This document shows positions 1 through 64,000 of a DNA stretch of 64,000 nucleotides, piece after piece. The notes below the pieces were generated by a model. It did not search any database. It was not told the origin of the DNA and saw nothing but the letters and a program-made list of their open reading frames with translations. Source of the DNA: Planctomycetota bacterium. GTDB taxonomy: Bacteria; Planctomycetota; UBA8108; SXIK01. The position numbers and the translations under genes are program-made. Every line of letters begins with the position of its first letter. Positions within the stretch are counted from its first letter, which is position 1. The DNA lies in assembly GCA_965223845.1 (NCBI GenBank), contig CBDCXR010000004.1, forward strand, positions 3,936,001-4,000,000, given 5' to 3'.

Positions 1-65
1 CCCAGCGCGAGCCAAAGCGCGGCGCCGAACAACCAACGTACCGTAGCGAACTGTCGCGTATGCAT
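1..65 (-). CDS. 5' end of a probable secreted protein, running off the left edge
   Basis: ATG at 65 on the minus strand reads MHTRQFATVRWLFGAALWLAL..., which is signal-peptide-like. The frame is open to the window edge. Confidence 0.5.
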   Translation of the reverse strand, partial: MHTRQFATVRWLFGAALWLAL

Positions 66-237
66 TCGACGGGTCTCGATCGGAAACTAGGGGAGTAGCC
101 GCCGCGCTCGAACGTCGCGCGAGATTCAGCGACCCATCCCGAAGTTCCGACCATACCGCCCGTGACGGCGCTTGGAAAGAACTGCACCGCATCTCTGCGG
201 ATGCGTTTCGTAGACTCGCTCGGCGAGCTCCCCTCGC

Positions 238-1218
238 TCAGCGCGGATCGAGTCGATTCGCGATGACCCGCCGAGCGATGACCGCGGAGCGGATCGGCGC
301 CTTCGTCTTCGGATCCGCGATCTTCGCGGCGGACTCGAGGAGCGGGCGCGCCTCGCGCGCCCGGCCTCGCGCGAGGAGGTCCCGCGCGCGCCCGAGCTTT
401 TCGTCGGCGACGATTTCGGCTCGCGCGAGCGCGCTCGACTTCCACTCGGTCGCGGTCGCCCGGGCTCGAGCGGCGATCGGATGACCCTTGAAGCTGCGCT
501 CGAGGCGTCGCGCGAGGCGCTGCGCCGGTCCGTAGCACCCGCGCCGAGTGAGTGCGGAGAGCTGGCGCAGTCGGCGCTCGCCGAACTCTTCGAGAGCTCG
601 CGCCAGCTTGGCCGCGGAGCGATGCTCCCGCGCGAGCGAATGGAGGATCGCGTGCGCTTCGCCGTAGGAGCCCCGTTCGACCGCAGCTCGCGCGCGCCCG
701 TACTCGTCCGGCGCGCCACTCTTCTTCGGCAGACGATATCGAGGGAGGTGCGCCTCGATCACCGTCGTCGACAGATGCCATGGGTGCCCGGACCACACGA
801 CGCGTCCGTCGGGCGCGAACAGCCACGACCACGGCAGCTCGTTCGTGCCGAATTCGGATCCGACTTCCGAGACTAGCCCGTACTCGGCATCGACCCGCTC
901 GCGAAAGTCCATCACCTTGTGCGCGGGTTCATCGGTGACACCGACCGCGACGAATCCGAGCTCGCTGTACGCCGATTGAAGCTCGTTCAACCAGGGAACG
1001 ACCGGCCGGCACAGCCAGTTCCAGGTCGAGTACCGCTGGACGAAGACGAGCTTGCCCTCGAGCGCACCCCACGACGCCACCGGTCCCTCGGGAAGCCAGC
1101 GGCCCTGCGTCGCGCGCGACGGCGCGATCGGATCGGCGGCGTCCGAAGCGGCGACCGGAGCGACGCTGCCGAAGAGTGCGAGAAGGACGAACGAGAATCT
1201 CAGCCGAGAAGGAGGCAT
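238..1218 (-). CDS. Exported TlpA/peroxiredoxin-like thioredoxin-fold protein with helical (TPR-like) C-terminus
   Basis: Signal peptide; LEGKLVFVQRYSTWNWLCRP, ELGFVAVGVTDE and LPWSWLFAPDGRVVWSGHP match the TlpA pattern. The CxxC site reads NxxC. Confidence 0.75.
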   Translation of the reverse strand: MPPSRLRFSFVLLALFGSVAPVAASDAADPIAPSRATQGRWLPEGPVASWGALEGKLVFVQRYSTWNWLCRPVVPWLNELQSAYSELGFVAVGVTDEPAHKVMDFRERVDAEYGLVSEVGSEFGTNELPWSWLFAPDGRVVWSGHPWHLSTTVIEAHLPRYRLPKKSGAPDEYGRARAAVERGSYGEAHAILHSLAREHRSAAKLARALEEFGERRLRQLSALTRRGCYGPAQRLARRLERSFKGHPIAARARATATEWKSSALARAEIVADEKLGRARDLLARGRAREARPLLESAAKIADPKTKAPIRSAVIARRVIANRLDPR

Positions 1219-1445
1219 CGCGAGGTATGGTCTGGGATGAGCGGCGCGAGAGAGTCGCGGCGCCGGGAAAGGAGAGAGGACTGCCGCAAGATGTACCGCG
1301 ATTCGGTCATCGTTCTGTAACCCCGCTCGCCGATCGACCGACCGGAGGCAACGAAAACCTCACCGAGCGACGCGTCGAGCTCCGGCGCAGAATCCGACGA
1401 TAGGGCATCCCGGGATCTTCGCAGCCGTTTCCGCGTACCGCTCCG

Positions 1446-2327
1446 ATGGACACTCAGCTCACCACGGTTCGGAACATTCTCACGCGGACGACCGGATACC
1501 TCAGAACCGTGACCTCGCACTCCGCGCAGCCGTATCGCGGCTGTGCGTTCGGCGCTTCGCTCTGTGGCGTCGGGTGCTACGTCCGCCACAACCACTACGT
1601 CACGCAGGGACGCGAGTGGGGACGGTTCCTCGAGGCGCGCGAAAACGCCGCTTCTTCTTACCGCGAGAACGTCGAGCGCGAACGCCGCTGGGCGCATCGC
1701 CGCGGGACGCCGTTTGGGATCTTCCTCTCGAGCTCGACCGAGCCGTTCCTTCCCCAGGAGTCGCGGCTCGGCATCACTCGCGCTCTTCTCGACGCGATGC
1801 GCGCGTCTCCGCCCGATCGCCTGATCGTGCAGACCCACTCGACGAGCATCTCCGACGCAATCGACGAGCTGACCGGACTTTCGCGCCTCACCGACCTCCG
1901 CGTCCATCTCTCGATCGAGACCGATCGAGAGTCGGTGCCCGGACTACCCCCGCATGCGTGCTCCGTTGAGAATCGATTCGAAGCCGCCGCCAGAGTTCGC
2001 GCGGCGGGACTGCGGACGATCATCACGGTCTCTCCGCTCCTACCCATCGATGACCCCGAACGGTTCTTCAAACGCATAGCAGAAACCGCGGACGCAGTCG
2101 TCCTCGACCACTTCGTCCGCGGCGACGGCTCGCCGGACGGAAGCCGGACGCGTCGAACGCCGCTCCCGCTCGCCATGGAGAGAATCGCGCCGGGATCGAT
2201 CTCGCTCGACTACCTGGATGCGATGGTCGAACTTGCCGAGAGGATTCTTCCCGGCCGGGTGGGTGTCAGCATGGACGGGTTCGCCGGGAGGTACCGCCCG
2301 AGAAGCGCGGGTTCCGAGGCGCTCTGA
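1446..2327 (+). CDS. Radical SAM protein, spore-photoproduct-lyase/Rv2578c-like family
   Basis: QPYRGCAFGASLCGVGCYV Cys cluster; IFLSSSTEPF.PQE, VQTHS, SIETD and VSPLLP motifs are typical of this family. Confidence 0.8.
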   Translation: MDTQLTTVRNILTRTTGYLRTVTSHSAQPYRGCAFGASLCGVGCYVRHNHYVTQGREWGRFLEARENAASSYRENVERERRWAHRRGTPFGIFLSSSTEPFLPQESRLGITRALLDAMRASPPDRLIVQTHSTSISDAIDELTGLSRLTDLRVHLSIETDRESVPGLPPHACSVENRFEAAARVRAAGLRTIITVSPLLPIDDPERFFKRIAETADAVVLDHFVRGDGSPDGSRTRRTPLPLAMERIAPGSISLDYLDAMVELAERILPGRVGVSMDGFAGRYRPRSAGSEAL

Positions 2328-2350
2328 GTGCTGAACGGAACGCCGCCGGT

Positions 2351-4360
2351 TCAGCGCGGCGGCGCGCCGCCCCGGCGTCGCCGCCGCGACGGACGCGCCT
2401 TGCCGCCGGCCTCCTTTCGCGCCGAAGCGCTGCCACTGGCCGGCGGCGGGGCGACGCGTGCTTTCTCTCGAGCCGGTGGCGCGAGAGGAAGCTCGAGCTC
2501 GATCGCGATGGAACCGAGCCACTTCGATTCGTCGTTCTTCGTGCGGCGGAGACGCTCTCCGCTCACGTTCAGCCGCCCGCGATACCGGCGGAGCACGTCG
2601 CGCGCCCAGCGGAGCAGCCCGGCGTCTCCCTCCGGAGGTTCCGCGATCTCGCGGGAAGATTCCGATCGCTCGGCTGCCGGCGTTTTCGCGGAGCGAAAGA
2701 GACGCCGGCGGTCCCCGACCCCGAAGCTCTTTCCCACCGCCTCGATCCCGACGAGCACTCCACCCCGGCGGCGCCGGAGCACGAGACGTACCGGGGCGAG
2801 CGGCTCTCCGTCGCCGTCGCCCTCGCTCCGGTCGATCGCGTACGCAACGAGTCGATCGACGATGTCCCGGACGTGCTTCCGCTCCGCGACGACGATCGCA
2901 CGGTCGGCGAGCCCGCGCGTATCGAAGCCGAGCGCCTTCGCTTCCGCGGCCGCGCGCGCGCGAACGAGGCACTCGTCGAGCAGCTTGCGAAGATCGAAGC
3001 GCTGCCCCGGAATCTCCTCGTTTTGACGGACGGTCTCGCGAAGCGTCGCCAGCTCGCTCGTGACCGCCCCCAGCCTCGATTCCGATTCCGCCGCGAAGCG
3101 ATCCAGCTCGCCGAGCCGGTAGCTCTGTACCAGAGCCGAGGCGAGCCGGACGAGCGGCACGAAGTCGGATTCGTCGAGATCAGTCGAGCTGAGCTCGCGG
3201 CCGGGATCGGGCGAGCCGAACGCGACGACGGCGCGGCGACCGCGCGCGACGAGGGGAAGAAAGAACGCGCTTTTCGTGAGGAGGGTCTTCGCATCGGCGG
3301 CGCGCTCGTTGGCGCGCACTCCGCTGATCGTCGCCGAGATCGCGCCGCGGCCCAGTCGAACCGACTCCGTGACCTCGAGTCCCTCGCTCGGCGCCTCCGG
3401 TAGACGCGACCAAGCGAACGAGAGCATCCCGGGCTCGACGCGCCCGAGTCCGACTGCCGCTGCGATCGGAACCTCGTCGCCGCCGCTCGGGCGATGGGCC
3501 GGTGACGCGAAGAGCGCGATGAAGGAAAGCCCGAGGCGCGCGCGGACTCGTTCGAGATCGAGCTCGCGCTGCGCACTCTCGAGGGAATCGAGGAGCGCCT
3601 CGATCTCGCGCCGCTGAAAGTCAGCCCAGCGGCGTTCAGCGATCTCCGCGAGGCGCGCCGCGAATGCCGCGAGCTTATCGTCGAGCTCGATCGAGCACGC
3701 CGGGATCTCTCCGATCTCCCGTACGAGTCGCTCGCGCGCATTGTCGTCGCGCGGCTCGATCGTCGCCGAGCGCGCGGGATTCGCCTGCTCGGCCCGCGTG
3801 AGCTTCCCGAGCTTCCCGACGCTCTTTCGGATGCGCACGCGGTCGTCGTCCGACTCGACGCGGCGTCCGGCGACGAGAGCGCCGAGCGCTCGTCCCTCGA
3901 CGATGATCGGCGCGATCGAGTCCGTGAGCCCCATGTGGCACCGCCGCCGCTCGACTCGATCCACGGGGCGAGAATCCTCTCGACGAGCGTCACCGAGTGC
4001 GACGAGTGTCTTACGAACAGCGAGTGCCTCGCAACGCGCGCAAGCCGCATCCGCGCCGCGAAACGCGATCGCGTCGCCGGCCGCCGCATGGATCGTTCCC
4101 CGGCGAAAATACGTGCAGAACGGATCGGGCGGGTCGCCTTCCAGTTCGTCCGCGCACAGGGCGCGAAACTCCGGTGGGACGGATCGATCATCCCGCTCCC
4201 GCGCTCCGCTCGCCGGGTCGCCGACGTCCACCTCACACGCAGCGAGGCCGCTCAATCGTTCGCCCACTGGGCCTCCGGCGCCCGCTCGTAGGAGAAGCTT
4301 CAGCTCACCCGCGGGGATCAGATCGGTCAGGCGCTCGGGGCGAAGGGGCCACGTCGACAT
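2351..4360 (-). CDS. PocR-sensor protein with degenerate histidine-kinase-like C-terminus
   Basis: FCTYFR...CARCE...RCHMGLTDSIAPIIVEGRALGALVAG is PocR-like. C-terminal FDLRKLLDECL...RDIVDRLVAYAID...RGRLNVS resembles an eroded HATPase_c. Confidence 0.65.
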   Translation of the reverse strand: MSTWPLRPERLTDLIPAGELKLLLRAGAGGPVGERLSGLAACEVDVGDPASGARERDDRSVPPEFRALCADELEGDPPDPFCTYFRRGTIHAAAGDAIAFRGADAACARCEALAVRKTLVALGDARREDSRPVDRVERRRCHMGLTDSIAPIIVEGRALGALVAGRRVESDDDRVRIRKSVGKLGKLTRAEQANPARSATIEPRDDNARERLVREIGEIPACSIELDDKLAAFAARLAEIAERRWADFQRREIEALLDSLESAQRELDLERVRARLGLSFIALFASPAHRPSGGDEVPIAAAVGLGRVEPGMLSFAWSRLPEAPSEGLEVTESVRLGRGAISATISGVRANERAADAKTLLTKSAFFLPLVARGRRAVVAFGSPDPGRELSSTDLDESDFVPLVRLASALVQSYRLGELDRFAAESESRLGAVTSELATLRETVRQNEEIPGQRFDLRKLLDECLVRARAAAEAKALGFDTRGLADRAIVVAERKHVRDIVDRLVAYAIDRSEGDGDGEPLAPVRLVLRRRRGGVLVGIEAVGKSFGVGDRRRLFRSAKTPAAERSESSREIAEPPEGDAGLLRWARDVLRRYRGRLNVSGERLRRTKNDESKWLGSIAIELELPLAPPAREKARVAPPPASGSASARKEAGGKARPSRRRRRGGAPPR

Positions 4361-4921
4361 CGAAGGTGCACCTCGGAGTCGCGCGTCAGCGCGCGGAAAC
4401 GGGAACCGTCCATGATGAACGGGGCGCCGTCCCTTCTCAATCTCCCGTTCGCCGAACTTCGACTCGAGCCCGCGCGGGAGCGAATCTGCCGCAAACGCGG
4501 CCAGAAATCGCCCGGTTCCGCCGATCCATCATTCTGGGTGAATGCGTTCACGTGCCAGGGACCAAGATCGGACTTTCAGCGAGTGCGGTGACAGCGAACT
4601 CGGCTGAACATGCACGCGAGCAGAGGGTCCCCAGAACCGACGAGGACGAGCCGCGAGACCTAGTGCGGCGCTCGAGGTCGTCGAGGACGGAACACCGCGA
4701 CGACCTCGGCGGTCTTCGCACACCTGAACGGGCCGGTCGACCGCTTTCTTCGCCTCTCGAGATCCCGTCCGCGGTGTCGAAATACCCCGTAGGCGGAGAC
4801 CGCCACCGCTGGGGCATGGCCAAACCCGAGGTGAGACTTCACAATAGCCGAACCCGATGCGATCGGACGCGGGACCCATCCGTCATGTACAGCCGTTTCG
4901 ACCCCCATTCGAGTCAGTCTC

Positions 4922-7033
4922 GTGAGAGCTCCACGCCGCTTCCCCATTCTTTCGGTGATCCTCTTGACCGCTCCCATCGCCGCTGACGTTCCGGAAACTC
5001 GAACCGAGCCGGTCCGAGAAGAGATTCACGGCGAGACCATCGTCGACCCGTACCGCTGGCTCGAAGCGCTCGAGGACGACAGCGAGGAAGTGCGCGCCTG
5101 GACGACTCGACAGAACGACTACACGCGCGAAATCCTCGATCAGTTTCCCGGGCGCGAGAAGCTCGAGAAGCGGATGGCCGACCTCATGCAGATCGGTGCG
5201 ATCGGAACTCCGCGCATGCGTCTCGGCCGGTACTTCTACAGCGAGAGAAAGGGAAACGAGAACCAGGCCTCGCTCTACGTCCGCGAGAGTCACGATGGTC
5301 CCCCGCGCCTCCTCCTCGACACGAACGGACTCGACGAGAAGGGTCTCTACAGCCTCGACTGGTACGTGCCGAGCCGCGACGGCTCGCGCGTCGCCTTCGG
5401 GCTCAGCTACGCGGGCGACGAGATGACGGTGCTCCACGTCCTCGACGTCGACAGCGGAGAGTGGCTCGCGGACGAGATCCCGGGAAAGACTCGCTTCGGC
5501 GGTTGGTCACCCGACGGCGAGAGCTTTCTCTACAGCCGCCTCGAAGATCCCGAGGATGCCTACTCGCGCTCGGTGAGATTCCATCGCATCGGACGACATT
5601 TCCGGCACGATCCCATCCTTCTCCGGCAGACCGTCCCGAGCGAGATCCCGGGCGCGTTCCTCAGCGAGAACGGCCGCTGGATCATCACGGAGATCTTCAA
5701 GGGCTGGTCGAGGCAAGACGTCTACGCTGTCGACGTCGATCGCTGGCTGCGGACCGGTCAGTTCGAGCAGGTACCTGTCGCCGTCGGCTTCGACGCTCGG
5801 TTCTCCGGCGAGGACGTGCTCGGCGACACGCTCTACCTCTCGACGACGCTCGACGCCCCGAACGGCCAGCTCTTCGCGATTCCGCTCAATCGGCCCGAAC
5901 GAGAGAACTGGAAGCCTCTCGTGGCCGAACGCGAGAAAGCCGTCCTCGAGTCGGTGCAGATCGCACGCGGCTACGTCGTGTGCGCCTACACCGAAGACGC
6001 CGTGTCGAAGTTCGAGCGCTTTCGTCTCGACGGAAGCCCGGTCGGCCCGCTCGAGCTCCCGGGTCTCGGCTCCGCGAACCTCCGCACGCACCCGGAGCGC
6101 ACGGAGGCGTTCCTCAGCTACACCAGCTTCAACGAGTCGCAGAGCATCTACCGCGTCGACCTCGCGACCGGAGAGCGCTCGCTGTGGGCGCGCCCGGAGA
6201 TCCCGGTCGATCCGGAGAGTATCGAGGTCAAGCAGATCCACTACGCTTCGAAGGACGGGACGCGCGTCCCGATGTTCGTCATCCACCGAAAAGGCCTCGC
6301 GCTCGACGGCAAGAACCCCTGCGTCCTTTACGGATACGGCGGATTCAACATCTCGCTCACGCCGAGCTTCAGCGCGACGCGCTTTCCGTGGTTCGAGCAC
6401 GGCGGCGTGTTTGCGATCGCGAACCTGCGCGGGGGTGGTGAGTACGGTGAGGCGTGGCATCGCGCGGGGATGCTCGAGAACAAGCAGAACGTCTTCGACG
6501 ATTTCTACGCCGCAGCCGAGACCCTCATTCGCGAGGGCTACACGAACGCGGGGCAACTCGCCTGCTGGGGCGGCTCGAACGGCGGTCTCCTCACCGGAGC
6601 CGCGGTGACTCAGCGGCCGGATCTATTCGCGGCGGCGATCTCCGCCGTGCCGCTTCTCGACATGCTTCGCTATCACAAGTTCCTGATGGCGAAGTTCTGG
6701 GTTCCGGAGTACGGGTCGTCCGAAGACCCGAAGCAGTTCCGCTGGCTCCGAGAGTACTCGCCTTACCACAACATCGAGAAGGGACGGCGCTACCCGGCGC
6801 TCTTCTTCACCGCGGGCGAGAACGACAATCGCGTTCACCCGCTCCACGCGCGCAAGATGGCGGCGGCCATGCAGGCGCTAGCCGGCAACGATCCCGAGAA
6901 GGACCCGATCCTCCTCTGGGTCGACCGCGACGCCGGTCACGGCGCGGGAAAGCCGCTCCACCTCCGAATTCGTGACGTCGCAGATCGTTGGGCATTCACG
7001 ATGCAGCAGACCGGAATGGACCTGACGAAGTAG
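4922..7033 (+). CDS. Prolyl oligopeptidase (S9A), secreted
   Basis: DPYRWLE, LYGYGGFN, NLRGGGEYG, GGSNGG (Ser), DNRVHP (Asp), AGHG (His). Confidence 0.95.
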   Translation: MRAPRRFPILSVILLTAPIAADVPETRTEPVREEIHGETIVDPYRWLEALEDDSEEVRAWTTRQNDYTREILDQFPGREKLEKRMADLMQIGAIGTPRMRLGRYFYSERKGNENQASLYVRESHDGPPRLLLDTNGLDEKGLYSLDWYVPSRDGSRVAFGLSYAGDEMTVLHVLDVDSGEWLADEIPGKTRFGGWSPDGESFLYSRLEDPEDAYSRSVRFHRIGRHFRHDPILLRQTVPSEIPGAFLSENGRWIITEIFKGWSRQDVYAVDVDRWLRTGQFEQVPVAVGFDARFSGEDVLGDTLYLSTTLDAPNGQLFAIPLNRPERENWKPLVAEREKAVLESVQIARGYVVCAYTEDAVSKFERFRLDGSPVGPLELPGLGSANLRTHPERTEAFLSYTSFNESQSIYRVDLATGERSLWARPEIPVDPESIEVKQIHYASKDGTRVPMFVIHRKGLALDGKNPCVLYGYGGFNISLTPSFSATRFPWFEHGGVFAIANLRGGGEYGEAWHRAGMLENKQNVFDDFYAAAETLIREGYTNAGQLACWGGSNGGLLTGAAVTQRPDLFAAAISAVPLLDMLRYHKFLMAKFWVPEYGSSEDPKQFRWLREYSPYHNIEKGRRYPALFFTAGENDNRVHPLHARKMAAAMQALAGNDPEKDPILLWVDRDAGHGAGKPLHLRIRDVADRWAFTMQQTGMDLTK

Positions 7034-7050
7034 CCGCGACGTCGAGCGGC

Positions 7051-7914
7051 TCAAGGTGCCCCCGCGTGCTCTTCGTCGACGTACGTGCACCCGCGTCGAG
7101 CCCGTCGGCCGGCGCGGCGTTCCTCGACGTGCTGCCAGGCGAGAGTTCGCAGTGGCTCGGGTGAATCCGCGCCGGCGTACGCCGTGATCACCGCGTCAGC
7201 GGCCTCTTCGTCGAGACCGCGCGGAAGATCGATGAGCTGCCCGAGATTGCGCGCCCGGCGGGCGACGTCGAGTTCGCCGACGAAGCGCATCCCCGCTGTA
7301 TCGAGCAGCGCGAATCGACCTTCGTCGGCGCCCCACCACGCGTAGATGTTGTTCGGTTTCAGATCGCGGTGCCAGACGCCCGCGTCGTGCACCGAACGCA
7401 GCCACGCGCCGGCGGCGGCGTGGAGCGCTCGTCGTTCCGCGGCGGATTCGAGAACGCGCTCGCCCAGCCACGTGTACTCGCGCAGTGTACGCCCCCCCTC
7501 GAGGAGCTGCGTCACCAGGTACTCGAATCTCCCGCGCGGCCGGAGGGAGGCGGCAACGACGCGCGGCGTCTCGAACCCGGCGGCGCTGAGTCGCACCGCG
7601 TTCCCGAGCTCGCTCGCGAGCGGAGAGAGAAGCCCGAAGCGATAGCCGATGCGCCAGCGAAGAGGCACCCGAGTCCGCTTGACCGCGACGCTCTCCACTC
7701 GCGTCGCCTCGCTCCAGGACTCCGCCCGCACGTCGTGTCGCGTGACCGCCGTCTTTTCGTCCCGCTTGAGCGTGGCGTCCGATCCGATCGCCGCGGCGTG
7801 GGCCGCGAGGAGTGCGGCGAGGGCGTCGGCCCCGATGGGAACCGATGCGATGAAGAGTCCGGCGCTTCGAACGCGTACGCGGTGAATCGAGAAGCGATCG
7901 CCAAGCGCGCTCAC
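7051..7914 (-). CDS. Lipopolysaccharide kinase (Kdo/WaaP/InaA family)
   Basis: VAVKR, GFETPRVVA, HDAGVWHRDLKPNNI, LLDT. GTG start overlaps the GT4 stop. Confidence 0.75.
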   Translation of the reverse strand: MSALGDRFSIHRVRVRSAGLFIASVPIGADALAALLAAHAAAIGSDATLKRDEKTAVTRHDVRAESWSEATRVESVAVKRTRVPLRWRIGYRFGLLSPLASELGNAVRLSAAGFETPRVVAASLRPRGRFEYLVTQLLEGGRTLREYTWLGERVLESAAERRALHAAAGAWLRSVHDAGVWHRDLKPNNIYAWWGADEGRFALLDTAGMRFVGELDVARRARNLGQLIDLPRGLDEEAADAVITAYAGADSPEPLRTLAWQHVEERRAGRRARRGCTYVDEEHAGAP

Positions 7915-9125
7915 AGCCCCTCCCTCGATCCGGCCACTTCCTCGTAGATCTGCTCGAGCGTGAGAAAGTGTCGCTCCCAGCGGAATTCCTCCGCTCGTCT
8001 ACGCGCTGCGACTCGGATCGACTCGAGATCCGGTGTCGCGAAGAATCGGCGGAGCGACTCGGCGAGTGCACCGGCGTCCGTCCGCGCGAGCCTCCAGCCG
8101 TTCACGCCGTCCTCGATCCACTCGGCGGCCCCGGTCGTGGGCGAGACGATCACCGGCGTCCCAGAGGCCAGGGCCTCGCCGGCGATGTTTCCGAATGCGT
8201 CGAAGTAGCTCGGAAGGAGAAGGGCATCCGCGCCGGCCAGCAGCTCCGGGATGTCACTCCTCGGGCCGACGAAGAACACGAGCGACTCGAGGCCGCGAGC
8301 GCGGACGCGTTCGCGGTAGACGTCGAGGCGCGAGTCGCGACCGGCGACGACGAGCGCGGTCTCCGGCAGGTCTCCGGCGTCCTTCAGATCGACGAGTGCG
8401 TCGAGAACGAGATCGAGTCCTTTCCGTTCGAAATCATTCGCGACGAAGCCGAGATAGCGCCGCTCGTCGGCCGACTGGGGTGGCGCGCCCGTCCACTCGG
8501 CGAGCAGCCTTCGCCCCTCCTCGCGCAAATCCGGCCGGAATCGCTCGCAGTCGACACCGCTGTAGACGACGCGAATCCGCTCCGGCGGAAACGCGTACCG
8601 CCGGATGATCTGCTCGCGAACGAACTCGCTGATCGCGACGACGAGCCGAGGTCGGCGCTCGACGTATCGCAAGCGCTCGATGCGGCGGATCACACGATCG
8701 ATCGGATTGAATCGATAATAGAGCGATCGCGCCCCGCGACGGTTGACACGCGAAAGGAACTGCTCGCAGTAGTCGTCCCAGCAGCCCGATCCGTCGCGGT
8801 AGAGGTTGTGGGTGTAGGTCCGGGAGAACCCGTGTACGACGTCGTACGCGTTCGATCGGTGCTCGCGTTCGATGCACCGTCGACTGAACCGAGCGAACGA
8901 CCACACGCGAAGCGGCCGCGGCGAGCGAACGAAGGGAACGCGCACGAGACGGAGGCGCGGGTGCTGCGGCGCGTACGGGAAGCGACCGGCGAAGAAATCG
9001 ACGGAATGACCGTGATCGAGGAGGTAGCGCACGAGGACGCGCACGTAGCCCTCGACGCCGCCCGATTCGGCAAGGCGCGTGTGGTTGAGGGCGATTCGCA
9101 GCGAGCGGCGTGTCGTTTCTACCAT
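7911..9125 (-). CDS. Glycosyltransferase family 4 (WaaG/WabG-like)
   Basis: GGVEGY, VVYSGVD.ERF, FVANDFERKGL, LLPSYFDAFGNIAGEALASGTPVI. Confidence 0.9.
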   Translation of the reverse strand: MVETTRRSLRIALNHTRLAESGGVEGYVRVLVRYLLDHGHSVDFFAGRFPYAPQHPRLRLVRVPFVRSPRPLRVWSFARFSRRCIEREHRSNAYDVVHGFSRTYTHNLYRDGSGCWDDYCEQFLSRVNRRGARSLYYRFNPIDRVIRRIERLRYVERRPRLVVAISEFVREQIIRRYAFPPERIRVVYSGVDCERFRPDLREEGRRLLAEWTGAPPQSADERRYLGFVANDFERKGLDLVLDALVDLKDAGDLPETALVVAGRDSRLDVYRERVRARGLESLVFFVGPRSDIPELLAGADALLLPSYFDAFGNIAGEALASGTPVIVSPTTGAAEWIEDGVNGWRLARTDAGALAESLRRFFATPDLESIRVAARRRAEEFRWERHFLTLEQIYEEVAGSREGL

Positions 9126-9153
9126 CGGCTCGACCCGCGACGTTCTGCCCGAC

Positions 9154-9969
9154 TCAGGCCGGCCGCTCCGCCTCGGACAACTGTCGAAGCCCCTGCTCGC
9201 ACACGACCGGGATGTCGTCTCGCGTCGCGTAGGCGCGGTTGCGCTTGGCGATGTCCTTCGTCTTCGTCGGCTCCACGGGATGCCACATGTGCATGACGAG
9301 CGCGGTGCCGTAGAGCGAGTACGGCCGGACGCCGACGCGGCGGAGACGCTCTCGCACGTCGCCGTCCGCCGAACCCCAGCCCGTGAATTGCTCGTCGTAG
9401 CCGTTGATCTCGTAGAGCCGCTCGCGCGAGCACGAGTAGTTGAGGCCCATGTTGTGCGGGCGACGTGGCTTCCGGCGGAAGATCTCCCACGCGGCCTTGG
9501 TGCGCTTGCGAAACACTTCGATCTTCCGGGCTCGCGTGTAAAGCCGGAGGAACTCGCCGGTCGCGACGGACTCGCGCGTCAGGCGTTCGGTCTCGTCCTC
9601 TTCGAGCCGGAAGTACCCGCCGCAGAGGAGGCGATCGGCCGCGGCATGACGATGATGCTGCTCGACCAGATCGGGAAAGGCGAGCGAATCGCAGTCGCTG
9701 AAGAGGATCCAGTCCCCGTCGCTCGCGGCGATCCCTCGATTGAGAATCGCAGCCCGGCGATGCCCCGCGTGCTCCTGCCGAACGTACTTGAGATCGATCG
9801 CGGGCGCTCGCACGCGAAAGGCCTCGACGACCTCCGGCGTGTCATCCGTCGAGCCGTCGTCGGCGACGACGATCTCGAACCGAGAATCGGTCTGACGCGT
9901 GTAGCTCTCGAGGGCGAGATCGAGCAGATACCCGCGGTTGTAGGTGTTGAGGATGACGGACGTCTTCAT
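9154..9969 (-). CDS. Glycosyltransferase family 2
   Basis: SVILNTYN, VADDGSTD, FSDCD (DxD), INGYDEQFTGWGSADGD. Confidence 0.9.
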   Translation of the reverse strand: MKTSVILNTYNRGYLLDLALESYTRQTDSRFEIVVADDGSTDDTPEVVEAFRVRAPAIDLKYVRQEHAGHRRAAILNRGIAASDGDWILFSDCDSLAFPDLVEQHHRHAAADRLLCGGYFRLEEDETERLTRESVATGEFLRLYTRARKIEVFRKRTKAAWEIFRRKPRRPHNMGLNYSCSRERLYEINGYDEQFTGWGSADGDVRERLRRVGVRPYSLYGTALVMHMWHPVEPTKTKDIAKRNRAYATRDDIPVVCEQGLRQLSEAERPA

Positions 9970-10137
9970 CGCGGCGATCGTCGGCGTCTGATCGTACGGC
10001 TCCAGCGAGCCGCATTCTCTTCGAATCGCGACGCGAATGCCACCGAGCCGACGCGAAAGAGAAACGGGCCCGAGTCGATCGCTCGACTCGAGCCCGTTTC
10101 CGTCACGTGGCGGCCGAAAGTGAGCCTCTGCTCGAGA

Positions 10138-12480
10138 TCACTCCCAGCAGACGTGCGGATCGAAGGTCGGATCTTGACCCGCGGCCACCGGGCCCGGTGC
10201 CGGCGGCTCGTCACCGTCGGCGAAGAGCCAGAGGAGGGAGTGGACCGGATCCGATACGTCCACCGAACCGTCGTCGTTCGAATCGAGCCGATCGAGGCAG
10301 CGAAGGCCGAGCGGCCCGCCGCCGCGCGAGAAGAGCCCGTTCAAGGTGTTGATCGCGTCGGCGACGTCGACTCCACCGTCGAGGTTCGAATCGCCGCGAC
10401 GGAACGGTCGCGGCGGAGCGAAGCGGGCCATCTCGACCCAGTCTTCGAGCTCGCCGAGGCCGACCGTGCAGCGCGCGGTGAAATCGAGGACGAAGAGGTC
10501 GCACTCCTCGGCCGTCCCGCCCTGGGCGAGACAAATCGCGCGGAGGTCCGCACCGCGCTCGGCGCAGAGGGCGTCGGCGGGCAGCAGCCCGACGTCGAGA
10601 CCTCCGGCCATTCCGTCCCCGTCGCCGCCGTCTCCACCATCGTCGCCATCGTCGTCGCAAACCGCGCCGCAGCGCGCGAGGAAACCGTCGACGAGAGCCG
10701 CGCAGTCCTCCTCGCTCCCACCGCGCGAAGCGCAGGCGTCGGCGAGGCGAGCGGCCGCGGCTTCGCAGCGGTCGACGCACGGAGGCGGCGCGGGCGGCTC
10801 ACCGTCACAAGCGGACGAGCAGCCTTCGAGAATCCGATTCCCGAGCTCGGCGCACTCCTCCTCGGAACCGCCGGACTCGGCGCAGCGCGCCATCGCCTCG
10901 CGGGCGATTTGCGCACATCGCTCTTCGCAGGGAAGAGGATCCTCGCCGGCACAGCGAGCGAGGCACACGTCGAGGAATGCGTCAGCCTTGGCGCGACACT
11001 CTTCGGCGTCGCCACCATCGTCCACGCAGGAAGCGAACATGCGCTCCGAGACGTCGCCGCAGCGATCGTCGCAGCTCGGCGGTTGGGGCGGCTCGGGTCG
11101 CTCACAAGCGGCCGCGCACTCCTCAGCGAACTCGGCGGCCTTCGCATCGCATTCGCCCGGATCACCGCCGTCGGCGAGACAGGCCTCACGTACCGCGTCG
11201 GCGCGCCGCGCGCAGCGATCTTCGCAGGTCGGCGGCATCGGCGGCGGCTCTGCGCAGCCTCGGTTGCACGCGGCGAGGAACTTCGCGATGCGCGCTTCGC
11301 ACTCTTCCTCGCTCAACCCGAGTGCACTGCAGAGCCGACCGAGAGCCGGCACTGCGCGATCGCAGCGACTCCCGCAGTCCGGTGGGAACGAACGACGGCA
11401 CTGCCGCACGCACTCGTCGCGAAGAGCGCGCCCTTCGACCTCACAGACCTCAGCTTCTCCGCCGTCCGCGATGCACTGCTCGACCGCGTCGGCCGCGAGA
11501 TCGCTGCATTCGCGTCCGCACGAGGGAGGCGCCGGCGGTCCGTCGCACCGCCCGAGGCAAGCCTCGAGTGCGGTGTCGGCTCGTGCCGCGCACTCTTCCG
11601 CGTCTCCGCCGGCGTCCATGCATGCGGTCACGATGTGATCCCGCACCCTGGCGCAGCGGTCTTCGCAAGTCGGCGGCTCGGGACGATCGCGATCCCCACG
11701 ATCATCGCAAGCGTCGAGACAGCCGCGCAGCGCTTCCTCGGCCGCCGCGGCGCATTCCGCCGGATCACCGCCCGCCTCGAGACACTCGGCCAGACCGGCC
11801 TTGCTCTCCTGACCGCAGAGACCCGCGCACGACGGCGCGTGGAGCCCCTCGCAACCGCGGTGGCAGCTCTCGCGGACTCGCGCTGCGATCGCCTCGCACT
11901 CTTCACCATCGCGTCCGGTGAGCTCGCAAGCGGCCGCGACTGCTGCCGCCGCGCGGTCACAACGATCCTCACACGAGGGTGGAGTCCCGACGCATTCAGC
12001 GAGACACATCTCGAGGTGCGCCGCCGCGTTCGCTTCGCACTCGGCCGGATCGCCGCCTTCGCCCACGCAGGCTTCGCGCATCGCAGCCGCATTCGCGGCG
12101 CACGTCGACGGACAGTCCGGTGGAATCGGTCGATCGCAGAACGCGAGGCACGCGCCCACGGCCTCCTCGACCTTCGCGGCGCATTCTTCTTCCGTGCCGC
12201 CGAGACGCTCGCACATCGTCGCGACGCGCTCGCCGAGCGCTTCGCAAGTCGACGCGCAGTGGACTCCCGGATCGACCGGGTCACCCCCGTCGCACCGCTC
12301 GCGCAGGGCATCGGCCGCCGCGGCACATTCTTCCGGCGTTCCGCCGCGGCGCTCACACTGCGCCTGGAGCGCGTCGGCTGCCTCGTCGCAGTCGATCACG
12401 AACTGGGCCTCGAGCGCGGTCGCGCTGAAGCCAACAATCAAGACTGCACTGCAGAGCGCAGCAGGGATCGAGATTCTCAT
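10138..12480 (-). CDS. Secreted cysteine-rich repeat protein with C-terminal dockerin-like domain
   Basis: Start reassigned to ATG 12480 (GAGGAGG RBS; signal peptide MRISIPAALCSAVLIVGFSATALEA). Contains 11 Cx3Cx10Cx9Cx10Cx3C repeats and FRRGDSNLDGGVDVAD...DSNDDGSVDVSD. Confidence 0.85.
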   Translation of the reverse strand: MRISIPAALCSAVLIVGFSATALEAQFVIDCDEAADALQAQCERRGGTPEECAAAADALRERCDGGDPVDPGVHCASTCEALGERVATMCERLGGTEEECAAKVEEAVGACLAFCDRPIPPDCPSTCAANAAAMREACVGEGGDPAECEANAAAHLEMCLAECVGTPPSCEDRCDRAAAAVAAACELTGRDGEECEAIAARVRESCHRGCEGLHAPSCAGLCGQESKAGLAECLEAGGDPAECAAAAEEALRGCLDACDDRGDRDRPEPPTCEDRCARVRDHIVTACMDAGGDAEECAARADTALEACLGRCDGPPAPPSCGRECSDLAADAVEQCIADGGEAEVCEVEGRALRDECVRQCRRSFPPDCGSRCDRAVPALGRLCSALGLSEEECEARIAKFLAACNRGCAEPPPMPPTCEDRCARRADAVREACLADGGDPGECDAKAAEFAEECAAACERPEPPQPPSCDDRCGDVSERMFASCVDDGGDAEECRAKADAFLDVCLARCAGEDPLPCEERCAQIAREAMARCAESGGSEEECAELGNRILEGCSSACDGEPPAPPPCVDRCEAAAARLADACASRGGSEEDCAALVDGFLARCGAVCDDDGDDGGDGGDGDGMAGGLDVGLLPADALCAERGADLRAICLAQGGTAEECDLFVLDFTARCTVGLGELEDWVEMARFAPPRPFRRGDSNLDGGVDVADAINTLNGLFSRGGGPLGLRCLDRLDSNDDGSVDVSDPVHSLLWLFADGDEPPAPGPVAAGQDPTFDPHVCWE

Positions 12481-12608
12481 GGATTCCTCCTCGGGTCGTT
12501 CCCGACGGTTCATTCCGTTCGCTTTGTGCTCGCTCGTCGTACGCCCCGGCGCGCCTGGGCGCGCCGTCAATCGACGCCGCTGGGACGTCATCACCCACAT
12601 ACTCTTGT

Positions 12609-12624
12609 AGCAAACACGAGACCA
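12609..12624 (-). promoter_or_regulatory. Possible sigma-54 (-24/-12) promoter for the Cys-repeat gene
   Basis: Minus strand TGGTCTCGTGTTTGCT has exact GG-N10-GC spacing and lies about 130 bp upstream of ATG 12480. It deviates from the CACG consensus. Confidence 0.35.
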
Positions 12625-12791
12625 CGGCGTCGTTTCCCGTCGCAACGTCAATGGTATCAGGAAGTTCGATTCCGGCGATCCCGTCGCAGCGTCAGGCTGT
12701 CTTTACACTGCGTTTCTCGCTCCTTGAAGAGATTGTTCCCGGAGCGAAACCGAACAGACTCCGAACGAGCGGCTCCCGACTGAGACGCCGT

Positions 12792-13136
12792 TCAGTCGTC
12801 GTCGCGGCCCGACGTCCGCGTCAAGTTGAGGCCGGCGATCCGCACCACGCGCCGCTTCGCGACTTCGAGCGCGTAAAACTCGAGCACTTTGTGATGCTGG
12901 CGCGGCGAAAACCGGTACGGGCGCGGATGGCGAACGATGCCGAACTCGATGCGTTCAACGGTGTCGCCCTCGCCGAGCTCCCAGCCCTGGACTACGCAGC
13001 GCGGAGCGTGTCGGGGCTTGAGGGATGTGCCCGCGAGCGACTTCGGATCGCGGAGCGCCTCGTCGAGCGTGCGAACGACGAGACGTTCGACCTCTCGTCT
13101 CCGGCGTCGTTTCGCCAGCCAACTCCGCAATCCCAT
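12792..13136 (-). CDS. Hypothetical protein (114 aa)
   Basis: Fills the gap between same-strand genes with protein-like composition; no family recognised. Confidence 0.6.
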   Translation of the reverse strand: MGLRSWLAKRRRRREVERLVVRTLDEALRDPKSLAGTSLKPRHAPRCVVQGWELGEGDTVERIEFGIVRHPRPYRFSPRQHHKVLEFYALEVAKRRVVRIAGLNLTRTSGRDDD

Positions 13137-13183
13137 CGCTCGGCTACGCTCGTTCGGGGAGAGATGAGGACTCTCCCCTCTTC

Positions 13184-13217
13184 AAAAGAAAAGGGCGGAG
13201 GCCAACGCCTCCGCCCT
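13184..13217 (-). terminator. Intrinsic terminator after the putative selenoprotein gene
   Basis: Perfect 11-bp stem AGGGCGGAGGC-caac-GCCTCCGCCCT followed on the minus strand by TTTCTTTT. Confidence 0.8.
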
Positions 13218-13270
13218 CGCTTGTCAACCGGCCGCAGCTCCGCGCCTCGTTGCGCGAAGGCGGACGACGG

Positions 13271-14167
13271 TCAGTCGCCCTTCTGGGGCTCGTCTTTTTT
13301 CTTCTTCTTGTATCCGCGAGCGTGCTCGGGCACGCCGTAGTTGTACTTGTACTGCTTGATCCCCATGTCGATGAACTTCGCCACATCGAAGGATTCAAAC
13401 GGTGCGAACGGTTGCTCGGCGAGCCGCTCGTGGAGGACTTGGTCCGCGGTCTTGAGCGACCCCGTGACAAAGCCTTTCTCGCGCTTGAAGTCGCTCTCTT
13501 TCCGCTTCGCGATATTGCTGTAATCGAATCCCTGCAGCTTGCTCACGCGACTCATGGACTCCGCGTTCACGTACGCCTGCTGGAGATGGAAGTCGAGGAA
13601 CTTCTCGTTCTTCTCCGCGCGCGAAAACTTCTTCGAGACGTAGAGCCTCCCAAGCTTCACGGCGAGCTTGGCCTCCTCGAGGAAGTGAACCGGATTCCAG
13701 TAGCCCGGGAGCGCGTTGAGGATGCGTCCGTCCGGCGTCATGAAGAACATCTGGACGTTGTGATGTCCCGACGAGTTGTTGACGTTCATCGCCGGGTAAT
13801 GCGGGAGGTGTTTGTTCGACTTTCCCGCGTACGGGAGCTTCCCCTCGATGTTCGTCCAGCCGCGGACGAAATACTTATCGAGGAGTGCGTCGACCTTTTC
13901 GTGAGAGAGCGTCACGGCCCTCAGGGAGTGCCCGGCGCTTCACAAGCCGCCGCCGAGCTCACCGACGATCTGAAGCCAGAAAATCAGCTTCTTCTCGTCC
14001 GTCGCTCGCTTCTTGAGGGCGTCGAGATCTTTCTGCCACGCCTCCTTCTCGACGACGATCGTCGTCCGCTTGGAGACGTCGCTGCCGCTGACGTGGCGTT
14101 CCACGTTTTGCGCCGCGAGCGTTCCCCCGGAGAGGACGAGCGCGGACATCAGCGCGAGAGTCTTCAT
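13271..14167 (-). CDS. Putative exported selenoprotein (thioredoxin-like, SelN-like; in-frame TGA at 13940-13942), 298 aa
   Basis: ORFs 13940..14167 and 13271..13915 are in the same frame, joined by TGA plus 8 sense codons: ...FWLQIVGELGGGL*SAGHSLRAVTLSHEKVDALLDKYFVRGW. Signal peptide, GGAG RBS and a single downstream terminator. Confidence 0.75.
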
Positions 14168-14247
14168 AAGTTGGGCTCCACTGGTCAGATCCGCAAGCGG
14201 CGACCGAGGGCGTCCGCAGTGCGAAAGATTCCCATCCGGATCCTCTC

Positions 14248-14276
14248 AGCCTAAGGGAGAGAACTGCCCACTCCAA
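14248..14276 (-). promoter_or_regulatory. Possible sigma-70-type promoter
   Basis: TTGGAG-N17-TAGGCT on the minus strand, about 80 bp upstream of ATG 14167. Confidence 0.35.
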
Positions 14277-14290
14277 CGACGATCGCGGGC

Positions 14291-15919
14291 TCAGCGGGCG
14301 TTTTCCTCTGCCCACCACGCCTTCCAATCGCTCGCTTTTTCCCCTAAGTCTTTGCCGGCGATAGCGATAAGGGCCTGGTGAACCGCGTTCCTCAGTCGCC
14401 CTTCGGAGACCCCGAGACGCTGGATGAGAGCGGGGACCGCGAGACGGCTCCGGCTCGTTTCGAACGCGGCGGCGAGCGCGAGCCGCTGGTCGACGTCCCT
14501 ATCGGAGGAAAACCGGAGGACGAGTTGGCGCACCGCATCCTCATCGCGGAACTGGGCGATTCCGCCCGCCACCGCGGCGAGAAGTGCGACGAGGCGTTCG
14601 CGCTGCCTTTCCTTGATCTCGACCTTCTTCTCCGAGAGCTCGAGGTTCCGCTGCAGCTTCTCGATCTCGGGGCTCGGTGCGTAGCGCGATCCTTCGCGCT
14701 TGCTCGATCCCTCTCCGTTTTCCCCGCCGCGCAGCTTGTCGGCCTGAGCGACGAGCGTCTTCGCTCGGCGCTTGAGGAAAGCGACGGTGCGATCGAGGTC
14801 GACGAGGAGATCGCGACCGTGGCGATGGACATCGAGCAGTCCGTCGGCCGCGCGCTTTCCGCGCGAGCCGCTCAGTTGCGCAAGCTCGGGCTCGAGCGAC
14901 TCCGGGACGGCTTCCGGGGAAGCGTAGTCGTCGATCTTCTCCGAGAGCGCGGCGACGAGATCGCGCACTTCGCTCGCCGACAGCACGGGCCCCGGCGTCT
15001 TGCGCTGAACCATCGCGGTCGCTGCGTCGTCGTCCGGAGCGCGAGAATCGGCGCTGCTCACGCCCGGGACGATCGTCGTCGTCGCCCGCCTCTCGGCCGA
15101 GCTCCGTGCGGCCGCGAGCTCTTCGGCGAGCTCTTCCCGCTCGACGTGCGCGGCCGTGAGGCTCGCCTTCATCTCATCGAGCTGCGCGCGAATTGTTTCG
15201 ATCTCGCCTTCACGGCCGGCCTCGAGCGTCTGCCGGAGAAGTGCGAGCTCATTTTGATACTTTCGCTCGAGATCTCGAAGCGAGCGCTCGCGTTCCTGAA
15301 GCTTGCCCTGGAGCGCCGCGAAGCGCGCTTCGTCGTTGAGCGCTCGCCTCTCGGCTTCGAGTTGACGTGCCGACTCCGGCGAGAGCGACGACGCAGAAGA
15401 GCGGTCCTCCGTCAGACCGGGGTCGCGATTCCGCGAGACGATCGACCAGGCGATGAGGCCGACGACGGTCACGGCTCCCGCGACGACTCCGATCGTCGCG
15501 AGCGCCCCCGAAGACTCCGAACTCACCCGACTGCCCGCGCGTCTCGGGGAACGCCCGGCGGCGGCTCTCGCGCTCGCTCCCCCCGCCTTGAACCGAAACT
15601 GGAGTCGCCCGAACCGGACGACGTCGCCGTCGCGAAGACGCTGGCCCTCGGAACGCGCGCCGTTGACGCGCGTCGGATTGTGGCTGTCCCCCGCCTCCAC
15701 CACGACCACGTTGCCGTCGCGAATGAGCACGCAATGCCGGCGCGAGACGGTCGTGTCGGCGAGCTCGAGGTCGCACTCCGGAGACCGACCGACGACGGTT
15801 CTCCCCTCGGTGAGAACGTGAACGAGCTCCTCGTTCCCGTCTTCGTCTCCGCTGATCAGCACGAGACGCGGCTCTTGGCTGGACATGAAGCGAACCTCGG
15901 AGTCGGATCTCTTCCCCAT
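14291..15919 (-). CDS. FHA domain, single TM, coiled-coil and HEAT-repeat protein
   Basis: VGRSPECDLELADTTVSRRHC...NPTRVNG (FHA); TM IGVVAGAVTVVGLIAW; heptad region; AVPALIQRL...ALIAIAGKDLG..DWKAWW terminus. Confidence 0.8.
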   Translation of the reverse strand: MGKRSDSEVRFMSSQEPRLVLISGDEDGNEELVHVLTEGRTVVGRSPECDLELADTTVSRRHCVLIRDGNVVVVEAGDSHNPTRVNGARSEGQRLRDGDVVRFGRLQFRFKAGGASARAAAGRSPRRAGSRVSSESSGALATIGVVAGAVTVVGLIAWSIVSRNRDPGLTEDRSSASSLSPESARQLEAERRALNDEARFAALQGKLQERERSLRDLERKYQNELALLRQTLEAGREGEIETIRAQLDEMKASLTAAHVEREELAEELAAARSSAERRATTTIVPGVSSADSRAPDDDAATAMVQRKTPGPVLSASEVRDLVAALSEKIDDYASPEAVPESLEPELAQLSGSRGKRAADGLLDVHRHGRDLLVDLDRTVAFLKRRAKTLVAQADKLRGGENGEGSSKREGSRYAPSPEIEKLQRNLELSEKKVEIKERQRERLVALLAAVAGGIAQFRDEDAVRQLVLRFSSDRDVDQRLALAAAFETSRSRLAVPALIQRLGVSEGRLRNAVHQALIAIAGKDLGEKASDWKAWWAEENAR

Positions 15920-16157
15920 CTCTTCGTCGCCGCGACGGATCGCGGGCTACGTTCGCCTGAGTCGATGGCCAGTCTAGCCTAACCTCTTCGGGGACGATCG
16001 CCAACTCGCCGCCGGTCGCCGGGGGGCGAGACCCACCGGAATCGCGCCGCCGCGCTGGGCGCGAGAACGCGCGTTGCGCTAGGATCGATCGCGTTCTGTC
16101 ACTCTTCGATGGTGTAAGTCTCCTTCAGTTGTGGTCCCCGTCGGAGGAAGTACGACC

Positions 16158-19100
16158 ATGTTTCGCGCCGGAGTTTCGTTCTTAGCATTTTCGTGCGGGT
16201 TCGCGTCGATCGTCCTCGCTTGCGGCACCCTGCGGGCGGGCTCGGGGAAGATCCACCCCGATGGAACGATGGATTTCGTCATCAACTATCGTTTCGTACC
16301 GACACCGGCCGATCTGACTCGACTGAAAGACGCTCTCCGCGGTGCGGCGGACATCATTTGCGATGCGACCGACGGAGAGATTCGCTTCGGCGAGATTCGG
16401 ATCACGGGAGGCGCCGTAGCGGAGGACGAAGCGGATATTTGGATTCTGCCGCAGAACGGACGGTCCGGTGTCACCACTTACTCCGACGGAAGCGGCCTCG
16501 GCCGGAACGGCGCGCACATTCGCCTCCACAACGACGATGTCGATGCGGGCATCATCGCACACGAGATCGGGCATCACGCGTTCGGCCTCGGTGAGCAATA
16601 CGACGAACAGCGCCGCTTCGGCGGAGCGTGCGGCATCGGGCGCGGCTTCGAGCTAACGGCGATCGACGACCGCAACAACTCGATCATGCAGCAATCCCCG
16701 GGAGCGTCCGAACTCTCGGTTGCCGCCAACCACGACCTCGTCCGCGGCGACAACGTCGTCTGTCCGGCCATCGTCGAAACTTCGATGATCGAGATCGACG
16801 CTCGACTGAATAGTTCGGCGACCATCGTCGCCTTTGATTCAACAGATTTCGACACGGCGAGGGCGACGAGCGACATCGTCGGCGAAGTTGAAGTCGTCGA
16901 TTCCATCGGAGCCGCGAACGAGCATGCGGTTCTCTTCTTTTTCGAACGTACGGGCTCGTCCGCTTGGTCGCTTCACGTCGGGATCGACGACGGCGACATC
17001 ACCGGTGGAACCGCCGGGGATCTGCGCATTCTGGCGACGATTGGCCTCACCTTCGACGCGACCGGAGCACTCGCGGGGATATTGCCCGCGTCGCCAACGT
17101 TCAAGATCGAAAACCTCACGAACGGAGCGGCGGACCTCGAGATCGCCCTCGACCTCGGGACACTCGGCGCGATGGACGGAGTGCGGGAAGGTGCGGGGAC
17201 GTCGGCGGTCCTGATGTCAGCAGGGGACGGATTTCCTCTTTGCTCGGACTCCGATTGCGCCCAGCGTTGGCACTCGACGAGAACACGCTTCGAGACGAGT
17301 GACCAAACGCTCTTTCAGGGCGACTCCGACTGGGAAACGTTGGTTCGCAACTATCCCTTCGTGACTCCTCCGACCGGCCTTCCTATCGCGGCGATGCCGG
17401 GGAACTGCCGCGAGAAGCTCTCCTTCGTGGAGGAAGTCGAGGGCTCCGACCAGGTGATGCTCTTCATCGATCGCTCCGGAAGCATGGACACTCCCGTCGA
17501 GAGCGGTTCCGATTCGACCCGGCTCGATTTCGCGCAGGCGGCCGCGCGAGCTTTCGTCGATCTTCAGCGAGGGCGAGGCACGGTCGTCGGACTCGTCTCG
17601 TTCGAAGAGTCGCCGCGACTCGACCGCGGACTCGGCGTTCTCAACGACACAGAAATCGAACCCTTGAAGACGACGATCAGCAATCTCGCCGCGGGAGGAA
17701 ACACCGGGATCGGTACGGCGCTGAACGCCGCGACGTTCGAGTTTCAACGCGTTGCCGCGGACGGCCGCATTCGGACTGCGTTCCTCCTCTCCGACGGCGA
17801 GAACAACCGCGGCGAGGATCCGGACGACGCCGCGGAGCGGCTTCGCGCGGAAGGCGTCCGGATCTTCACGGTTCCCGTCGGCTCCGGTGCCGATCGCGAC
17901 CTGCTCGAAGACATCGCCGCCGAGAGCGCCGGCGAAATGCTCGACGCACCCACTGGCGACGAGCTGCCCGCGATCTACTTCGAGCTCGCCGCTCGCATTC
18001 TGGGTCACTCGCTCGTCCTCCCTCGAACCGCGTCGGCAGTGGGCGACGGAGGAGACGGCGAGCCGCCGCGGAGCGAGGGCTTCGAGTTCCCGGTCGAGAT
18101 CGGAACGACGCATCTCAACGTGATCCTCTCGACCCGCAACTCACTCCTCGCGACGTGGACCCCCGAGTTCGAGCTCGTCGGCCCCGGGGGCGAGAGCATC
18201 CGGGAGCACGACACGGAGTTCGTAACGACCGACCCCTACTATCGGCTCATTCGTATTCCCGACCCGACTCCGGGAACGTGGGCTCTCATCGTCTCGAGCA
18301 GTGGCGGAGTGAATCAATTGTCCTTCGTCGCGGCCCACGCCGAAAACCCCGCACCGGATCTCTTCGTGAGCGCGGTACCCCGTCGAGCGACCGCCGCGGA
18401 CACGGTTTCGATCTCGGCGGCGGCGGCGTACGTCGCCGATCTCGATGACACGGTGATCTACGAGGGCTGGGTGAGGCGACCGGACGAGAGCGTCGTTCCG
18501 CTGGTGTTCTCGCGACACCCGGTCTCGGGCACTCTGGAAGCACCTTTCAACGCCTACGTCGGACGGGGAACGTACGACGTGATCGTCACCGCGCTCGCCG
18601 GCCCGCGGACGCACGTCGCGCCCGGCGAGCCGATTTTTCCCGGCCCGGCGGTACCCGATATCCACGTCGAGCCGTTCGCTCGCGCCGCGAGGACGAGCTT
18701 CTTTCTCGACGTAAGCACGTTTCCCCCGTGCCGGAGTCCCGATTGCGACGGCGACGGGATCCCGAACGAAACCGAGACCGAGGACGATCGAGACGGCGAT
18801 GGCCTCCCGAATGATCGCGACGACGACGCCGACGGCGACGACGTTCCCGACGTCCACGAGGGTGACGTCGACTCGGACGGCGACGGCATTCCCGACTACC
18901 TCGATCCCGACTCCGACAACGACGGAATCCCCGACGGCGAAGATCCGACGCGCACTCAGCCCGATCGAAAGTTCCGGCGGGCGGATGCGAACACCGACGG
19001 ATCGCTCAACATCGCGGATCCCATCTTCACCCTGAACGCTCTGTTCCAGGCCGCAGCGCCTCCGCTTCCTTGCGACGACGCCGCGGACGCGAACGACGAC

Positions 19101-19577
19101 GGGAGCATCAACATCGCGGACGCTCTCTATTCGCTCAACTTCCAGTTCGCGAGCGGACCGGCGCCTCCTCCGCCGTACCCGGCGTGCGGTGTCGATCCGA
19201 CCGCCGACAACCTCCGCTGCGCCTCCTATCCGCCGTGTCGCACGCCGCCGGATCTGCGCCCGCTCCCGGTCGAAGACGACGACATCGCCGGCGCGTACTG
19301 CCGCCGAGACGGCCAGGATCTGATCGTCGTCGTCGAGAACGCGGGAGGCACTGACGCGAGATCATCATTCGTCGAGGTCGATTTCGTCGGGACCGGCGTG
19401 GTGCAGCGCGTCCCGACCCCTCCGATCGTGAGCGGAACTCGCGTCGACGTTCTCGTCCCGATCCCGCTCGGTTGTCACGATCCCGACTGCGAGTTCCGGA
19501 TCACCGTCGATGTCGACGACGTCGTCGCAGAATCGGACGAGCTCAACAACCAGGCGAGCGGAATGTGCCGGGGCTGA
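16158..19577 (+). CDS. Large secreted multidomain protein: CLCA-like zinc metalloprotease, FlgE-D2-like insert, vWA, beta-sandwich region, TSP3-like Ca repeats, dockerin-like, CARDB
   Basis: GGAGG RBS before ATG 16158; AHEIGHHAFGLGEQYD; FIDRSGSM (MIDAS) and LLSDGENN; DxDGDGIPD repeats; FRRADANTDGSLNIAD; VAESDELNNQ. Confidence 0.85.
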   Translation: MFRAGVSFLAFSCGFASIVLACGTLRAGSGKIHPDGTMDFVINYRFVPTPADLTRLKDALRGAADIICDATDGEIRFGEIRITGGAVAEDEADIWILPQNGRSGVTTYSDGSGLGRNGAHIRLHNDDVDAGIIAHEIGHHAFGLGEQYDEQRRFGGACGIGRGFELTAIDDRNNSIMQQSPGASELSVAANHDLVRGDNVVCPAIVETSMIEIDARLNSSATIVAFDSTDFDTARATSDIVGEVEVVDSIGAANEHAVLFFFERTGSSAWSLHVGIDDGDITGGTAGDLRILATIGLTFDATGALAGILPASPTFKIENLTNGAADLEIALDLGTLGAMDGVREGAGTSAVLMSAGDGFPLCSDSDCAQRWHSTRTRFETSDQTLFQGDSDWETLVRNYPFVTPPTGLPIAAMPGNCREKLSFVEEVEGSDQVMLFIDRSGSMDTPVESGSDSTRLDFAQAAARAFVDLQRGRGTVVGLVSFEESPRLDRGLGVLNDTEIEPLKTTISNLAAGGNTGIGTALNAATFEFQRVAADGRIRTAFLLSDGENNRGEDPDDAAERLRAEGVRIFTVPVGSGADRDLLEDIAAESAGEMLDAPTGDELPAIYFELAARILGHSLVLPRTASAVGDGGDGEPPRSEGFEFPVEIGTTHLNVILSTRNSLLATWTPEFELVGPGGESIREHDTEFVTTDPYYRLIRIPDPTPGTWALIVSSSGGVNQLSFVAAHAENPAPDLFVSAVPRRATAADTVSISAAAAYVADLDDTVIYEGWVRRPDESVVPLVFSRHPVSGTLEAPFNAYVGRGTYDVIVTALAGPRTHVAPGEPIFPGPAVPDIHVEPFARAARTSFFLDVSTFPPCRSPDCDGDGIPNETETEDDRDGDGLPNDRDDDADGDDVPDVHEGDVDSDGDGIPDYLDPDSDNDGIPDGEDPTRTQPDRKFRRADANTDGSLNIADPIFTLNALFQAAAPPLPCDDAADANDDGSINIADALYSLNFQFASGPAPPPPYPACGVDPTADNLRCASYPPCRTPPDLRPLPVEDDDIAGAYCRRDGQDLIVVVENAGGTDARSSFVEVDFVGTGVVQRVPTPPIVSGTRVDVLVPIPLGCHDPDCEFRITVDVDDVVAESDELNNQASGMCRG

Positions 19578-19628
19578 CGGAACCATCTCGGAAAGGACTC
19601 GAGACTAGTTCGATTCGCGCTGCGCGAT

Positions 19629-21617
19629 TCAATCCGCTGCGGCCTCGACCTTCCCGAAGAACTCCTCTTCCGAAAGAAGCCCGACGTCGAGGTCGCGCGC
19701 CTTCTTGGCTTTCGAGGTCGTCGAGTTCTGATCGACTAGAACGAGGTACGTGAGGCCGCGGCTCACGCTCGCCGCCGCCGTGCCCCCGAGCTGCTTGACG
19801 AGGTCCTGCATCTCTTTTCGCGTGTAGCGCTTGCCGGTCTCCGGGTTCTCGCGCTGGATCGCGCCCGTGAAGCAGAAGCTCATGCCGGCAAACGGTCCGT
19901 CGGTCGAGATCGGCGTCGGCTCCCCTTTCTGCGGCTCGACGCCGACCGCGCGCAGGCGCGAGATGCGTTCGGCGCGCCCGGCGAGACCTTCCGCCGCCTT
20001 CTCCGCGAGGATCTCCGCGAAGCCCTTCACGGACGCGAGGTCCTCGGGTGAAGCGGCGACCATCTTCGCGAGCGTGTCGTACTCGGCGTCGATCAGCATC
20101 TGAGCCCGTTGCCGCGAAAACTCGGGGATGTTGAGCGCGGCGATGAAGCGCGCGAGCGGCGGCTTCCGCGTCGCTTGAATGTTGCTCACGAACTTCGCGG
20201 CGAGAGTCTCCCCCATGCGCTCGAGCGGTGTGAGGTCTTCGGCGCGAAGGCGGTAGAGATCGGCCGGTTCCGTGACGAGCCCCCGCTCAATGAGGATCTG
20301 CACCCACTTTTCGCCGAGGGCGTCGATCTCGAGCTCCTGGATCCACTTGAAGATGTCGCCGTAAGCCTTTCCCGAGCACTCGGCATTCGGACAGATGAGA
20401 TGCTTGCCGACGAACTCGAGCTCTGCGCGGCAGGTCGGACACTTCTTCGGGATCTTCGGTCGCTTCGTCCCCTGCGATCGCACGACGCGCATCACCTTCG
20501 GGATCACGTCGCCCTTTCGCTCGACGAGGACGACGTCGCCGAGACGAACGTCGAGCCCGCGGACGTAGTCGGCGTTGTGTAGCGATGCGTTCGAGACGGT
20601 GACGCCGGCGATCTCGACGGGCTCCAGCCGCGCGACCGGCGTCACTCGCGCCGTGAGTCCGAGTGACCAATCGACCTCGCGGAGGATCGTCTCGCGTCCC
20701 TCGGACGGGAACTTGTACGCCATCGCGAAGCGGGGGCGATTTCCCCGCGAGCCGAGCTCGCGCTGCTTCGCGAGCTCGTTCTCGCGCACGACGAGGCCGT
20801 CGATCTCGTAGTCGAGCTTGAACCTCTCGCCAGCGCGCCCCTCCTCGCCTTGGTACCGCGTGTAGATGGAGCGAATCTCGTCGACTTCGCAGTCGACATA
20901 TGTCTTCGCGAGCGAAAACCCGAGCTCCTTTTCGAGGTAGTGCATCTTTTCGCGCTCGGTCGCGAACGGCTGCTCCGCATCACCGGCCTCGCCGATGACG
21001 ACATCGAAGTACCGCATCTCGAAGTGACGGTTGAGCGAGCGGTCGCCGTGCTTTTTCCGCACGGTTCCGCTCACGGTATTCCGAGGATTGGCGAAATCCC
21101 GCCCCACGAAGTGGCGCTCGAAATCGCTGAGGCGAAGGATGACTTCCCCGCGAACGCTTCCCGTGAAGCTCGTGCCGATTCGCGTGCGCACGTTTTTGAA
21201 GTAAACGGCGTTGTGCGTGACGACTTCACCGACGATTCCGTCGCCGCGCGTGATCGCGTCGACGAGCTCGCCGTTCTCGTACTCGAGCTCGAGGCTGATG
21301 CCGTCGAGCTTTTCCTGGACGAGAAAGAGCGGCCCCATCTTCCCCGTCCACGCGTCGAGCTTGTCCTCCGTGATCTTCTCGAGCGATCCCATCGGGATCT
21401 TGTGCGTCTTCCGCGGAAGCCCGGCGCCTTCCGGCGCGGCGCCGATCTCGCCGAGCACCGGACTCTCCGGCGCGAGGTCTCGGAGCTCGTCCTCGAGTCG
21501 ATCGAACTCGAGGTCGGAGATCTCCGGCGTGCCACCGTAGTAGAGCCCGCGGTGACGCCGGATCTCGGCTTCGAGATGCGCGATGCGATCCGCGTCGCGC
21601 CGTTTCGCATTCGTCAT
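19629..21617 (-). CDS. ligA: NAD-dependent DNA ligase
   Basis: YY..TPEISDLEFD, EKLDG, TRGDGIVGE.VTHN, FANPRN, YEIDGLV, PRFAMAYKF, C4 zinc finger, BRCT. Start placed at the ATGA overlap with the upstream stop. Confidence 0.95.
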   Translation of the reverse strand: MTNAKRRDADRIAHLEAEIRRHRGLYYGGTPEISDLEFDRLEDELRDLAPESPVLGEIGAAPEGAGLPRKTHKIPMGSLEKITEDKLDAWTGKMGPLFLVQEKLDGISLELEYENGELVDAITRGDGIVGEVVTHNAVYFKNVRTRIGTSFTGSVRGEVILRLSDFERHFVGRDFANPRNTVSGTVRKKHGDRSLNRHFEMRYFDVVIGEAGDAEQPFATEREKMHYLEKELGFSLAKTYVDCEVDEIRSIYTRYQGEEGRAGERFKLDYEIDGLVVRENELAKQRELGSRGNRPRFAMAYKFPSEGRETILREVDWSLGLTARVTPVARLEPVEIAGVTVSNASLHNADYVRGLDVRLGDVVLVERKGDVIPKVMRVVRSQGTKRPKIPKKCPTCRAELEFVGKHLICPNAECSGKAYGDIFKWIQELEIDALGEKWVQILIERGLVTEPADLYRLRAEDLTPLERMGETLAAKFVSNIQATRKPPLARFIAALNIPEFSRQRAQMLIDAEYDTLAKMVAASPEDLASVKGFAEILAEKAAEGLAGRAERISRLRAVGVEPQKGEPTPISTDGPFAGMSFCFTGAIQRENPETGKRYTRKEMQDLVKQLGGTAAASVSRGLTYLVLVDQNSTTSKAKKARDLDVGLLSEEEFFGKVEAAAD

Positions 21618-23671
21618 GACGCAGCCGAGCCGACCCGCCGGAGCGCGACACGGTTGTCGTGAAACGTCGAGCCACCGCCGAGCTCCGTGAGGCGTGCACT
21701 CGCGAGGGTGTTGATACCGCGGCCGCACGGCGAGTGGCTCGGCCACCAGGTGCCTTCCGCGATGACGACCCCGCGCTGCGCTTCCTCCGTCACTTGCGCC
21801 CGGAGACGGGCGGTGCCGTGCTCGTTCGAGAGCTCGATCCAGTCGCCGGACCGCGCGCCGTCGGCATCGGCCGGGTGGACGACGCAGCAGGGTTCGACAC
21901 CTTCGCGCCGTCGCGCGCGCTCTCCCCAGCCGAACGAGCTGTTGAGGAACGCGTGGGCGGGCGGCGTAATCAACCGCAGCGGAAATTCGTCCGGACGTTC
22001 GTCGAACGGGTCACCGCGGTAGTCGACGAGTGCGTGCCCCTCGGACTCGAGTTGCTTCGCGTAGAACTCGAGCTTGCCGCTCGGCGTAGGGAACCCGTCT
22101 TCGTATCCGCTTCGCCCGCGCGGGATGCTGAGCCGCGTAGTCCTTCCCGCGAGAACATCGTCGACGTCGATTCCGTCGAAGTTCGAATGGGACGTCGCGG
22201 CGAACATGGCGCGGACGAACTCTTCCGTCCTCATCCGTGTCCACGCATCCTCGATGCCGAGTTTCTCGGCGAGCGCCTGCGCAACCGCGAGGTTCGAGCG
22301 CGCTTCTCCGGGCGGCGGGATCGCGGCCTGCGCATACTGAGTGTAGAGACTACCGTAGCTCTTGTAGAGATCGTCGACCTCGGGGAAGGCCACGGCCGGT
22401 AGGACGATGTCGGCGAATCGCGCGGTATCCGTAAGAAAGCGCTCGTGGACGACGGTGAAGAGATCGTCGCGCTCGAGTCCCGCGTGGACGCGGGCTTGGA
22501 GCGGCGCCGTTGTCGCCGGGTTCGTGCCGTGAACGTAGAGCGCCCGAATCGGCGGATCGTTCCACTCGGTGAGCGCGATCCCGAGATCGGTCATGTTCAT
22601 CTCGCGAACGGACTCGGCGCGCCAGTCGGGACGACGAACGGGATCTAGGTTCAGCTTGAACTCGCACCCCGAGTCGTAGAGCACTCCCCCACCGACCTTG
22701 CGCACGGCGCCGAGAGCACCGGCGAGGCAGCAGATCGCACGCATCGCAGACGCTCCGTGGGAGCTCCGCCCGAGCCCGATCCCGACCTTGAAGAGCGGCG
22801 TCTTCGCGTCGGCGAGTCGGTGGGCGAACGCCTCGATCGTCTCGGCGTCGATTCCCGTGATCGCTGCGACGCGCTCGGGCGAATACTTCGGCAGGATCTC
22901 TGCCGCTAAGCGCTCGTAGCCGACGGTCCACTCGGCGATGAACCCGCGGTCGACGCGATCCGACCTCTCGAGGACGTGCATCAGCGACAGCGCGAGCGCA
23001 GTATCCGTTCCCGGGCGCACTCGAAGCCACCGATCGGCCATCTTCGCGGTCCGATTGCGGTAAACATCGATCACCCAGAGCGGCGCGCCAGCATCGCGCG
23101 CTTCGTTCACGAACGGAACGAGGTGCACCTGCGTCGTCGCGATGTTCGCTCCCCACACGGTGATGAAATCCGAGTGGACGACGTCCTCGAGATCGACTCC
23201 GTAGCCGCCGCCGAGCACCGCCTCGTACCCGGCGTCGGCGCCGTAGTAGCAGATGTTCGGACGGATCTCCGTCGCGCCGAGCCAGTGGAAGACCGCGTCG
23301 GGAGCGTTGCGGTTCACCGTCCCCATCGTCCCGGCGTAGTAGTAGTTCAGGATCGATTCGCCGCCGTGCTCGCGGCGGGCGGCGCTGAACTCGTTCGCGA
23401 TCGTATCGAGCGCTTCGTCCCAAGAAATCGGCCGAAACGAACCGGAGCCCTTCGCGCCGTCGCGGCGAAGCGGATGGAGCAAGCGGTCGGGCGAGTTGAT
23501 CGTCTCCTCGTACGCGCCGACTTTGCCGCAAAGGAAACCGCGCGTGATGGGATGATCGGGGTCGCCCTCGAAGCGGATCGCGCGGCCGTCCCGGATCGTG
23601 ACGAGCACGGAGCACGCGTCGGGGCAGTCGTGCGAACAGACGGTGCGAACATGAGATTCGGAGTCGGACAT
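21614..23671 (-). CDS. Molybdopterin oxidoreductase (MopB superfamily, cytoplasmic, YoaE-like)
   Basis: CSHDCPDAC...GFLCGK Fe-S motif, ISWDEALD, VRPGTDTALAL, TDTARFADIVLP, FLNSSF. No Tat signal seen. Confidence 0.9.
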   Translation of the reverse strand: MSDSESHVRTVCSHDCPDACSVLVTIRDGRAIRFEGDPDHPITRGFLCGKVGAYEETINSPDRLLHPLRRDGAKGSGSFRPISWDEALDTIANEFSAARREHGGESILNYYYAGTMGTVNRNAPDAVFHWLGATEIRPNICYYGADAGYEAVLGGGYGVDLEDVVHSDFITVWGANIATTQVHLVPFVNEARDAGAPLWVIDVYRNRTAKMADRWLRVRPGTDTALALSLMHVLERSDRVDRGFIAEWTVGYERLAAEILPKYSPERVAAITGIDAETIEAFAHRLADAKTPLFKVGIGLGRSSHGASAMRAICCLAGALGAVRKVGGGVLYDSGCEFKLNLDPVRRPDWRAESVREMNMTDLGIALTEWNDPPIRALYVHGTNPATTAPLQARVHAGLERDDLFTVVHERFLTDTARFADIVLPAVAFPEVDDLYKSYGSLYTQYAQAAIPPPGEARSNLAVAQALAEKLGIEDAWTRMRTEEFVRAMFAATSHSNFDGIDVDDVLAGRTTRLSIPRGRSGYEDGFPTPSGKLEFYAKQLESEGHALVDYRGDPFDERPDEFPLRLITPPAHAFLNSSFGWGERARRREGVEPCCVVHPADADGARSGDWIELSNEHGTARLRAQVTEEAQRGVVIAEGTWWPSHSPCGRGINTLASARLTELGGGSTFHDNRVALRRVGSAAS

Positions 23672-23892
23672 CGAGATCTGGCGTCTCCCGTCGAGCGGTC
23701 GCCTGCAATCATTTCGCACCGCGAAAGGGCGGTGCTTCGGATCCAGACGAGGACTCATTCTCGCGGTCTCGATCGACCTTTTCAACGGCGGTGAGTGCGC
23801 GGTTGACGATGGCGTGATGCCGCGGACATCATTGCACGCGCGTCGCGATCGATCCGCCGACGCTCACGCCGTCCACCCGAGTTTCACGTCCC

Positions 23893-26337
23893 ATGAGCAC
23901 GAAAACTTCACCCGCTCTCGAAAGCCGCTTCGCCGATCTCATCGCGACCGAGATCGGCAGCCGCCGCGCGCAGGTCGAGTCCGCCGCGGCGCTTCTCGCT
24001 GAGGGCGCGACCGTCCCCTTCATCGCGCGCTACCGAAAGGAAGCGACGGGTGGGCTACTCGACGAGCAGCTCGAGACCCTCGCGAAGCGAAGGGAGTATT
24101 TCCTCGAGCTCACGGAACGACGCGACGCCATCCTCGCGAGCATCGAAGAACAAGGGCGCCTGACGGACGAGCTCGCCCAGTCGGTCCGCTCGGCTCTCAC
24201 GAAGCAGCAACTCGAGGATCTCTACCTTCCCTACAAGCCGAAGCGCCGAACGCGCGCACAGATCGCTCGGGAGCGAGGGCTCGAGCCGCTCGCCGATCGG
24301 ATCGTCGAGCTCGCGGGGACCGAACGAGCGCCCGCGGAACTCGCCGAGGAGTTCGTTTCATCCGAACGCGACATCGCCGACGCCGACGCCGCGCTCGCGG
24401 GTGCCCGAGATATCCTCGCCGAGCGGATCGCCGAGGACGCGACGAACCGAGCCCGTCTCCGCGAACGAATGGAAGAGAGCGGCGCGCTCCGCGTGCGCGT
24501 CGTCGACGAGGAGAAGGAAGGGGCGGCCGTCTTTCGCGACTACTTCGACCATACGGAACCCGCCCGCGGACTCCCTTCGCACCGCATGCTCGCGATCGCG
24601 CGCGGCGAACGCGAGGGCGTCCTCGTCTCGACACTCGAGCTCGACGACGACGCGGAGATCGCGCAGATCGGGGCGCGCTGGGGCGTTCCGCTGACGACAC
24701 CGTGCGGCCGCGAAATCGCTGACGCCACTGCGGACGGGTACCGCCGCCTTCTCCGTCCGTCGATCTCGACCGAGGTTCGCCAGTCGGTAAAGGAACGCGC
24801 CGAGACGGAAGCGATCGCCGTCTTTCGCGACAATCTCGAGGCTCTCCTTCTGCAGTCCCCGCTCGGCGAGCTTCCCGTGCTCGGGCTCGACCCGGCGTAT
24901 CGAACGGGTTCCAAGCTCGCGGTCTGCGACCCGACCGGTCGAGTCGTCGCAACGGGAGTCGTCCATCCGGTCGCCCCAAACGCGCGCGAGAAGGAAGCGG
25001 CGGCGAAGCTGCTCGATCTCGTGAAGACGCACGCGGTGAAAGCGGTCGCCGTCGGAAACGGCACGGGAAGCCGGGAGACCGAGAGATTCGTGAGGCAGCT
25101 CTTCAAGTCGGAGGGGATCGCGGTCACCGTCGTGATCGTTCCAGAGACCGGAGCGTCGGTGTACTCCGCGTCCGAGACGGCACGAGCGGAGCTCCCCGAT
25201 CTCGATGTCGCGGTGCGCGGAGCCGTCTCGATCGCGCGACGGCTCCAAGATCCGCTCGCCGAGCTCGTCAAGATCGAGCCGCGTTCCCTCGGAGTCGGGC
25301 AGTATCAGCACGATGTCGACCAGCGAAAGCTCGCGCGCGAGCTCGACATTGCGGTCGAGAAAGTCGTGAACCGAGTGGGAATCGAGCTCAACAGCGCGTC
25401 GGCGTCTCTCCTCCGGCGGACCTCGGGACTCTCCGAGCGAATCGCGAAGTCGATCGTCGCGCACCGCGAGGCGAACGGACCGTTCAAGACTCGGGGAGAT
25501 CTTCTCGCCGTCGACGGATTCGGACCGAGGACCTTCGAGCTCGCCGCGGGGTTCCTCCGGCTCCGAACCGGGGAGCATCCGCTCGATCGAACCGCGGTTC
25601 ATCCCGAGCGCTACAAGGTCGTCGAAGGTATGGCGCGCGAGCTCGGCGTCGAGCTCCGGAGTCTCGTCGGCGACGCGAACCAGGTCGCGAGACTCGATTG
25701 GAAGCGCTTCGCGAGCGACGAGGAGGGACTCGGAGAGTTCACGCTGGAGGACATCCGCCGTGAGCTCGAGCGACCCGGACGCGATCCGAGACCGGAGTTC
25801 GAAGCGCCGGCGTGGCGGGACGACGTCGTCGACATCGAAAGCATCGAAACGGGAATGACGCTCGAAGGACGGGTCTCGAACGTGACGAACTTCGGCGCGT
25901 TCGTCGACCTAGGCGTCAAGCGCGACGGCCTCGTCCATCTCTCCGAGCTCTCCCACGAGTGGGTCGACGACCCGCGCGACGTCGTCCGGGTCGGACAAGT
26001 CGTCAAGGTGAAGGTGCTCGAAGTCGATCGGGAGCGCGGGCGCGTCGGCTTATCGATGAAGGCGCTCACGCCCGCTTCGGCGGGGAGGGACGGACCGCGA
26101 GCGGGTGGCCGCACAAAACGAGATCGGGGGCCGGATCGAGCGGGAAGGGAGAGCTCGACGAAATCGACGTCGGCCAGCCCACGCGCGCGGAGAGAGCAAT
26201 CGAAGTCTCCGGGAGCATCGCGCGACGACCGGCGAAAGCACGAGCGAAGAAACGAGCGAAGAAACGAGCGAGATGCGGATCCCACTCGCGAGACGACGGT
26301 CGACGATTTGCTCGAGAAGTGGGGTCGGCGGCATTGA
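23893..26337 (+). CDS. tex: Tex/YhgF RNA-binding transcriptional accessory protein
   Basis: EGATVPFIARYRKEATG, LEDLYLPYKPKRRT, GLDPAYRTGSK, GASVYSAS, GVGQYQHDV, S1 domain. Confidence 0.95.
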   Translation: MSTKTSPALESRFADLIATEIGSRRAQVESAAALLAEGATVPFIARYRKEATGGLLDEQLETLAKRREYFLELTERRDAILASIEEQGRLTDELAQSVRSALTKQQLEDLYLPYKPKRRTRAQIARERGLEPLADRIVELAGTERAPAELAEEFVSSERDIADADAALAGARDILAERIAEDATNRARLRERMEESGALRVRVVDEEKEGAAVFRDYFDHTEPARGLPSHRMLAIARGEREGVLVSTLELDDDAEIAQIGARWGVPLTTPCGREIADATADGYRRLLRPSISTEVRQSVKERAETEAIAVFRDNLEALLLQSPLGELPVLGLDPAYRTGSKLAVCDPTGRVVATGVVHPVAPNAREKEAAAKLLDLVKTHAVKAVAVGNGTGSRETERFVRQLFKSEGIAVTVVIVPETGASVYSASETARAELPDLDVAVRGAVSIARRLQDPLAELVKIEPRSLGVGQYQHDVDQRKLARELDIAVEKVVNRVGIELNSASASLLRRTSGLSERIAKSIVAHREANGPFKTRGDLLAVDGFGPRTFELAAGFLRLRTGEHPLDRTAVHPERYKVVEGMARELGVELRSLVGDANQVARLDWKRFASDEEGLGEFTLEDIRRELERPGRDPRPEFEAPAWRDDVVDIESIETGMTLEGRVSNVTNFGAFVDLGVKRDGLVHLSELSHEWVDDPRDVVRVGQVVKVKVLEVDRERGRVGLSMKALTPASAGRDGPRAGGRTKRDRGPDRAGRESSTKSTSASPRARREQSKSPGASRDDRRKHERRNERRNERDADPTRETTVDDLLEKWGRRH
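26240..26271 (+). repeat. 12-bp tandem repeat (about 2.7 copies) in the tex 3' tail
   Basis: ACGAGCGAAGAA ACGAGCGAAGAA ACGAGCGA, encoding ERRN repeats. Confidence 0.8.
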
Positions 26338-26468
26338 AGCACACTTCCGAGGCCCTATCCCTCGCCCAGTAGCTGCTGGCGAAAACGCCCCCCGTATTCA
26401 TAATCGCCCGTTCGTCCTCGTCTCGTGTTCGCGCGGTCCCATCCCTTAGAGATCGAACTTCACCCCCG

Positions 26469-27512
26469 ATGCCAACCCTCGTCATCCTCACCGAAGGTCA
26501 GTCGAACCCCATGGCCGCGAAGACCGCGACCGGCGTTCTTCGCTACCGCGGCGAGGACGTCGTCGCTCTTCTCGATTCGACGAATGCCGGGAAGACGTGC
26601 GGTGCGGTTCTCGGGGTCGGCGGCGAAACTCCGATCGTCGGCTCGCTCGACGACGTAGAGGCAGACGCGCTCCTCATCGGGATCGCGCCGGCCGGCGGGG
26701 CGCTTCCCGAATCCTGGCGCGAGGTGATCCGGACGGCGATCGGCCGCGGGATGGACGTGATCAGCGGACTTCACACGTTCCTTAGCGACGACGACGAGTT
26801 CGCCTCGCTCGCCGCGAAACAGGGCGTTCGACTCGACGACGTTCGGCGACCCGATCCCGAGATCAGTGTCGCGCGGGATCTCGTTCGGTCGAGCCGACCT
26901 CACCGTGTGCACACGGTCGGTCACGACTGCGGCGTCGGCAAGATGCTGATCGCGATCGAGCTCGATCGGGCGCTCCGAGAAGCGGGGCGCCGGAGCGAGT
27001 TCATCGCGACGGGTCAGACCGGCATCATGATCACGGGGAGCGGCGTGCCGATCGACCGGGTCGTCAGCGATTTTGTCGCCGGTGCCATCGAGGCCGAGAT
27101 TCTCGCGCGGGACGAGGCCGAATTCCTCGTCATCGAAGGTCAGGGCAGCATCTCGCACCCGCTCTACTCGGGCGTCACGCTCGGGCTTCTTCATGGCTGC
27201 GCGCCGCAGACGCTCATCCTAGCCTTCGATCCCACGCGAACGACGATCAAGAGTACGACGATGCCCATCCGGCCGCTCGGCGAGCTGATCTCGGTCTATG
27301 AAGCCGCCGCCGGGTTCCTCTGTCCTTCGAAAATCGTCGGTCTCGCGGCGAACACCTCGACCCTCGACGCCGACGACGCGCGGCGGACGATGGCGCGCAC
27401 GGAAGACGAGCTCGGACTTCCGGTCGTCGACGTCATCCGCGACGGGACCGAACGACTTCGCGACGCCGTTCTCGAACGCGATCGCGAGCTTCGGGGTACG
27501 GCCGACCAGTAG
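26469..27512 (+). CDS. DUF1611 protein (DgcN-like D-glutamate N-acetyltransferase)
   Basis: AKTATGVLRY, IGIAPAGG.LP, SGLH, VGHDCGVGKM, ATGQTGIMI, EGQGSISHP.YSGVTLGLLHG. Confidence 0.9.
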   Translation: MPTLVILTEGQSNPMAAKTATGVLRYRGEDVVALLDSTNAGKTCGAVLGVGGETPIVGSLDDVEADALLIGIAPAGGALPESWREVIRTAIGRGMDVISGLHTFLSDDDEFASLAAKQGVRLDDVRRPDPEISVARDLVRSSRPHRVHTVGHDCGVGKMLIAIELDRALREAGRRSEFIATGQTGIMITGSGVPIDRVVSDFVAGAIEAEILARDEAEFLVIEGQGSISHPLYSGVTLGLLHGCAPQTLILAFDPTRTTIKSTTMPIRPLGELISVYEAAAGFLCPSKIVGLAANTSTLDADDARRTMARTEDELGLPVVDVIRDGTERLRDAVLERDRELRGTADQ

Positions 27513-27609
27513 TAGCGAACGTAGCCCTCTCACACCTCGAGCGGTTTTTCTCTCTCTTCGTGCGCTTCGCGCCGTTCGTGTGAATCTTTTCGTCGGAGCC
27601 CGATCGAAG

Positions 27610-28632
27610 ATGCAAATCCGAACGATCACCCACGACCTCGAGCTCGCGCACACGTTCACGATCGCGCGGAGCTCACAGGACGTCTCGCGCGTCGCCGTCG
27701 CGACCATCGCCCACGGCGGCGTGAGCGGGCGCGGCGAAGCTTGCCCGAGCGACTTCTACTCCGAAACGGCCGAGACGGTGATCGCGGCGCTCGAACGCCT
27801 CTCGCCCTGGATCGAGACCGAGTCTCCCGTCGAGTACACGCATTTCCTCGAGGAAGCGGCGGAGCGCCTCGGCCCCGAACGCGCGGCACTCTCCGCGCTC
27901 GATCTCGCCGTCCACGACTGGTTCGGCCGGCGCGTCGAACAGCCTCTCTATCGACTCCTCGGCCTCGACATCGGGCGCATTCCGCGAACGTCGTTCACGA
28001 TCGGCATCGACGACTTAGACGTGATGGTCGAAAAGCTGCGCGAAGCGAAGGACCACCCGATCATCAAGATCAAGCTGGGAATGCCGAACGACATCGAGCT
28101 CGTCCGAACGCTTCGCGCCGAGACGGAGGCGATCTTCCGCGTCGACGCGAACTGCGCGTGGACGCCGCACGAGACGATCGAAAAGTCGACGGAGCTCGCC
28201 GCACTCGGCGTCGAGTTCATCGAGCAGCCCCTCCCGCCGGAGGATCTCGACGGGATGGACGAGGTGTTCGCGAAGAGCGCGCTACCCGTGATCGCCGACG
28301 AAAACTCCGTCGTTCCTCGGGACGTACCGAGTCTTCGCGGCAAGTTTCACGGAATCAACATCAAGCTCGTCAAGTGCGGCGGGATCAAGCCGGCCCTCGA
28401 GATGATCCATATCGCGCGCGCCCTCGATCTCAGGGTGATGATCGGCTGCATGGTCGACAGCTCACTCAGCGCGACCGCGGCCGCGCAGATCGGCGCTCTC
28501 GCCGACTACCTCGATCTCGACGGTCCTCTCCTCATCAAGAACGATCCCTACCGCGGGCTCGAATACATCGACGGCCGTCCGATGCCGCTCCACCGACCCG
28601 GACTCGGTGTCGAACCGAACCCGCTCGTCTGA
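27610..28632 (+). CDS. Dipeptide epimerase, enolase superfamily (DgcA/YkfB-like)
   Basis: Start reassigned to ATG 27610 (MQIRTI...FTIAR). IKIKLG, RVDAN, FIEQP, IADEN, INIKLVKCGG, MIGCM, DLDG. Confidence 0.9.
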   Translation: MQIRTITHDLELAHTFTIARSSQDVSRVAVATIAHGGVSGRGEACPSDFYSETAETVIAALERLSPWIETESPVEYTHFLEEAAERLGPERAALSALDLAVHDWFGRRVEQPLYRLLGLDIGRIPRTSFTIGIDDLDVMVEKLREAKDHPIIKIKLGMPNDIELVRTLRAETEAIFRVDANCAWTPHETIEKSTELAALGVEFIEQPLPPEDLDGMDEVFAKSALPVIADENSVVPRDVPSLRGKFHGINIKLVKCGGIKPALEMIHIARALDLRVMIGCMVDSSLSATAAAQIGALADYLDLDGPLLIKNDPYRGLEYIDGRPMPLHRPGLGVEPNPLV

Positions 28633-28648
28633 ACCGCGAACGCACCCG

Positions 28649-30046
28649 CTACGGAATCGATGGCTCGATGCGCACGACTCGCCGGACGAAGCCCGCGTCG
28701 TGCTCGGTGATGAGGAGATTGCCGAATCGATCCGCCGTGACGCTTCGCACCCGGCTGATCTTCTTCCCGGGCGCGTCGAACGCTTCTCCGTCGCCCGAAT
28801 GCTCGCCGTCGGGCCCGCCGTCGATGAAGAGGTGGATCACGCCCTCGGAATCGACGTACCACACTTGACTCCCCGCCTGCGTCGCGAGGAAGTACCCGGA
28901 CGACTCCTCGACGAGACCACGCGGGAGCCAAATTCCGCGCACTTCGTCGAGTGCGGTTTCGAGCGCGTTCGCACCGTCGATGCCGTCGCCCGTCGCGCCG
29001 TTTCCGGCGATCGCCGTTCGCGTCCCCGCGCCGTCGACGCGGTATACGCGGTGGGCGTTGCGATCGGTCGCGAGCAAATCGCCTGTCGACGGCTCGACGA
29101 CGAAGTTCCCGAGCTGCGAAAAGCCCGTCGCGAAGGCGACCGCACCGTCGTCGGGCGTCCAGCGTACGATCGCAGTACGCGATGCGACGTACGCCAAGGT
29201 CTCATCGTCGCTCACCCAAAGACCGCGCCCGGTCCGCAGTCCGCCCACCGAGAAGAGTGTCGTCATCGTCCCTTCGACCGATACGCGCCGGATCTTCTCG
29301 TTGTCCTTGTCGAGAATGTAGAACGTTCCGTCGCCACGCACCCAGAGCCCGTTCGGCTCTGCGAGACGTCGCTCGACCGCGGGGCCGGCCTCGTCGCCAT
29401 CGTCGCCCGCCTCTCCTGTTCCGGCGACCGTCGTGATGCTGCCGCTCGGGGTGACGCGACGAATCGCGTGAGCGTCTTTATCCGCGATGAAGATGTTGCC
29501 CTCGTCATCGCTGAGTGCGATGTGGGGCCGAGAGAGCTCGGCTTCGGTCGCCGCGCCTCCCTCAAAGTCGGACTCCCAGGCGTTCACCGCCCCCGGGTTT
29601 TCGCCCTTCCCGGCGATCGTCTCGATCATCCCGAAGCTCGCGCGAATGCGGTCGATCTCTTCGAGCTCGGTCGCGCAGGCATCGAACCGCTCGCACGGTA
29701 GAGCTTCGCTCTCCTCGCCGACGCCGCAGTCGGGAAACGGATCGACCGGCGGCGGTCCGTCCCCGAAGAGGTAATTGAGGGTGTAGATGGGGTCGACGAT
29801 CGTGAGCGAGCCATTGGCGTCGACGTCCGCCGCACGCTCGCAGTCGAGAGGCTCGCCGTCGGCGAAGAGATAGAGGAGAGTCCGGATCGGATCGGTGATC
29901 TGAAGCCCGCCGCTCGCGTCCGAATCCCCCCGAATGAACGAAATCGCAGCCGACGCGCTCGGACTCCCGAGGGTGAGGCCAAGGAGAAGAATCGCGAGGA
30001 GGCCGCGGGGCGCAGGTCGCCATCGATCATCTCGCCGTCGAATCAT
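28649..30046 (-). CDS. Secreted protein with N-terminal dockerin-like domain and NHL-repeat beta-propeller
   Basis: FIRGDSDASGGLQITD...AADVDANGSLTIVD; repeated T(I/V)AG.G..G..GD.G.A....L..P NHL units. Confidence 0.85.
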   Translation of the reverse strand: MIRRRDDRWRPAPRGLLAILLLGLTLGSPSASAAISFIRGDSDASGGLQITDPIRTLLYLFADGEPLDCERAADVDANGSLTIVDPIYTLNYLFGDGPPPVDPFPDCGVGEESEALPCERFDACATELEEIDRIRASFGMIETIAGKGENPGAVNAWESDFEGGAATEAELSRPHIALSDDEGNIFIADKDAHAIRRVTPSGSITTVAGTGEAGDDGDEAGPAVERRLAEPNGLWVRGDGTFYILDKDNEKIRRVSVEGTMTTLFSVGGLRTGRGLWVSDDETLAYVASRTAIVRWTPDDGAVAFATGFSQLGNFVVEPSTGDLLATDRNAHRVYRVDGAGTRTAIAGNGATGDGIDGANALETALDEVRGIWLPRGLVEESSGYFLATQAGSQVWYVDSEGVIHLFIDGGPDGEHSGDGEAFDAPGKKISRVRSVTADRFGNLLITEHDAGFVRRVVRIEPSIP

Positions 30047-30250
30047 GAAACAAGCCTCGTTCGGAGTCGTCGCTTACGCGGGGACGTGCGCTAAATGCGC
30101 TTCCGCCCGGTTTGCGGAAGAATCAGTGTGAGAAACTCGCTAGGATAAGGCGCCGCTCGCCGGAAGGCTAACGCGCCAATCGACCGGACGGGACCGACCC
30201 GTACTCACGTCACCGGACAAGCCACCAACGAATCGAGAGGAGAGTTGATC

Positions 30251-30598
30251 GTGTCCGACAACGAACCCCGCCTGATCGGTGCGATCGTTCTCGTTCTCCT
30301 GCTCGTCGTCGGAGGCGCCGCCGCGGGATTCTTCTTCTATCTCCGGGCCCACGAACAGGCGGCCTACGAGAAGGAGCTCCTCCGACAAGAGGAGGCGCTT
30401 TTCGAGGCCGAGCAACGCGAACTCGCGGAAGAGGAGGCACGCCTCCTCGAGGCAGCGCGGCGGAGCGACGACGCCAACTCGGGCGCGGCGGAGACGACCG
30501 AAGCGGTCGGCGTCATCGCGGAAGGCTCGGCGGGGGCCGACTCGTCCGCCGAAGGCGCGACGGACCCAGCCTCGACGGAAGAGGCAGTCGGGCGATAG
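30251..30598 (+). CDS. Small single-pass membrane protein with acidic coiled tail
   Basis: GAGGAG RBS before GTG; hydrophobic LIGAIVLVLLLVVGGAAAGFFFY. Confidence 0.6.
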   Translation: MSDNEPRLIGAIVLVLLLVVGGAAAGFFFYLRAHEQAAYEKELLRQEEALFEAEQRELAEEEARLLEAARRSDDANSGAAETTEAVGVIAEGSAGADSSAEGATDPASTEEAVGR

Positions 30599-30613
30599 CT
30601 CAAAGCGGAGAGA

Positions 30614-32050
30614 CTACTCGAGCTCGAGCGGCTGCTCGTTCGCCGGATCGGCACCGAACGCTCGGCGAAATCCGCCTGCCGCGCCGCCGACGGTCTTCCC
30701 GGGTCCAGAGAGCTTGAGGAAGTACGCACCGCCCTTCGTTTCGATGATCGCCGCGAGGACGCGCGCGTTCGGCACGCGCTTCGTCTGCCCCCGAATCGGG
30801 GGGCCGATCGGCATGTTGTAAGTCCCGCGGATGTCCGCGACGACGTAGTTTCCTTGCGCGCACTTTCCCTGTCGGAGCTCGACCTTACGTCCTTCGGGTT
30901 CGAACTGTTTGATCCAGCGATCGAGATTCATGGCGACTCCCCCGCCGCCCCCTGCGCCGAAGAAGAAGACGACGAACTCGGCATCGTTCGCGTCCCCGCC
31001 CGCTGCAGGTACCGTCGCCTGCGCCTTGCGGAACTGATTGCGCGGCGGAGCGGTCTTCCAGTTCGCCGGCAGCGCCAGACGCAGGTCGCCCGCTTGAATG
31101 CTTCTTGCCGCCGCACCGCGGAGCGGAGCCGCGAACACGTTCGTCTCCAAGGAGTAAAGGCTCGTTCGCGCGGTGACGTAGAGCGTTCGTCCCTTCGGTC
31201 CGCCGAAGATGCAGTTCGCCGGTTTCTCGGGAATGTCGATCCTTCCGATGAGCTTTCCCGCCGGGTCGAGAACGACGAGCTTCTTGTAGGTCGCGTAGAT
31301 GTTTCCCGACGCATCCAGCGTCATGCCGTCCGGGCCGCGCCCGTCCTCTTCTTCGTCGCCGGTGAAGAGAAGCGTTCGCTCGCCGAGAACGCCGGGCGAC
31401 TTGATGGCGTAGCGAAAGAGCTGCCGATGATCGATCTCGGCGACGTAAAGGAAGCGGCCATCATTCGACACGAGGATCCCGTTCGGACGGGTGAGATCAG
31501 CGATGACACGCGTGAGCTTCCCCGCGGCATTGATGTAGTAGACCCCCATCACGTCCTGCTGGCGGTCTTCGGGCTTCCCGTAGTGGGGATCGGTGAAGTA
31601 CAGGCCGCCGTGATCGTCGAGGGCGAGGTCGTTCGGACTGTTGAGCTTCTTCCCGCCGTACTCCTCGGCGAGGACGGTCACCTCGCCTTTCTTGTCGGGA
31701 TCGAGTTTGACGACGCGGTGCTCGCCTCCCTGACACGCGTAGAGGACGCCGCTCGCGTCGAACGCGAGGCCGTTCGCACGTCCCGACGGCTTCAGAAACT
31801 CGCTACTCGTCCCGTCGTGGTTCACGCGCAGGACGCGGCTGTTCGGAATGTCGCTGAAGAGGAGGTAGCCGCGCGGACTGTAGGCCGGCCCTTCCGTGAA
31901 ACGACAAGCGTCGACGACGCGGCGTACCTGGGCGTCCGGTGAGACGAGATCGGCGAGCGAAGTTTCGAGAGGATGCGGCTCTGCGGAAGCCAGACGAAGC
32001 GCGACGAGAACACACGAGGTCGTAACGACGAGCGAAGGCACACGACGCAT
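30614..32050 (-). CDS. Secreted SMP-30/gluconolactonase fused to a C-terminal domain of unknown function
   Basis: FTEGP, FSDIP, LNSPND, YFTDP, RPNGI, PDGMTLD, NCIFGG; extra C-terminal domain with FFFG.GGGGGV.MNLDRW..QF. Confidence 0.85.
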   Translation of the reverse strand: MRRVPSLVVTTSCVLVALRLASAEPHPLETSLADLVSPDAQVRRVVDACRFTEGPAYSPRGYLLFSDIPNSRVLRVNHDGTSSEFLKPSGRANGLAFDASGVLYACQGGEHRVVKLDPDKKGEVTVLAEEYGGKKLNSPNDLALDDHGGLYFTDPHYGKPEDRQQDVMGVYYINAAGKLTRVIADLTRPNGILVSNDGRFLYVAEIDHRQLFRYAIKSPGVLGERTLLFTGDEEEDGRGPDGMTLDASGNIYATYKKLVVLDPAGKLIGRIDIPEKPANCIFGGPKGRTLYVTARTSLYSLETNVFAAPLRGAAARSIQAGDLRLALPANWKTAPPRNQFRKAQATVPAAGGDANDAEFVVFFFGAGGGGGVAMNLDRWIKQFEPEGRKVELRQGKCAQGNYVVADIRGTYNMPIGPPIRGQTKRVPNARVLAAIIETKGGAYFLKLSGPGKTVGGAAGGFRRAFGADPANEQPLELE

Positions 32051-32182
32051 GGAATCGTCTCCTGGCGACGGGAATCAGCGAACGGGGGAAGGCTCGGTCG
32101 CGATCGACCGATCGATCGGCGAGCATTCTACCGCGCGGATCCCGGGATGACCCCGCGCGTTCGCACGTTTCGTCGCGAGCGT

Positions 32183-32602
32183 CTACAGATCCTTCGAGCG
32201 CGGAGGCGGATCGGCCTTCGGCGGTGGCTCGGAATCGGTTTCCGCTTCCGGCGCCGGCTCGGCTGGTGCTTCGTCGACCTCCACGGTCGCGTCGCGCCCC
32301 TTCGGGACGACGAGCCGGATGAATTGGAGCAGTGTCTGCTGACTCTTCTCGTCGGTGGTCACCGTAAGCGTTCCGTCCGTTCGAACGGTCTCCATCTCGA
32401 CGAGCGCGTAGTCCGCGAGGAATCGCTCGAGTCGTTCCGCCTGCTCGACTTCGAGCCGGTAATCCGCTCGCGTCAGGTAGCGAACATTGTGCTCGCGATT
32501 TCGCAGCGTACGACAACCGGAGGCTCCGGCCGTGAGGACGACCGCAAGGGCGACGACAGACGCCGCGCGCAGCGGACGGGGGAGGTTCATTCGCGAGAGC
32601 AT
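32183..32602 (-). CDS. Hypothetical lipoprotein
   Basis: Hydrophobic leader ending AGASGC (lipobox-like). Confidence 0.6.
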   Translation of the reverse strand: MLSRMNLPRPLRAASVVALAVVLTAGASGCRTLRNREHNVRYLTRADYRLEVEQAERLERFLADYALVEMETVRTDGTLTVTTDEKSQQTLLQFIRLVVPKGRDATVEVDEAPAEPAPEAETDSEPPPKADPPPRSKDL

Positions 32603-32876
32603 CGAGAGGTCCTTTCACATCGCGGACGCGTCGTGGACGCCGGAGCGCCGTGCGCTTCGACGATCCTCATCGTCCGATCTCGGTTCGGAATCGGGACGTG
32701 CGTTCCCACGCAACCGCGTTGAAAGCTCCATGCCACCGCCGCAGTGCGCGACCGACGACTCGATGCCGAGCGAACTTGCGACGCGCCGGGGCCGGTCGAG
32801 AAACGCGCCGCGCGAGAGAATGTGCCCCGATCTTGGGCGATGCGGTGCATTTCGTTTCGCTCGCGACCGGGACGCC

Positions 32877-33839
32877 TCACCGGAGCCCCACCGCGCGGTA
32901 GACCCGCGCGAGTGTCGCATCTCCGACGACGCGAGCTCGCTTCGCCCCGTCGTCGAGGATGTCGCGGACGCGATCCGGATCCCGGGCGAGCTCCTCGCGG
33001 CGCTCGCGAAACGGGCCGAAGTAGTCGAGGACCTTCGCGAGCAGCTCCTTCTTCGCGTCGCCGTAGCCGTATCCACCCGCTCGGAACCGTTCCGCCATCG
33101 CCGCGACGTCACCGGCAGGCGCGACGAGCTGGTAGAGCTGGTAGACGGTATTCGTCTCGGGGTCCTTGGGTTCCTCGACTCCCTTCGAGTCCGTCACGAT
33201 CTTCATGATCGAGCTCTTCAGCCGTTTCTTCGACGCAAACATCTCGATCGTGTTCCCGTAGCTCTTCGACATCTTCTGCCCGTCCGTCCCGGGAACCGCC
33301 TCAGCGCCCTTCTCGACCTCGGCGTCGGGTAGAACGAGCGTCTCTCCGTAGAGATGGTTGAACCGCTGCGCGACATCACGCGTGACTTCGAGGTGCTGCA
33401 CCTGGTCCTTTCCGACCGGGACGCGCTCCGAGTCGTAGAGGAGGATGTCGGCCGCCATGAGGACCGGGTACGAGAAGAGCCCGTGGCTCGCTTCGATCCC
33501 CTTGGCGAGCTTGTCCTTGTAGCTGTGACAGCGCTCGAGGAGCCCCATCGACGTAATCGTAGACAGCACCCACGCGAGCTCGACGACCTGCGGGACGTCC
33601 GACTGTCGAAAGAGAACGGCGCGCGACGGATCGAGTCCGGCGGCGAGATAATCGAGCGCTACGTCGTAAACGTTTTCGCGCAGCGTCTCCGCGTCGCGGA
33701 TCGTCGTGAGCGCGTGGTAGTCCGCGATGAAATAGAAGCACTCGTGCGCGTCCTGGCGTGCGACGTGCTGGCGCATCGCGCCGAAGTAATTCCCGAGGTG
33801 GAGGATTCCGGAGGGTTGGATACCCGATAGGTAACGCAT
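32877..33839 (-). CDS. trpS: Tryptophan--tRNA ligase
   Basis: [41 protein letters not shown]. Confidence 0.97.
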
Positions 33840-33923
33840 GAAACGAAGCGTCTCCCAAAAATCTCGTCCGTCGCTCGATCGACGCGCTCTGATTCCCGAT
33901 CGAATCGGCGGTTGGCCGGCGCC

Positions 33924-34835
33924 TCAGGCGTCGCGCTCTTCATCGCCCTCTTCCGCGAGCCAGTCGCGCGGAGAGCGAAGTGCGGCGAGAAGCTCGGCCT
34001 CCGGGCCCTCGTCGGGAAACGCGGGATCGTAATCCCAGTGCACCGCGGGTGGAAGAGACATGAGGATCGATTCGATCCGCCCCTTCGAGCGCAATCCGAA
34101 TACGGTGCCTCGGTCGTAGAGAAGATTGAACTCGACGTACCTCCCGCGGCGGAGAAGCTGAAACTCGCGCTCGGAGTCGTTCCACGGCTCGTTCTTGCGA
34201 CGCTCGACAATGGGGACGTAGGCGTCGAGAAACGCTCCGCCGAGGTCCTTCCACCACGCCAGCAGTCGCTCTCGTCCAGCCGCATCGTCGGCCGAAAGGT
34301 GGTCGAAAAAAATTCCGCCGATCCCCCGGCCTTCGCCCCGGTGCGGGAGGTAGAAGTACTCGTCGCACCACTTCTTGAAGCGCGCGTAGTAGCCGGGATC
34401 GTAGCGGTCGCAGACGTCCTTCCACACGCGGTGAAAACCACGGGCGTCCTCGGGAAAGAGAACGTACGGAGTGAGGTCGGCTCCGCCGCCGAACCACCAG
34501 CGTTCGCCGCGCTCGAGGTAGCGAAAGTTCGCGTGCACGGTCGGGACTCGAGGATGTCGCGGGTGGAGGACGAGCGAAATCCCGGTCGCGTAGAATGAGC
34601 TTCCTTCACCGGCGAGCTGATCGGAGAGCTTCGCGTCGACTTCGCCGTGCACCTCGGAGACGTTCACCCCACCCTTCTCGAACACGCCGCCGTCACGAAT
34701 CACCCGCGTACGCCCGCCGCCGCCGCCGGGACGCGTCCAGAGGTCCTCCCGAAACGGACACCCATCGAGCGCCGATAGGCGCTCGGTGATGGTGTCCTGA
34801 AGCTCGTAGACAAACTGGCGGCAGGTCTCGCGCAA
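33924..34835 (-). CDS. hemF: Oxygen-dependent coproporphyrinogen III oxidase
   Basis: FEKGGVNVS, PTVHANFRY, WWFGGGADLTP, RGRYVEFNLLYDRGT.FGL; TTG start with GGGAGG RBS. Confidence 0.97.
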   Translation of the reverse strand: MRETCRQFVYELQDTITERLSALDGCPFREDLWTRPGGGGGRTRVIRDGGVFEKGGVNVSEVHGEVDAKLSDQLAGEGSSFYATGISLVLHPRHPRVPTVHANFRYLERGERWWFGGGADLTPYVLFPEDARGFHRVWKDVCDRYDPGYYARFKKWCDEYFYLPHRGEGRGIGGIFFDHLSADDAAGRERLLAWWKDLGGAFLDAYVPIVERRKNEPWNDSEREFQLLRRGRYVEFNLLYDRGTVFGLRSKGRIESILMSLPPAVHWDYDPAFPDEGPEAELLAALRSPRDWLAEEGDEERDA

Positions 34836-35046
34836 GCTCTCGCCTCCCTACTCCGTGGCGCTCCGAGTCTCGCCCCATCGGCGAAGCCACCGCTCCTCGC
34901 ACGGTCGACTCGCGCGAAATCTCGAGTCTCGACCGAACGTCCTACACGGGCGACCGAAGTCGGTCGCACCGCTGCAAGACTCTATAAAAAAAGAACTTAA
35001 GTCAACTGCTCAACATCTACAAAACGCGTTTGGACCGGAAAATTCC

Positions 35047-35076
35047 TTGCGAGCTCCGCCCCGACAGCGAGATAAT
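35047..35076 (+). promoter_or_regulatory. Possible sigma-70 promoter for the small ORF and PafA-like gene
   Basis: TTGCGA-N18-GATAAT preceded by a conspicuously AT-rich tract (about 34975-35025). Confidence 0.45.
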
Positions 35077-35232
35077 CCCTTTATTCACTGTCGGAAGGCA
35101 ACTTGACGCCGACCGCGAGTGGACCCCGGCAGTGATGGGAGAGGGCTGTGAAAGCACCGAAATCGGGCCGCCGAAGCGAACCCGAGCGTGGTGCGTGTGG
35201 ATTCACGGCATGGGAACGCACGGGGAGCACCG

Positions 35233-35418
35233 ATGAAAGCTGACGCCGAAGCGAATCAGGCCTCGACTCCTTCGACTCCGTTCGACGCGGAGAGAACGGC
35301 GAAGAGAGCCCGGCAGGCGCTTATTCGTCGCGACTTGTACGCGCTTCTTTTGAGCGACGCCAAAGATCGAGCGAGTGACTATCCGGCCCGGTTTCAGGTC
35401 GGTAGCGGCGCCGAATAG
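35233..35418 (+). CDS. Small protein (61 aa) ending in GSGAE; candidate modifier tag
   Basis: GGGGAG RBS 5 nt before ATG 35233; MKADAEANQASTPSTPFD...DYPARFQVGSGAE*; lies upstream of the PafA-like gene. Confidence 0.45.
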   Translation: MKADAEANQASTPSTPFDAERTAKRARQALIRRDLYALLLSDAKDRASDYPARFQVGSGAE

Positions 35419-35634
35419 GACACACGCCTCCGCGCGGCGGTGGCGACGAGAGCGGGACCGGAACTCGAGGCCAGGGCGCTCGAGGCTCGGAACCGTCACC
35501 CTCTCGTGTTCTGCCCGGGAACGGCCGGGTCGACTTGATTTTGGCTCGCGCGCAAGAACGCCGGCGTCGGTCGAGCGGGAGCTACTTCCGCGGTCCGCTT
35601 CCTCTCGAAGATTCGAACGACGGCGGCCGCGACC

Positions 35635-37557
35635 ATGACCAGCTTCGAGCACGAATCGCCGCCCGGCGACGCCGCCGCCCGAGGCGAAGGCGCCCTCCCC
35701 GCCGGAGGGCCGCGTCCCGGGATCTTCGGTCTCGAGACGGAGTACGCGATCCTCTACGACGGCGACGACGAGCCGCCGTTCGAGACGATCGAAAAAGTCC
35801 TCTTCGAGGCACTCCTCAGCGGACGTAAGGCCGCTCAGTCCGGAGGGCTGAAGGGCGGATACTTCCTCGCGAACGGCGGCATGCTCCACCTCGAGGCGTA
35901 CATCCGCCGCCAGGCCGATACCCGAATACTCGAGCTGGCCACGCCCGAGTGTCGGAGCGCGATGGATCTCACCGTCTACTCGCGCGCATTCGACAACATC
36001 CTCGAGGAGACGAGCACGCGATCGCAGGTGGCGCTCGAAGCACTCGGGTACGACGGAAAGATCGTCTTCGCGAAGAACAATATGGATTCGCGCCAGATCG
36101 GTTACGGCTGTCACGAAAACTATCTCACCTACTACCGCCCGCCCCCGTCCGCGCTCTGGCTCTTCCTCCTCGCTACGCCGCTCCTTCTCCTCTCCCTGAT
36201 CCCCATCGTCATCAGCATCGTCTGCGGTCTCCTCCTCGTCTACGTTCCGCTGACGATCGGATTCTTGATCGCGCCGGTCGGACGCTTCTTCCGGTGGCTC
36301 TACGAGCGCGCGATCGAGACGCGCCCGTGGATCACCGAGAACGTGCGCGGCGGTCTCATCTTGTTTCTCACCCTCCTGCTTCTCCTCCCGGTGAAACTCT
36401 ACACGTGGATCCTCCGCCGGGTCGCGTTCGTGCCGCTCCTCGCGGAGCTCACTCCGTTCCTCGTCACGCGACAAGTCTTCGCGGGAACCGGCTACGTCAA
36501 CTTTCGCGAAGGGGTCTTCGAGCTTTCTCAGCGCCCCTTCCTCACGCGCTCCCTAGCCACGATCACGCTTCTCGGGCGGAAGAAGACAGTGTTCGACTTG
36601 AAGGGGTTTCTCTTCGATCCGTGGCAGCTCTTTCGACGAACGAAGAAGCTCACGGTGAGCGTCGGCGATTCGAATCTCTCGGACGTGCCGCTCTTCCTCA
36701 AGGTCGGAACGACTGCCCTCCTCGTCGAAATGCTCGAGCGCGGCGAGTCGTTTCGCGACCTGCGCCTCCGACGACCGATCCGAGCGCTGCGCGAAATCTC
36801 CCGCGGGGGACCGTGGAAGCAGGTACGCCTCGCCCGCGGCGAGCAGCTCTCGGCGATCGAGCTCCAGCGGGCCTACCTCCGTCGAGCGCAGGCGTTCTTC
36901 GCGGATCGAGCCGACGACAAGTCGGGTCACGACGAGATCCTGCGCCTCTGGGAAGAGACGCTCGATCGTCTCGCGGACCGGCCTCAACTGCTCGCCGACA
37001 CTCTCGATTGGGTGGCGAAGAAATCGCTCCTCGACCAGGCCGTCCTCGCGGTGGGAAACTGGAAGACATTCTTCGCGTGGGGACGAGTCCTGCGCGCCGC
37101 CGGGTCGGAGTGCGCCGCGTCCGCGCGAAGCGCGAGCGAGCTTCTTCGGCTCGCGCCGTGGTACCGACGGCGGAGAGCCCGCCGGCTTCTCGACTCGCAA
37201 GACCTCGAGCGCGGGGAGTTCACCGCCTACCGCGATCTCTATTTCCAGGCCCAGAACATCGACCTTCGCTTCCACGAGCTCGGCGCGTCCGAAGGCTATC
37301 AGCGTCAACTCGAGGACGCGGGCTTGATCGATCGCATGACTGACGACGAGACCGTGCTTCGCGCCGAAGACACTCCCCCGCCCGATACTCGGGCTCGCGT
37401 CCGCGGCTACTACATCGCCGAGAGCGCCAAGCCGGAGCACGTCATCGCCTCGTGGAACGAAATCGAGCTCCTCGATCCGCCGCGGCACGTCCCCCTCCCC
37501 GATCCGTTCTTTTCCCGCGTGCCGACGGATACTGACGACAGCGACCAGGCCGGCTGA
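35635..37557 (+). CDS. Pup-ligase/Dop (PafA-family) homologue with transmembrane insertion
   Basis: IFGLETEY, FLANGG, ELATPEC, KNNMDS...YGCHENY, PFLVTRQVFAGTG, FELSQR, VGDSNLS...LKVGTTAL, LDWVAK, IDLRFH, PPPDTRARVRG, SW, LPDPF. Confidence 0.9.
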   Translation: MTSFEHESPPGDAAARGEGALPAGGPRPGIFGLETEYAILYDGDDEPPFETIEKVLFEALLSGRKAAQSGGLKGGYFLANGGMLHLEAYIRRQADTRILELATPECRSAMDLTVYSRAFDNILEETSTRSQVALEALGYDGKIVFAKNNMDSRQIGYGCHENYLTYYRPPPSALWLFLLATPLLLLSLIPIVISIVCGLLLVYVPLTIGFLIAPVGRFFRWLYERAIETRPWITENVRGGLILFLTLLLLLPVKLYTWILRRVAFVPLLAELTPFLVTRQVFAGTGYVNFREGVFELSQRPFLTRSLATITLLGRKKTVFDLKGFLFDPWQLFRRTKKLTVSVGDSNLSDVPLFLKVGTTALLVEMLERGESFRDLRLRRPIRALREISRGGPWKQVRLARGEQLSAIELQRAYLRRAQAFFADRADDKSGHDEILRLWEETLDRLADRPQLLADTLDWVAKKSLLDQAVLAVGNWKTFFAWGRVLRAAGSECAASARSASELLRLAPWYRRRRARRLLDSQDLERGEFTAYRDLYFQAQNIDLRFHELGASEGYQRQLEDAGLIDRMTDDETVLRAEDTPPPDTRARVRGYYIAESAKPEHVIASWNEIELLDPPRHVPLPDPFFSRVPTDTDDSDQAG

Positions 37558-37639
37558 GCGCGCCGGAATCTCGCCGAGTCGCCGGGAGCTCACCGCCGAT
37601 CACGAACCGAAGAAGAGAAGAAGAGAAGAAGAGTTCTCC

Positions 37640-38263
37640 ATGGGAATGAAGAAGATCCTCGATCCGTACTCGCGCGCGTTCGCGATTCTCTCGCGCCACG
37701 CCGAACCGGCGTCTCGCCGGTTCGAGATTCTCACGATCCACAGTGTGCTGGTGGCGAACGAAGCGCGGACCATCGCCGAACGCTATCTCGACCGTCACCC
37801 CGATGCGGAGATCGATCTCGATTTCCTGCGCGAGGCGTCGCTCCTTCACGACATCGGCGTCGTGCGGTGTCACGCACCCGAGATCGGCTGCCAAGGGACG
37901 GAGCCCTACATTCGGCACGGCGTCGAGGGACGTCGCATTCTCGAGGCCGAAGGGCTGCCGCGACACGCCCTCATTTGCGAGCGGCACACTGGAAGCGGGA
38001 TTTCGGCCGCCGACGTGGTCGAGCAGGAACTCCCCCTCGAGCCGAAGGACTACCTTCCGCTCTCCCTCGAAGAGAAGATCATCTGCGTCGCGGACAAGTT
38101 TTACGGCAAGAAGCCGAACCGCCTCTGGCAGCGAAAGCCGCTCGAGAAAATCGAGGCGCAAATCTCATCGAAGGGCGACGGCCCGCGAATGCGCTGGGCG
38201 GAGCTTCGCGCGATGTTCCTGGACGGCATCAAGAGCGATGCCGCAGCGCCGTCGACGCCCTAA
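37640..38263 (+). CDS. HD (HDIG) domain phosphohydrolase
   Basis: HS..VA, LLHDIG, YIRHG, ERHTGSG, EEKIICVADKF. Confidence 0.9.
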   Translation: MGMKKILDPYSRAFAILSRHAEPASRRFEILTIHSVLVANEARTIAERYLDRHPDAEIDLDFLREASLLHDIGVVRCHAPEIGCQGTEPYIRHGVEGRRILEAEGLPRHALICERHTGSGISAADVVEQELPLEPKDYLPLSLEEKIICVADKFYGKKPNRLWQRKPLEKIEAQISSKGDGPRMRWAELRAMFLDGIKSDAAAPSTP

Positions 38264-38323
38264 GCGCGCGACGATCAGATCGACACTCGCTCGGCTCGAG
38301 GCCGGTAGCCGGAAGGCGTCTCC

Positions 38324-39487
38324 TCACTCCGGCTCGGGCGGGTCTCCTCGGGGCTCCTCGACGCGATCGAGCGCAACTCGCTTCACGTGCCACCGCGTCG
38401 AGCCGAAGCGGTCCGTCTCGCCGACGAACGGGACGTGCACCGCGAGTGCGCGGGATTCGATCAGCCATCCCGATGGCAGTTCGAACGAGAGCGACTCTTC
38501 CGCCGCCCAGCCGTCCGGCCGCCGCCAAAGTTCGCCCCGAGCTATGACCTGAGTGACGCCGTCGACCTTCCGCGCCTTCTCGATCTTGTAGCGAATTCCG
38601 CGCAGATCGACCGTTCCATCGCGGCGCGGTCGCTCGAGTCCGGGGGTGACGATCCGCTCGACCGCTCCGCGAAGAAGCCATTCCACCTCCGGGAAGATCG
38701 CGAGCGGGAATGCCGCCGGGAGCCTCTCCTCGAGCGTGCGACGAAACCTCGGCAGCTCGGCCTGCAATCCGCGCGAGGAAAAGCGCACCTCGATGTCCTC
38801 GCCGACGAGAAACGGGAGGCTCGCCGCGACGAGCTGCGATTCGATCATACTCCGCGCGTGGGATGAGACGAGCGGGAGGCGCCACGCGCCGGCGAGGCGG
38901 GCGACGATGTTGGTCGCTGTCCGCCGGAGCTCGGGTGTGCGCGGATCGAGGGCCCACTCGCGGTCTCGATTCGCATCGTCGACGTAGCGCGACTGAAATC
39001 GCAGGATCCGCACCCGCGGTCGGCGCGCGTCCGCAAGATCGAGCTCGAGGACGAGCCCGACCTGCACCGGATCCCCCGCCACGCCTGCGCCCTGGGCGCG
39101 ATCGAGCGCGTCGCTAAGCGGATCGTCCTGCGGAATCCTCGTTCGCGTTCGGCGGACGAACCGGCGCCGCGCGGGCGGATGGACCCAGCCCCGCGAAAAT
39201 CGGACCTCGAAGCTCGCACGCTCCGCCCCGCGCGCGAGATCGATGCCGGCCGCTGGCGAGGGGCCGTCGCGCGACTGGTCGGCGGGCGCGTCGCCGTCGC
39301 CCGCCGGTGGTCCTTTCGGTTCCCGAGGACCCTCCTCCGGCGGCGGATCCTCTCCGCGCTCGATCTCTCCGCCGGACAGGCGCACCTGTCCGAATAGGGA
39401 GAAAAGGAGCGCCGCGGTGACGGCCATCTGCCAGGTGATGGCCGAACCGAACTCTACGCGTCTCCGTCTCGCGATCGGTTCGCTCAT
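38324..39487 (-). CDS. Hypothetical exported or membrane-anchored protein
   Basis: Start reassigned to ATG 39487 (GGAGG RBS); hydrophobic N-terminal segment and Pro-rich linker; no family recognised. Confidence 0.55.
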   Translation of the reverse strand: MSEPIARRRRVEFGSAITWQMAVTAALLFSLFGQVRLSGGEIERGEDPPPEEGPREPKGPPAGDGDAPADQSRDGPSPAAGIDLARGAERASFEVRFSRGWVHPPARRRFVRRTRTRIPQDDPLSDALDRAQGAGVAGDPVQVGLVLELDLADARRPRVRILRFQSRYVDDANRDREWALDPRTPELRRTATNIVARLAGAWRLPLVSSHARSMIESQLVAASLPFLVGEDIEVRFSSRGLQAELPRFRRTLEERLPAAFPLAIFPEVEWLLRGAVERIVTPGLERPRRDGTVDLRGIRYKIEKARKVDGVTQVIARGELWRRPDGWAAEESLSFELPSGWLIESRALAVHVPFVGETDRFGSTRWHVKRVALDRVEEPRGDPPEPE

Positions 39488-39856
39488 CGTCGCAATCCTC
39501 CACCGGACGGCGCTCTCGAATCCGCTCGATCGCGGAACCGGCGATCGACGTCCGAAGCGCGCCCCTATCTTCGGACCGTCGGAGGAGGAGTTCAACCAAC
39601 GCCGGGCGAGCAACGAGAAAGAATCCGGAACGAATCACCCGGATCGAGCGAAATCCGCACCCGCCCCGCGCACGGACACGAGTCGTAGAATCGACGAATG
39701 CGATCCGGACATCGATCAGAACCGCGCGCGCTGAGCCGCGCAGGCCGTAGATTGTTCTGGGATCCGCACCGAGCATTTCGGATGATGGCGGCGCCCGAAG
39801 GCGACTCGCGGGCGCGCGAAGTCGCAATCGAGAGCAGTGCTTCCATCGGTTGCCTG

Positions 39857-39893
39857 GCGCAGCGCGAGAGAACGTTTCGCTCTGCGCTTTTTT
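39857..39893 (+). terminator. Intrinsic-terminator-like hairpin in an intergenic leader
   Basis: GCGCAGcGCGA...TCGCtCTGCGC followed by T6. Confidence 0.5.
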
Positions 39894-39986
39894 GCGACGC
39901 CGGGGTTGTTGCCGGTTCGAACTTCGATCCCTCGCACCCGCTAGTTCGTTTCCTCCTTCGCCTTCGCTGTCGGTCTCCCTCGTAGG

Positions 39987-42884
39987 GTGCTCATGATCGA
40001 TCCTCTCTCGCACCGGGGCTCGCGAGCCTGCCCGTACCTTCCCGATCTGACCTTGGCAGTCCGCTTCACCGTCGCGATCGTCGCGACCGCGGCCAGCGTC
40101 GTACCGGTCGCATCGGCGGACACCGCACGAGACGTTCCCGTTCCCCGGGCCGTACAGCCCGGCGTCGCGATTACGCTCTACGCGCGTGAGCCCGATCTCG
40201 CGACTCCCGTCGCTCTCGATGTCGACGACGCCGGTCGCGTCTGGGTCATCGAAAGCAACACGCACTTCCAGCCGCCCGAGTACGAGCGACACCCCACGGA
40301 CCGCGTCCTCGTGTTCGAAGGAAGAACGGCGGCGGGTCGTTTCGAACGCGTGTCGACGTTCACCGACGGGCTCGAGCAGGCGATGGCCCTCCGCGTGATC
40401 GGTCCCGGCGAGATCCTCCTCGCCACCCGGCGCGATGTGATGGTGCTTCGCGACACGGACGAAAACGGCCGCGCCGACAAGCGGACCTACCTCGCTAGAC
40501 TCGAGACGAAGGAGGTGTATCCGCACAACGGACTCACGGGATTCGCCGTCGACTCGCTCGGATACGTCTACTTCGCGATCGGCGAAAACATGGGAGTGCC
40601 GTACCGACTCGTCGGGACGGACGGACGCACGCAGGAGGGAGGACCGGATGGCGGCAGCATCTTCCGCATCCGGCCCGACGGGACCGAGCTCGAGCGCTGG
40701 GCCGTCGGCTTTTGGAATACGTTTCACCTCGCGTTCGACGATCGCGGACGCCTCTTCGCCGTCGACAACGATCCCGACTCTCGACCGCCGTGCCGCCTCC
40801 TCCACATCGTTCGCGGCGGCGACTACGGCTATCGGCGCTGGCTCGGACGAAAGGGCCTCCACCCGTTCACTTCCTGGAACGGCGGCCTTCCGGGGACCCT
40901 CCCGATGGTCGCCGGAACCGGCGAGGCTCCGTCGGGGATCGTCACGTACTCGCACACCGCGCTCCCGAGCGAGCTCTACGGTCAGCTCCTCGTCACGTCG
41001 TGGGGCGACTATCGTCTCGAAAGCTACCGGCTCGAGCCGGAAGGCGCTTCGTTTCGCGCGCGTCGATCGATCGTCGTCGAGGGCGACGATCGGTTTCGTC
41101 CGGTCGGGATCGCGGTCGCGCCCGACGGAGCGGTGTTCATCTCCGACTGGGTCTCGAAGGACTACCACGTTCACGCAAAGGGTCGCATCTGGCGCGTCGC
41201 CGCGGCATCGGAGACGGCGACGACGAAGGACGACGGAACCGCCGAGGGAGGATCGCTCGACGTCGACGATGCGCGAATCGCCTTCGCAAGCGAGGTGCGG
41301 CGGACGCGTGCGGAGGCGGTGCGCGCCGTCGCGCGCGAAGACGGCGGTTCGGCGATCGCGGACACGATCTTTCGCCGCGCGGTCGACTCTCCGGGTGCTC
41401 GCTACCACGCGGCCGAAGTGTTCGCGAAGCGCGGAGACTGGACCCTCGACCGGCTGACGCGCGGGCTCACCGACGCGGATCCCGACATCCGCGCGGCGAC
41501 GATTCGGCTCGCGAGCTCGACCTTCGTCGTACCGCTTCCGCGCCTGTTCGCGGCGCTCACCGACGCGTCGCCGCGGGTTCAGCTCGACGCCCTTCTCGTT
41601 CTTGCGCACCACCGCTCGCTCGCCCCGAGCCATCCGTCCGCGGCGGACGCGCTCGCACGCGTCCGTCCGTTCCTTGCGAGCGCGGACCCGTTTCTCCGCT
41701 CCGCCGCGGCCGATGTGCTCCTGCGGCTACTCGATCCCGACGCGCTCGTGCAGTCGGCGTCCGGAGCACCGCTCGAAGAACTGGACGCATGGATCGGCGC
41801 GCTCCGGCGTTCCAAGGCGGAATCGGCGCGAACGGTTCTTCCCGGACTCCTCGAGCACGAGTCGCCCGCGATTCGGCGCGCCGCGATCCAGTGGGTCGGT
41901 GAAGAAAAACTGGAGTCGTTCGCCGCGGCACTCGACCGGGCGGTCCGGCGGAGACCGCTGACGCGCGAGGTGGTCGACGCGTACCTCGCCGCGAAGACTC
42001 TCCTCGCCGGCGACTCGCCCGAGCGACACGATCAGGACGGGCGCGACGCGATGCTCGCCGCCCTTCTCCTCGATTCGAACCAACCTTCCGAGCTTCGGGA
42101 GGTCGCGGTTCGATGCCTGTCGCCCGCGAGCGGCGTGATCTACAGCAAGAGGCTCGCCGAGCTTCTTCGCGGTGACGGTGTTTCGGAATCGCTCCGGCTC
42201 GAGATCGTCCGCGCGCTCGCGACGCGCGGGGACTCGAAGTCCGTCCTCGTCGCCATCGCCGGAGACGCGGACGCCGGCATCGCCGAACGCCGCGCCGCGG
42301 TCGTCGGCCTCGCGGCGTTCCTGCCGGACGTCGACTCGGAGCTCGACCGACTCCGCATGGACGCTCCCGATCGACTTCGAACCGAGATCGACCGGGCGCG
42401 CCGATTCGCGCGCGCGCCCGCGACGAACGAGAGCTCAGCCGAGCGCCGCGCCGGGGCTCTCTCCGGCGGGAACGCGGCCGAGGGAAGATTCCTTTTCGAC
42501 TACCCGATCGGACCGCGCTGCGCGTCGTGTCACACGATCGCCGGGCGCGGAGGATCAGCGGGTCCCGATCTCACGACGATCGGGACGCGTCCGCGCGAGA
42601 CCATCGTCGACAGCGTTCTAGAGCCCGCAAAGGACGTCGCGCCACAGTTCGCTCCGTGGGTCTTCGTTACGCCGTCGGGAACGAAGAGCGGAACCGTGCT
42701 CGGCGAAGGAGTCGACGGAACCATCCTCCTCGGCCAGGCGAACGGTGAAGTCGAGCGCATCGGGAGGGAGGAGATCCTCGAGCGCCACGCGGGCGAGGGC
42801 TCCGTGATGCCCGCAGATCTCACCGCGCTGCTCACGGACGAAGAACTGCGCGACTTGATCGCATATCTCGTCGCGCAACGCTGA
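39987..42884 (+). CDS. PVC-type heme-binding CxxCH protein (dehydrogenase-like propeller, HEAT repeats, cytochrome c)
   Basis: EPDLATPV.L.VDDAGRVWV, GFWNTF.LAFD..GRLFAVDND, FRPVGIAVAPDG.VFISDW, HEAT region, CASCH...GPDLT, SVMP. Exact start uncertain. Confidence 0.88.
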   Translation: MLMIDPLSHRGSRACPYLPDLTLAVRFTVAIVATAASVVPVASADTARDVPVPRAVQPGVAITLYAREPDLATPVALDVDDAGRVWVIESNTHFQPPEYERHPTDRVLVFEGRTAAGRFERVSTFTDGLEQAMALRVIGPGEILLATRRDVMVLRDTDENGRADKRTYLARLETKEVYPHNGLTGFAVDSLGYVYFAIGENMGVPYRLVGTDGRTQEGGPDGGSIFRIRPDGTELERWAVGFWNTFHLAFDDRGRLFAVDNDPDSRPPCRLLHIVRGGDYGYRRWLGRKGLHPFTSWNGGLPGTLPMVAGTGEAPSGIVTYSHTALPSELYGQLLVTSWGDYRLESYRLEPEGASFRARRSIVVEGDDRFRPVGIAVAPDGAVFISDWVSKDYHVHAKGRIWRVAAASETATTKDDGTAEGGSLDVDDARIAFASEVRRTRAEAVRAVAREDGGSAIADTIFRRAVDSPGARYHAAEVFAKRGDWTLDRLTRGLTDADPDIRAATIRLASSTFVVPLPRLFAALTDASPRVQLDALLVLAHHRSLAPSHPSAADALARVRPFLASADPFLRSAAADVLLRLLDPDALVQSASGAPLEELDAWIGALRRSKAESARTVLPGLLEHESPAIRRAAIQWVGEEKLESFAAALDRAVRRRPLTREVVDAYLAAKTLLAGDSPERHDQDGRDAMLAALLLDSNQPSELREVAVRCLSPASGVIYSKRLAELLRGDGVSESLRLEIVRALATRGDSKSVLVAIAGDADAGIAERRAAVVGLAAFLPDVDSELDRLRMDAPDRLRTEIDRARRFARAPATNESSAERRAGALSGGNAAEGRFLFDYPIGPRCASCHTIAGRGGSAGPDLTTIGTRPRETIVDSVLEPAKDVAPQFAPWVFVTPSGTKSGTVLGEGVDGTILLGQANGEVERIGREEILERHAGEGSVMPADLTALLTDEELRDLIAYLVAQR

Positions 42885-42942
42885 GCGGCACGGAGCGAAT
42901 CGAAGCGACGAACGCGGGGTTCAACGCCGATCCACGGCGCCG

Positions 42943-44535
42943 TCAGGCTTCCTCCCCGCCCGCTCCCTCCGCCCGCCGACGGAGAGCCGCCTGCACGTCG
43001 TCGTCCGTCTCGGCCCAGCGAAAGACGAGCCCGCGGAGACTCTCCGCCGAGGGCGGCGATTGAAACCAGCTCACGACGAAGTTGACCGCCACCGTCACGA
43101 GGAACGAGATGCCCGCGATCGCGAAGAACGGTTCGTCGGCGTGGAAGAAACGGCTGTCCACGGCCAGCTTGTGGTGCACCGTGAGTCCGAGTGAAACGCT
43201 GAGACCGGCCACGAGCGCCGCGAGACCGCCCCGTCCCGTTACGCGCCGTGAGAACATCCCGGGGAGGAGGAGGCCGAGGCTCGGCCCCTGAACGATCGAG
43301 AGCAAGCTCTGGAGTGCGGCGTAGACGCCGGCGAACAACTCGGTCAGAGGAGCGGTCGCGACCGCGAGAACGAGGATTCCGAGAGTGACCATTCTCCCCG
43401 TGACGAGCAGCGAGCGGTCGTCTCCGCGGATCTTGCCGAACCCGACGAGAAAATCGCGCGTGAACAGCGTCGCGGATGAATTGAGGGCGCTGTCGACACT
43501 CGACATGAGCCCGGCGAGAAACGCGGCGACCACGACGCCGCGAACTCCGACCGGGAGGAGATCTGCAACGAGGCGCGCGAATACGGCATCGGCCTCGCCA
43601 TCGGCAACGTCCGTGTAGAGCGCGGCGGCGATGAGACCCGGCCCGACGACGACGAAGGGAACCAGAAACTTGAAGAAGCAGCCGAAGAGCGCGCCCGCTT
43701 TCGCGTTCCATTCGTCCTTGGCGCCGAGAGTACGCTGGACGATCGCTTGATTGGCGATGAAGTACGCCGGTGCGAGCACGAACGTGAGTCCGAAGAGGAT
43801 CGACGGCCACGCGTACCCGCTCCCCGAATCGGGCGAGAGGTAGAGCGTGAAGTGATTCGCGAATTCGGGCCCGCGCGACGTGACTCCCTCGTAGAGAGCC
43901 GTAAAGGCATCTGTCCCCGCTCGCTCGGCGAGCTCCGAGAGACCCAGCCAGACGACGAGCGCGCCGCCGAGAAGCATGAGCGTCACCTGAATCGCGTCGC
44001 TGTAGACCACGGCGGCGAGCCCGCCGGTGATCGTGTAGCCACCCGTGAGCGCGGCCGCGAGAAGGATGACGTTCCACCGGCCGATTCCCGCGAGCTCGTC
44101 GACGATGATCCCTGTCGACCAAAGCATGACGCCGAGATTCGTCGCGAGGTACACCGTCCAGACCAGCGTCTGAATCGCGCGGACCGTCTGACCGTAGCGG
44201 AGACCGAGGAACTCGGGGACGGAGTACACGCCCGCCCGCCAGTAGTACGGAACGAAGACGAACCCCGCGAGGATCAGGGCCGGCATGCTGCCGATCCAGT
44301 CCATGTTCGCCATCACGAGCCCGTTCTCGTAGGTCGCGCCGACGAGCCCGACGAAATCGCTCGCGCCGATATCGCTCCCGACGATCGAGAGTCCAATCGC
44401 CCAAAACGGAAGCGACCGGCCCCCGAGGAAGAGATCGCGCTGACTCTTCACGCGTCGGCCGAGCCAGACCCCGAGTACGACGATCCCGAAGAAGTAGGCG
44501 ACGACGATGAGCCAGTCGATCGGAGAGAGATTCAT
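42943..44535 (-). CDS. Sodium:solute symporter (SSS; sugar/inositol-type)
   Basis: FLGGRSLP.WAIGLS, YSVPEFL..RY, GGLAAVVYSD.IQ, NQAIVQR.L.AK, AGLMSSVDSALNS. Confidence 0.92.
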   Translation of the reverse strand: MNLSPIDWLIVVAYFFGIVVLGVWLGRRVKSQRDLFLGGRSLPFWAIGLSIVGSDIGASDFVGLVGATYENGLVMANMDWIGSMPALILAGFVFVPYYWRAGVYSVPEFLGLRYGQTVRAIQTLVWTVYLATNLGVMLWSTGIIVDELAGIGRWNVILLAAALTGGYTITGGLAAVVYSDAIQVTLMLLGGALVVWLGLSELAERAGTDAFTALYEGVTSRGPEFANHFTLYLSPDSGSGYAWPSILFGLTFVLAPAYFIANQAIVQRTLGAKDEWNAKAGALFGCFFKFLVPFVVVGPGLIAAALYTDVADGEADAVFARLVADLLPVGVRGVVVAAFLAGLMSSVDSALNSSATLFTRDFLVGFGKIRGDDRSLLVTGRMVTLGILVLAVATAPLTELFAGVYAALQSLLSIVQGPSLGLLLPGMFSRRVTGRGGLAALVAGLSVSLGLTVHHKLAVDSRFFHADEPFFAIAGISFLVTVAVNFVVSWFQSPPSAESLRGLVFRWAETDDDVQAALRRRAEGAGGEEA

Positions 44536-46460
44536 GACGCATCTCCGCTCGACGGTGCGGCGAAGTACTTATCGACCAAGTCGCGCGGTGGCCGCGGACC
44601 GGCGAGACTGCCGTACGCGCTCCCTAGGGCCGAGGCGAGAATCCCCCACACGAGCGGCTCGAAGTTGAGCAGGCGATACGGACTCGTTCCACCGGCTTCG
44701 CCGCCGACTCCCGACCACCCGAGGACGTAGAGGACGGAGCACGCGAGGAACCCGCCGAGCATCCCCGCGTAGACTCCGTAAGCGGTCATTCGCTTCCAGT
44801 AGAGGGAGAAGAACATCGGCGCGAGAAACGTGCTGCTCAGCCCCGCTCCCGTCAGGACGATGATGTTCTGCAGATACTCCGGTGGATTGAGCGCACCGAA
44901 CATCGCGACGAGGCCGACGACGAGTGTCGCGAGGTAGCTGAGTCGTCGAATGGTGGTCGCCGACGCGTTTGGCCGGATCGATCGCTGGTAGATGTCCCGC
45001 ACGACACCCGACGAGATCGCGAGAAGAAAGCTGTCGACGGTCGACATGACCGCCGCGAACGGCGCCGCGAGGATGATCCCCGCGATCCATCCCGGCGCCA
45101 TGGCGAGCACCATCCGCGGCATGGCGGAGTCCGGATCGTCGAGGGGCGGCAGGACGTAGCGTGCGCACACGAAGATCACAACGAGCGGAACGTAGATCAG
45201 CGTGTAGTAGAGCGACACGCAGAAGATGGAGCGCCGGAGCACGCTCGAGCTCGAGAACGCCATGAGGCGAACCATCGTTGTCGGCTGTCCCGTCCCCGAG
45301 AGCGCCCACATCGCAAAGAACGAGAATGCTAACGAAAGCGGGAGGAATCCCAGCTCGGACGAGGCGCTGTAGCCGGGCGCGCTCACGAGATTGTGCTTCG
45401 GGTCGTGCGTCGCACGGCTCACGCGCACCGCGGCGATGCGCGCACGTTCGCCGCTCTCTTCCGCCGGCGGGGCGAAGAAGGATGAAAACTCCGCGGCGGA
45501 CAGATCGCTCGGAAGCTCGCCGCCGGTGAGGACTCGCGTCGCGACCCGGAGGCTCCCGCCCTCGTCGAGGGTTCGCCCGCGCTCGGTAGAAAGCTCCCAT
45601 TCGGCGCCGGCGAGCGACATCGCGACAGTCGCTCGCGCCGGAATCCGGACGGATGATGCCGACGAACTCTCGACGTCGAGAGTCACGAGCCGCACTTCCG
45701 CGAGACCGCGCGTCGCCGTCTCGAGCCCTCCGGGAATCTTCGCGAGAGTGAATCCGAGAAGGAGAAGAACGCCGAAGAACATCACGATGCCCTGGAGGAC
45801 GTCCGTCCACACGACCGCGCGAAAGCCCCCGTACATCGTGTAGGCGATCACCGCCGCGCCGAAGATGACGAGCGCAGCGCAGTAGCTCGCCGTGGGCTGC
45901 GAGGCGGAGAGAAAGGAAAACGTTTCGGGCATCCAGGCGACGAGCGGCTCGATGCTCGTCAAGATCGGCGATCCATCGAGCAGGCGCTCGATGATCTTCG
46001 CCCCGGCCTTGAACTGCGCGCACAGATTGAACACGAGGAAGACGACGAGGAGAACGCTCGCGAGCACGCCGACTCCATCGCTCCGGAAGCGATCGCGGAA
46101 CACATCCGGGATCGTGATCGCACCGCTCTTTCGCGCGACCTGATTGAGTCGCTTCCCGAGCATGCCGAGCGCGCAGATCGGCACCACCATGTAGCTCGCG
46201 ATCCAGAGCGCGAGCACCCAGCCGTGCGTGTAGATCAGCGCGGGGAATCCGGTGAAGCTGCCGCCGCTCGCGCTCGTCGCGGCGTAGGTCATCGCGAGCG
46301 CCCAAAACCCGAGCCCGCGGCTCCCGAGGAAATACTCCTTGAGGAAGGAGCGACCGCGGAGGAGCCGGTGCGAGAAGAACGCGAGGACGAACACCGCGCC
46401 GGTGTAGACGACGAAGCTGACGGCCGCTTCCGACGAGAAGGACGGGGAGGCGTCAGGCAT
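44532..46460 (-). CDS. Sodium:solute symporter, PanF-like, with soluble insertion
   Basis: EYFLGSR, ATSASGGSFTG.P, GGFRAVVWTD.LQG, AAVMSTVDSFLL; follows a YhdT-like gene as panF does. Confidence 0.88.
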   Translation of the reverse strand: MPDASPSFSSEAAVSFVVYTGAVFVLAFFSHRLLRGRSFLKEYFLGSRGLGFWALAMTYAATSASGGSFTGFPALIYTHGWVLALWIASYMVVPICALGMLGKRLNQVARKSGAITIPDVFRDRFRSDGVGVLASVLLVVFLVFNLCAQFKAGAKIIERLLDGSPILTSIEPLVAWMPETFSFLSASQPTASYCAALVIFGAAVIAYTMYGGFRAVVWTDVLQGIVMFFGVLLLLGFTLAKIPGGLETATRGLAEVRLVTLDVESSSASSVRIPARATVAMSLAGAEWELSTERGRTLDEGGSLRVATRVLTGGELPSDLSAAEFSSFFAPPAEESGERARIAAVRVSRATHDPKHNLVSAPGYSASSELGFLPLSLAFSFFAMWALSGTGQPTTMVRLMAFSSSSVLRRSIFCVSLYYTLIYVPLVVIFVCARYVLPPLDDPDSAMPRMVLAMAPGWIAGIILAAPFAAVMSTVDSFLLAISSGVVRDIYQRSIRPNASATTIRRLSYLATLVVGLVAMFGALNPPEYLQNIIVLTGAGLSSTFLAPMFFSLYWKRMTAYGVYAGMLGGFLACSVLYVLGWSGVGGEAGGTSPYRLLNFEPLVWGILASALGSAYGSLAGPRPPRDLVDKYFAAPSSGDAS

Positions 46461-46758
46461 CGACGCTCTCCGCCGGCGGATCGGCGTCGGCATCGACACC
46501 GAGCTCATCGTTCTTCACGAACGCGAAAGCGAACCAGCCCGCGACGACGTTTGCGACGCACCACGGCGCGATCACACCCCAGAAGACCCACGCGGGAATT
46601 CCCCAGTGGGTCTCGAGTGTACCGGGGTCGACATCGTAGCCGTGCGAGTAGCAGTACCCGAGCGTGTAGATGCCGAAGAGCGCCCAGATGATCAGCGTTG
46701 CGATCGCCTCGCGACGGGAGTTGCGAAATACCGGATCGTCGCGCGCGGCGTCGCTCAT
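46453..46758 (-). CDS. DUF997/YhdT-family small membrane protein
   Basis: FRNSRREA...W...GIPAWVFWGVIAPW...F.FVKNDEL; overlaps the symporter start. Confidence 0.8.
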   Translation of the reverse strand: MSDAARDDPVFRNSRREAIATLIIWALFGIYTLGYCYSHGYDVDPGTLETHWGIPAWVFWGVIAPWCVANVVAGWFAFAFVKNDELGVDADADPPAESVDA

Positions 46759-47241
46759 GAGACATGGTGTACCCGATCCCACGCGGCGCGCCAAGCCGGC
46801 GCCCGGCCCAGGCTTCGGCCGAGCAGGCACGGCCGAAGCGGAGAAGTGTCCCAGTCGCGGAGCCTAGAGTTCCGAGAACGAGAGGCGTGCCCCCGAAAGC
46901 CATTTTCGCGCGGTCGGCTCAAGTCGGATCCGCCCGCGGCTCGAAGAGGAGAAAAGGGACGTATCCGATCTGGCAACGGGGCCCTGCTTTCGCTCCCGAG
47001 CGGGTCGTTCCCTCCGCGCCGAAGCGGTATGCTAACCGTGGCTAGAGACCGCGATCACGCGACTCTCGTTCGCGCGCCGACCTTCCGGGGTCGGGTGCGC
47101 GAAGGTTCAGAGCTCGCGCCGCGGTGACTCGTTTCGAGAGACGTTTTCGCGTCTACCGGTGGCGGATCCGAATCGACGACGACCCTGCCCGCGCGGCGAG
47201 CTCCTCGCAAGATCGAGACACGGCACAGAGAAGAGGCGATC

Positions 47242-49146
47242 ATGAGCACCGAAGTGACCGAGGCCCCGGCCGAAGAAGAACTCAAAATCGACACCTCCAA
47301 AATGTCGGAGGGCAAGCGCCAGGCGCTCGAAGTCACGGAGGCGGCGCGCGAGTCGGAGTGGAAGCATCCGAGCTTCGCCCTCGAGCTGTTTCAGGGGCGA
47401 TTCCGTCACGATCTCGTCTTTCCGTACCCGCTCCAGGATGCGGACGATGCGGCGAAGGGTGACGAGTACATCGCAGAGCTCCGGCAGATCTGCGCGGACA
47501 AAGTCGACGCCGACGAAATCGACGCGACGGGCGAGATTCCGGACGAGGCGATCGAGGCGTTCGCGAAGGCCGGTGCGTTCGGCATCAAGATTCCGACCGA
47601 GTACGGCGGACTCGGGATGTCGCAGACGAACTACAGCCGCGCCGCGATGTACGTCGCGAGTCACTGCGGGAATACCGGCGCGCTTCTCTCGGCGCACCAG
47701 AGTATCGGAGTGCCCCAGCCGCTCAAGCTTTTCGGCACGGACGACCAGAAGAAACGATTCTTCCCCCGGCTCGCAGCCGGCGAGATCTCGGCCTTCGCGC
47801 TCACCGAAGATGACGTCGGATCCGATCCCGCGAAGATGTCGACTCACGCCGTGCTCAGCGAAGACGGCGAGCACTTCATTCTGAACGGCGAAAAGCTCTG
47901 GTGTACGAACGGCGTCAAGGCCGGTCTCTTCGTCGTGATGGCGCAGACCCCGCCGAAGATCGTCCGCGGGAAGGAGCGGCGCCAGATCACCGCCTTCATC
48001 GTCGAGCGCGACATGCCTGGCGTCGAGATCGTCACGCGTTGCCACTTCATGGGGCTCCGAGCGCTCTACAACGGCGTCATTCGGTTCACCGACGTGAAGG
48101 TCCCGAAGGAGAACATCATCCTCGCCGAGGGCAAGGGACTCCGCGTCGCCCTCACGACACTCAACACCGGCCGGCTCACGCTTCCGGCCGCGTGCACGGG
48201 TGCGAGCAAGGTTTGCCTTCGCATGGCGAAGGAATTCGCGCGCGACCGTTCGCAGTGGGGAGCCCGCATCGGAAAGCACGAAGCCGTCGCTCAAAAGGTC
48301 GCCTACATCGCGTCGCACACGTTCGCACAAGAGGCGATCGCACTCTACAGCTCGGCTCTCGTCGACCGCGGCGGCGCCGACATTCGGCTCGAAGCGGCGA
48401 TGTGCAAGATGTTCTGCTCCGAAGTGACGTGGAACATCATCAACGAGACGCTTCAGATCCGGAGCGGCCGCGGTTACGAGACGGCGCAATCCCTTCGCGC
48501 TCGCGGCGAGGTCGGAGTCCCGATCGAGCGATTCCTCCGCGATTGCCGGATCAATCTCATCTTCGAGGGGACGAGCGAGATCATGCGACTCTTCATCGCA
48601 CGGGAAGCGCTCGATCCTCACCTCCGGCGGGCCGGCGATCTGCTCAATCCGCGAGCTCCCCTCGGGAAGCGCGCGGCCAGCGGATTCAAGGCGGGTCTCC
48701 ACTACGCCGGCTGGTATCCGGGCCTGTGGAATCCGATCACTCGCGGCTATCAGATCGAGCGCCCGCTCGCGCGTCACGTCAAGTACGTCGAAAAAGCATC
48801 GCGCCGCTTGGCGCGCGCGCTCTTCCACGCGATGAACATCCACCAGGCGGCGCTCGAGCGGAAGCAGGCACTCCTCGGGCGCCTCGTCGAGATCGGCACC
48901 GAGCTCTTCGCGATGGCAGCGACCTGCGCGCGAGCCGATGCGCTCGCACAGAAGGATCGCGACGCCCACGCCGGTGTCGTCGAGCTCGCGTCGACGTTCT
49001 GCGACTACGCACGCGAACGCGTCGAGCGCAACTTCCGAAACGCCCGCCGCAATCGCGACGTCCCGGCGTACAAGCTCGCGCAGCAGGTGACCGGCGGCAC
49101 GTACGACTGGCTGGAGGTCGGTGGAGCGGACGTTCCGTTCGAATAA
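47242..49146 (+). CDS. Acyl-CoA dehydrogenase (VLCAD/ACAD9-like, long form)
   Basis: IPTEYGGLG, AHQSIG, AFALTE..VGSD, LNGEKLWCTNG, LNTGRL, RINLIFEGTSEI. Confidence 0.93.
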   Translation: MSTEVTEAPAEEELKIDTSKMSEGKRQALEVTEAARESEWKHPSFALELFQGRFRHDLVFPYPLQDADDAAKGDEYIAELRQICADKVDADEIDATGEIPDEAIEAFAKAGAFGIKIPTEYGGLGMSQTNYSRAAMYVASHCGNTGALLSAHQSIGVPQPLKLFGTDDQKKRFFPRLAAGEISAFALTEDDVGSDPAKMSTHAVLSEDGEHFILNGEKLWCTNGVKAGLFVVMAQTPPKIVRGKERRQITAFIVERDMPGVEIVTRCHFMGLRALYNGVIRFTDVKVPKENIILAEGKGLRVALTTLNTGRLTLPAACTGASKVCLRMAKEFARDRSQWGARIGKHEAVAQKVAYIASHTFAQEAIALYSSALVDRGGADIRLEAAMCKMFCSEVTWNIINETLQIRSGRGYETAQSLRARGEVGVPIERFLRDCRINLIFEGTSEIMRLFIAREALDPHLRRAGDLLNPRAPLGKRAASGFKAGLHYAGWYPGLWNPITRGYQIERPLARHVKYVEKASRRLARALFHAMNIHQAALERKQALLGRLVEIGTELFAMAATCARADALAQKDRDAHAGVVELASTFCDYARERVERNFRNARRNRDVPAYKLAQQVTGGTYDWLEVGGADVPFE

Positions 49147-49293
49147 CGGTCAGAGTCGATCCGAACCGGGAATCGCTCCGTCGCGGTGGAGTCGCGAGCC
49201 GGACCTTCGTCACCGGCCCGGGTGGAGTTGAACCACGCTCGCACTCGACTACAATGCCGGTATGCGCTCCCTCAACCCCAATGAGCCGACCGC

Positions 49294-50583
49294 GTGACGG
49301 ATCGAAGTCCGTCGGACGGCTGGAACGTGCGCCGGCCGATCGCCGTTCTCGTATGCCTGGCCGCGGCATCGCTCGCGAACGGAGCGCGCGGCGAGGAGGG
49401 TCCGGACTGGCCCGGCCACCTCGGACCGACTCGAAACGGAGTCTACGCGGGCGATGACGTCGCCTCCGCGTGGCCGGAGGCCGGCCCGGCGATCCTTTGG
49501 CGAAAAAAGGTCGGCGGCGGCTTCGCTGGTCCGGCGATCGCGAAGGGTCGACTGATCGTCTTTCATCGGATCGGTGCGGCGGAGCGCGTCGAGTGCTTCG
49601 ACGCAGTGACGGGAGCGCCGCGCTGGGAGCACGAGTCCCCCACCGCGTACCGCGACCAGTTCGGTCACGACGACGGTCCGCGCGCCGTGCCGGCGATCGC
49701 CGGAGACACCGTGTACACGTTCGGGGCAGAGGGAGTCCTTCACGCGCTCGCCCTCGACGACGGATCTCCGCGCTGGGTCGTGAAAACGCAGGAGCGATTC
49801 GAGGTTCCGAGGAGCTTCTTCGGCGCGGCGTGCTCACCGCTCGTCGAAGGAGACGTCGTCGTCCTCGAGATCGGCGGCAAGGAGGGCGCGGGGCTCGTTG
49901 CATTCGATCGCCGGACCGGCGCGACGCGCTGGCAGGCAACCGATCACGGGGCGAGTTACTCCTCGCCCGTCGCCGCGACGATCGCGGAGCGGCGCTGCGT
50001 CGTCGCCTTTACCCGCTCCGGACTCGCGATCGTCGACGCAAAGAGCGGAGCGCTGCTCGCCGAGCGCCCGTGGCGGGCGCGCATCCGCGCGTCGGTCAAT
50101 GCCGCGACCCCGCTCGTCCTCGGTGATCGCATCTTTATCTCGGAGTGCTACGGACCTGGCGCCGGCCTCTTTCGGTTCGACGGAAAGAGACTGCACGAAA
50201 TCTGGACCCGCGATCGCCTTCTTTCGAACCACTTCGCGTCGAGCGTTCACGTCGACGGGTACCTCTACGGCATCGACGGCCGGCAGGAGTACGGACCCAG
50301 CCTTCGCTGCATCAGAGTCGACGATGCGAGCGAGGCGTGGACGGAGCGCGCGTTCGGCACAGGCGCGCTCATCGCGGTCGCGAAGCATGTGCTCTTCGTG
50401 TCCGAATCCGGTGAATTGAGCCGCTTCGAGGCGACGGCGAAGGCGTTTCGAAGGAATCAGTCCGCGCGCATTCTCACGACCACCGTGCGCGCTCTCCCGG
50501 CGCTTGCGCGCGGGCGTCTCTACGCGCGGGACGAACGCGAGCTCGTCTGCGTCGATCTCCGCCCACCGGACGCGCGGCGGTGA
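49294..50583 (+). CDS. PQQ-like (BamB-type) beta-propeller protein
   Basis: DWPGHLGP.RNG, LWRKKVGGGF, GPRAVP, CSPLVEG, YSSPV, PALARGRLYARD. Confidence 0.85.
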   Translation: MTDRSPSDGWNVRRPIAVLVCLAAASLANGARGEEGPDWPGHLGPTRNGVYAGDDVASAWPEAGPAILWRKKVGGGFAGPAIAKGRLIVFHRIGAAERVECFDAVTGAPRWEHESPTAYRDQFGHDDGPRAVPAIAGDTVYTFGAEGVLHALALDDGSPRWVVKTQERFEVPRSFFGAACSPLVEGDVVVLEIGGKEGAGLVAFDRRTGATRWQATDHGASYSSPVAATIAERRCVVAFTRSGLAIVDAKSGALLAERPWRARIRASVNAATPLVLGDRIFISECYGPGAGLFRFDGKRLHEIWTRDRLLSNHFASSVHVDGYLYGIDGRQEYGPSLRCIRVDDASEAWTERAFGTGALIAVAKHVLFVSESGELSRFEATAKAFRRNQSARILTTTVRALPALARGRLYARDERELVCVDLRPPDARR

Positions 50584-50719
50584 GTGACGCGATTTCGGCG
50601 CCGACCGGGCGAGACGGCGACGCCCACGAACGACCGCTTCCCGCCGAGGGGCGGCGCGGCGAGGCGAAGGGCGTGTCCGACGCGCACGGCCGACCTCGCT
50701 CGGGAGGTCACCGCGCCGG

Positions 50720-52309
50720 ATGAACAGCAATCACCTGCTCATTTGGATGGTCGGCATCGCGAGCTGCGCGACGTTCATCGCGAGCTACGTGACGCGGCAA
50801 CGCACCTGGCTCCTGGCGTCCCTCATCATCATCGTCGCGATGACGGGAGCCGTGCTCCTTCTCCCGGACTACGCCGGCTTCGTCGGCACGGGTCTCTGGC
50901 TTCTTCTCATCGCGTTTCCGCAGTGGACGCTGAGACGCCTGTCCGTCCAGATGCTCCGGCAAGAGTACTCCCGCGCGCGGCGCACGTCGAAGCGGCTCGA
51001 GTACCTTCTTCCGCTCCATCGCTGGGGTGATCAGACCCGGTTCATCGAAGGTCTCGAGCGCGCCCAAGCGGGTGAGCTGGAGAAGGCCGAGTCGATCTTC
51101 GAGGATCTCTGCTCCGAGAAGAGCGCACTCAGCGAAACGGCGCGCCTCCAGAGGCTGCGGCTCGCGCACGAATGGTCCGTGATCGCCGAGGAGCTGGAGC
51201 GTGGCGATGCGTCGCGCATCGATCTCAACAGCGCCGCTCTCTACCTACGCGCGCTCGGCGAGACGCGGCGCGTCGAGAGTCTCGTCGACGCTTACTCCGT
51301 GCTTTGGAGTCGCATCGAGGACGCGTACGTACCGGAAATCCTCCGGCACACCTGCCGGATGATTCTCTTCGCGTTCACGGGGGACACTGCGAGTGTCCGC
51401 GCGATCCTCGGCGAATCTCTGCGGCACTATCCACGTGAGATCACGGAGTTTTGGACGGCGACGGCGGAGCACGCCGCGGGTCGCGTCGATTCCGCACGGA
51501 GGACGTTCGAGCGACTGGCGACGTCTTCCGATGCGCTCGCCCGATCGGCGGCGCAGTACCGGCTGGAATCGCCGCCGACGAGTCACGTCGACTCGATCCT
51601 CGGGGCCGACCAAGTCGGCGTTCTCGAGCGCGTCCGCGCGCGGTTCTCCGAAGAGCAGCGCTACGGCCTTCCTTCGACGCGGGCCAGGCAGCGTGCACGG
51701 GGAACGAAGACACTTCTGGTCGCGAACGTCGTCCTCTATGCCCTCGAGATCGCACTCGGCGGCAGCACGGACAACGAGGTGCTCTTTCGACTTGGAGCGC
51801 TCCACCCCGAAGCGGTTTTCGACGGCGAATACTGGCGACTCATCAGCGCCGCGTTTCTTCACGCCGGACCTCTCCACATCGTTGGGAACATGCTGGCGCT
51901 CTACCTCCTCGGGCCGTTCGTCGAGCTCTCTCTCGGCCGAACGCGCTTCTTCGTCTTTTACTTTGCGACCATTCTCGCCTCGATGGGATTCTGCCTCTGG
52001 TACATGCATACCGTGGCCGATTCGCCGAGCTTGCTCGTGGGCGCTTCGGGCGCGATCATGGGCCTCGTCGGTGCGTCGGCCGTTCTGCTTCGCCGCGGGT
52101 GGAAGGAAGAGCGCTCGCGCATCGCGCGGCGACGGCTCGTGCTCTTCGCGATCGTCATCGTTCTCCAGCTCACGTTCGACTACGTGACGCCGCAGGTGAG
52201 CATCCAGGCCCACGCGAGCGGACTCGTCTTCGGGGTGCTCGCCGCCCTCTTTTTCGTTCGGTTCAGTAGGCGCACGTCCACACCTGACTCTCGCGACTCC
52301 GCTCGGTGA
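50720..52309 (+). CDS. Rhomboid intramembrane serine protease with N-terminal TM and TPR-like region
   Basis: EYWRLISAAFLH...HI.GNM, VGASGAIMG (Ser), AHASG (His). Confidence 0.9.
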   Translation: MNSNHLLIWMVGIASCATFIASYVTRQRTWLLASLIIIVAMTGAVLLLPDYAGFVGTGLWLLLIAFPQWTLRRLSVQMLRQEYSRARRTSKRLEYLLPLHRWGDQTRFIEGLERAQAGELEKAESIFEDLCSEKSALSETARLQRLRLAHEWSVIAEELERGDASRIDLNSAALYLRALGETRRVESLVDAYSVLWSRIEDAYVPEILRHTCRMILFAFTGDTASVRAILGESLRHYPREITEFWTATAEHAAGRVDSARRTFERLATSSDALARSAAQYRLESPPTSHVDSILGADQVGVLERVRARFSEEQRYGLPSTRARQRARGTKTLLVANVVLYALEIALGGSTDNEVLFRLGALHPEAVFDGEYWRLISAAFLHAGPLHIVGNMLALYLLGPFVELSLGRTRFFVFYFATILASMGFCLWYMHTVADSPSLLVGASGAIMGLVGASAVLLRRGWKEERSRIARRRLVLFAIVIVLQLTFDYVTPQVSIQAHASGLVFGVLAALFFVRFSRRTSTPDSRDSAR

Positions 52310-52346
52310 CATGCGCGGATCGATTCGACTCTGCCGGAGGTCGTCC

Positions 52347-54863
52347 ATGTCCTTGTCCTCTCCGATCTCAAACGCACGTGCGGAACGCGGACTCGCAATC
52401 GGTGTCGTTCTTCTGCTCGCGCTCGGCTGCCGCGGCCCGCTCGATCCGGACGGAGCTCCGACCGAGGAGTTTCCGCTCAGCCCCGAGATGCGACAGCTCG
52501 CCGCCGATACGGCCGATCCGGACTACCTCGCGGTTCTTCGCGGGATGCATCGAAACGATCTTCGCGAGGAGATCTACCGCGTCGAGATACCGGACAATCC
52601 GGTGGAGTTCGCGGCCCGCTACGCGGAGTCGAACCCCCTCGACTCCGATCCGGCCCTCCGCGATGCGTACGAGAGGCGCCGGCGCATCTGCGACGCGTTC
52701 GTCGCCCTCGTTCGCGCGGAGGCAGCGCGGCGCGAGCTCGGCGATCTTCTCCCCGAAGACCTCACAATCGCAGCGCCGGGCGCCGTCGACCTGAAGAACG
52801 GCACCGAAACTCCCGAACTCGTCGTCGAGACCACTTATCCCGCGGACGGTTACGCGTCGGAGTGGCCGCGGTGGCGCGGTCCGAGCGGACAAGGAAACTT
52901 CTCCGACGACGACGTCCCGACCGAGTGGGACGTTCCGTCGGGACGGGGTCTTCTCTGGAAGACTCCGATCCCCGGTGCGGGCAATTCGTCGCCGGTCGTT
53001 TGGGGAGATCATGTGTTTCTCACGACGGCATTCGATCGCGGAAACCGGCGGAGCCTCGTCGGAATCGATCGCGCGAGCGGATCGATCCGATTCGTCCGCG
53101 ACGCGCCGGCGGTTCCTCCGGAGGGACGCGTGATCGCGAAGAGCGGCTACGCCTCTGCGACGCCAGCCGTCGATGGCGAGCGGGTGTACGCGTTTTTCGG
53201 GAACACGGGGATCGTGGCGTTCAACTTTGCGGGCGACGTCTTGTGGCGCGCACCGCTCGCTCCGTTCGACGCGATGCACGGAACCGGTGCGTCGCCGGTG
53301 CTCTGGCGTGATCTCGTCGTCCTTCTTCAGGAGCAGAGCGGGAAGCCGTCCGTAGCGATCGCCGTCGATCGCGCGACGGGGGAAGAGCGCTGGAGCGTCG
53401 AGCGCGGACGCGCGCTCGGCTGGTGCACGCCGCTCGCCGTTCGCGTCGGTGGAGTCGATCAGCTCATCTACGGCACGAAGCGCGCGCTCGTCGGCATCGA
53501 TCCGTCGAGTGGTGAAGAGCTTTGGCGCTGCGACGGTGCGACCCCCGAAGTGATCCCCACTCCCGTCGCCGGACACGGACTCGTTTTTTCCGCATCGGGA
53601 AGGAGTGGGCCGACCCTCGCGGTCCGGCCGACGGGACGCGGCAACGTCACCGCGTCCCACCTCGCGTGGAGCACGCGCCGGGGGAGCCCACACGTCCCCT
53701 CGCCGATCCTCGTCGGTGAGCTGCTCTACATGGCGAACGACACGGGAATCCTAACGTGCCTCGAGGCGCGGAGCGGCCGCACGGTGTACCAGCAGCGTCT
53801 TCGGGGGCGATTCTCCGCGTCACCGATCGCCAACGGCACTCAGATCTACTTCACAAACGAAGACGGACGAACGTTCGTCGTTCGCGCGGGGCGCGACTTT
53901 GAAATCCTCGCCGAGAACGACGCGGGTGAACGTGTGCTCGCGTCGATGGCGGTCCACCGCGGGGAGTTCCTGCAGCGCGGAGCCGAGCACCTGTTTGCGT
54001 ACGGTCGCGCCGTCGCGGCAGCGCGCTCGAGTGACGGCGGAGACGGGCGCAGTCCAGGTTCGCGAGCCGACGATAGCCCGTTCGGCCTCGCGGCTCTCGA
54101 GGCGGGGCCGGAGGGCGCCGATTTCGAGGCGTTCCTCGACTTGGCCTCGCGCGAGAGCGAACGTTTTCGCCGGCGCTTTCTCGCCGACTCGGGAACTCGG
54201 GTGCTCGAAACGACCGTCAAGTTCAAGGAATCAGCCGCTCTATGGCTCGCCGATCGACGCGGAGTGGATCGGTTCCTCCTCGACGCCCCCGAGCTCGAGC
54301 GCGCCGTTCGCGGCGCCTCCCGCCTCGACGGCGGTGCGGCCTTCGGCGGTTTCGAGGGTCGCTGGTACGGGCGATGGGATCGCTCGAGGGTCGATCACCA
54401 CTGGGGCCCCGCGATCGATCTCGAGCCGCCGCGGCGCGTCGAGATCGAAGCGGGACCGCCGGTGTGGATCCGCAGCTATCAATACGCGTGGATCGGCGAC
54501 GGCTACGGGATCAACCTCATCGCCACCTCCGATCTCGAGCGCGCGGACGCGGACTACATCCTCGGCTACGTCGTTCACGTCGCGGACCAAAACCTCGACG
54601 AGGTGCGGGCGCGCCGGCCGCACGTCGGGATTGCGACGGGCGCGGGACAGCTCGTCTGGATCACAGCGGGCGAGGTGTTTCTCGAGGAGGCGTTCCGCCG
54701 GGAGAGCGGCGCGGATGCCTACGCGATCACCGGCTTCTTCTATCGCGACGACGGTTTGGCGACGAAGATCAAGTCGTGCTTCCAAGCGATCTACACCCGG
54801 CAGCCGGACGATCGTCCGGAGTTTTACCACTTCGACGCGGAACCCGAGCTCGCGGTCGAGTGA
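52347..54863 (+). CDS. Lipoprotein with central PQQ-like propeller and unknown N- and C-terminal domains
   Basis: LLLALGC lipobox; EWPRWRGPSGQG, GNSSPVVWGD.VFLT, HVPSP, FSASP. Start uncertain (52311 or 52347). Confidence 0.8.
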   Translation: MSLSSPISNARAERGLAIGVVLLLALGCRGPLDPDGAPTEEFPLSPEMRQLAADTADPDYLAVLRGMHRNDLREEIYRVEIPDNPVEFAARYAESNPLDSDPALRDAYERRRRICDAFVALVRAEAARRELGDLLPEDLTIAAPGAVDLKNGTETPELVVETTYPADGYASEWPRWRGPSGQGNFSDDDVPTEWDVPSGRGLLWKTPIPGAGNSSPVVWGDHVFLTTAFDRGNRRSLVGIDRASGSIRFVRDAPAVPPEGRVIAKSGYASATPAVDGERVYAFFGNTGIVAFNFAGDVLWRAPLAPFDAMHGTGASPVLWRDLVVLLQEQSGKPSVAIAVDRATGEERWSVERGRALGWCTPLAVRVGGVDQLIYGTKRALVGIDPSSGEELWRCDGATPEVIPTPVAGHGLVFSASGRSGPTLAVRPTGRGNVTASHLAWSTRRGSPHVPSPILVGELLYMANDTGILTCLEARSGRTVYQQRLRGRFSASPIANGTQIYFTNEDGRTFVVRAGRDFEILAENDAGERVLASMAVHRGEFLQRGAEHLFAYGRAVAAARSSDGGDGRSPGSRADDSPFGLAALEAGPEGADFEAFLDLASRESERFRRRFLADSGTRVLETTVKFKESAALWLADRRGVDRFLLDAPELERAVRGASRLDGGAAFGGFEGRWYGRWDRSRVDHHWGPAIDLEPPRRVEIEAGPPVWIRSYQYAWIGDGYGINLIATSDLERADADYILGYVVHVADQNLDEVRARRPHVGIATGAGQLVWITAGEVFLEEAFRRESGADAYAITGFFYRDDGLATKIKSCFQAIYTRQPDDRPEFYHFDAEPELAVE

Positions 54864-54915
54864 GGGCGCCGAAGTCTGCGGCGTCGACCCCGCGTCGCGC
54901 GAGTCAGATCTCCCG

Positions 54916-56433
54916 CTACGATGAGGTCGTTTCCGCCTCGACCGGCTCGGCCGGGAGAATCGCAACCGAGCGTTTGCAGCGCACGCAGCGGACCGACGGT
55001 AAGTGAAACGTCGGACTCAACTGGAGAGTGCGACCACAGCGGCAACGAAACGACTCCCACGACTCGCCCCGACGCTGATACTGCTGCGGTGATTCGGCCG
55101 CCTCCTTCGCGTGCTCGTTCACAGGCGATTCGGTCGACTTCGACTCGTCGGATGGTTCCGCTGCTTCGACCGGAACGGACGACGCGCTCGCGGCGCTCTC
55201 GTCGTCCTCCGGGACGTCTTCGCTCGCCGGAACCGAGTTCTCGACGCCGCAGCGAGGACAGGAAATCGTCGGACGGTTCCACTCGGGCGGAAGCTTGATC
55301 CGGATGCCGCAAGCGCACGAGAGAATCACGTACTCGGCGATCCGGTCGATGAGGTCCGCCACTTCGCGCGCGCGCTCGATCACCTGCTCCCGCGGCTCCG
55401 GGTCCGGACGCGGCAGTCGCGTGGGGAGCGCCGGACACTCGGCTAGACTCTTCGTATCGATCAGATCGCCGGAGCTTTTGCCGCGCACGCTTTGGTACGC
55501 GGCCTCGTACTCCCCGTACCCCGCGCCCGTCCCCATCGCGCGCAGAATTCGGATGCGCTCCGACGTCGGAGGATGGGTCGAGAGGAGAGGCGATCCCGGG
55601 CGCGTTCCGCGATCGAGCGGATTCACGATGAACAGCGGCGCGACGACCGCACCGACGTCCTTCGCCGCCGACGCCCGGCGCGAAATCTTCTCGAGCGCCC
55701 CGGCGAGGCCGGGCGGATAGCGAGTGAAGCGAGCGGCGCACGCGTCGGCGAGATACTCTCGCTCGCGCGAGCAGGCGAAGTAGAAGAGCCGCGCGCAGAT
55801 GGGCGCGAGTACGGCGGCGACGATCGCCGCAATCATCAACGCGGCCTGCGCCTTGAAGCCGGAGCGAGCGGCCAAGCGGCGCCGTCCTCCGCCGAGGATC
55901 GTCGCGCGGAGCAGTACGTCCGATAGCAGCACGATCGCACCGAGCAGCACCGACGCGCGCGTGAGGAAGCGGACGTCCTCGTTCTTGATGTGCGCCATCT
56001 CGTGCGCGACGACGCCCTGGAGCTCGTCGCGACTGAGAGTCCGAAGGATTCCCGTCGTGACGGCGATCGACGCGCGGCCAGCGGCACCACCGGCTGCGAA
56101 CGCGTTCGGGATGTCACTGTCGATCACGAAGATTCGCGGTTGGCTTCCCGCGAGCCCGGCCGCGATCGTCATCTCCTCGACGACGTTCCACAGTCGAGGA
56201 CTGTCGTCCCGCGAGATCTCGTGCGCGCCCGCAGCGAGAAGAAGCAGTTGATCGCCTTGATACGCGGCGACGCCCTGAAGCACTCCCCAGAGAACGAGCG
56301 CGCCGAACGCTCCCCACCAGGCGCCCACTCCGAACACGAGTCCAGCGAGCATCCCGAGGCCGATGAGGATGAACCCCATCGCGCCGACGAGTAGAACCGA
56401 GCGCCGCCGGTTTCGGGCGATTGCTTCCCACAT
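54916..56433 (-). CDS. htpX: HtpX-like M48 membrane zinc protease with two C-terminal zinc ribbons
   Basis: PNAFAAG, ELQGVVAHEMAHI, SREREYLAD, ALEKI, STHPP..ERI; CAC...CPRC and CRC...CVRC. Confidence 0.88.
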   Translation of the reverse strand: MWEAIARNRRRSVLLVGAMGFILIGLGMLAGLVFGVGAWWGAFGALVLWGVLQGVAAYQGDQLLLLAAGAHEISRDDSPRLWNVVEEMTIAAGLAGSQPRIFVIDSDIPNAFAAGGAAGRASIAVTTGILRTLSRDELQGVVAHEMAHIKNEDVRFLTRASVLLGAIVLLSDVLLRATILGGGRRRLAARSGFKAQAALMIAAIVAAVLAPICARLFYFACSREREYLADACAARFTRYPPGLAGALEKISRRASAAKDVGAVVAPLFIVNPLDRGTRPGSPLLSTHPPTSERIRILRAMGTGAGYGEYEAAYQSVRGKSSGDLIDTKSLAECPALPTRLPRPDPEPREQVIERAREVADLIDRIAEYVILSCACGIRIKLPPEWNRPTISCPRCGVENSVPASEDVPEDDESAASASSVPVEAAEPSDESKSTESPVNEHAKEAAESPQQYQRRGESWESFRCRCGRTLQLSPTFHLPSVRCVRCKRSVAILPAEPVEAETTSS

Positions 56434-56545
56434 GCGAGCGAGTCTCCGATCGCGGCGGCGGAGCGGTGAATCGCGGGTCGGTGCGCGGACGAATCCGCGG
56501 ACCGCGACCGTGAATCGGTGCGCGCCGCCGCAGCGAGTCCGCGAA

Positions 56546-57112
56546 TCAGAACGCCACTTGCGGCGTCGCGCGTTCCTTCTTGTCTTCGATCTCGAAGAAC
56601 GATTCGTTCTTGAAGCCGAACATGCCAGCGATGATGTTCGCGGGGATGCTCTCGATCTTCGTGTTGAACGTCATCACGGAGTCGTTGAAGTGCTGGCGCG
56701 AGAACGCGAGCTTGTTCTCGGTCGAAGTCAACTCTTCCTGGAGCGAGAGAAAGTTCTGGTTCGCCTGGAGATCCGGGTACTGCTCGACGACCATCATCAG
56801 CCGCCCGAGCGCCGAGCTGAGCGCGTTTTCAGCCGCAGCCTGCTGCTCGACTCCCTGCGCCGAGGTCGCTTTCGCCCGCGCTTCGATGACTCCCTCGAGC
56901 GTTTCCTTCTCGTGGGCGGCGTACCCCTTCACGGTCTCGACCAGATTCGGGATCAGGTCGTGCCGCCGCTTGAGCTGAACGTCGATCTGCGACCACGCGT
57001 TCTTCAATTGGTTGCGGAGGCGAATGATCCCGTTGTAGCTGCCGACGAACCAGAGGCAGATGACTCCGAACAAGCCGGCGAACACGAGAAACGCCAAAAA
57101 GAATCCATCCAT
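56546..57112 (-). CDS. lemA: LemA family protein
   Basis: AWSQIDVQLKRRHDLIPNLVETVKGYA.HE, EQYPDLQANQNF..LQEEL..TENK. Confidence 0.96.
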   Translation of the reverse strand: MDGFFLAFLVFAGLFGVICLWFVGSYNGIIRLRNQLKNAWSQIDVQLKRRHDLIPNLVETVKGYAAHEKETLEGVIEARAKATSAQGVEQQAAAENALSSALGRLMMVVEQYPDLQANQNFLSLQEELTSTENKLAFSRQHFNDSVMTFNTKIESIPANIIAGMFGFKNESFFEIEDKKERATPQVAF

Positions 57113-57166
57113 CGTTCTCTCCTCTTTTCGATTGTTGATTCTCTGAATCTACCGGGGAGGGAGGGC

Positions 57167-57568
57167 TCACTCAGCGTGTGTGAGCTCGGAGCGGTAGAGG
57201 TCGCGAAAGAATTCGCCTACCGCTCGCTCCTCGTCGTCTTCCGCGTTGCGCATGACGGCGAACAGCTCGCCCTGATCGAACCACAGCCCGTCGCCCCGGG
57301 GGCAGCGGTCGAGCTCGATCGGGGCGTCGCAGCCGACTTCGATCGGCTCCATGCGCGCCGTGCAGCGCGGGCAGCGACGCCGCCCTCCGCGACGGTGCTT
57401 CGCTTCGGCGAGTGCGGAGCGTAAAGCGCCGGGCGCGGCTCCGCTCAACTCACCGATGAGCTCGAGCTCGCCCGAGTCGAGCCACGTACCGCGACAAGAC
57501 ATGCAGTGGTCGATCTCAACCCCGCTCAGCTCAAACGCGACCAGAGGTTCCCCACAGTGCGGACACAT
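57167..57568 (-). CDS. Tandem zf-TFIIB-like zinc-ribbon protein
   Basis: Two copies of CPxC...E(I/L)D.C..(C/G).G.W(L/F)D.GEL. Confidence 0.8.
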   Translation of the reverse strand: MCPHCGEPLVAFELSGVEIDHCMSCRGTWLDSGELELIGELSGAAPGALRSALAEAKHRRGGRRRCPRCTARMEPIEVGCDAPIELDRCPRGDGLWFDQGELFAVMRNAEDDEERAVGEFFRDLYRSELTHAE

Positions 57569-57760
57569 AGGCTAGCTCAGCGACTCGGAAGCTCGGCGCG
57601 GTGCTCCCGCCCCGGCGAAAGAACGGCGCGCTCGCGAAAGAGCGCGCACATTGTTTTCGTCGGCAGAAGCGAAGCCGATTCCGCAAGCAGCATCCGAGAA
57701 CCGCGGCTCGCCGACCCTCCAACCCGATAATCCGGCCTGATCGCAGTGACCGCGGGGAGA

Positions 57761-58939
57761 TCAGCCCTGGCGGTAGTTCTTGAGAATGTGCTTCACGAGG
57801 CGGCCGTGAGCCGTCTTGAGGTCGACGCCGAGCAGCTTTTGCGTCAGTTCCTCGAGCACCTCGCGGTCCGTGCGCGGCCGCGGTGGCTGCTTCCGCGCCG
57901 CGCCGGGGTTCGGGTCGAGGTCCTTCCCGCAGATCTCGTGGAGCGTGCGGAGAAAGGATGCGAGCGAGTTCGACGAGCCCTCGGCGACGAAGAGATCGAC
58001 CATCGCGTAACAGATCCCGTACCAGCGGGAGAGCGTTTCGTCGGCTTTGGCGAAGCCGCGATAGTTTTTGAGCAGCTTCTCGAACGAGGCGAAGGACTGA
58101 ATGAGGTGCGTCCCGTTGCGCGCGTTCCGTTCGATTCGCTGGCGTTCGGTCTGCCGGTAGTACTGATAGTGCTCCGTTTGCAGTCGACTCGTGAGATAGC
58201 TCGCGATGCCCTCATTCAGCGAATACGGCATCACGCGCGCGAAGTGGATCGCGTTCAGATAGTGAGTGAGCTCGTGGTAGAGAAGCGACCGAATCGCCAG
58301 AGTCCGATCCTTGAGCGTGTTCGCGTAAGGAGGGAGGTACCAGGCGACCTTTCCCTTCATCGTGCGCTTCCGAAAGTCCGAGGACTCGATCTCGAAGTGC
58401 CCGGCGTACTGGATGAGACCCGTCGCCTTCCGGTAGCGACGCTGGCTGTCGTAGATGTCCATCACCACGGCGTGCTCGGAGTAGAACGCGGGGAGAGCGC
58501 GATAGTATTTCCGCAGCTCGGTGAGGACCGCCTCGCCCTGCTTCAGAAACTCGGGGTCGCTCAGCTTCAGCCGTTTTCGAAACGTCGCACGGTCGAGGAG
58601 TCGAACGCGCATCTCCGTTCCGACACCGAAGTCGACGAGAAGCTCCTTCGCCTTCACGGCCGCTTTTCCGGCCGGGTACTTCGCAATCAGCGACTGAAGT
58701 CGCTCGATTCCCTGATCGTAGCGTTTCGCGTTGAGGAGCTTGACCGCGATCGCGAGCTCGCGCGCGGCTTTCTTCTCCGTCGCCGCGGGTTTCTCCGCGT
58801 AGGCAAGCGGCGACCGGGCGCCGGCGGAGCTCGACTCGATGCGCGATCGGACGTCGGGCGCCACCGGGTCGAATCCGCGGCCGAGGATCGCGACGAACAC
58901 GAGGACGAGGAGAGCGAGGATCGAGAGGCGCGTGGTCAT
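57761..58939 (-). CDS. Exported gluzincin-type (peptidase MA-like) metalloprotein
   Basis: Signal peptide; TPR-like segment; LYHELTHY followed by SLNEGIASY. Confidence 0.75.
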   Translation of the reverse strand: MTTRLSILALLVLVFVAILGRGFDPVAPDVRSRIESSSAGARSPLAYAEKPAATEKKAARELAIAVKLLNAKRYDQGIERLQSLIAKYPAGKAAVKAKELLVDFGVGTEMRVRLLDRATFRKRLKLSDPEFLKQGEAVLTELRKYYRALPAFYSEHAVVMDIYDSQRRYRKATGLIQYAGHFEIESSDFRKRTMKGKVAWYLPPYANTLKDRTLAIRSLLYHELTHYLNAIHFARVMPYSLNEGIASYLTSRLQTEHYQYYRQTERQRIERNARNGTHLIQSFASFEKLLKNYRGFAKADETLSRWYGICYAMVDLFVAEGSSNSLASFLRTLHEICGKDLDPNPGAARKQPPRPRTDREVLEELTQKLLGVDLKTAHGRLVKHILKNYRQG

Positions 58940-59154
58940 GTTGGATCGCTCCATCGAACGCGATTCGGGACTCCGCTCACTCTACTGGAGACCCCTTTCT
59001 CCGTCCGGAGAAAAGCCGGCGGAACGGACTCGGACACCGCCTCGTCGGAGCGAAGCGTGGACGAAGCCCTCGGCGTCTGCGACGATCCCTCGTTCCCGGA
59101 AGTTTCGCCCCGCCGCGAATCGACTCAAGAGACGTAGACGCCACCGGATCCCGC

Positions 59155-59967
59155 ATGGAGCTCCGAGAGATCGCTCACCAGATCGTCACGACACCTCGGC
59201 TCGCGGCGAAGCTCGAGCCGATCGGGGACGACTGGACGGACGACGACCCCGGTGCGCCCCTCCGAATCGACGCGCCCGCGCGACCGCCCGAGCTCGCGAT
59301 CGCGGACGCGCGCGAGGCCAAGGTGCCCGCGATCGGAGGGATGCACGACCCCGTCCAGCGAAGCCGAATCGTCCACAGCCTCGCGAATCACGAGCTGCAG
59401 GCGACCGAGCTCTTCGCCTGGGCTCTCCTCGCGTTCGCCGACGCTCCGCGCGAGTTTCGGCGCGGACTCGCGCACGTTCTCGCCGACGAGCAGCGGCACA
59501 CGAAGATGTACCTCGCGCGCCTCGAGAGCTGGAGCGTTCCGTTCGGCTCCTACCCGGTCACCGGATACTTCTGGAATAAGATCCGGTCGCTCGCGACTCC
59601 GCTCGAGTTCATCTGTGCGATGTCGCTCACATTTGAGAATGCGAACCTCGATCACACGATCGAGTACGCCGACGCGGCGCGCCGGTGGAGCGACCCGAAA
59701 ACGGCCGCCGTCATCGATCAGATCCATCGCGACGAGATCGAGCACGTCCGCTTCGGATGGCGGTGGCTTCAGCGCTTCAAGGGCGCGGACGAGGATCCGT
59801 GGGACGCGTACCGCCGGAGTGTCACTTGGCCGCTCCGCCCCGCCCTCGCGCGCGGCGAGCGATTCCACCGCGAGGGCCGCGAATCGGCCGAGCTCGATCC
59901 CGACTTCATCGAGAAGCTCGCCCGAAGCTCGCGCACGTCCTCCGCCGATTCGGCCGACGCGCCGTGA
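59155..59967 (+). CDS. DUF455 ferritin-like diiron protein
   Basis: HSLANHELQA.EL, DEQRH, FENANLD, DEIEHVRFG. Confidence 0.85.
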   Translation: MELREIAHQIVTTPRLAAKLEPIGDDWTDDDPGAPLRIDAPARPPELAIADAREAKVPAIGGMHDPVQRSRIVHSLANHELQATELFAWALLAFADAPREFRRGLAHVLADEQRHTKMYLARLESWSVPFGSYPVTGYFWNKIRSLATPLEFICAMSLTFENANLDHTIEYADAARRWSDPKTAAVIDQIHRDEIEHVRFGWRWLQRFKGADEDPWDAYRRSVTWPLRPALARGERFHREGRESAELDPDFIEKLARSSRTSSADSADAP

Positions 59968-61145
59968 GCGAGTCCGTCGCGGCCGTGCGGGAGCGAGCGT
60001 CGCGCCTTCTCATCGCGAACCTCGGATTCGAGACCGAGCTCGACGGCCGTGCGCTTCCCGATCCCGTAACGCGGACGATCGCCGCTCTGGGGACGCTGCT
60101 CCGCGTCGCGGCAGCGGACAACGATCGGCTGTGGCTTCCCGCCGCCGTCGACGCGGCGCGAATCGCAACCGTCGAAGGACTCGCCTCGCCTGCACTCGAA
60201 GCGGGACCGATCGGGAACGCGGCGACGCCTCCGCCGGTGGACATCCTCGCCTGGGGCGAGACGGCCGCGACAGAGAAGCTTCGCGGGCGGATCCCGCCGG
60301 CGGCAGTGAATCGGCTCTCCGGTGCGGGCGGCGAACTTTGGGCCGCACACTCCTCGTTCGCGGTTGCGAGCGAGCTGCAGCACCGAGCTCGTGCCCTCGA
60401 AATCGCGCGGGAGCTCGATCTCGCGCTTCCGGACGCCGCGATCGTCCGCGACCGCGACGAACTCGACGCGAGACTTCGCGCGCCGCCCGCAGATTCGTCC
60501 GCGCGTCTCTGCGAGGGCTGGGTTCTCAAGGCGATGCGGAGTGCCGCCGGTCGCGACCGAGTCATCGGATCGGGCGCCACCGTCCGCGCGCAGCCGTTCG
60601 AACGCGCGGTCGACCGCCTGTTCGAGCGCTGCGGCCCACTCCTCCTCGAGCCGTGGCTCTCGCGGACGGCGGATTTTGGCGTCGCGGGGGTGATCGATGC
60701 GTCCGGCGAGGTCTCGATCCGGAGCGTCCACACCCAGCGCGTCGATGGGCAGGGTCGCATTCGCGCGATCGAAGTGACGGACGACCCGCTCCGTGCTCCC
60801 GGCGCTTCGCCCGACGACTGCGAGCGACTCGTCGGGGCGGCGGCTCGCATCGGGAATCGCGTCGCGCGCGCGGGACATCGCGGCCCGTTCGGCATCGACG
60901 CGTGGCGCTACCGTTCCCGAGAGCGCGAGGCGCTCCACGTCTTCGGCGAGCTGAACGTTCGCTGGACGTTCGGACTCGTCGCCCGCCTCGTCGCCGATGC
61001 GGTCGCCGTTCGCTTCGGTGACTCCTGGCGCGCGCGCCTCGAGTTTCGCTCCCCCACCGAAACGAACGCGGAGGCGATTCCGCTCCTCCGGCCGAGCCCC
61101 GACGACCGTGGAGCGGCTTGGCTCGAAGTCACGCGCGGTCGCTAG
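59964..61145 (+). CDS. ATP-grasp-fold ligase-like protein
   Basis: Start reassigned to the GTGA overlap with the DUF455 stop; WVLK...AAGRDR, LLEPW, GPFGIDA, ELNVRWTFG. Confidence 0.7.
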   Translation: MSESVAAVRERASRLLIANLGFETELDGRALPDPVTRTIAALGTLLRVAAADNDRLWLPAAVDAARIATVEGLASPALEAGPIGNAATPPPVDILAWGETAATEKLRGRIPPAAVNRLSGAGGELWAAHSSFAVASELQHRARALEIARELDLALPDAAIVRDRDELDARLRAPPADSSARLCEGWVLKAMRSAAGRDRVIGSGATVRAQPFERAVDRLFERCGPLLLEPWLSRTADFGVAGVIDASGEVSIRSVHTQRVDGQGRIRAIEVTDDPLRAPGASPDDCERLVGAAARIGNRVARAGHRGPFGIDAWRYRSREREALHVFGELNVRWTFGLVARLVADAVAVRFGDSWRARLEFRSPTETNAEAIPLLRPSPDDRGAAWLEVTRGR

Positions 61146-61160
61146 GACGAAGGGATTCGA

Positions 61161-64000
61161 TCAGCGGACCTTGAGCATCCGCATGGCCCGTCCCCAACTT
61201 CGACGCCACCGCCGGACGTACTCCTCGAATGTCTTCGCGACCCAGCCGCCCTTCTGCCTCTTCACGAGCTTCTGCAGCTCCTTCGCCGCGCGGTCGAGAC
61301 TGATCCTACGCGTCGCGAGGTCTCGGTAGATCCGGTCGGACTGCTTCCGGCGCCGGACGGCGTCCCCCGCGTCGACGAACGCCTCGATTCCGGAGAATAC
61401 CTTCTGGAGGAGCGGGTGCGATGTCCAGCTCTCGCTCGAGCCACCCTCGCGGAGCCCTCGCATCGCCGCGTCGAGATTGGAGAGAACCATCGCGAGCCCC
61501 GCCTCGAAGCTCTCGCTGCGCCGCGCTTGCTCACTCTTAACCGCCTCGACCGTCGTTCTCACGTGCTTCTCGGAGAGAAAGCCGAATTCCTGGAACGACG
61601 TGAGTGTGCTCAGCCCGCGGTCGCGTTCACTGTCGTCTCGGTTGAGAAGTTGCTCGCAGGCGCGGTGACACTTGTCCCACGCTTCCCACCGGTAGACGAA
61701 GTCGAGCCCCGTTCCCTTGATGTTCTGCATGCCGAGCACTCGATTCGTGTACCGCGGCGGAGTGTGCTGGGCGATGAGCTTCACGACGTTTTCGCCGGTG
61801 ATGAAATAGTCGGAGACGACGACAAGCTTGGCCTCGAACCACGCCCAGAGGAGATCCTTGAACTCACGATCGAGCTCGCTTGCGCCTGGCGACGCCCGCC
61901 GCACCTTCTGCGAGAACCGCCAGTATTGCTCGAATGCGGCCTTGTCGCGCCGAAGCTGCTCGACGATCGTCTGCGCCTCGTCGCCCGAGAGGAAATCGGT
62001 CAGACGGCGCTCGAGGTCGTCCGGGCGTTCGACGTAGCGGCTGAGGTTGCTGATGACATCTTCGGGGACGCCCTCGATCGGGAGCATCGCCCGCAGGCGG
62101 TCGACCACGTGCTGAATGCTGAGCGGGACGCGTGCGCTGCGCGCCTTGCTCTCGAGCACCTCGCTCGGAGATTCACCGGCGCTGAAGAGCGTCAGGCCCT
62201 GCGAATATTCCTCCCAGCTCTGGGACAAGTAGCCGACGAAGCCGTTGAGATTGCTCCCGATTAGCACGTGACGATCGGCCGAGATGTCTTCGACGAGGAT
62301 GCGAGCGAACACACGTGAGCGCGGGACTCGGTCCGCACGGTTGTTGACGACCGTCGTCACCCACACGTTCGGCTCTTCGTAGGGGCATTGCGTGTCGAAA
62401 CCCATCCGAGTCCAGTTGCCGAGACAGCCGTGGCGCTCGTTCGCCGACATTCCGTTCGTGAAGCGCAGATACCGCCCGTCGATCTCGGCGGTCGGATACG
62501 TCTTCAGCACGCCCAAATCCGCGACGACGCAGTCGGCCATCGCCTTGAGAGCCACGCTCCGGTCGATGCCGATCTCGGCCGCCATCTTCTGCACGAGCGC
62601 GATGTTGTTCGGATGCTCTTCGTACGGAAAACGCTCGAGGATGTCGTCCGTGAGGATACCGGCATCGAGCCAGGTCACGGGCTCCACGGAGGTCTCGAGC
62701 TCTCTCGCCGCCTCGGCGAGGATCGGCAGCATCACCTCCTCGGTCGTGATGAGTCGACTCCGCTTCGGGATGAAGTTCGTCATCACGTCGGGAATGTTGT
62801 AGCCCGCCGGTCCCTGCAGGTCTTCGTGATCGGGATACGTATTGGTGATCGTCGCGATGTCGTCCTTCACCCAGTCTCGCTGGAGAACGTGGACGTACGA
62901 TGGCGTGAGCGCCATGCATTCCCAGAGGAAGACGTCGGCACCGACCTTCTCGGCGAACTTGAGCACCGTGCTCTGTTCCCAGATCGTCGCCTTGTCGTAG
63001 GGGCGAAAGAGGAAGAGCTCGCGAGTCGATCCAAACGTCGGCGAATAGAGGAACATCGCCTCGCAGCCGGTCGTTTTTGAAACGAAGCCGTAACCGAGTG
63101 CGCTGAAGAGCGCCGCCTTCAATCGCTCGGTGCCCGACTTCCCTCGCGTTCCCCAGCCGCCGATCATCAGCGGGATGGAGCACCGCGCTTTTCGAATGGC
63201 CCGGTTCGCATAGAGATGGCGCCCGATGAACACACCCGAAACCGCGGCCGTGAAGATCATCAGCTCGAGGAGAGAGTTGTCATAGACCGAAACGAAGTAC
63301 TGCCGGAGTTGACGCCAGAGATCGCCGATCGGAATCACCGCCACGCTGGGAAAGAACCTGGCGACGGCGGGATCGATCCGCATCGGCTCGCGGCCGGGGG
63401 CGTTCGCGTACGGTGTCAGCGTGACGCGGATGCCGCATCTCTCGAGGCTCTTCAGAAACCCTTCCGGCGGTTCCTGACTCCCTTCCTTCCAGTTTCGGAG
63501 GCGAGCGTAGCGCTCGTAACGCAGCGACAGGCGAGCCCACGCCGCCCAGCGGTTCCAGATCCACGGAGGCGGCGTGATCTCGGTAATTCCTTCGCTCGTG
63601 TAGAGCCGGGACGGGCGCGCGAACAGGCCGCCGCCGATCGTGGAGAGGATCTGATCGAGGAGTGGCAAATACGGTCGATAGCCCCCTTCGCTCGCCATGA
63701 AGAGAGGCTCGCCGGGAATCTTCGTCTGCGCGAGCTCCGCGAGGATCGCCGACGGCGCGTGGACGTTGCCGGGAAAGAGGCGGCCGATCGTGTGCGGGTG
63801 CGCCTGTCGTTTGTCGGGAGCGGGATTGCGCCATTCGTAGAGGAATCTCCAGGCCCGGAAACCGAACACCGGAACCCGCGTGAGTCGGACCCTCCGCCAA
63901 TCGCGCGCCGCCGAGATTCCGAAATCCTCGAGCGCGAGCACGGAGAGAGTCCGTCCGATTGCGTCGCCTTCGAACGACGCGAGTGACGTGAGGGGGATCG
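61161..64000 (-). CDS. Large CapB/PgsB-like (Mur-ligase fold) poly-gamma-glutamate synthetase fusion; 5' end outside the window
   Basis: GTRGKSGTERL, KTTG, TIWEQ, WECMAL.P, ITNTYPDHED.QGP, NGMSANE, NNRADRVPRS. The frame stays open from 63941 to the edge. Confidence 0.8.
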   Translation of the reverse strand, partial: IPLTSLASFEGDAIGRTLSVLALEDFGISAARDWRRVRLTRVPVFGFRAWRFLYEWRNPAPDKRQAHPHTIGRLFPGNVHAPSAILAELAQTKIPGEPLFMASEGGYRPYLPLLDQILSTIGGGLFARPSRLYTSEGITEITPPPWIWNRWAAWARLSLRYERYARLRNWKEGSQEPPEGFLKSLERCGIRVTLTPYANAPGREPMRIDPAVARFFPSVAVIPIGDLWRQLRQYFVSVYDNSLLELMIFTAAVSGVFIGRHLYANRAIRKARCSIPLMIGGWGTRGKSGTERLKAALFSALGYGFVSKTTGCEAMFLYSPTFGSTRELFLFRPYDKATIWEQSTVLKFAEKVGADVFLWECMALTPSYVHVLQRDWVKDDIATITNTYPDHEDLQGPAGYNIPDVMTNFIPKRSRLITTEEVMLPILAEAARELETSVEPVTWLDAGILTDDILERFPYEEHPNNIALVQKMAAEIGIDRSVALKAMADCVVADLGVLKTYPTAEIDGRYLRFTNGMSANERHGCLGNWTRMGFDTQCPYEEPNVWVTTVVNNRADRVPRSRVFARILVEDISADRHVLIGSNLNGFVGYLSQSWEEYSQGLTLFSAGESPSEVLESKARSARVPLSIQHVVDRLRAMLPIEGVPEDVISNLSRYVERPDDLERRLTDFLSGDEAQTIVEQLRRDKAAFEQYWRFSQKVRRASPGASELDREFKDLLWAWFEAKLVVVSDYFITGENVVKLIAQHTPPRYTNRVLGMQNIKGTGLDFVYRWEAWDKCHRACEQLLNRDDSERDRGLSTLTSFQEFGFLSEKHVRTTVEAVKSEQARRSESFEAGLAMVLSNLDAAMRGLREGGSSESWTSHPLLQKVFSGIEAFVDAGDAVRRRKQSDRIYRDLATRRISLDRAAKELQKLVKRQKGGWVAKTFEEYVRRWRRSWGRAMRMLKVR

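Follow-up and report, generated by a model that had tools for sequence, protein, structure and literature searches.

Organization of the locus

The window, i.e., the whole stretch of 64,000 nucleotides from a planctomycete genome that was analyzed, contains on its minus strand one continuous reading frame at 13271..14167 (-). It consists of 298 codons and a terminal TGA stop (13271-13273) and is treated here as the whole gene of a putative selenoprotein. An additional in-frame TGA at 13940-13942 (-) corresponds to codon 76, and its read-through results in a protein of 298 residues with selenocysteine (Sec, U) at position 76. Gene prediction yields two pieces: an open reading frame (ORF) of 75 aa, which together with its stop covers 14167..13940 (-), and one of 214 aa (13915..13271, -). 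A preceding sequence-only reading of this DNA had stated that both ORFs share one frame and that ORF callers split the gene. Both statements hold, as the TGA at 13940-13942 is the sole separator between the ORFs and as public annotation lists the two halves separately.

A GGAG that resembles a Shine-Dalgarno sequence by eye appears 8 nt before the ATG at 14167 (14176..14179, -). Upstream of the GTG which opens the 214-aa ORF only a GAGGG at a distance of 3 nt could be seen by eye, so that this GTG has no well-spaced ribosome binding site, as had been noticed before. The unit had also been described as being bracketed by a putative promoter and a strong terminator. The latter is present as an intrinsic-terminator-like 12-bp hairpin followed by a T run (13191..13218, -), about 50 nt past the stop. 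The promoter found no support, as a scan of positions 13000-16300 yielded no sigma-70-type promoter-like site.

By inspection, residues 1 to approximately 20 (14108..14167, -) resemble an N-terminal signal peptide, with an initial MK, a hydrophobic stretch and L-A-A before a Q. Sequence inspection of the N-terminus revealed no lipobox Cys. A hydrophobic N-terminus is found in all aligned relatives, and residues 1-20 have low pLDDT values in the AlphaFold2 model described below. The signal peptide of the window protein looks cleavable, and from it we infer export of the protein.

The product of the gene directly upstream (14291..15919, -) combines an FHA domain with one predicted membrane span and a long coiled-coil or helical C-terminal part. 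By eye, this protein has no Cys past the membrane span. A homologous FHA gene lies upstream in 11 loci, including the window and Ca. Uabimicrobium, and these are all loci of the L-U subfamily (Leu directly before Sec) for which upstream sequence exists; locus L026, which begins at a contig end, was left out of this count. Gene order suggests that the FHA protein and the putative selenoprotein may form a functional pair. Outside of the subfamily of the window protein, no conserved neighbour was common to more than three loci. The 837-aa ORF just downstream (10138-12651, -) encodes many Cys-rich repeats with approximately four Cys each and a G-G-[DT]-x-x-E-C core, and its C-terminal end has a dockerin/EF-hand-like D-x-N-x-D-G segment. 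At E <= 0.01 the ORF had no match in Pfam.

Conservation of the in-frame TGA

A scan of one genome per species identified 25 related loci. They belong to Planctomycetota, with locus L024 on the chromosome of Ca. Uabimicrobium amorphum among them, to Obscuribacterales/Melainabacteria, which are cyanobacterial relatives that do not photosynthesize, and to Armatimonadota. In 25/25 of these loci, and therefore in three phyla, TGA occupies the identical column with conservation on both sides, which indicates more than a chance occurrence. The surrounding motif reads G-x-[LT]-U-S-A-G-x-S-L-R-[AD]-V-[TS]-L-S, and the strand preceding it is kept in the same frame. Locus L042 (masked bases, frame break) was excluded from later counts, and the alignment A3 (33 rows) was built without L029, which is truncated where its contig stops, and L040, which is nearly identical to L038.

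In a sample of 401 genomes of the phylum, a match was found in 86 genomes (E <= 1e-10), and in 72 of these 86 the match contains an in-frame TGA. The residue-by-residue check of the TGA column covers the 25 loci plus nine further loci, and thereby a part of the 72 genomes. These nine come from 18 weaker genomic matches which were fetched: all nine TGA-bearing matches have the TGA at the Sec column, and all nine non-TGA matches have Cys there; in both groups, two matches fell on this column once the automatic alignment was shifted by one residue. Several genomes of the phylum hold four to five TGA-bearing paralogues of the superfamily.

Protein databases reflect the split gene models. The near-length homologues in a collection of 5.8 billion proteins number 45; all of them are 197-250 aa long, and none covers more than 72% of the query. 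Twenty of the 45 were aligned, and all of these start at query residues 82-96, shortly past the TGA, and are conserved up to their first residue. An exhaustive search of representatives gave 263 matches at E <= 0.001. Among the 150 of these that were listed, 13 are N-terminal fragments whose match stops at residue 75, and 16 extend across residue 76, while nearly all others are C-terminal pieces starting past the TGA (P0178 starts inside a longer protein). The public names of the ten homologues that were checked are either 'hypothetical protein' or missing.

The 16 listed proteins that span the column have Cys in ten cases, Trp in two, Ser in one and Pro or Ala in three with degenerate motifs. 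The expectation that a search with the joined protein would reveal TGA or Cys at this position was therefore borne out, with TGA in 25/25 loci and Cys in 10/16 listed proteins and 9/9 fetched non-TGA matches. Trp or other residues in homologues had been named beforehand as an argument against Sec. In part this is what was found, as two of the 16 proteins (2/16) carry Trp; these two entries are probably products of gene calling, and Cys is the residue in most of the 16. The Trp entries, P0054 and P0056, are full-length, and P0054 belongs to a 90% cluster together with fragments of 178-237 aa. It appears probable that in both the TGA was read as Trp by the gene caller.

The separate annotation of the two halves, which gene callers produce everywhere, would also be expected if the TGA were a true stop, i.e., if the locus comprised two genes, a pseudogene or a sequencing error. 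This is extremely improbable in view of a TGA that occupies one column in 25/25 loci of three phyla and is flanked on either side by sequence under purifying conservation. It is also at odds with the Cys forms, which are single full-length proteins, and with the missing spaced ribosome binding site at the supposed start GTG.

Selenocysteine machinery and co-occurrence

The genome of the window (7.93 Mb, 4 contigs) was searched for the machinery of Sec decoding, the presence of which the sequence-only reading had left to be checked. SelA (453 bits), SelB (320 bits; 352.7 with its C-terminal piece) and SelD (308 bits) were all found, together with a tRNA-Sec that scores 68.1 bits, above the Rfam cut-off, and that ARAGORN calls tRNA-SeC(tca). 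SelA is present in 304 of the 401 sampled genomes, and Sec-decoding genomes therefore make up a very high share of the Planctomycetota sample.

The TGA form and SelA occur together. Among the 72 genomes with the TGA form, 69 contain SelA, and the remaining three have a completeness of 67-84%. SelA is missing from five of the 14 genomes in which all matches are non-TGA forms; the completeness of these five is 91-100%. Four of them carry Cys forms with an S-C-A-N-S-R motif and the fifth, L060, has Cys in another context. All five tested TGA-form genomes of other lineages contain SelA. The co-occurrence counts are given without a statistic because related genomes are not independent.

These data also bear on the idea that translation continues past the UGA with Trp, Cys or some residue other than Sec inserted there, either by a near-cognate tRNA or after reassignment of the codon. 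The Trp at the column in P0054 and P0056 would fit with it. However, the gene of the window itself ends in TGA, which indicates that this codon is not reassigned in its genome, and the SelA, SelB and SelD genes are open without internal stops. Furthermore, the TGA forms track SelA and SelA-less genomes carry Cys forms, while the Trp entry P0054 clusters (90%) with fragments of 178-237 aa as if the TGA had been called as Trp. Read-through as an amino acid other than Sec is for these reasons considered very improbable.

A SECIS-like hairpin downstream of the UGA

A SECIS-like hairpin is located at 13905..13922 (-). It starts 18 nt past the UGA and consists of a 6-bp stem (GAGGGC/GCUCUC) and the loop CGUGAC, in which G is the second nucleotide and is followed by U; 23 nt lie between the UGA and the loop. 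The hairpin agrees in all four points with the consensus model of bacterial SECIS elements, which comprises four criteria (PMC13188914). It was found only through the comparison of loci, and its consensus in the alignment is GAGRGC CGUG[A/U/G]C GCUCUC. In three Obscuribacterales loci, the register is shifted to a stem of 5-6 bp with the loop CGUG.

In the 25-sequence alignment, 95.8% of the cells of the stem are paired, compared to 41-69% if the partners are slid by 1-3 columns, and none of 500 shuffles reaches this value. Local folding gives this hairpin as the minimum-energy structure in 25/25 loci, and the 45 nt past the UGA have a minimum free energy of <= -7.5 kcal/mol in 24/25. For the 71 nt around the UGA, however, the folding energy does not surpass that of shuffled sequences (z 0.16), and energy alone is therefore no proof of a SECIS element. 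RNAalifold gave only -2.08 kcal/mol for the hairpin, with a single covarying pair. Covariation is indeed thin: the one compensatory change, from A-U to C-G in L022, also changes a conserved Ser to Ala. A search against Rfam at a permissive E-value returned no family, just a chance match to RtT.

The codons within the hairpin are frozen, with GCC for Ala in 22/22 cases, GUG for Val in 25/25, ACG for Thr in 13/13 and AGR for Arg in 24/25, across genomes of 36-75% GC. In contrast, the invariant Gly at -7 and the invariant Ala at +2 relative to the UGA use all four codons. This freezing of codons is a stronger sign of a putative SECIS element than the covariation. The GUG at 13913-13915 (-), with which ORF callers start the 214-aa ORF, is the invariant Val codon (25/25) in the hairpin loop.

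Predicted fold and C-terminal extension

An AlphaFold2 model calculated on alignment A3 reached a pLDDT of 88.7 and a pTM of 0.85. According to AlphaFold2, Foldseek and VIA-align, residues ~33-177 (13637..14071, -) form a thioredoxin-like domain. The modelled elements are strand 1 (61-67), Sec76, helix 1 (77-86), strand 2 (100-106), a 30-residue loop, strands 138-143 and 148-154 and a helix at 159-177, followed by helices up to approximately residue 265. In this order of elements the TGA falls between strand 1 and helix 1 and splits one and the same domain. A continuous thioredoxin-like fold with the stop at its redox loop had been proposed from the sequence, and the model, with Sec76 at the start of helix 1, agrees with it.

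The nearest structures are DsbD-gamma, Thioredoxin_7 and DsbH domains, and Foldseek lists this group as well. The A3 profile matched 3ira with an E-value of 0.012, with U76 placed on the first Cys of the CxxC motif of 3ira. Individually compared to Pfam, 13 of the 33 members weakly match Thioredox_DsbH and 8 of 33 Thioredoxin_7 (best E-values 6.3e-5 and 3.9e-4). A natural Cys homologue fell into unnamed clusters in a protein-atlas comparison, with weak leads to Thioredoxin_7 and Thioredoxin_2 (scores <= 0.8). Searches of Pfam and NCBIfam with the joined window protein returned only noise, with no Pfam match at E <= 1 and none that reaches a gathering threshold, and a phmmer search of the PDB sequences gave nothing relevant.

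Residues 178-298 (13274..13636, -) constitute a C-terminal extension with the invariant motifs S..QGFD and K..DQ..HER. Modelled alone, these 121 residues gave a pLDDT of only 63.5 and a pTM of 0.33, while the same residues reach pLDDT values of 85-97 in the full model. The extension therefore probably packs on the thioredoxin domain and is, as far as the models indicate, no separate domain.

The fold provides further arguments against the TGA being a true stop. A thioredoxin fold needs both strand 1, which is encoded by the first ORF, and helix 1, which is encoded by the second, and the poor model of the C-terminal part on its own does not fit with an independent second protein.

Active site and proposed mechanism

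The active-site motif of the family is U-S-A-G without a second Cys, and the residue at U+3 is Gly in 22 of the 23 Sec-type rows. Neither a CxxC nor a CxxS active-site motif is present in the window protein. All 23 Sec-type rows share W44, K60, G69, U76, S77, A78 and R83 as well as N137, Q139, P154, G155, W157 and the HER triplet at 246-248, and H120 and H136 are each kept in 22/23. The position at which the cis-Pro would be expected appears to be Asn in the window protein.

The claim that the joined protein contains no Cys at all is correct for the window protein, but it does not describe the family, as Cys152 is present in 22/23 and Cys102 in 18/23 of the Sec-type rows. Likewise, a Sec that acts without a resolving Cys would apply to the window protein only, as 22 of 23 Sec-type relatives keep Cys152. 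In the window protein, residue 152 (codon 13712-13714, -) is Ala, and Cys102 is lost, too. Its nearest relatives likewise have no Cys152, and this clade therefore represents a natural 'Sec only' variant. Residue 132 is Ser in the window protein, Cys in 9/23 and Gly in 12/23 rows.

The conserved TGA, the Cys homologues, the Sec machinery, the SECIS-like hairpin and a fold to which both sides of the TGA contribute all point in the direction already taken by the sequence-only reading, i.e., to Sec in an exported thioredoxin-like protein. It is very likely that the UGA at codon 76 encodes Sec. With only slightly less assurance, the overall data are best explained by one gene for a secreted Sec-containing oxidoreductase with a predicted thioredoxin fold, belonging to a large and mostly Sec-using family.

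In the mechanism that we propose, SelB and Sec-tRNA(Sec) would read the UGA at codon 76 as Sec, steered by the hairpin 18 nt downstream with its loop G-U. Cleavage of the signal peptide would leave a thioredoxin-fold domain of the DsbD-gamma / Thioredoxin_7 / DsbH type. Sec76 would be positioned at the N-terminus of helix 1, which is the place of the attacking Cys in CxxC motifs. Judging from fold and position, the window protein may act as a single-selenol oxidoreductase of the cell envelope, in which Sec76 would attack an oxidised substrate, either a disulfide, a peroxide or a sulfoxide. An outside thiol would then resolve the selenenylsulfide or selenenic intermediate of the window protein, a step for which most relatives could use Cys152. 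The membrane-spanning FHA protein encoded just upstream may be the working partner.

The main functional rival to this proposal is that Sec, together with conserved His residues, serves as a ligand and not as a redox nucleophile. The protein would then be a binding protein or a chaperone for a metal, a metalloid or a client, similar to AGR2. The window protein indeed has no second Cys, His120 and His136 (22/23 each), His246 (23/23) and the invariant Asn137 and Gln139 could contribute to a binding site, and both AGR2 and AGR3 turned up in the sequence and structure comparisons. On the other hand, oxidoreductases make up most of the known selenoproteins in which a thioredoxin fold carries Sec at this site (PMC13188914). 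The presence of Cys152 in 22/23 Sec-type relatives also speaks against a ligand, and the only match to a metal-binding family was a weak one to Metal_resist in one of the 33 members (E 0.74). A ligand role is for these reasons regarded as unlikely, and an oxidoreductase remains the preferred assignment.

Possible relation to selenoprotein N

The sequence-only reading had pointed to a resemblance to eukaryotic selenoprotein N (SelN, SELENON/SEPN1). According to PMC12839072 and PMC8967691, SelN is a glycoprotein with type II topology in the ER membrane. It contains an EF-hand as well as a thioredoxin domain, and the Sec of the latter is part of an SCUG motif. Both Sec462 and Arg466, four residues further on, are mutated in disease (PMC12839072, PMC8967691). 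No structure of SelN had been solved as of 2020, as stated in PMC7474598. A specific kinship of the bacterial family with the thioredoxin-like domain of SelN, including a shared Sec chemistry, would add to the explanation given above; it is possible, if somewhat doubtful.

In favour of such a kinship, SelN has its Sec within a thioredoxin domain, in SCUG and with Arg at U+4 (PMC12839072, PMC8967691, PMC7474598). The C-U paralogues L050, L052 and L053 of the same phylum recall this arrangement, as they have a C-U dyad and two of them also Arg at both U+4 and U+7. The C-U dyad and the Arg at U+4 are thereby common to SelN and these paralogues, going by PMC12839072 and PMC8967691. P0220, a C-U paralogue, is homologous to the family (hhalign probability 98.9%, E 1.6e-17) with its Sec placed on U76, and its loop before the Sec is one residue longer. 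Within the family, Arg at U+7 is invariant (23/23). By the approximate SELENON string of the sequence-only reading, SelN would also have Arg at U+7. In both SelN and the family the residue is nearly always Sec, and in both the domain that carries it is thioredoxin-like and exposed to an oxidising environment, which is the ER lumen for SelN and, judging from the signal peptide, the periplasm for the family. Moreover, the structural matches include UAS domains and AGR proteins, which are eukaryotic representatives of this fold group.

Against a kinship stands that the window protein reads L-U-S, with no Cys before the Sec and with His at U+4. The SCUG motif (Cys, then Sec, Gly after) is not present in it, Pfam revealed no EF-hand, and instead of the type II membrane anchor of SelN there is a cleavable-looking signal peptide. 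Unlike SelN, it also has the additional C-terminal extension. Profile searches, which weigh little here as only word-sharing candidates were scored, returned no protein named SelN among proteins of 700-2000 aa, and only family fragments and no SelN among those of 144-699 aa (E <= 1). The name SelN occurred neither among the 150 listed representatives nor in the sequence and fold searches of the PDB. The full-text literature on selenoprotein N in connection with bacteria or the UAS domain likewise gave no description of the family. The more specific proposal that the planctomycete family and its C-U paralogues are the bacterial counterpart of the catalytic domain of SelN, in which a lone selenol would be enough for the chemistry, is a tentative one and put forward with a little more reserve.

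Significance

The family with its in-frame TGA occurs in 72 of the 401 sampled genomes of the phylum, i.e., in about one in six. As public annotation splits it into two 'hypothetical proteins', its recognition would correct many gene models and enlarge the known selenoproteome of a Sec-rich phylum. With the window protein, the chemistry of a Sec that has no partner Cys could be studied in a simple secreted protein. Should the kinship with SelN hold, the family would also provide a tractable, soluble and secreted 30-kDa bacterial model for a human selenoenzyme linked to muscle disease.

Comparison with known systems

A description of the family was not found in the full-text literature on selenoproteins, Planctomycetes and thioredoxin-like proteins. 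The most recent compilation (PMC13188914, May 2026) contains 119 prokaryotic selenoprotein families in its Table 1. No entry of this table corresponds to a U-x-x-G protein of the Thioredoxin_7 type, although the family might be listed in the supplements of the prediction papers cited there. None of the NCBIfam models named in Table 1 matches the window protein.

Several families of that Table 1, namely Sec-thioredoxin, DsbA/DsbG-like proteins, Trx7/PDZ (NF041199) and VPGUxxT (NF041383), share with the window family the decoding by SelB and SECIS, a Sec at the redox position of a thioredoxin fold and the existence of Cys homologues. As far as listed there, the thioredoxin-fold families mostly have UxxC, CxxU or UxxT motifs, whereas the window family has UxxG and no partner Cys in the motif.

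AGR2 and AGR3 (CxxS) resemble the family in being secreted and Thioredoxin_7-like and in having a lone nucleophile without a partner in the motif. They differ in being eukaryotic, in having Cys and not Sec and in the missing C-terminal extension, and the similarity is marginal (E ~0.3).

In terms of fold, active site at helix 1 and export, the window protein is most like DsbD-gamma, Thioredoxin_7 (PF13899) and Thioredox_DsbH (PF03190), which are represented by the structures 3f9u, 1vrs, 3ira, 7tkv and 2ju5. In contrast to their CxxC motif the window protein has U-x-x-G, and it has a 30-residue loop in place of helix 2, Asn at the expected cis-Pro position and an additional C-terminal extension of 120 residues that is predicted to pack on the domain. 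Next to these known systems, the gene in the window represents a predicted exported selenoprotein with a thioredoxin fold from a large, so far uncatalogued bacterial family.

Follow-up and report, generated by a model that had tools for sequence, protein, structure and literature searches.

Among the ubiquitin-like tagging pathways of bacteria, pupylation alone has been studied, almost wholly in the Actinobacteria, where it is tied to the proteasome. In the Nitrospirae and other Gram-negative phyla, UBact/Pup-proteasome loci encode both proteasome subunits together with Mpa, Dop and PafA, and their enzymes are not known to carry a membrane insertion. Pup ligases with transmembrane insertions, each encoded beside a Pup gene, have been predicted computationally in Rhodopirellula baltica and Plesiocystis pacifica (Iyer, Burroughs and Aravind 2008, PMC2588565, in the sections of that article drawn upon here). 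A first-pass annotation of the DNA analysed in this work, a window of 64,000 nucleotides from a planctomycete assembly, had pointed to computational work that noted lone transmembrane PafA homologues in planctomycetes and deltaproteobacteria and proposed that they modify membrane proteins, and those sections bear this out. Judged against the same sections, the gene pair described here is a further member of the system predicted in 2008, one apparently never tested in the laboratory; no experimental study of the insertion clade was found in the literature searched, which leaves out most subscription journals. On the basis of sequence, structural models and analogy, we consider it likely that the pair constitutes a two-gene protein-tagging module, composed of a Pup-like modifier (35233-35418) and a membrane-held, ATP-dependent ligase of the PafA/Dop family (35635-37557). 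All features discussed below lie on the + strand.

The UBact loci resemble this one in placing a small, disordered modifier ending in Glu or Gln beside PafA/Dop homologues outside the Actinobacteria, and differ from it in that the present genome has no recognisable proteasome or Mpa and its enzyme carries a presumed membrane insertion. The likeness to the systems of Iyer et al., as characterised in the sections used, is closer, and includes a helical insertion just after core strand 4, a small modifier gene directly upstream, frequently left unannotated, whose product ends in Glu, the lack of linkage to proteasome genes, and a distribution over planctomycetes and myxobacteria. Relative to that same description there are also differences: the modifier ends in G-A-E rather than G-[EQ], the terminal Glu being shared and the penultimate Gly not; three of the four helices of the insertion are hydrophobic; and no conserved membrane-protein gene is linked to the pair, either at this locus or clade-wide.

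The reading frame at 35635..37557 is open throughout and its product of 640 aa is assigned, from Pfam, Foldseek and the predicted insertion anchor, as a membrane-insertion carboxylate-amine ligase of the PafA/Dop family. It matches the Pfam Pup_ligase model PF03136 at 274.9 bits (cut-off 25, E 1.7e-81), with residues 30-469 aligned to profile positions 2-357 of 441, which upholds the first-pass assignment of the enzyme to this family. Neither equivalog model claims it, the scores being 230.3 bits for PafA (TIGR03686, cut-off 551.3) and 182.9 bits for Dop (TIGR03688, cut-off 492.3). In Foldseek searches with the AF2 model (pLDDT 92.2, pTM 0.91), Dop 4b0r was matched with an E value of 2.2e-26 and a target-normalised TM of 0.83, and the PafA structures 4b0t and 4bjr with target-normalised TM of 0.72-0.74 (0.74 for 4bjr). 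With the actinobacterial PafA the enzyme shares the fold, the GhExE, HEN, TRQ and SQR motifs, the C-terminal domain that binds the modifier (retained by both alignment and Foldseek) and a modifier that has Glu as its last residue. It departs from PafA in having Glu for the catalytic Asp, Lys for an Arg, Thr for a His and two large insertions, in belonging to a genome without proteasome or Mpa, and in its position outside PafA plus Dop. Dop (4b0r, 7oxv, 7oyh) is its best match among solved proteins in both sequence and structure, yet Asp94, Arg227 and His241 of Dop are all replaced, no modifier ending in Gln was found that could be deamidated, and the stretch from GxExE to NG spans 48 residues, close to its length in the PafA group (43-44) and much shorter than in the Dop group (73-87), from which we conclude that the Dop loop is absent.

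The sections of Iyer et al. (2008, PMC2588565) used here list, as motifs of the superfamily, GhExE in strand 1, acidic residues in strands 2 and 3, [HQ]x[NH] in strand 4, an Arg in strand 5 with a further Arg in the preceding loop, and [QH]x4D in strand 6. As listed there, GLETE, E87, E100, H160-x-N162 and R300 are present in the ligase, whereas the strand-5 Arg and the strand-6 [QH] are altered conservatively, to Lys323 and to T340, respectively, with D345 of the T340-x4-D345 spacing kept. GLETEY (residues 32-37; 35728..35745), the metal/ATP motif, and GCHENY (residues 158-163; 36106..36123) are both intact, as the annotation had stated, with E34 and E36 found in 45 of 46 aligned relatives, H160, E161 and N162 also in 45, and Y163 in all 46. 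Between and beyond them lie FLANGG (77-82), LHLEAY (84-89), RILELATPEC (97-106), PFLVTRQ (274-280), ELSQRP (296-301), FDLKGFLFDP (320-329) and LDWVAKK (457-463). E100 is likewise present in 46/46 relatives, and the column of R300 holds Arg in 36 and Lys in 10.

The proposed exchange of the catalytic Asp for Glu is borne out by the MAFFT alignment, in which Glu87 (codon 35893..35895) faces the Asp of the YLD motif and is retained in 46/46 relatives. The HMMER pairwise alignment pairs Asp95, not Glu87, with Dop Asp94; a catalytic role for Asp95 is nevertheless less likely, because it occurs in only 31 of the 46 relatives. HMMER and MAFFT agree in placing Lys323 opposite Dop Arg227, described as the phosphate-holding Arg in the portion of PMC8599861 that we draw on, and Thr340 opposite Dop His241. 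The segment that the annotation had called a missing RDEPH block indeed lacks that sequence, but it is better described as remodelled, since N-T-R-D-E-P-H faces D-L-K-G-(FLF)-D-P-W in both alignments (DLKGFLFDP, residues 321-329; 36595..36621), with K323 in 46/46 and D321 in 45/46 relatives. The change from RRLH to KKLT (residues 337-340; 36643..36654) was also read correctly, although column 340 is variable (T in 21 of the 46, H in 13, S in 4 and A in 3), and the exchange of His for Thr therefore belongs to the sub-clade rather than to the whole clade. With substitutions at the catalytic Asp and the strand-5 Arg, and in this sub-clade at the strand-6 His as well, a chemistry identical to that of PafA is not assured.

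The two insertions are the most conspicuous departures from Dop and PafA. HMMER aligns residues 94-166 with Dop 93-161 and residues 261-467 with Dop 162-371, leaving about 94 residues unmatched between GCHENY and PFLVTRQ. This first insertion, roughly 100 residues long (helices at residues 171-263; 36145..36423), which is absent from Dop and PafA, contains Kyte-Doolittle windows above 1.6 at about residues 170-219 (peak 2.95) and 233-261 (peak 2.16), and is modelled by AF2 at high pLDDT as four consecutive helices (171-187, 189-211, 213-229 and 231-263). It had been credited with two or three hydrophobic helices; three hydrophobic stretches are indeed found, but helix 213-229 is charged and amphipathic, and the insertion consequently comprises three hydrophobic stretches and one amphipathic helix, four in total, which gives no obvious even count of membrane crossings. 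We presume from the modelled helices that it serves as a membrane anchor. Across the homologues a window-based count gives 1-8 transmembrane segments, mostly 2-6, but the method is too crude for this range to be relied on. The second insertion, reported by the annotation after LDWVAK, is present as well: residues 468-538 (approximately; 37036..37248), following LDWVAKK, stand opposite Dop 372-385, an excess of about 57 residues, and AF2 places helices around it at residues 476-545.

A genome scan returned 212 relatives, mostly from Planctomycetota and Myxococcota. Of the 156 homologues that could be scored, 96 carry an insertion of 86-165 aa. Glu occupies the position of the catalytic Asp in 91/96 insert-bearing homologues as opposed to 1/60 without the insert, 54 of which have Asp, and RDEPH occurs in none of the 96 as opposed to 42 of the 60. 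The Glu-for-Asp exchange and the loss of RDEPH thus travel with the insertion across the clade. In a quick IQ-TREE analysis of 64 rows, all 31 insert-bearing rows fell on one side of a branch with SH-aLRT of 100 and the 33 insert-less rows, which contain the PafA and Dop groups, on the other; by this tree the insert-bearing clade lies outside PafA plus Dop. The sub-clade to which the window belongs is 26-33% identical to most of the Pirellulaceae and myxobacterial members.

Directly upstream of the ligase lies a small ORF (35188..35418) that would encode 76 aa from the GTG at 35188 or, more likely, 61 aa from the ATG at 35233, on which the Met column of a 47-sequence alignment falls. Its product, which is probably disordered, terminates in ...DYPARFQVGSGAE, ends GSGAE, and has Glu as its last residue. 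Three columns of that alignment (D45, G62 and E64) never vary, and Y53 is conserved to 90% or more. The signature [YF]x8-10-G[GA]E recurs in a small ORF directly upstream of the ligase gene in 62 of 81 sources, or 63 with one ending in DGE, whereas endings of the G[GA]E type occur in 4 of approximately 16,100 background ORFs. All of the modifiers found end in Glu and none in Gln, and RGAE closes 7 of the 8 in the window's own sub-clade (L004-L011). Among the 18 sources without such an ORF, Rhodopirellula/Rubripirellula-type loci predominate, and in three the sequence upstream is short or absent. Profile comparison of the modifier family with true Pup by hhalign gave a moderate probability of 64% (E 6.5e-5) over 38 columns with the C-termini in register. 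The Pfam Pup model PF05639 matched 0 of 23 small ORFs at E values up to 10, two true Pups run as controls scoring 5.5e-23 and 4e-23, and the NCBIfam Pup and UBact models likewise matched none of the 23. A sigma-70-like promoter match (TTGCGA, 18 nt, GATAAT; 35047..35076), a match to consensus only, lies upstream of the small ORF and is the one site found between 34800 and 38400, against 0.2 expected from shuffled sequence; it is possible that it marks the start of a transcript covering tag, ligase and perhaps the HD gene.

When the modifier was modelled together with the ligase, three runs gave ipSAE values of 0.85, 0.85 and 0.84, compared with 0.30 for the best of three controls, and passed a mark that 58 of 80 solved complexes attain, as do 2 of 110 mismatched pairs. 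Contacts agreed between runs to at least 76% and the partner pLDDT was at least 67, although the model may here have reproduced PafA-Pup and Dop-Pup structures that were already solved. In the complex, modifier residues 31-62 touch ligase residues 38-41, 95-98 and 146-157, in the active-site sheet, and 464-564; the second insertion borders the predicted modifier groove, with contacts at 464-472, 491-495 and 534-545. Taken together, the conserved placement, the alignment with Pup and the complex model indicate that the small protein is the Pup-like tag of this enzyme, and the partnership with a small upstream ORF that the annotation had envisaged holds well. Its framing of the locus as one without Pup was misleading, even though the tag fails the Pfam Pup model.

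The annotation had also reported no proteasome, Mpa or second paralogue in the window, and this extends to the assembly as a whole (7.93 Mb, 91.7% complete), in which the ligase is the only member of the Pup_ligase family. A genome search for proteasome and Pup genes, likewise suggested at that stage, gave no match to PF00227 (proteasome/HslV) in the assembly and, with the Pup profile, a best E value of 0.955 at an unrelated place; the best score of the Mpa model was 139 bits, below its cut-off of 505. Nor did PF00227 match anything in 21 genomes from this order, of which 10 encode the ligase. Within the window the pair is flanked by HemF and TrpRS upstream and by an HD protein downstream. The HD hydrolase, put forward earlier as a partner, must be withdrawn, its homologue lying downstream of the ligase in just 1 of 80 related loci by tblastn, that of the closest relative (L006), and TrpRS and HemF reflect lineage synteny only (L006, L009 and L011). 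All-against-all clustering of neighbouring ORFs from 68 loci yielded no membrane-protein neighbour, and no family other than the small ORF, that the clade has in common; the clusters with the most members (9 loci) come from one Rhodopirellula-type group. PADLOC defence models did not match the ligase, the modifier, the HD protein or a 429-aa neighbour.

The use of ATP, a reaction running towards ligation, the kind of acceptor and the topology in the membrane are inferred by analogy with the described enzymes, and it is reasonable to postulate the following course. The four-helix insertion, emerging directly after core strand 4, would hold the ligase at the cytoplasmic face of the membrane, while the conserved C-terminal half of the modifier would dock as helices in the groove of the C-terminal domain, enlarged by the second insertion, such that its terminal Glu could reach the active site. 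There, with metals held by Glu34, Glu36, Glu100, His160 and Asn162 and phosphate by Arg300 and Lys323, ATP would phosphorylate the gamma-carboxylate of that Glu, Glu87 would serve as the base towards the amine that enters, and the product would be an isopeptide bond to a lysine on a protein in or near the membrane. As all of the modifiers end in Glu rather than Gln, no deamidase would be needed, which fits the single paralogue. Given a genome without 20S proteasome, HslV or Mpa, the tag would have to serve in regulation or bring targets to some other machine, for which membrane-bound FtsH may be offered as a guess.

Other readings of the pair must be weighed against this one. That the protein is a Dop-like hydrolase or amidase, or that it binds the small protein with its catalysis altered, draws on the closer sequence match to Dop than to PafA among solved structures (1.3e-43 and 7.5e-33), on the three altered catalytic-site positions, and on the equal distance of planctomycete homologues from PafA and Dop given in the portion of PMC7947786 used here. 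However, modifiers that all end in Glu leave nothing to deamidate, a single paralogue leaves no ligase to make conjugates for a depupylase, the NCBIfam PafA model outscores the Dop model (230 vs 183 bits), and the Dop loop is lacking; the conservation of Glu87, Glu100 and Lys323 in 46/46 relatives, with near-invariant metal ligands, further argues for an active enzyme. We regard this reading as unlikely. A gamma-glutamyl ligase of the GCS2/YbdK kind that acts on small molecules at the membrane, beside an unrelated or non-coding ORF, seems very unlikely: YbdK/GCS2 proteins are the next-best structural neighbours (1r8g, E 4.4e-4) and the small ORF matches no database family, but the conservation and position of that ORF are far beyond chance, its C-terminal Glu is invariant, the complex model brings its tail to the active site, and the Pup-binding domain of PafA/Dop is kept.

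A further reading retains the chemistry and changes the acceptor, the modifier's Glu being joined to an amine lipid (phosphatidylethanolamine or an ornithine lipid) so as to anchor the small protein in a manner akin to Atg8 lipidation. The placement of the membrane insertion directly beside an active-site strand speaks for it, as do acceptor-side residues that are unlike those of the insert-less homologues and track the insertion (Glu in 91/96; RDEPH in 0/96 vs 42/60) and the lack, the modifier aside, of any conserved neighbour gene as candidate for a dedicated protein target. Yet the exchanges are conservative ones that would also suit lysine as acceptor, the loci show no linked lipid-related gene, and enzymes of the PafA family are known only to modify protein lysines, and we hold a lipid acceptor to be very doubtful. 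The first-pass suggestions of an amidase role or of gamma-glutamylation of lipids found no support. The tagging of protein lysines by a membrane-held ligase is the reading that we prefer.

Compared with what the sections of the 2008 article used here predict, this analysis adds the association of Glu-for-Asp and the loss of RDEPH with the insertion, the restriction of the modifiers to a terminal Glu, the incidental nature of the HD neighbour, and a complex model that passes its mark. It is conceivable, if quite unlikely in our estimation, that the insertion clade is an older and separate conjugation system rather than a membrane-tethered copy of PafA, with a different acceptor served through an amide link to an amine lipid (or with membrane proteins marked for extraction by FtsH); were a Pup-like protein indeed linked to an amine lipid, bacteria would have an equivalent of Atg8/LC3 lipidation. 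As the clade is widespread, by prediction membrane-bound, independent of the proteasome and placed outside PafA plus Dop, it could show Pup-type tagging in a setting without a proteasome, and could also show what the ancestral enzyme looked like.

The 640-codon open frame at 35635-37557 (+), in a window of 63-70% GC, matches Pfam Pup_ligase (PF03136) with an E-value of 1.7e-81 in a profile search, and falls well under the NCBIfam equivalog cut-offs for both PafA (230.3 bits vs 551.3) and Dop (182.9 bits vs 492.3). Its matches among solved structures are Dop and PafA chains only (5 distinct sequences), the best by sequence being Dop 4b0r (1.3e-43) and PafA 4b0t (7.5e-33). In the HMMER alignment, ligase residues 94-166 pair with Dop 93-161 and residues 261-467 with Dop 162-371, which leaves approximately 94 residues after GCHENY with no Dop counterpart (insertion 1); residues 468-538 lie opposite Dop 372-385 only, giving approximately 57 extra residues after LDWVAKK (insertion 2). 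The alignment thus breaks at precisely the points, after GCHENY and LDWVAK, where the first-pass annotation had placed its inserts. A confident AlphaFold2 model (pLDDT 92.2, pTM 0.91; input alignment of 46 relatives) superposes upon Dop 4b0r (E 2.2e-26, TM 0.83) and PafA 4bjr (TM 0.74), the next structural neighbor being YbdK/GCS2. Hydropathy windows exceed 1.6 at residues ~170-219 and 233-261, and insertion 1 is modeled as four successive helices (171-187, 189-211, 213-229 and 231-263). The earlier description was of two to three hydrophobic helices; the model has three hydrophobic helices and an amphipathic, Arg/Glu-rich fourth (213-229).

The active site is conserved in outline and altered in detail. 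GLETEY (32-37) and GCHENY (158-163) are unaltered, as had been claimed, and 45 of the 46 sequences in the family alignment retain E34, E36, H160, E161 and N162. By MAFFT, Glu87 (LHLE) aligns with the YLD-motif Asp of PafA and Dop, followed by a short additional loop bearing Asp95-Thr96 and then by ILE where those enzymes have HPE; the Asp to Glu substitution read from LHLEAY...ILE is thereby upheld, and E87, E100 and K323 are invariant in the alignment. HMMER and MAFFT concordantly place Lys323 (DLKG) at Dop Arg227 and Thr340 (KKLT) at Dop His241, the latter being the change of RRLH to KKLT that had been noted. The RDEPH block, previously described as missing, is indeed absent in its canonical form, but has been remodeled around DLKG and not deleted. 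According to PMC8599861, Asp94 of Dop is the water activator, with Arg227 and His241 holding phosphate. Other columns vary: column 300 is R in 36 sequences and K in 10, D95 is kept in just 31, and column 340 is T in 21, H in 13, S in 4 and A in 3. Given these counts, the Asp to Glu and Arg to Lys changes are fixed in the clade, and His to Thr is particular to the window's sub-clade.

These changes go along with the insertion across homologues. Both motifs flanking the insertion site could be scored in 156 of 260 homologues; where 86-165 residues are inserted (n=96), the YLD position is Glu in 91 and unassigned in 5, and the R[DE]E[PS] block is found in none, with D[LIVM]K instead in 63. Where there is no insertion (n=60), the position is Asp in 54, Glu in 1 and unassigned in 5, and the block occurs in 42. 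In a quick IQ-TREE analysis of 64 rows, a branch with SH-aLRT 100 separates all 31 insert-bearing proteins from the 33 insert-less rows, which include the PafA and Dop groups. This split agrees with PMC7947786 (2020), in which single-copy planctomycete homologues, 29-31% identical to PafA and Dop alike, served as the outgroup. The family also includes two fused forms, P0102 (682 aa; Pup_ligase with sigma-70 regions 2 and 4, PF04542 and PF08281) and P0116 (888 aa; Pup_ligase with PF17871).

The ORF upstream of the ligase (35188-35418, +; 76 codons, or 61 aa from the ATG at 35233), which ends ...DYPARFQVGSGAE, is probably its Pup-like tag. Scanning genomes with the alignment of the family gave 212 relatives, and the best 80 loci, mainly of Planctomycetota and Myxococcota plus a handful from other phyla, were examined alongside the window. 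Of these 81 sources, 56 have an ORF on the plus strand that ends G-[GA]-E, with its stop no more than 900 nt upstream of the ligase GxExE, and a relaxed search of the other 25 added six ending GGE and one ending DGE. Among 16,180 stop-to-stop ORFs of at least 30 codons from the same sequences, 67 end G[GA]E, 63 of them with the signature [YF]x8-10-G[GA]E, leaving 4 background cases. With pairing in 63 of 81 sources vs these 4, and with the complex model described below, the suggestion that the small ORF is a partner of the ligase holds well. No modifier ORF found upstream of a ligase ends in Gln, and in 47 that were aligned D45, G62 and E64 are invariant and Y53 is at least 90% conserved. None of 23 modifier ORFs matched the Pfam or NCBIfam Pup models, to which two true Pups beside actinobacterial Dop genes, as positive controls, scored ~5e-23; a profile-profile comparison of the clade ORFs with 24 true Pups (38 columns, probability 64%, E 6.5e-5, C-termini in register) is suggestive of likeness, not conclusive.

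Such an ORF was not found in 18 of the 81 sources, three of which have little or no upstream sequence, and the bulk of the remainder are Rhodopirellula/Rubripirellula-type loci. Loci of that type without a G[GA]E ORF even in the relaxed search are L032, L045, L048, L049, L052, L054, L062, L067, L070 and L074. Nine loci of the group instead have in common a pair of plus-strand ORFs upstream, ~550 aa and 159 aa long; a Pup gene is reported for Rhodopirellula in Iyer 2008 (PMC2588565). In the window, 216 nt without a start codon (35419-35634) separate the modifier stop from the ligase ATG, and we found no terminator-like site in this gap; a single sigma-70-like site upstream of the small ORF (35047-35076) hints weakly at a promoter. 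A look-up of RNA runs for the region returned none. At the majority of distant loci, the modifier stop lies 20-50 nt from the GxExE motif.

Prediction of a complex between the ligase and the last 64 residues of the upstream ORF gave ipSAE values of 0.85, 0.85 and 0.84 in three runs vs 0.30 for the best control. Solved complexes attain this mark in 58 of 80 cases and mismatched pairs in 2 of 110, counts that are approximate since custom alignments were used. At least 76% of contacts agree between runs, and the partner pLDDT does not fall below 67. Residues 31-62 of the modifier, its conserved half, are predicted to lie along ligase 464-564 and to touch the active-site sheet at 38-41, 95-98 and 146-157. 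Because PafA-Pup and Dop-Pup complexes have been solved, this pass may partly mirror known structures.

The absence of prcA/B, ARC/Mpa and a second paralogue, noted initially for the window, extends to the assembly (7.93 Mb, 4 contigs, 91.7% complete). At that completeness, the ligase is its one Pup_ligase gene and PF00227 (proteasome/HslV) has no match; the best AAA protein scores 139 bits vs a cut-off of 505 for Mpa, and no Pfam-type Pup was found (best E 0.955). In a sample of 41 genomes, the window's own and 40 relatives, several of them incomplete, a Pup_ligase gene occurs in 14, among them the four of the window's family. The 21 genomes of the window's order (its own plus 20, several incomplete) gave no PF00227 match, so that neither the 20S proteasome nor HslV was found in them; 8 of 20 more distant genomes gave one match each. 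Another genome of the family, G002, has a second Pup_ligase match (G002:C901:1124-2263; 342.6 bits, profile 72-440) in an 876-codon open frame. It fits the canonical profile far better than proteins of the membrane type do; the assembly is 80% complete, and the match may represent a paralogue, either canonical or fused, or else a contaminant.

Other neighbors lie outside the proposed system. The HD gene (37640-38263, +; Pfam HD 2.4e-12) begins 82 nt after the ligase, and its product is TIGR00295-like (74.5 bits, under the cut-off of 172). Its proposed partnership fails, as an HD homologue follows the ligase in just 1 of 80 loci, that of the closest relative, L006 (53% identity). TrpRS and HemF, upstream, were likewise rejected as members, recurring in three close relatives only, and ORF clustering over 68 loci gave no family besides the modifier common across the clade. 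Facing the HD gene in convergent orientation is a 429-aa ORF (38324-39613, -) that matches nothing in Pfam, NCBIfam or PADLOC, nor by tblastn in the 80 related loci; its translation has a hydrophobic stretch near the N-terminus. PADLOC has no model for the four proteins tried (ligase, modifier, HD protein and 429-aa ORF).

We consider it likely that ligase and modifier form a self-contained tagging module. We observed homology, fold, conservation, gene pairing and a complex in silico, and infer the catalysis, acceptor and topology of the ligase. The Glu-ended modifier would dock on the C-terminal domain, enlarged by insertion 2, and ATP would phosphorylate its terminal Glu in an active site whose metal and phosphate ligands are all either retained or conservatively replaced; the phosphorylated Glu would then be coupled to an amine, most likely that of a protein Lys at the membrane, to which insertion 1 would tether the ligase. 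As the modifier ends in Glu and there is a single paralogue, a deamidase would be unnecessary. On the model, the halves of the catalytic domain must share one membrane side, yet no more than three of the four insertion 1 helices are hydrophobic.

Three other readings bear upon this scheme. That the protein is a hydrolase, or an altered non-ligase, we regard as improbable; that the acceptor is a lipid instead of a protein seems slightly more improbable still, and we give very little credence to a small-molecule ligase to which the upstream ORF is irrelevant.

If ligase and modifier do form a tagging module, its kind was already described from sequence in 2008, and the window's gene pair is one more member. 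In PMC2588565, Iyer, Burroughs and Aravind describe Pup ligases of Rhodopirellula and Plesiocystis with four transmembrane segments directly after core strand 4, unlinked to proteasome genes and adjoined by a small, often unannotated Pup gene, and propose pupylation of membrane-associated proteins; this matches the computational report mentioned in the first-pass annotation. In contrast to their four transmembrane segments, the window's ligase has four helices of which three are hydrophobic. Experimental work on the clade was not found in the literature searched, mostly outside subscription journals. As such, the gene pair is a reminder of a widespread, proteasome-free Pup-type system, known so far by sequence prediction.
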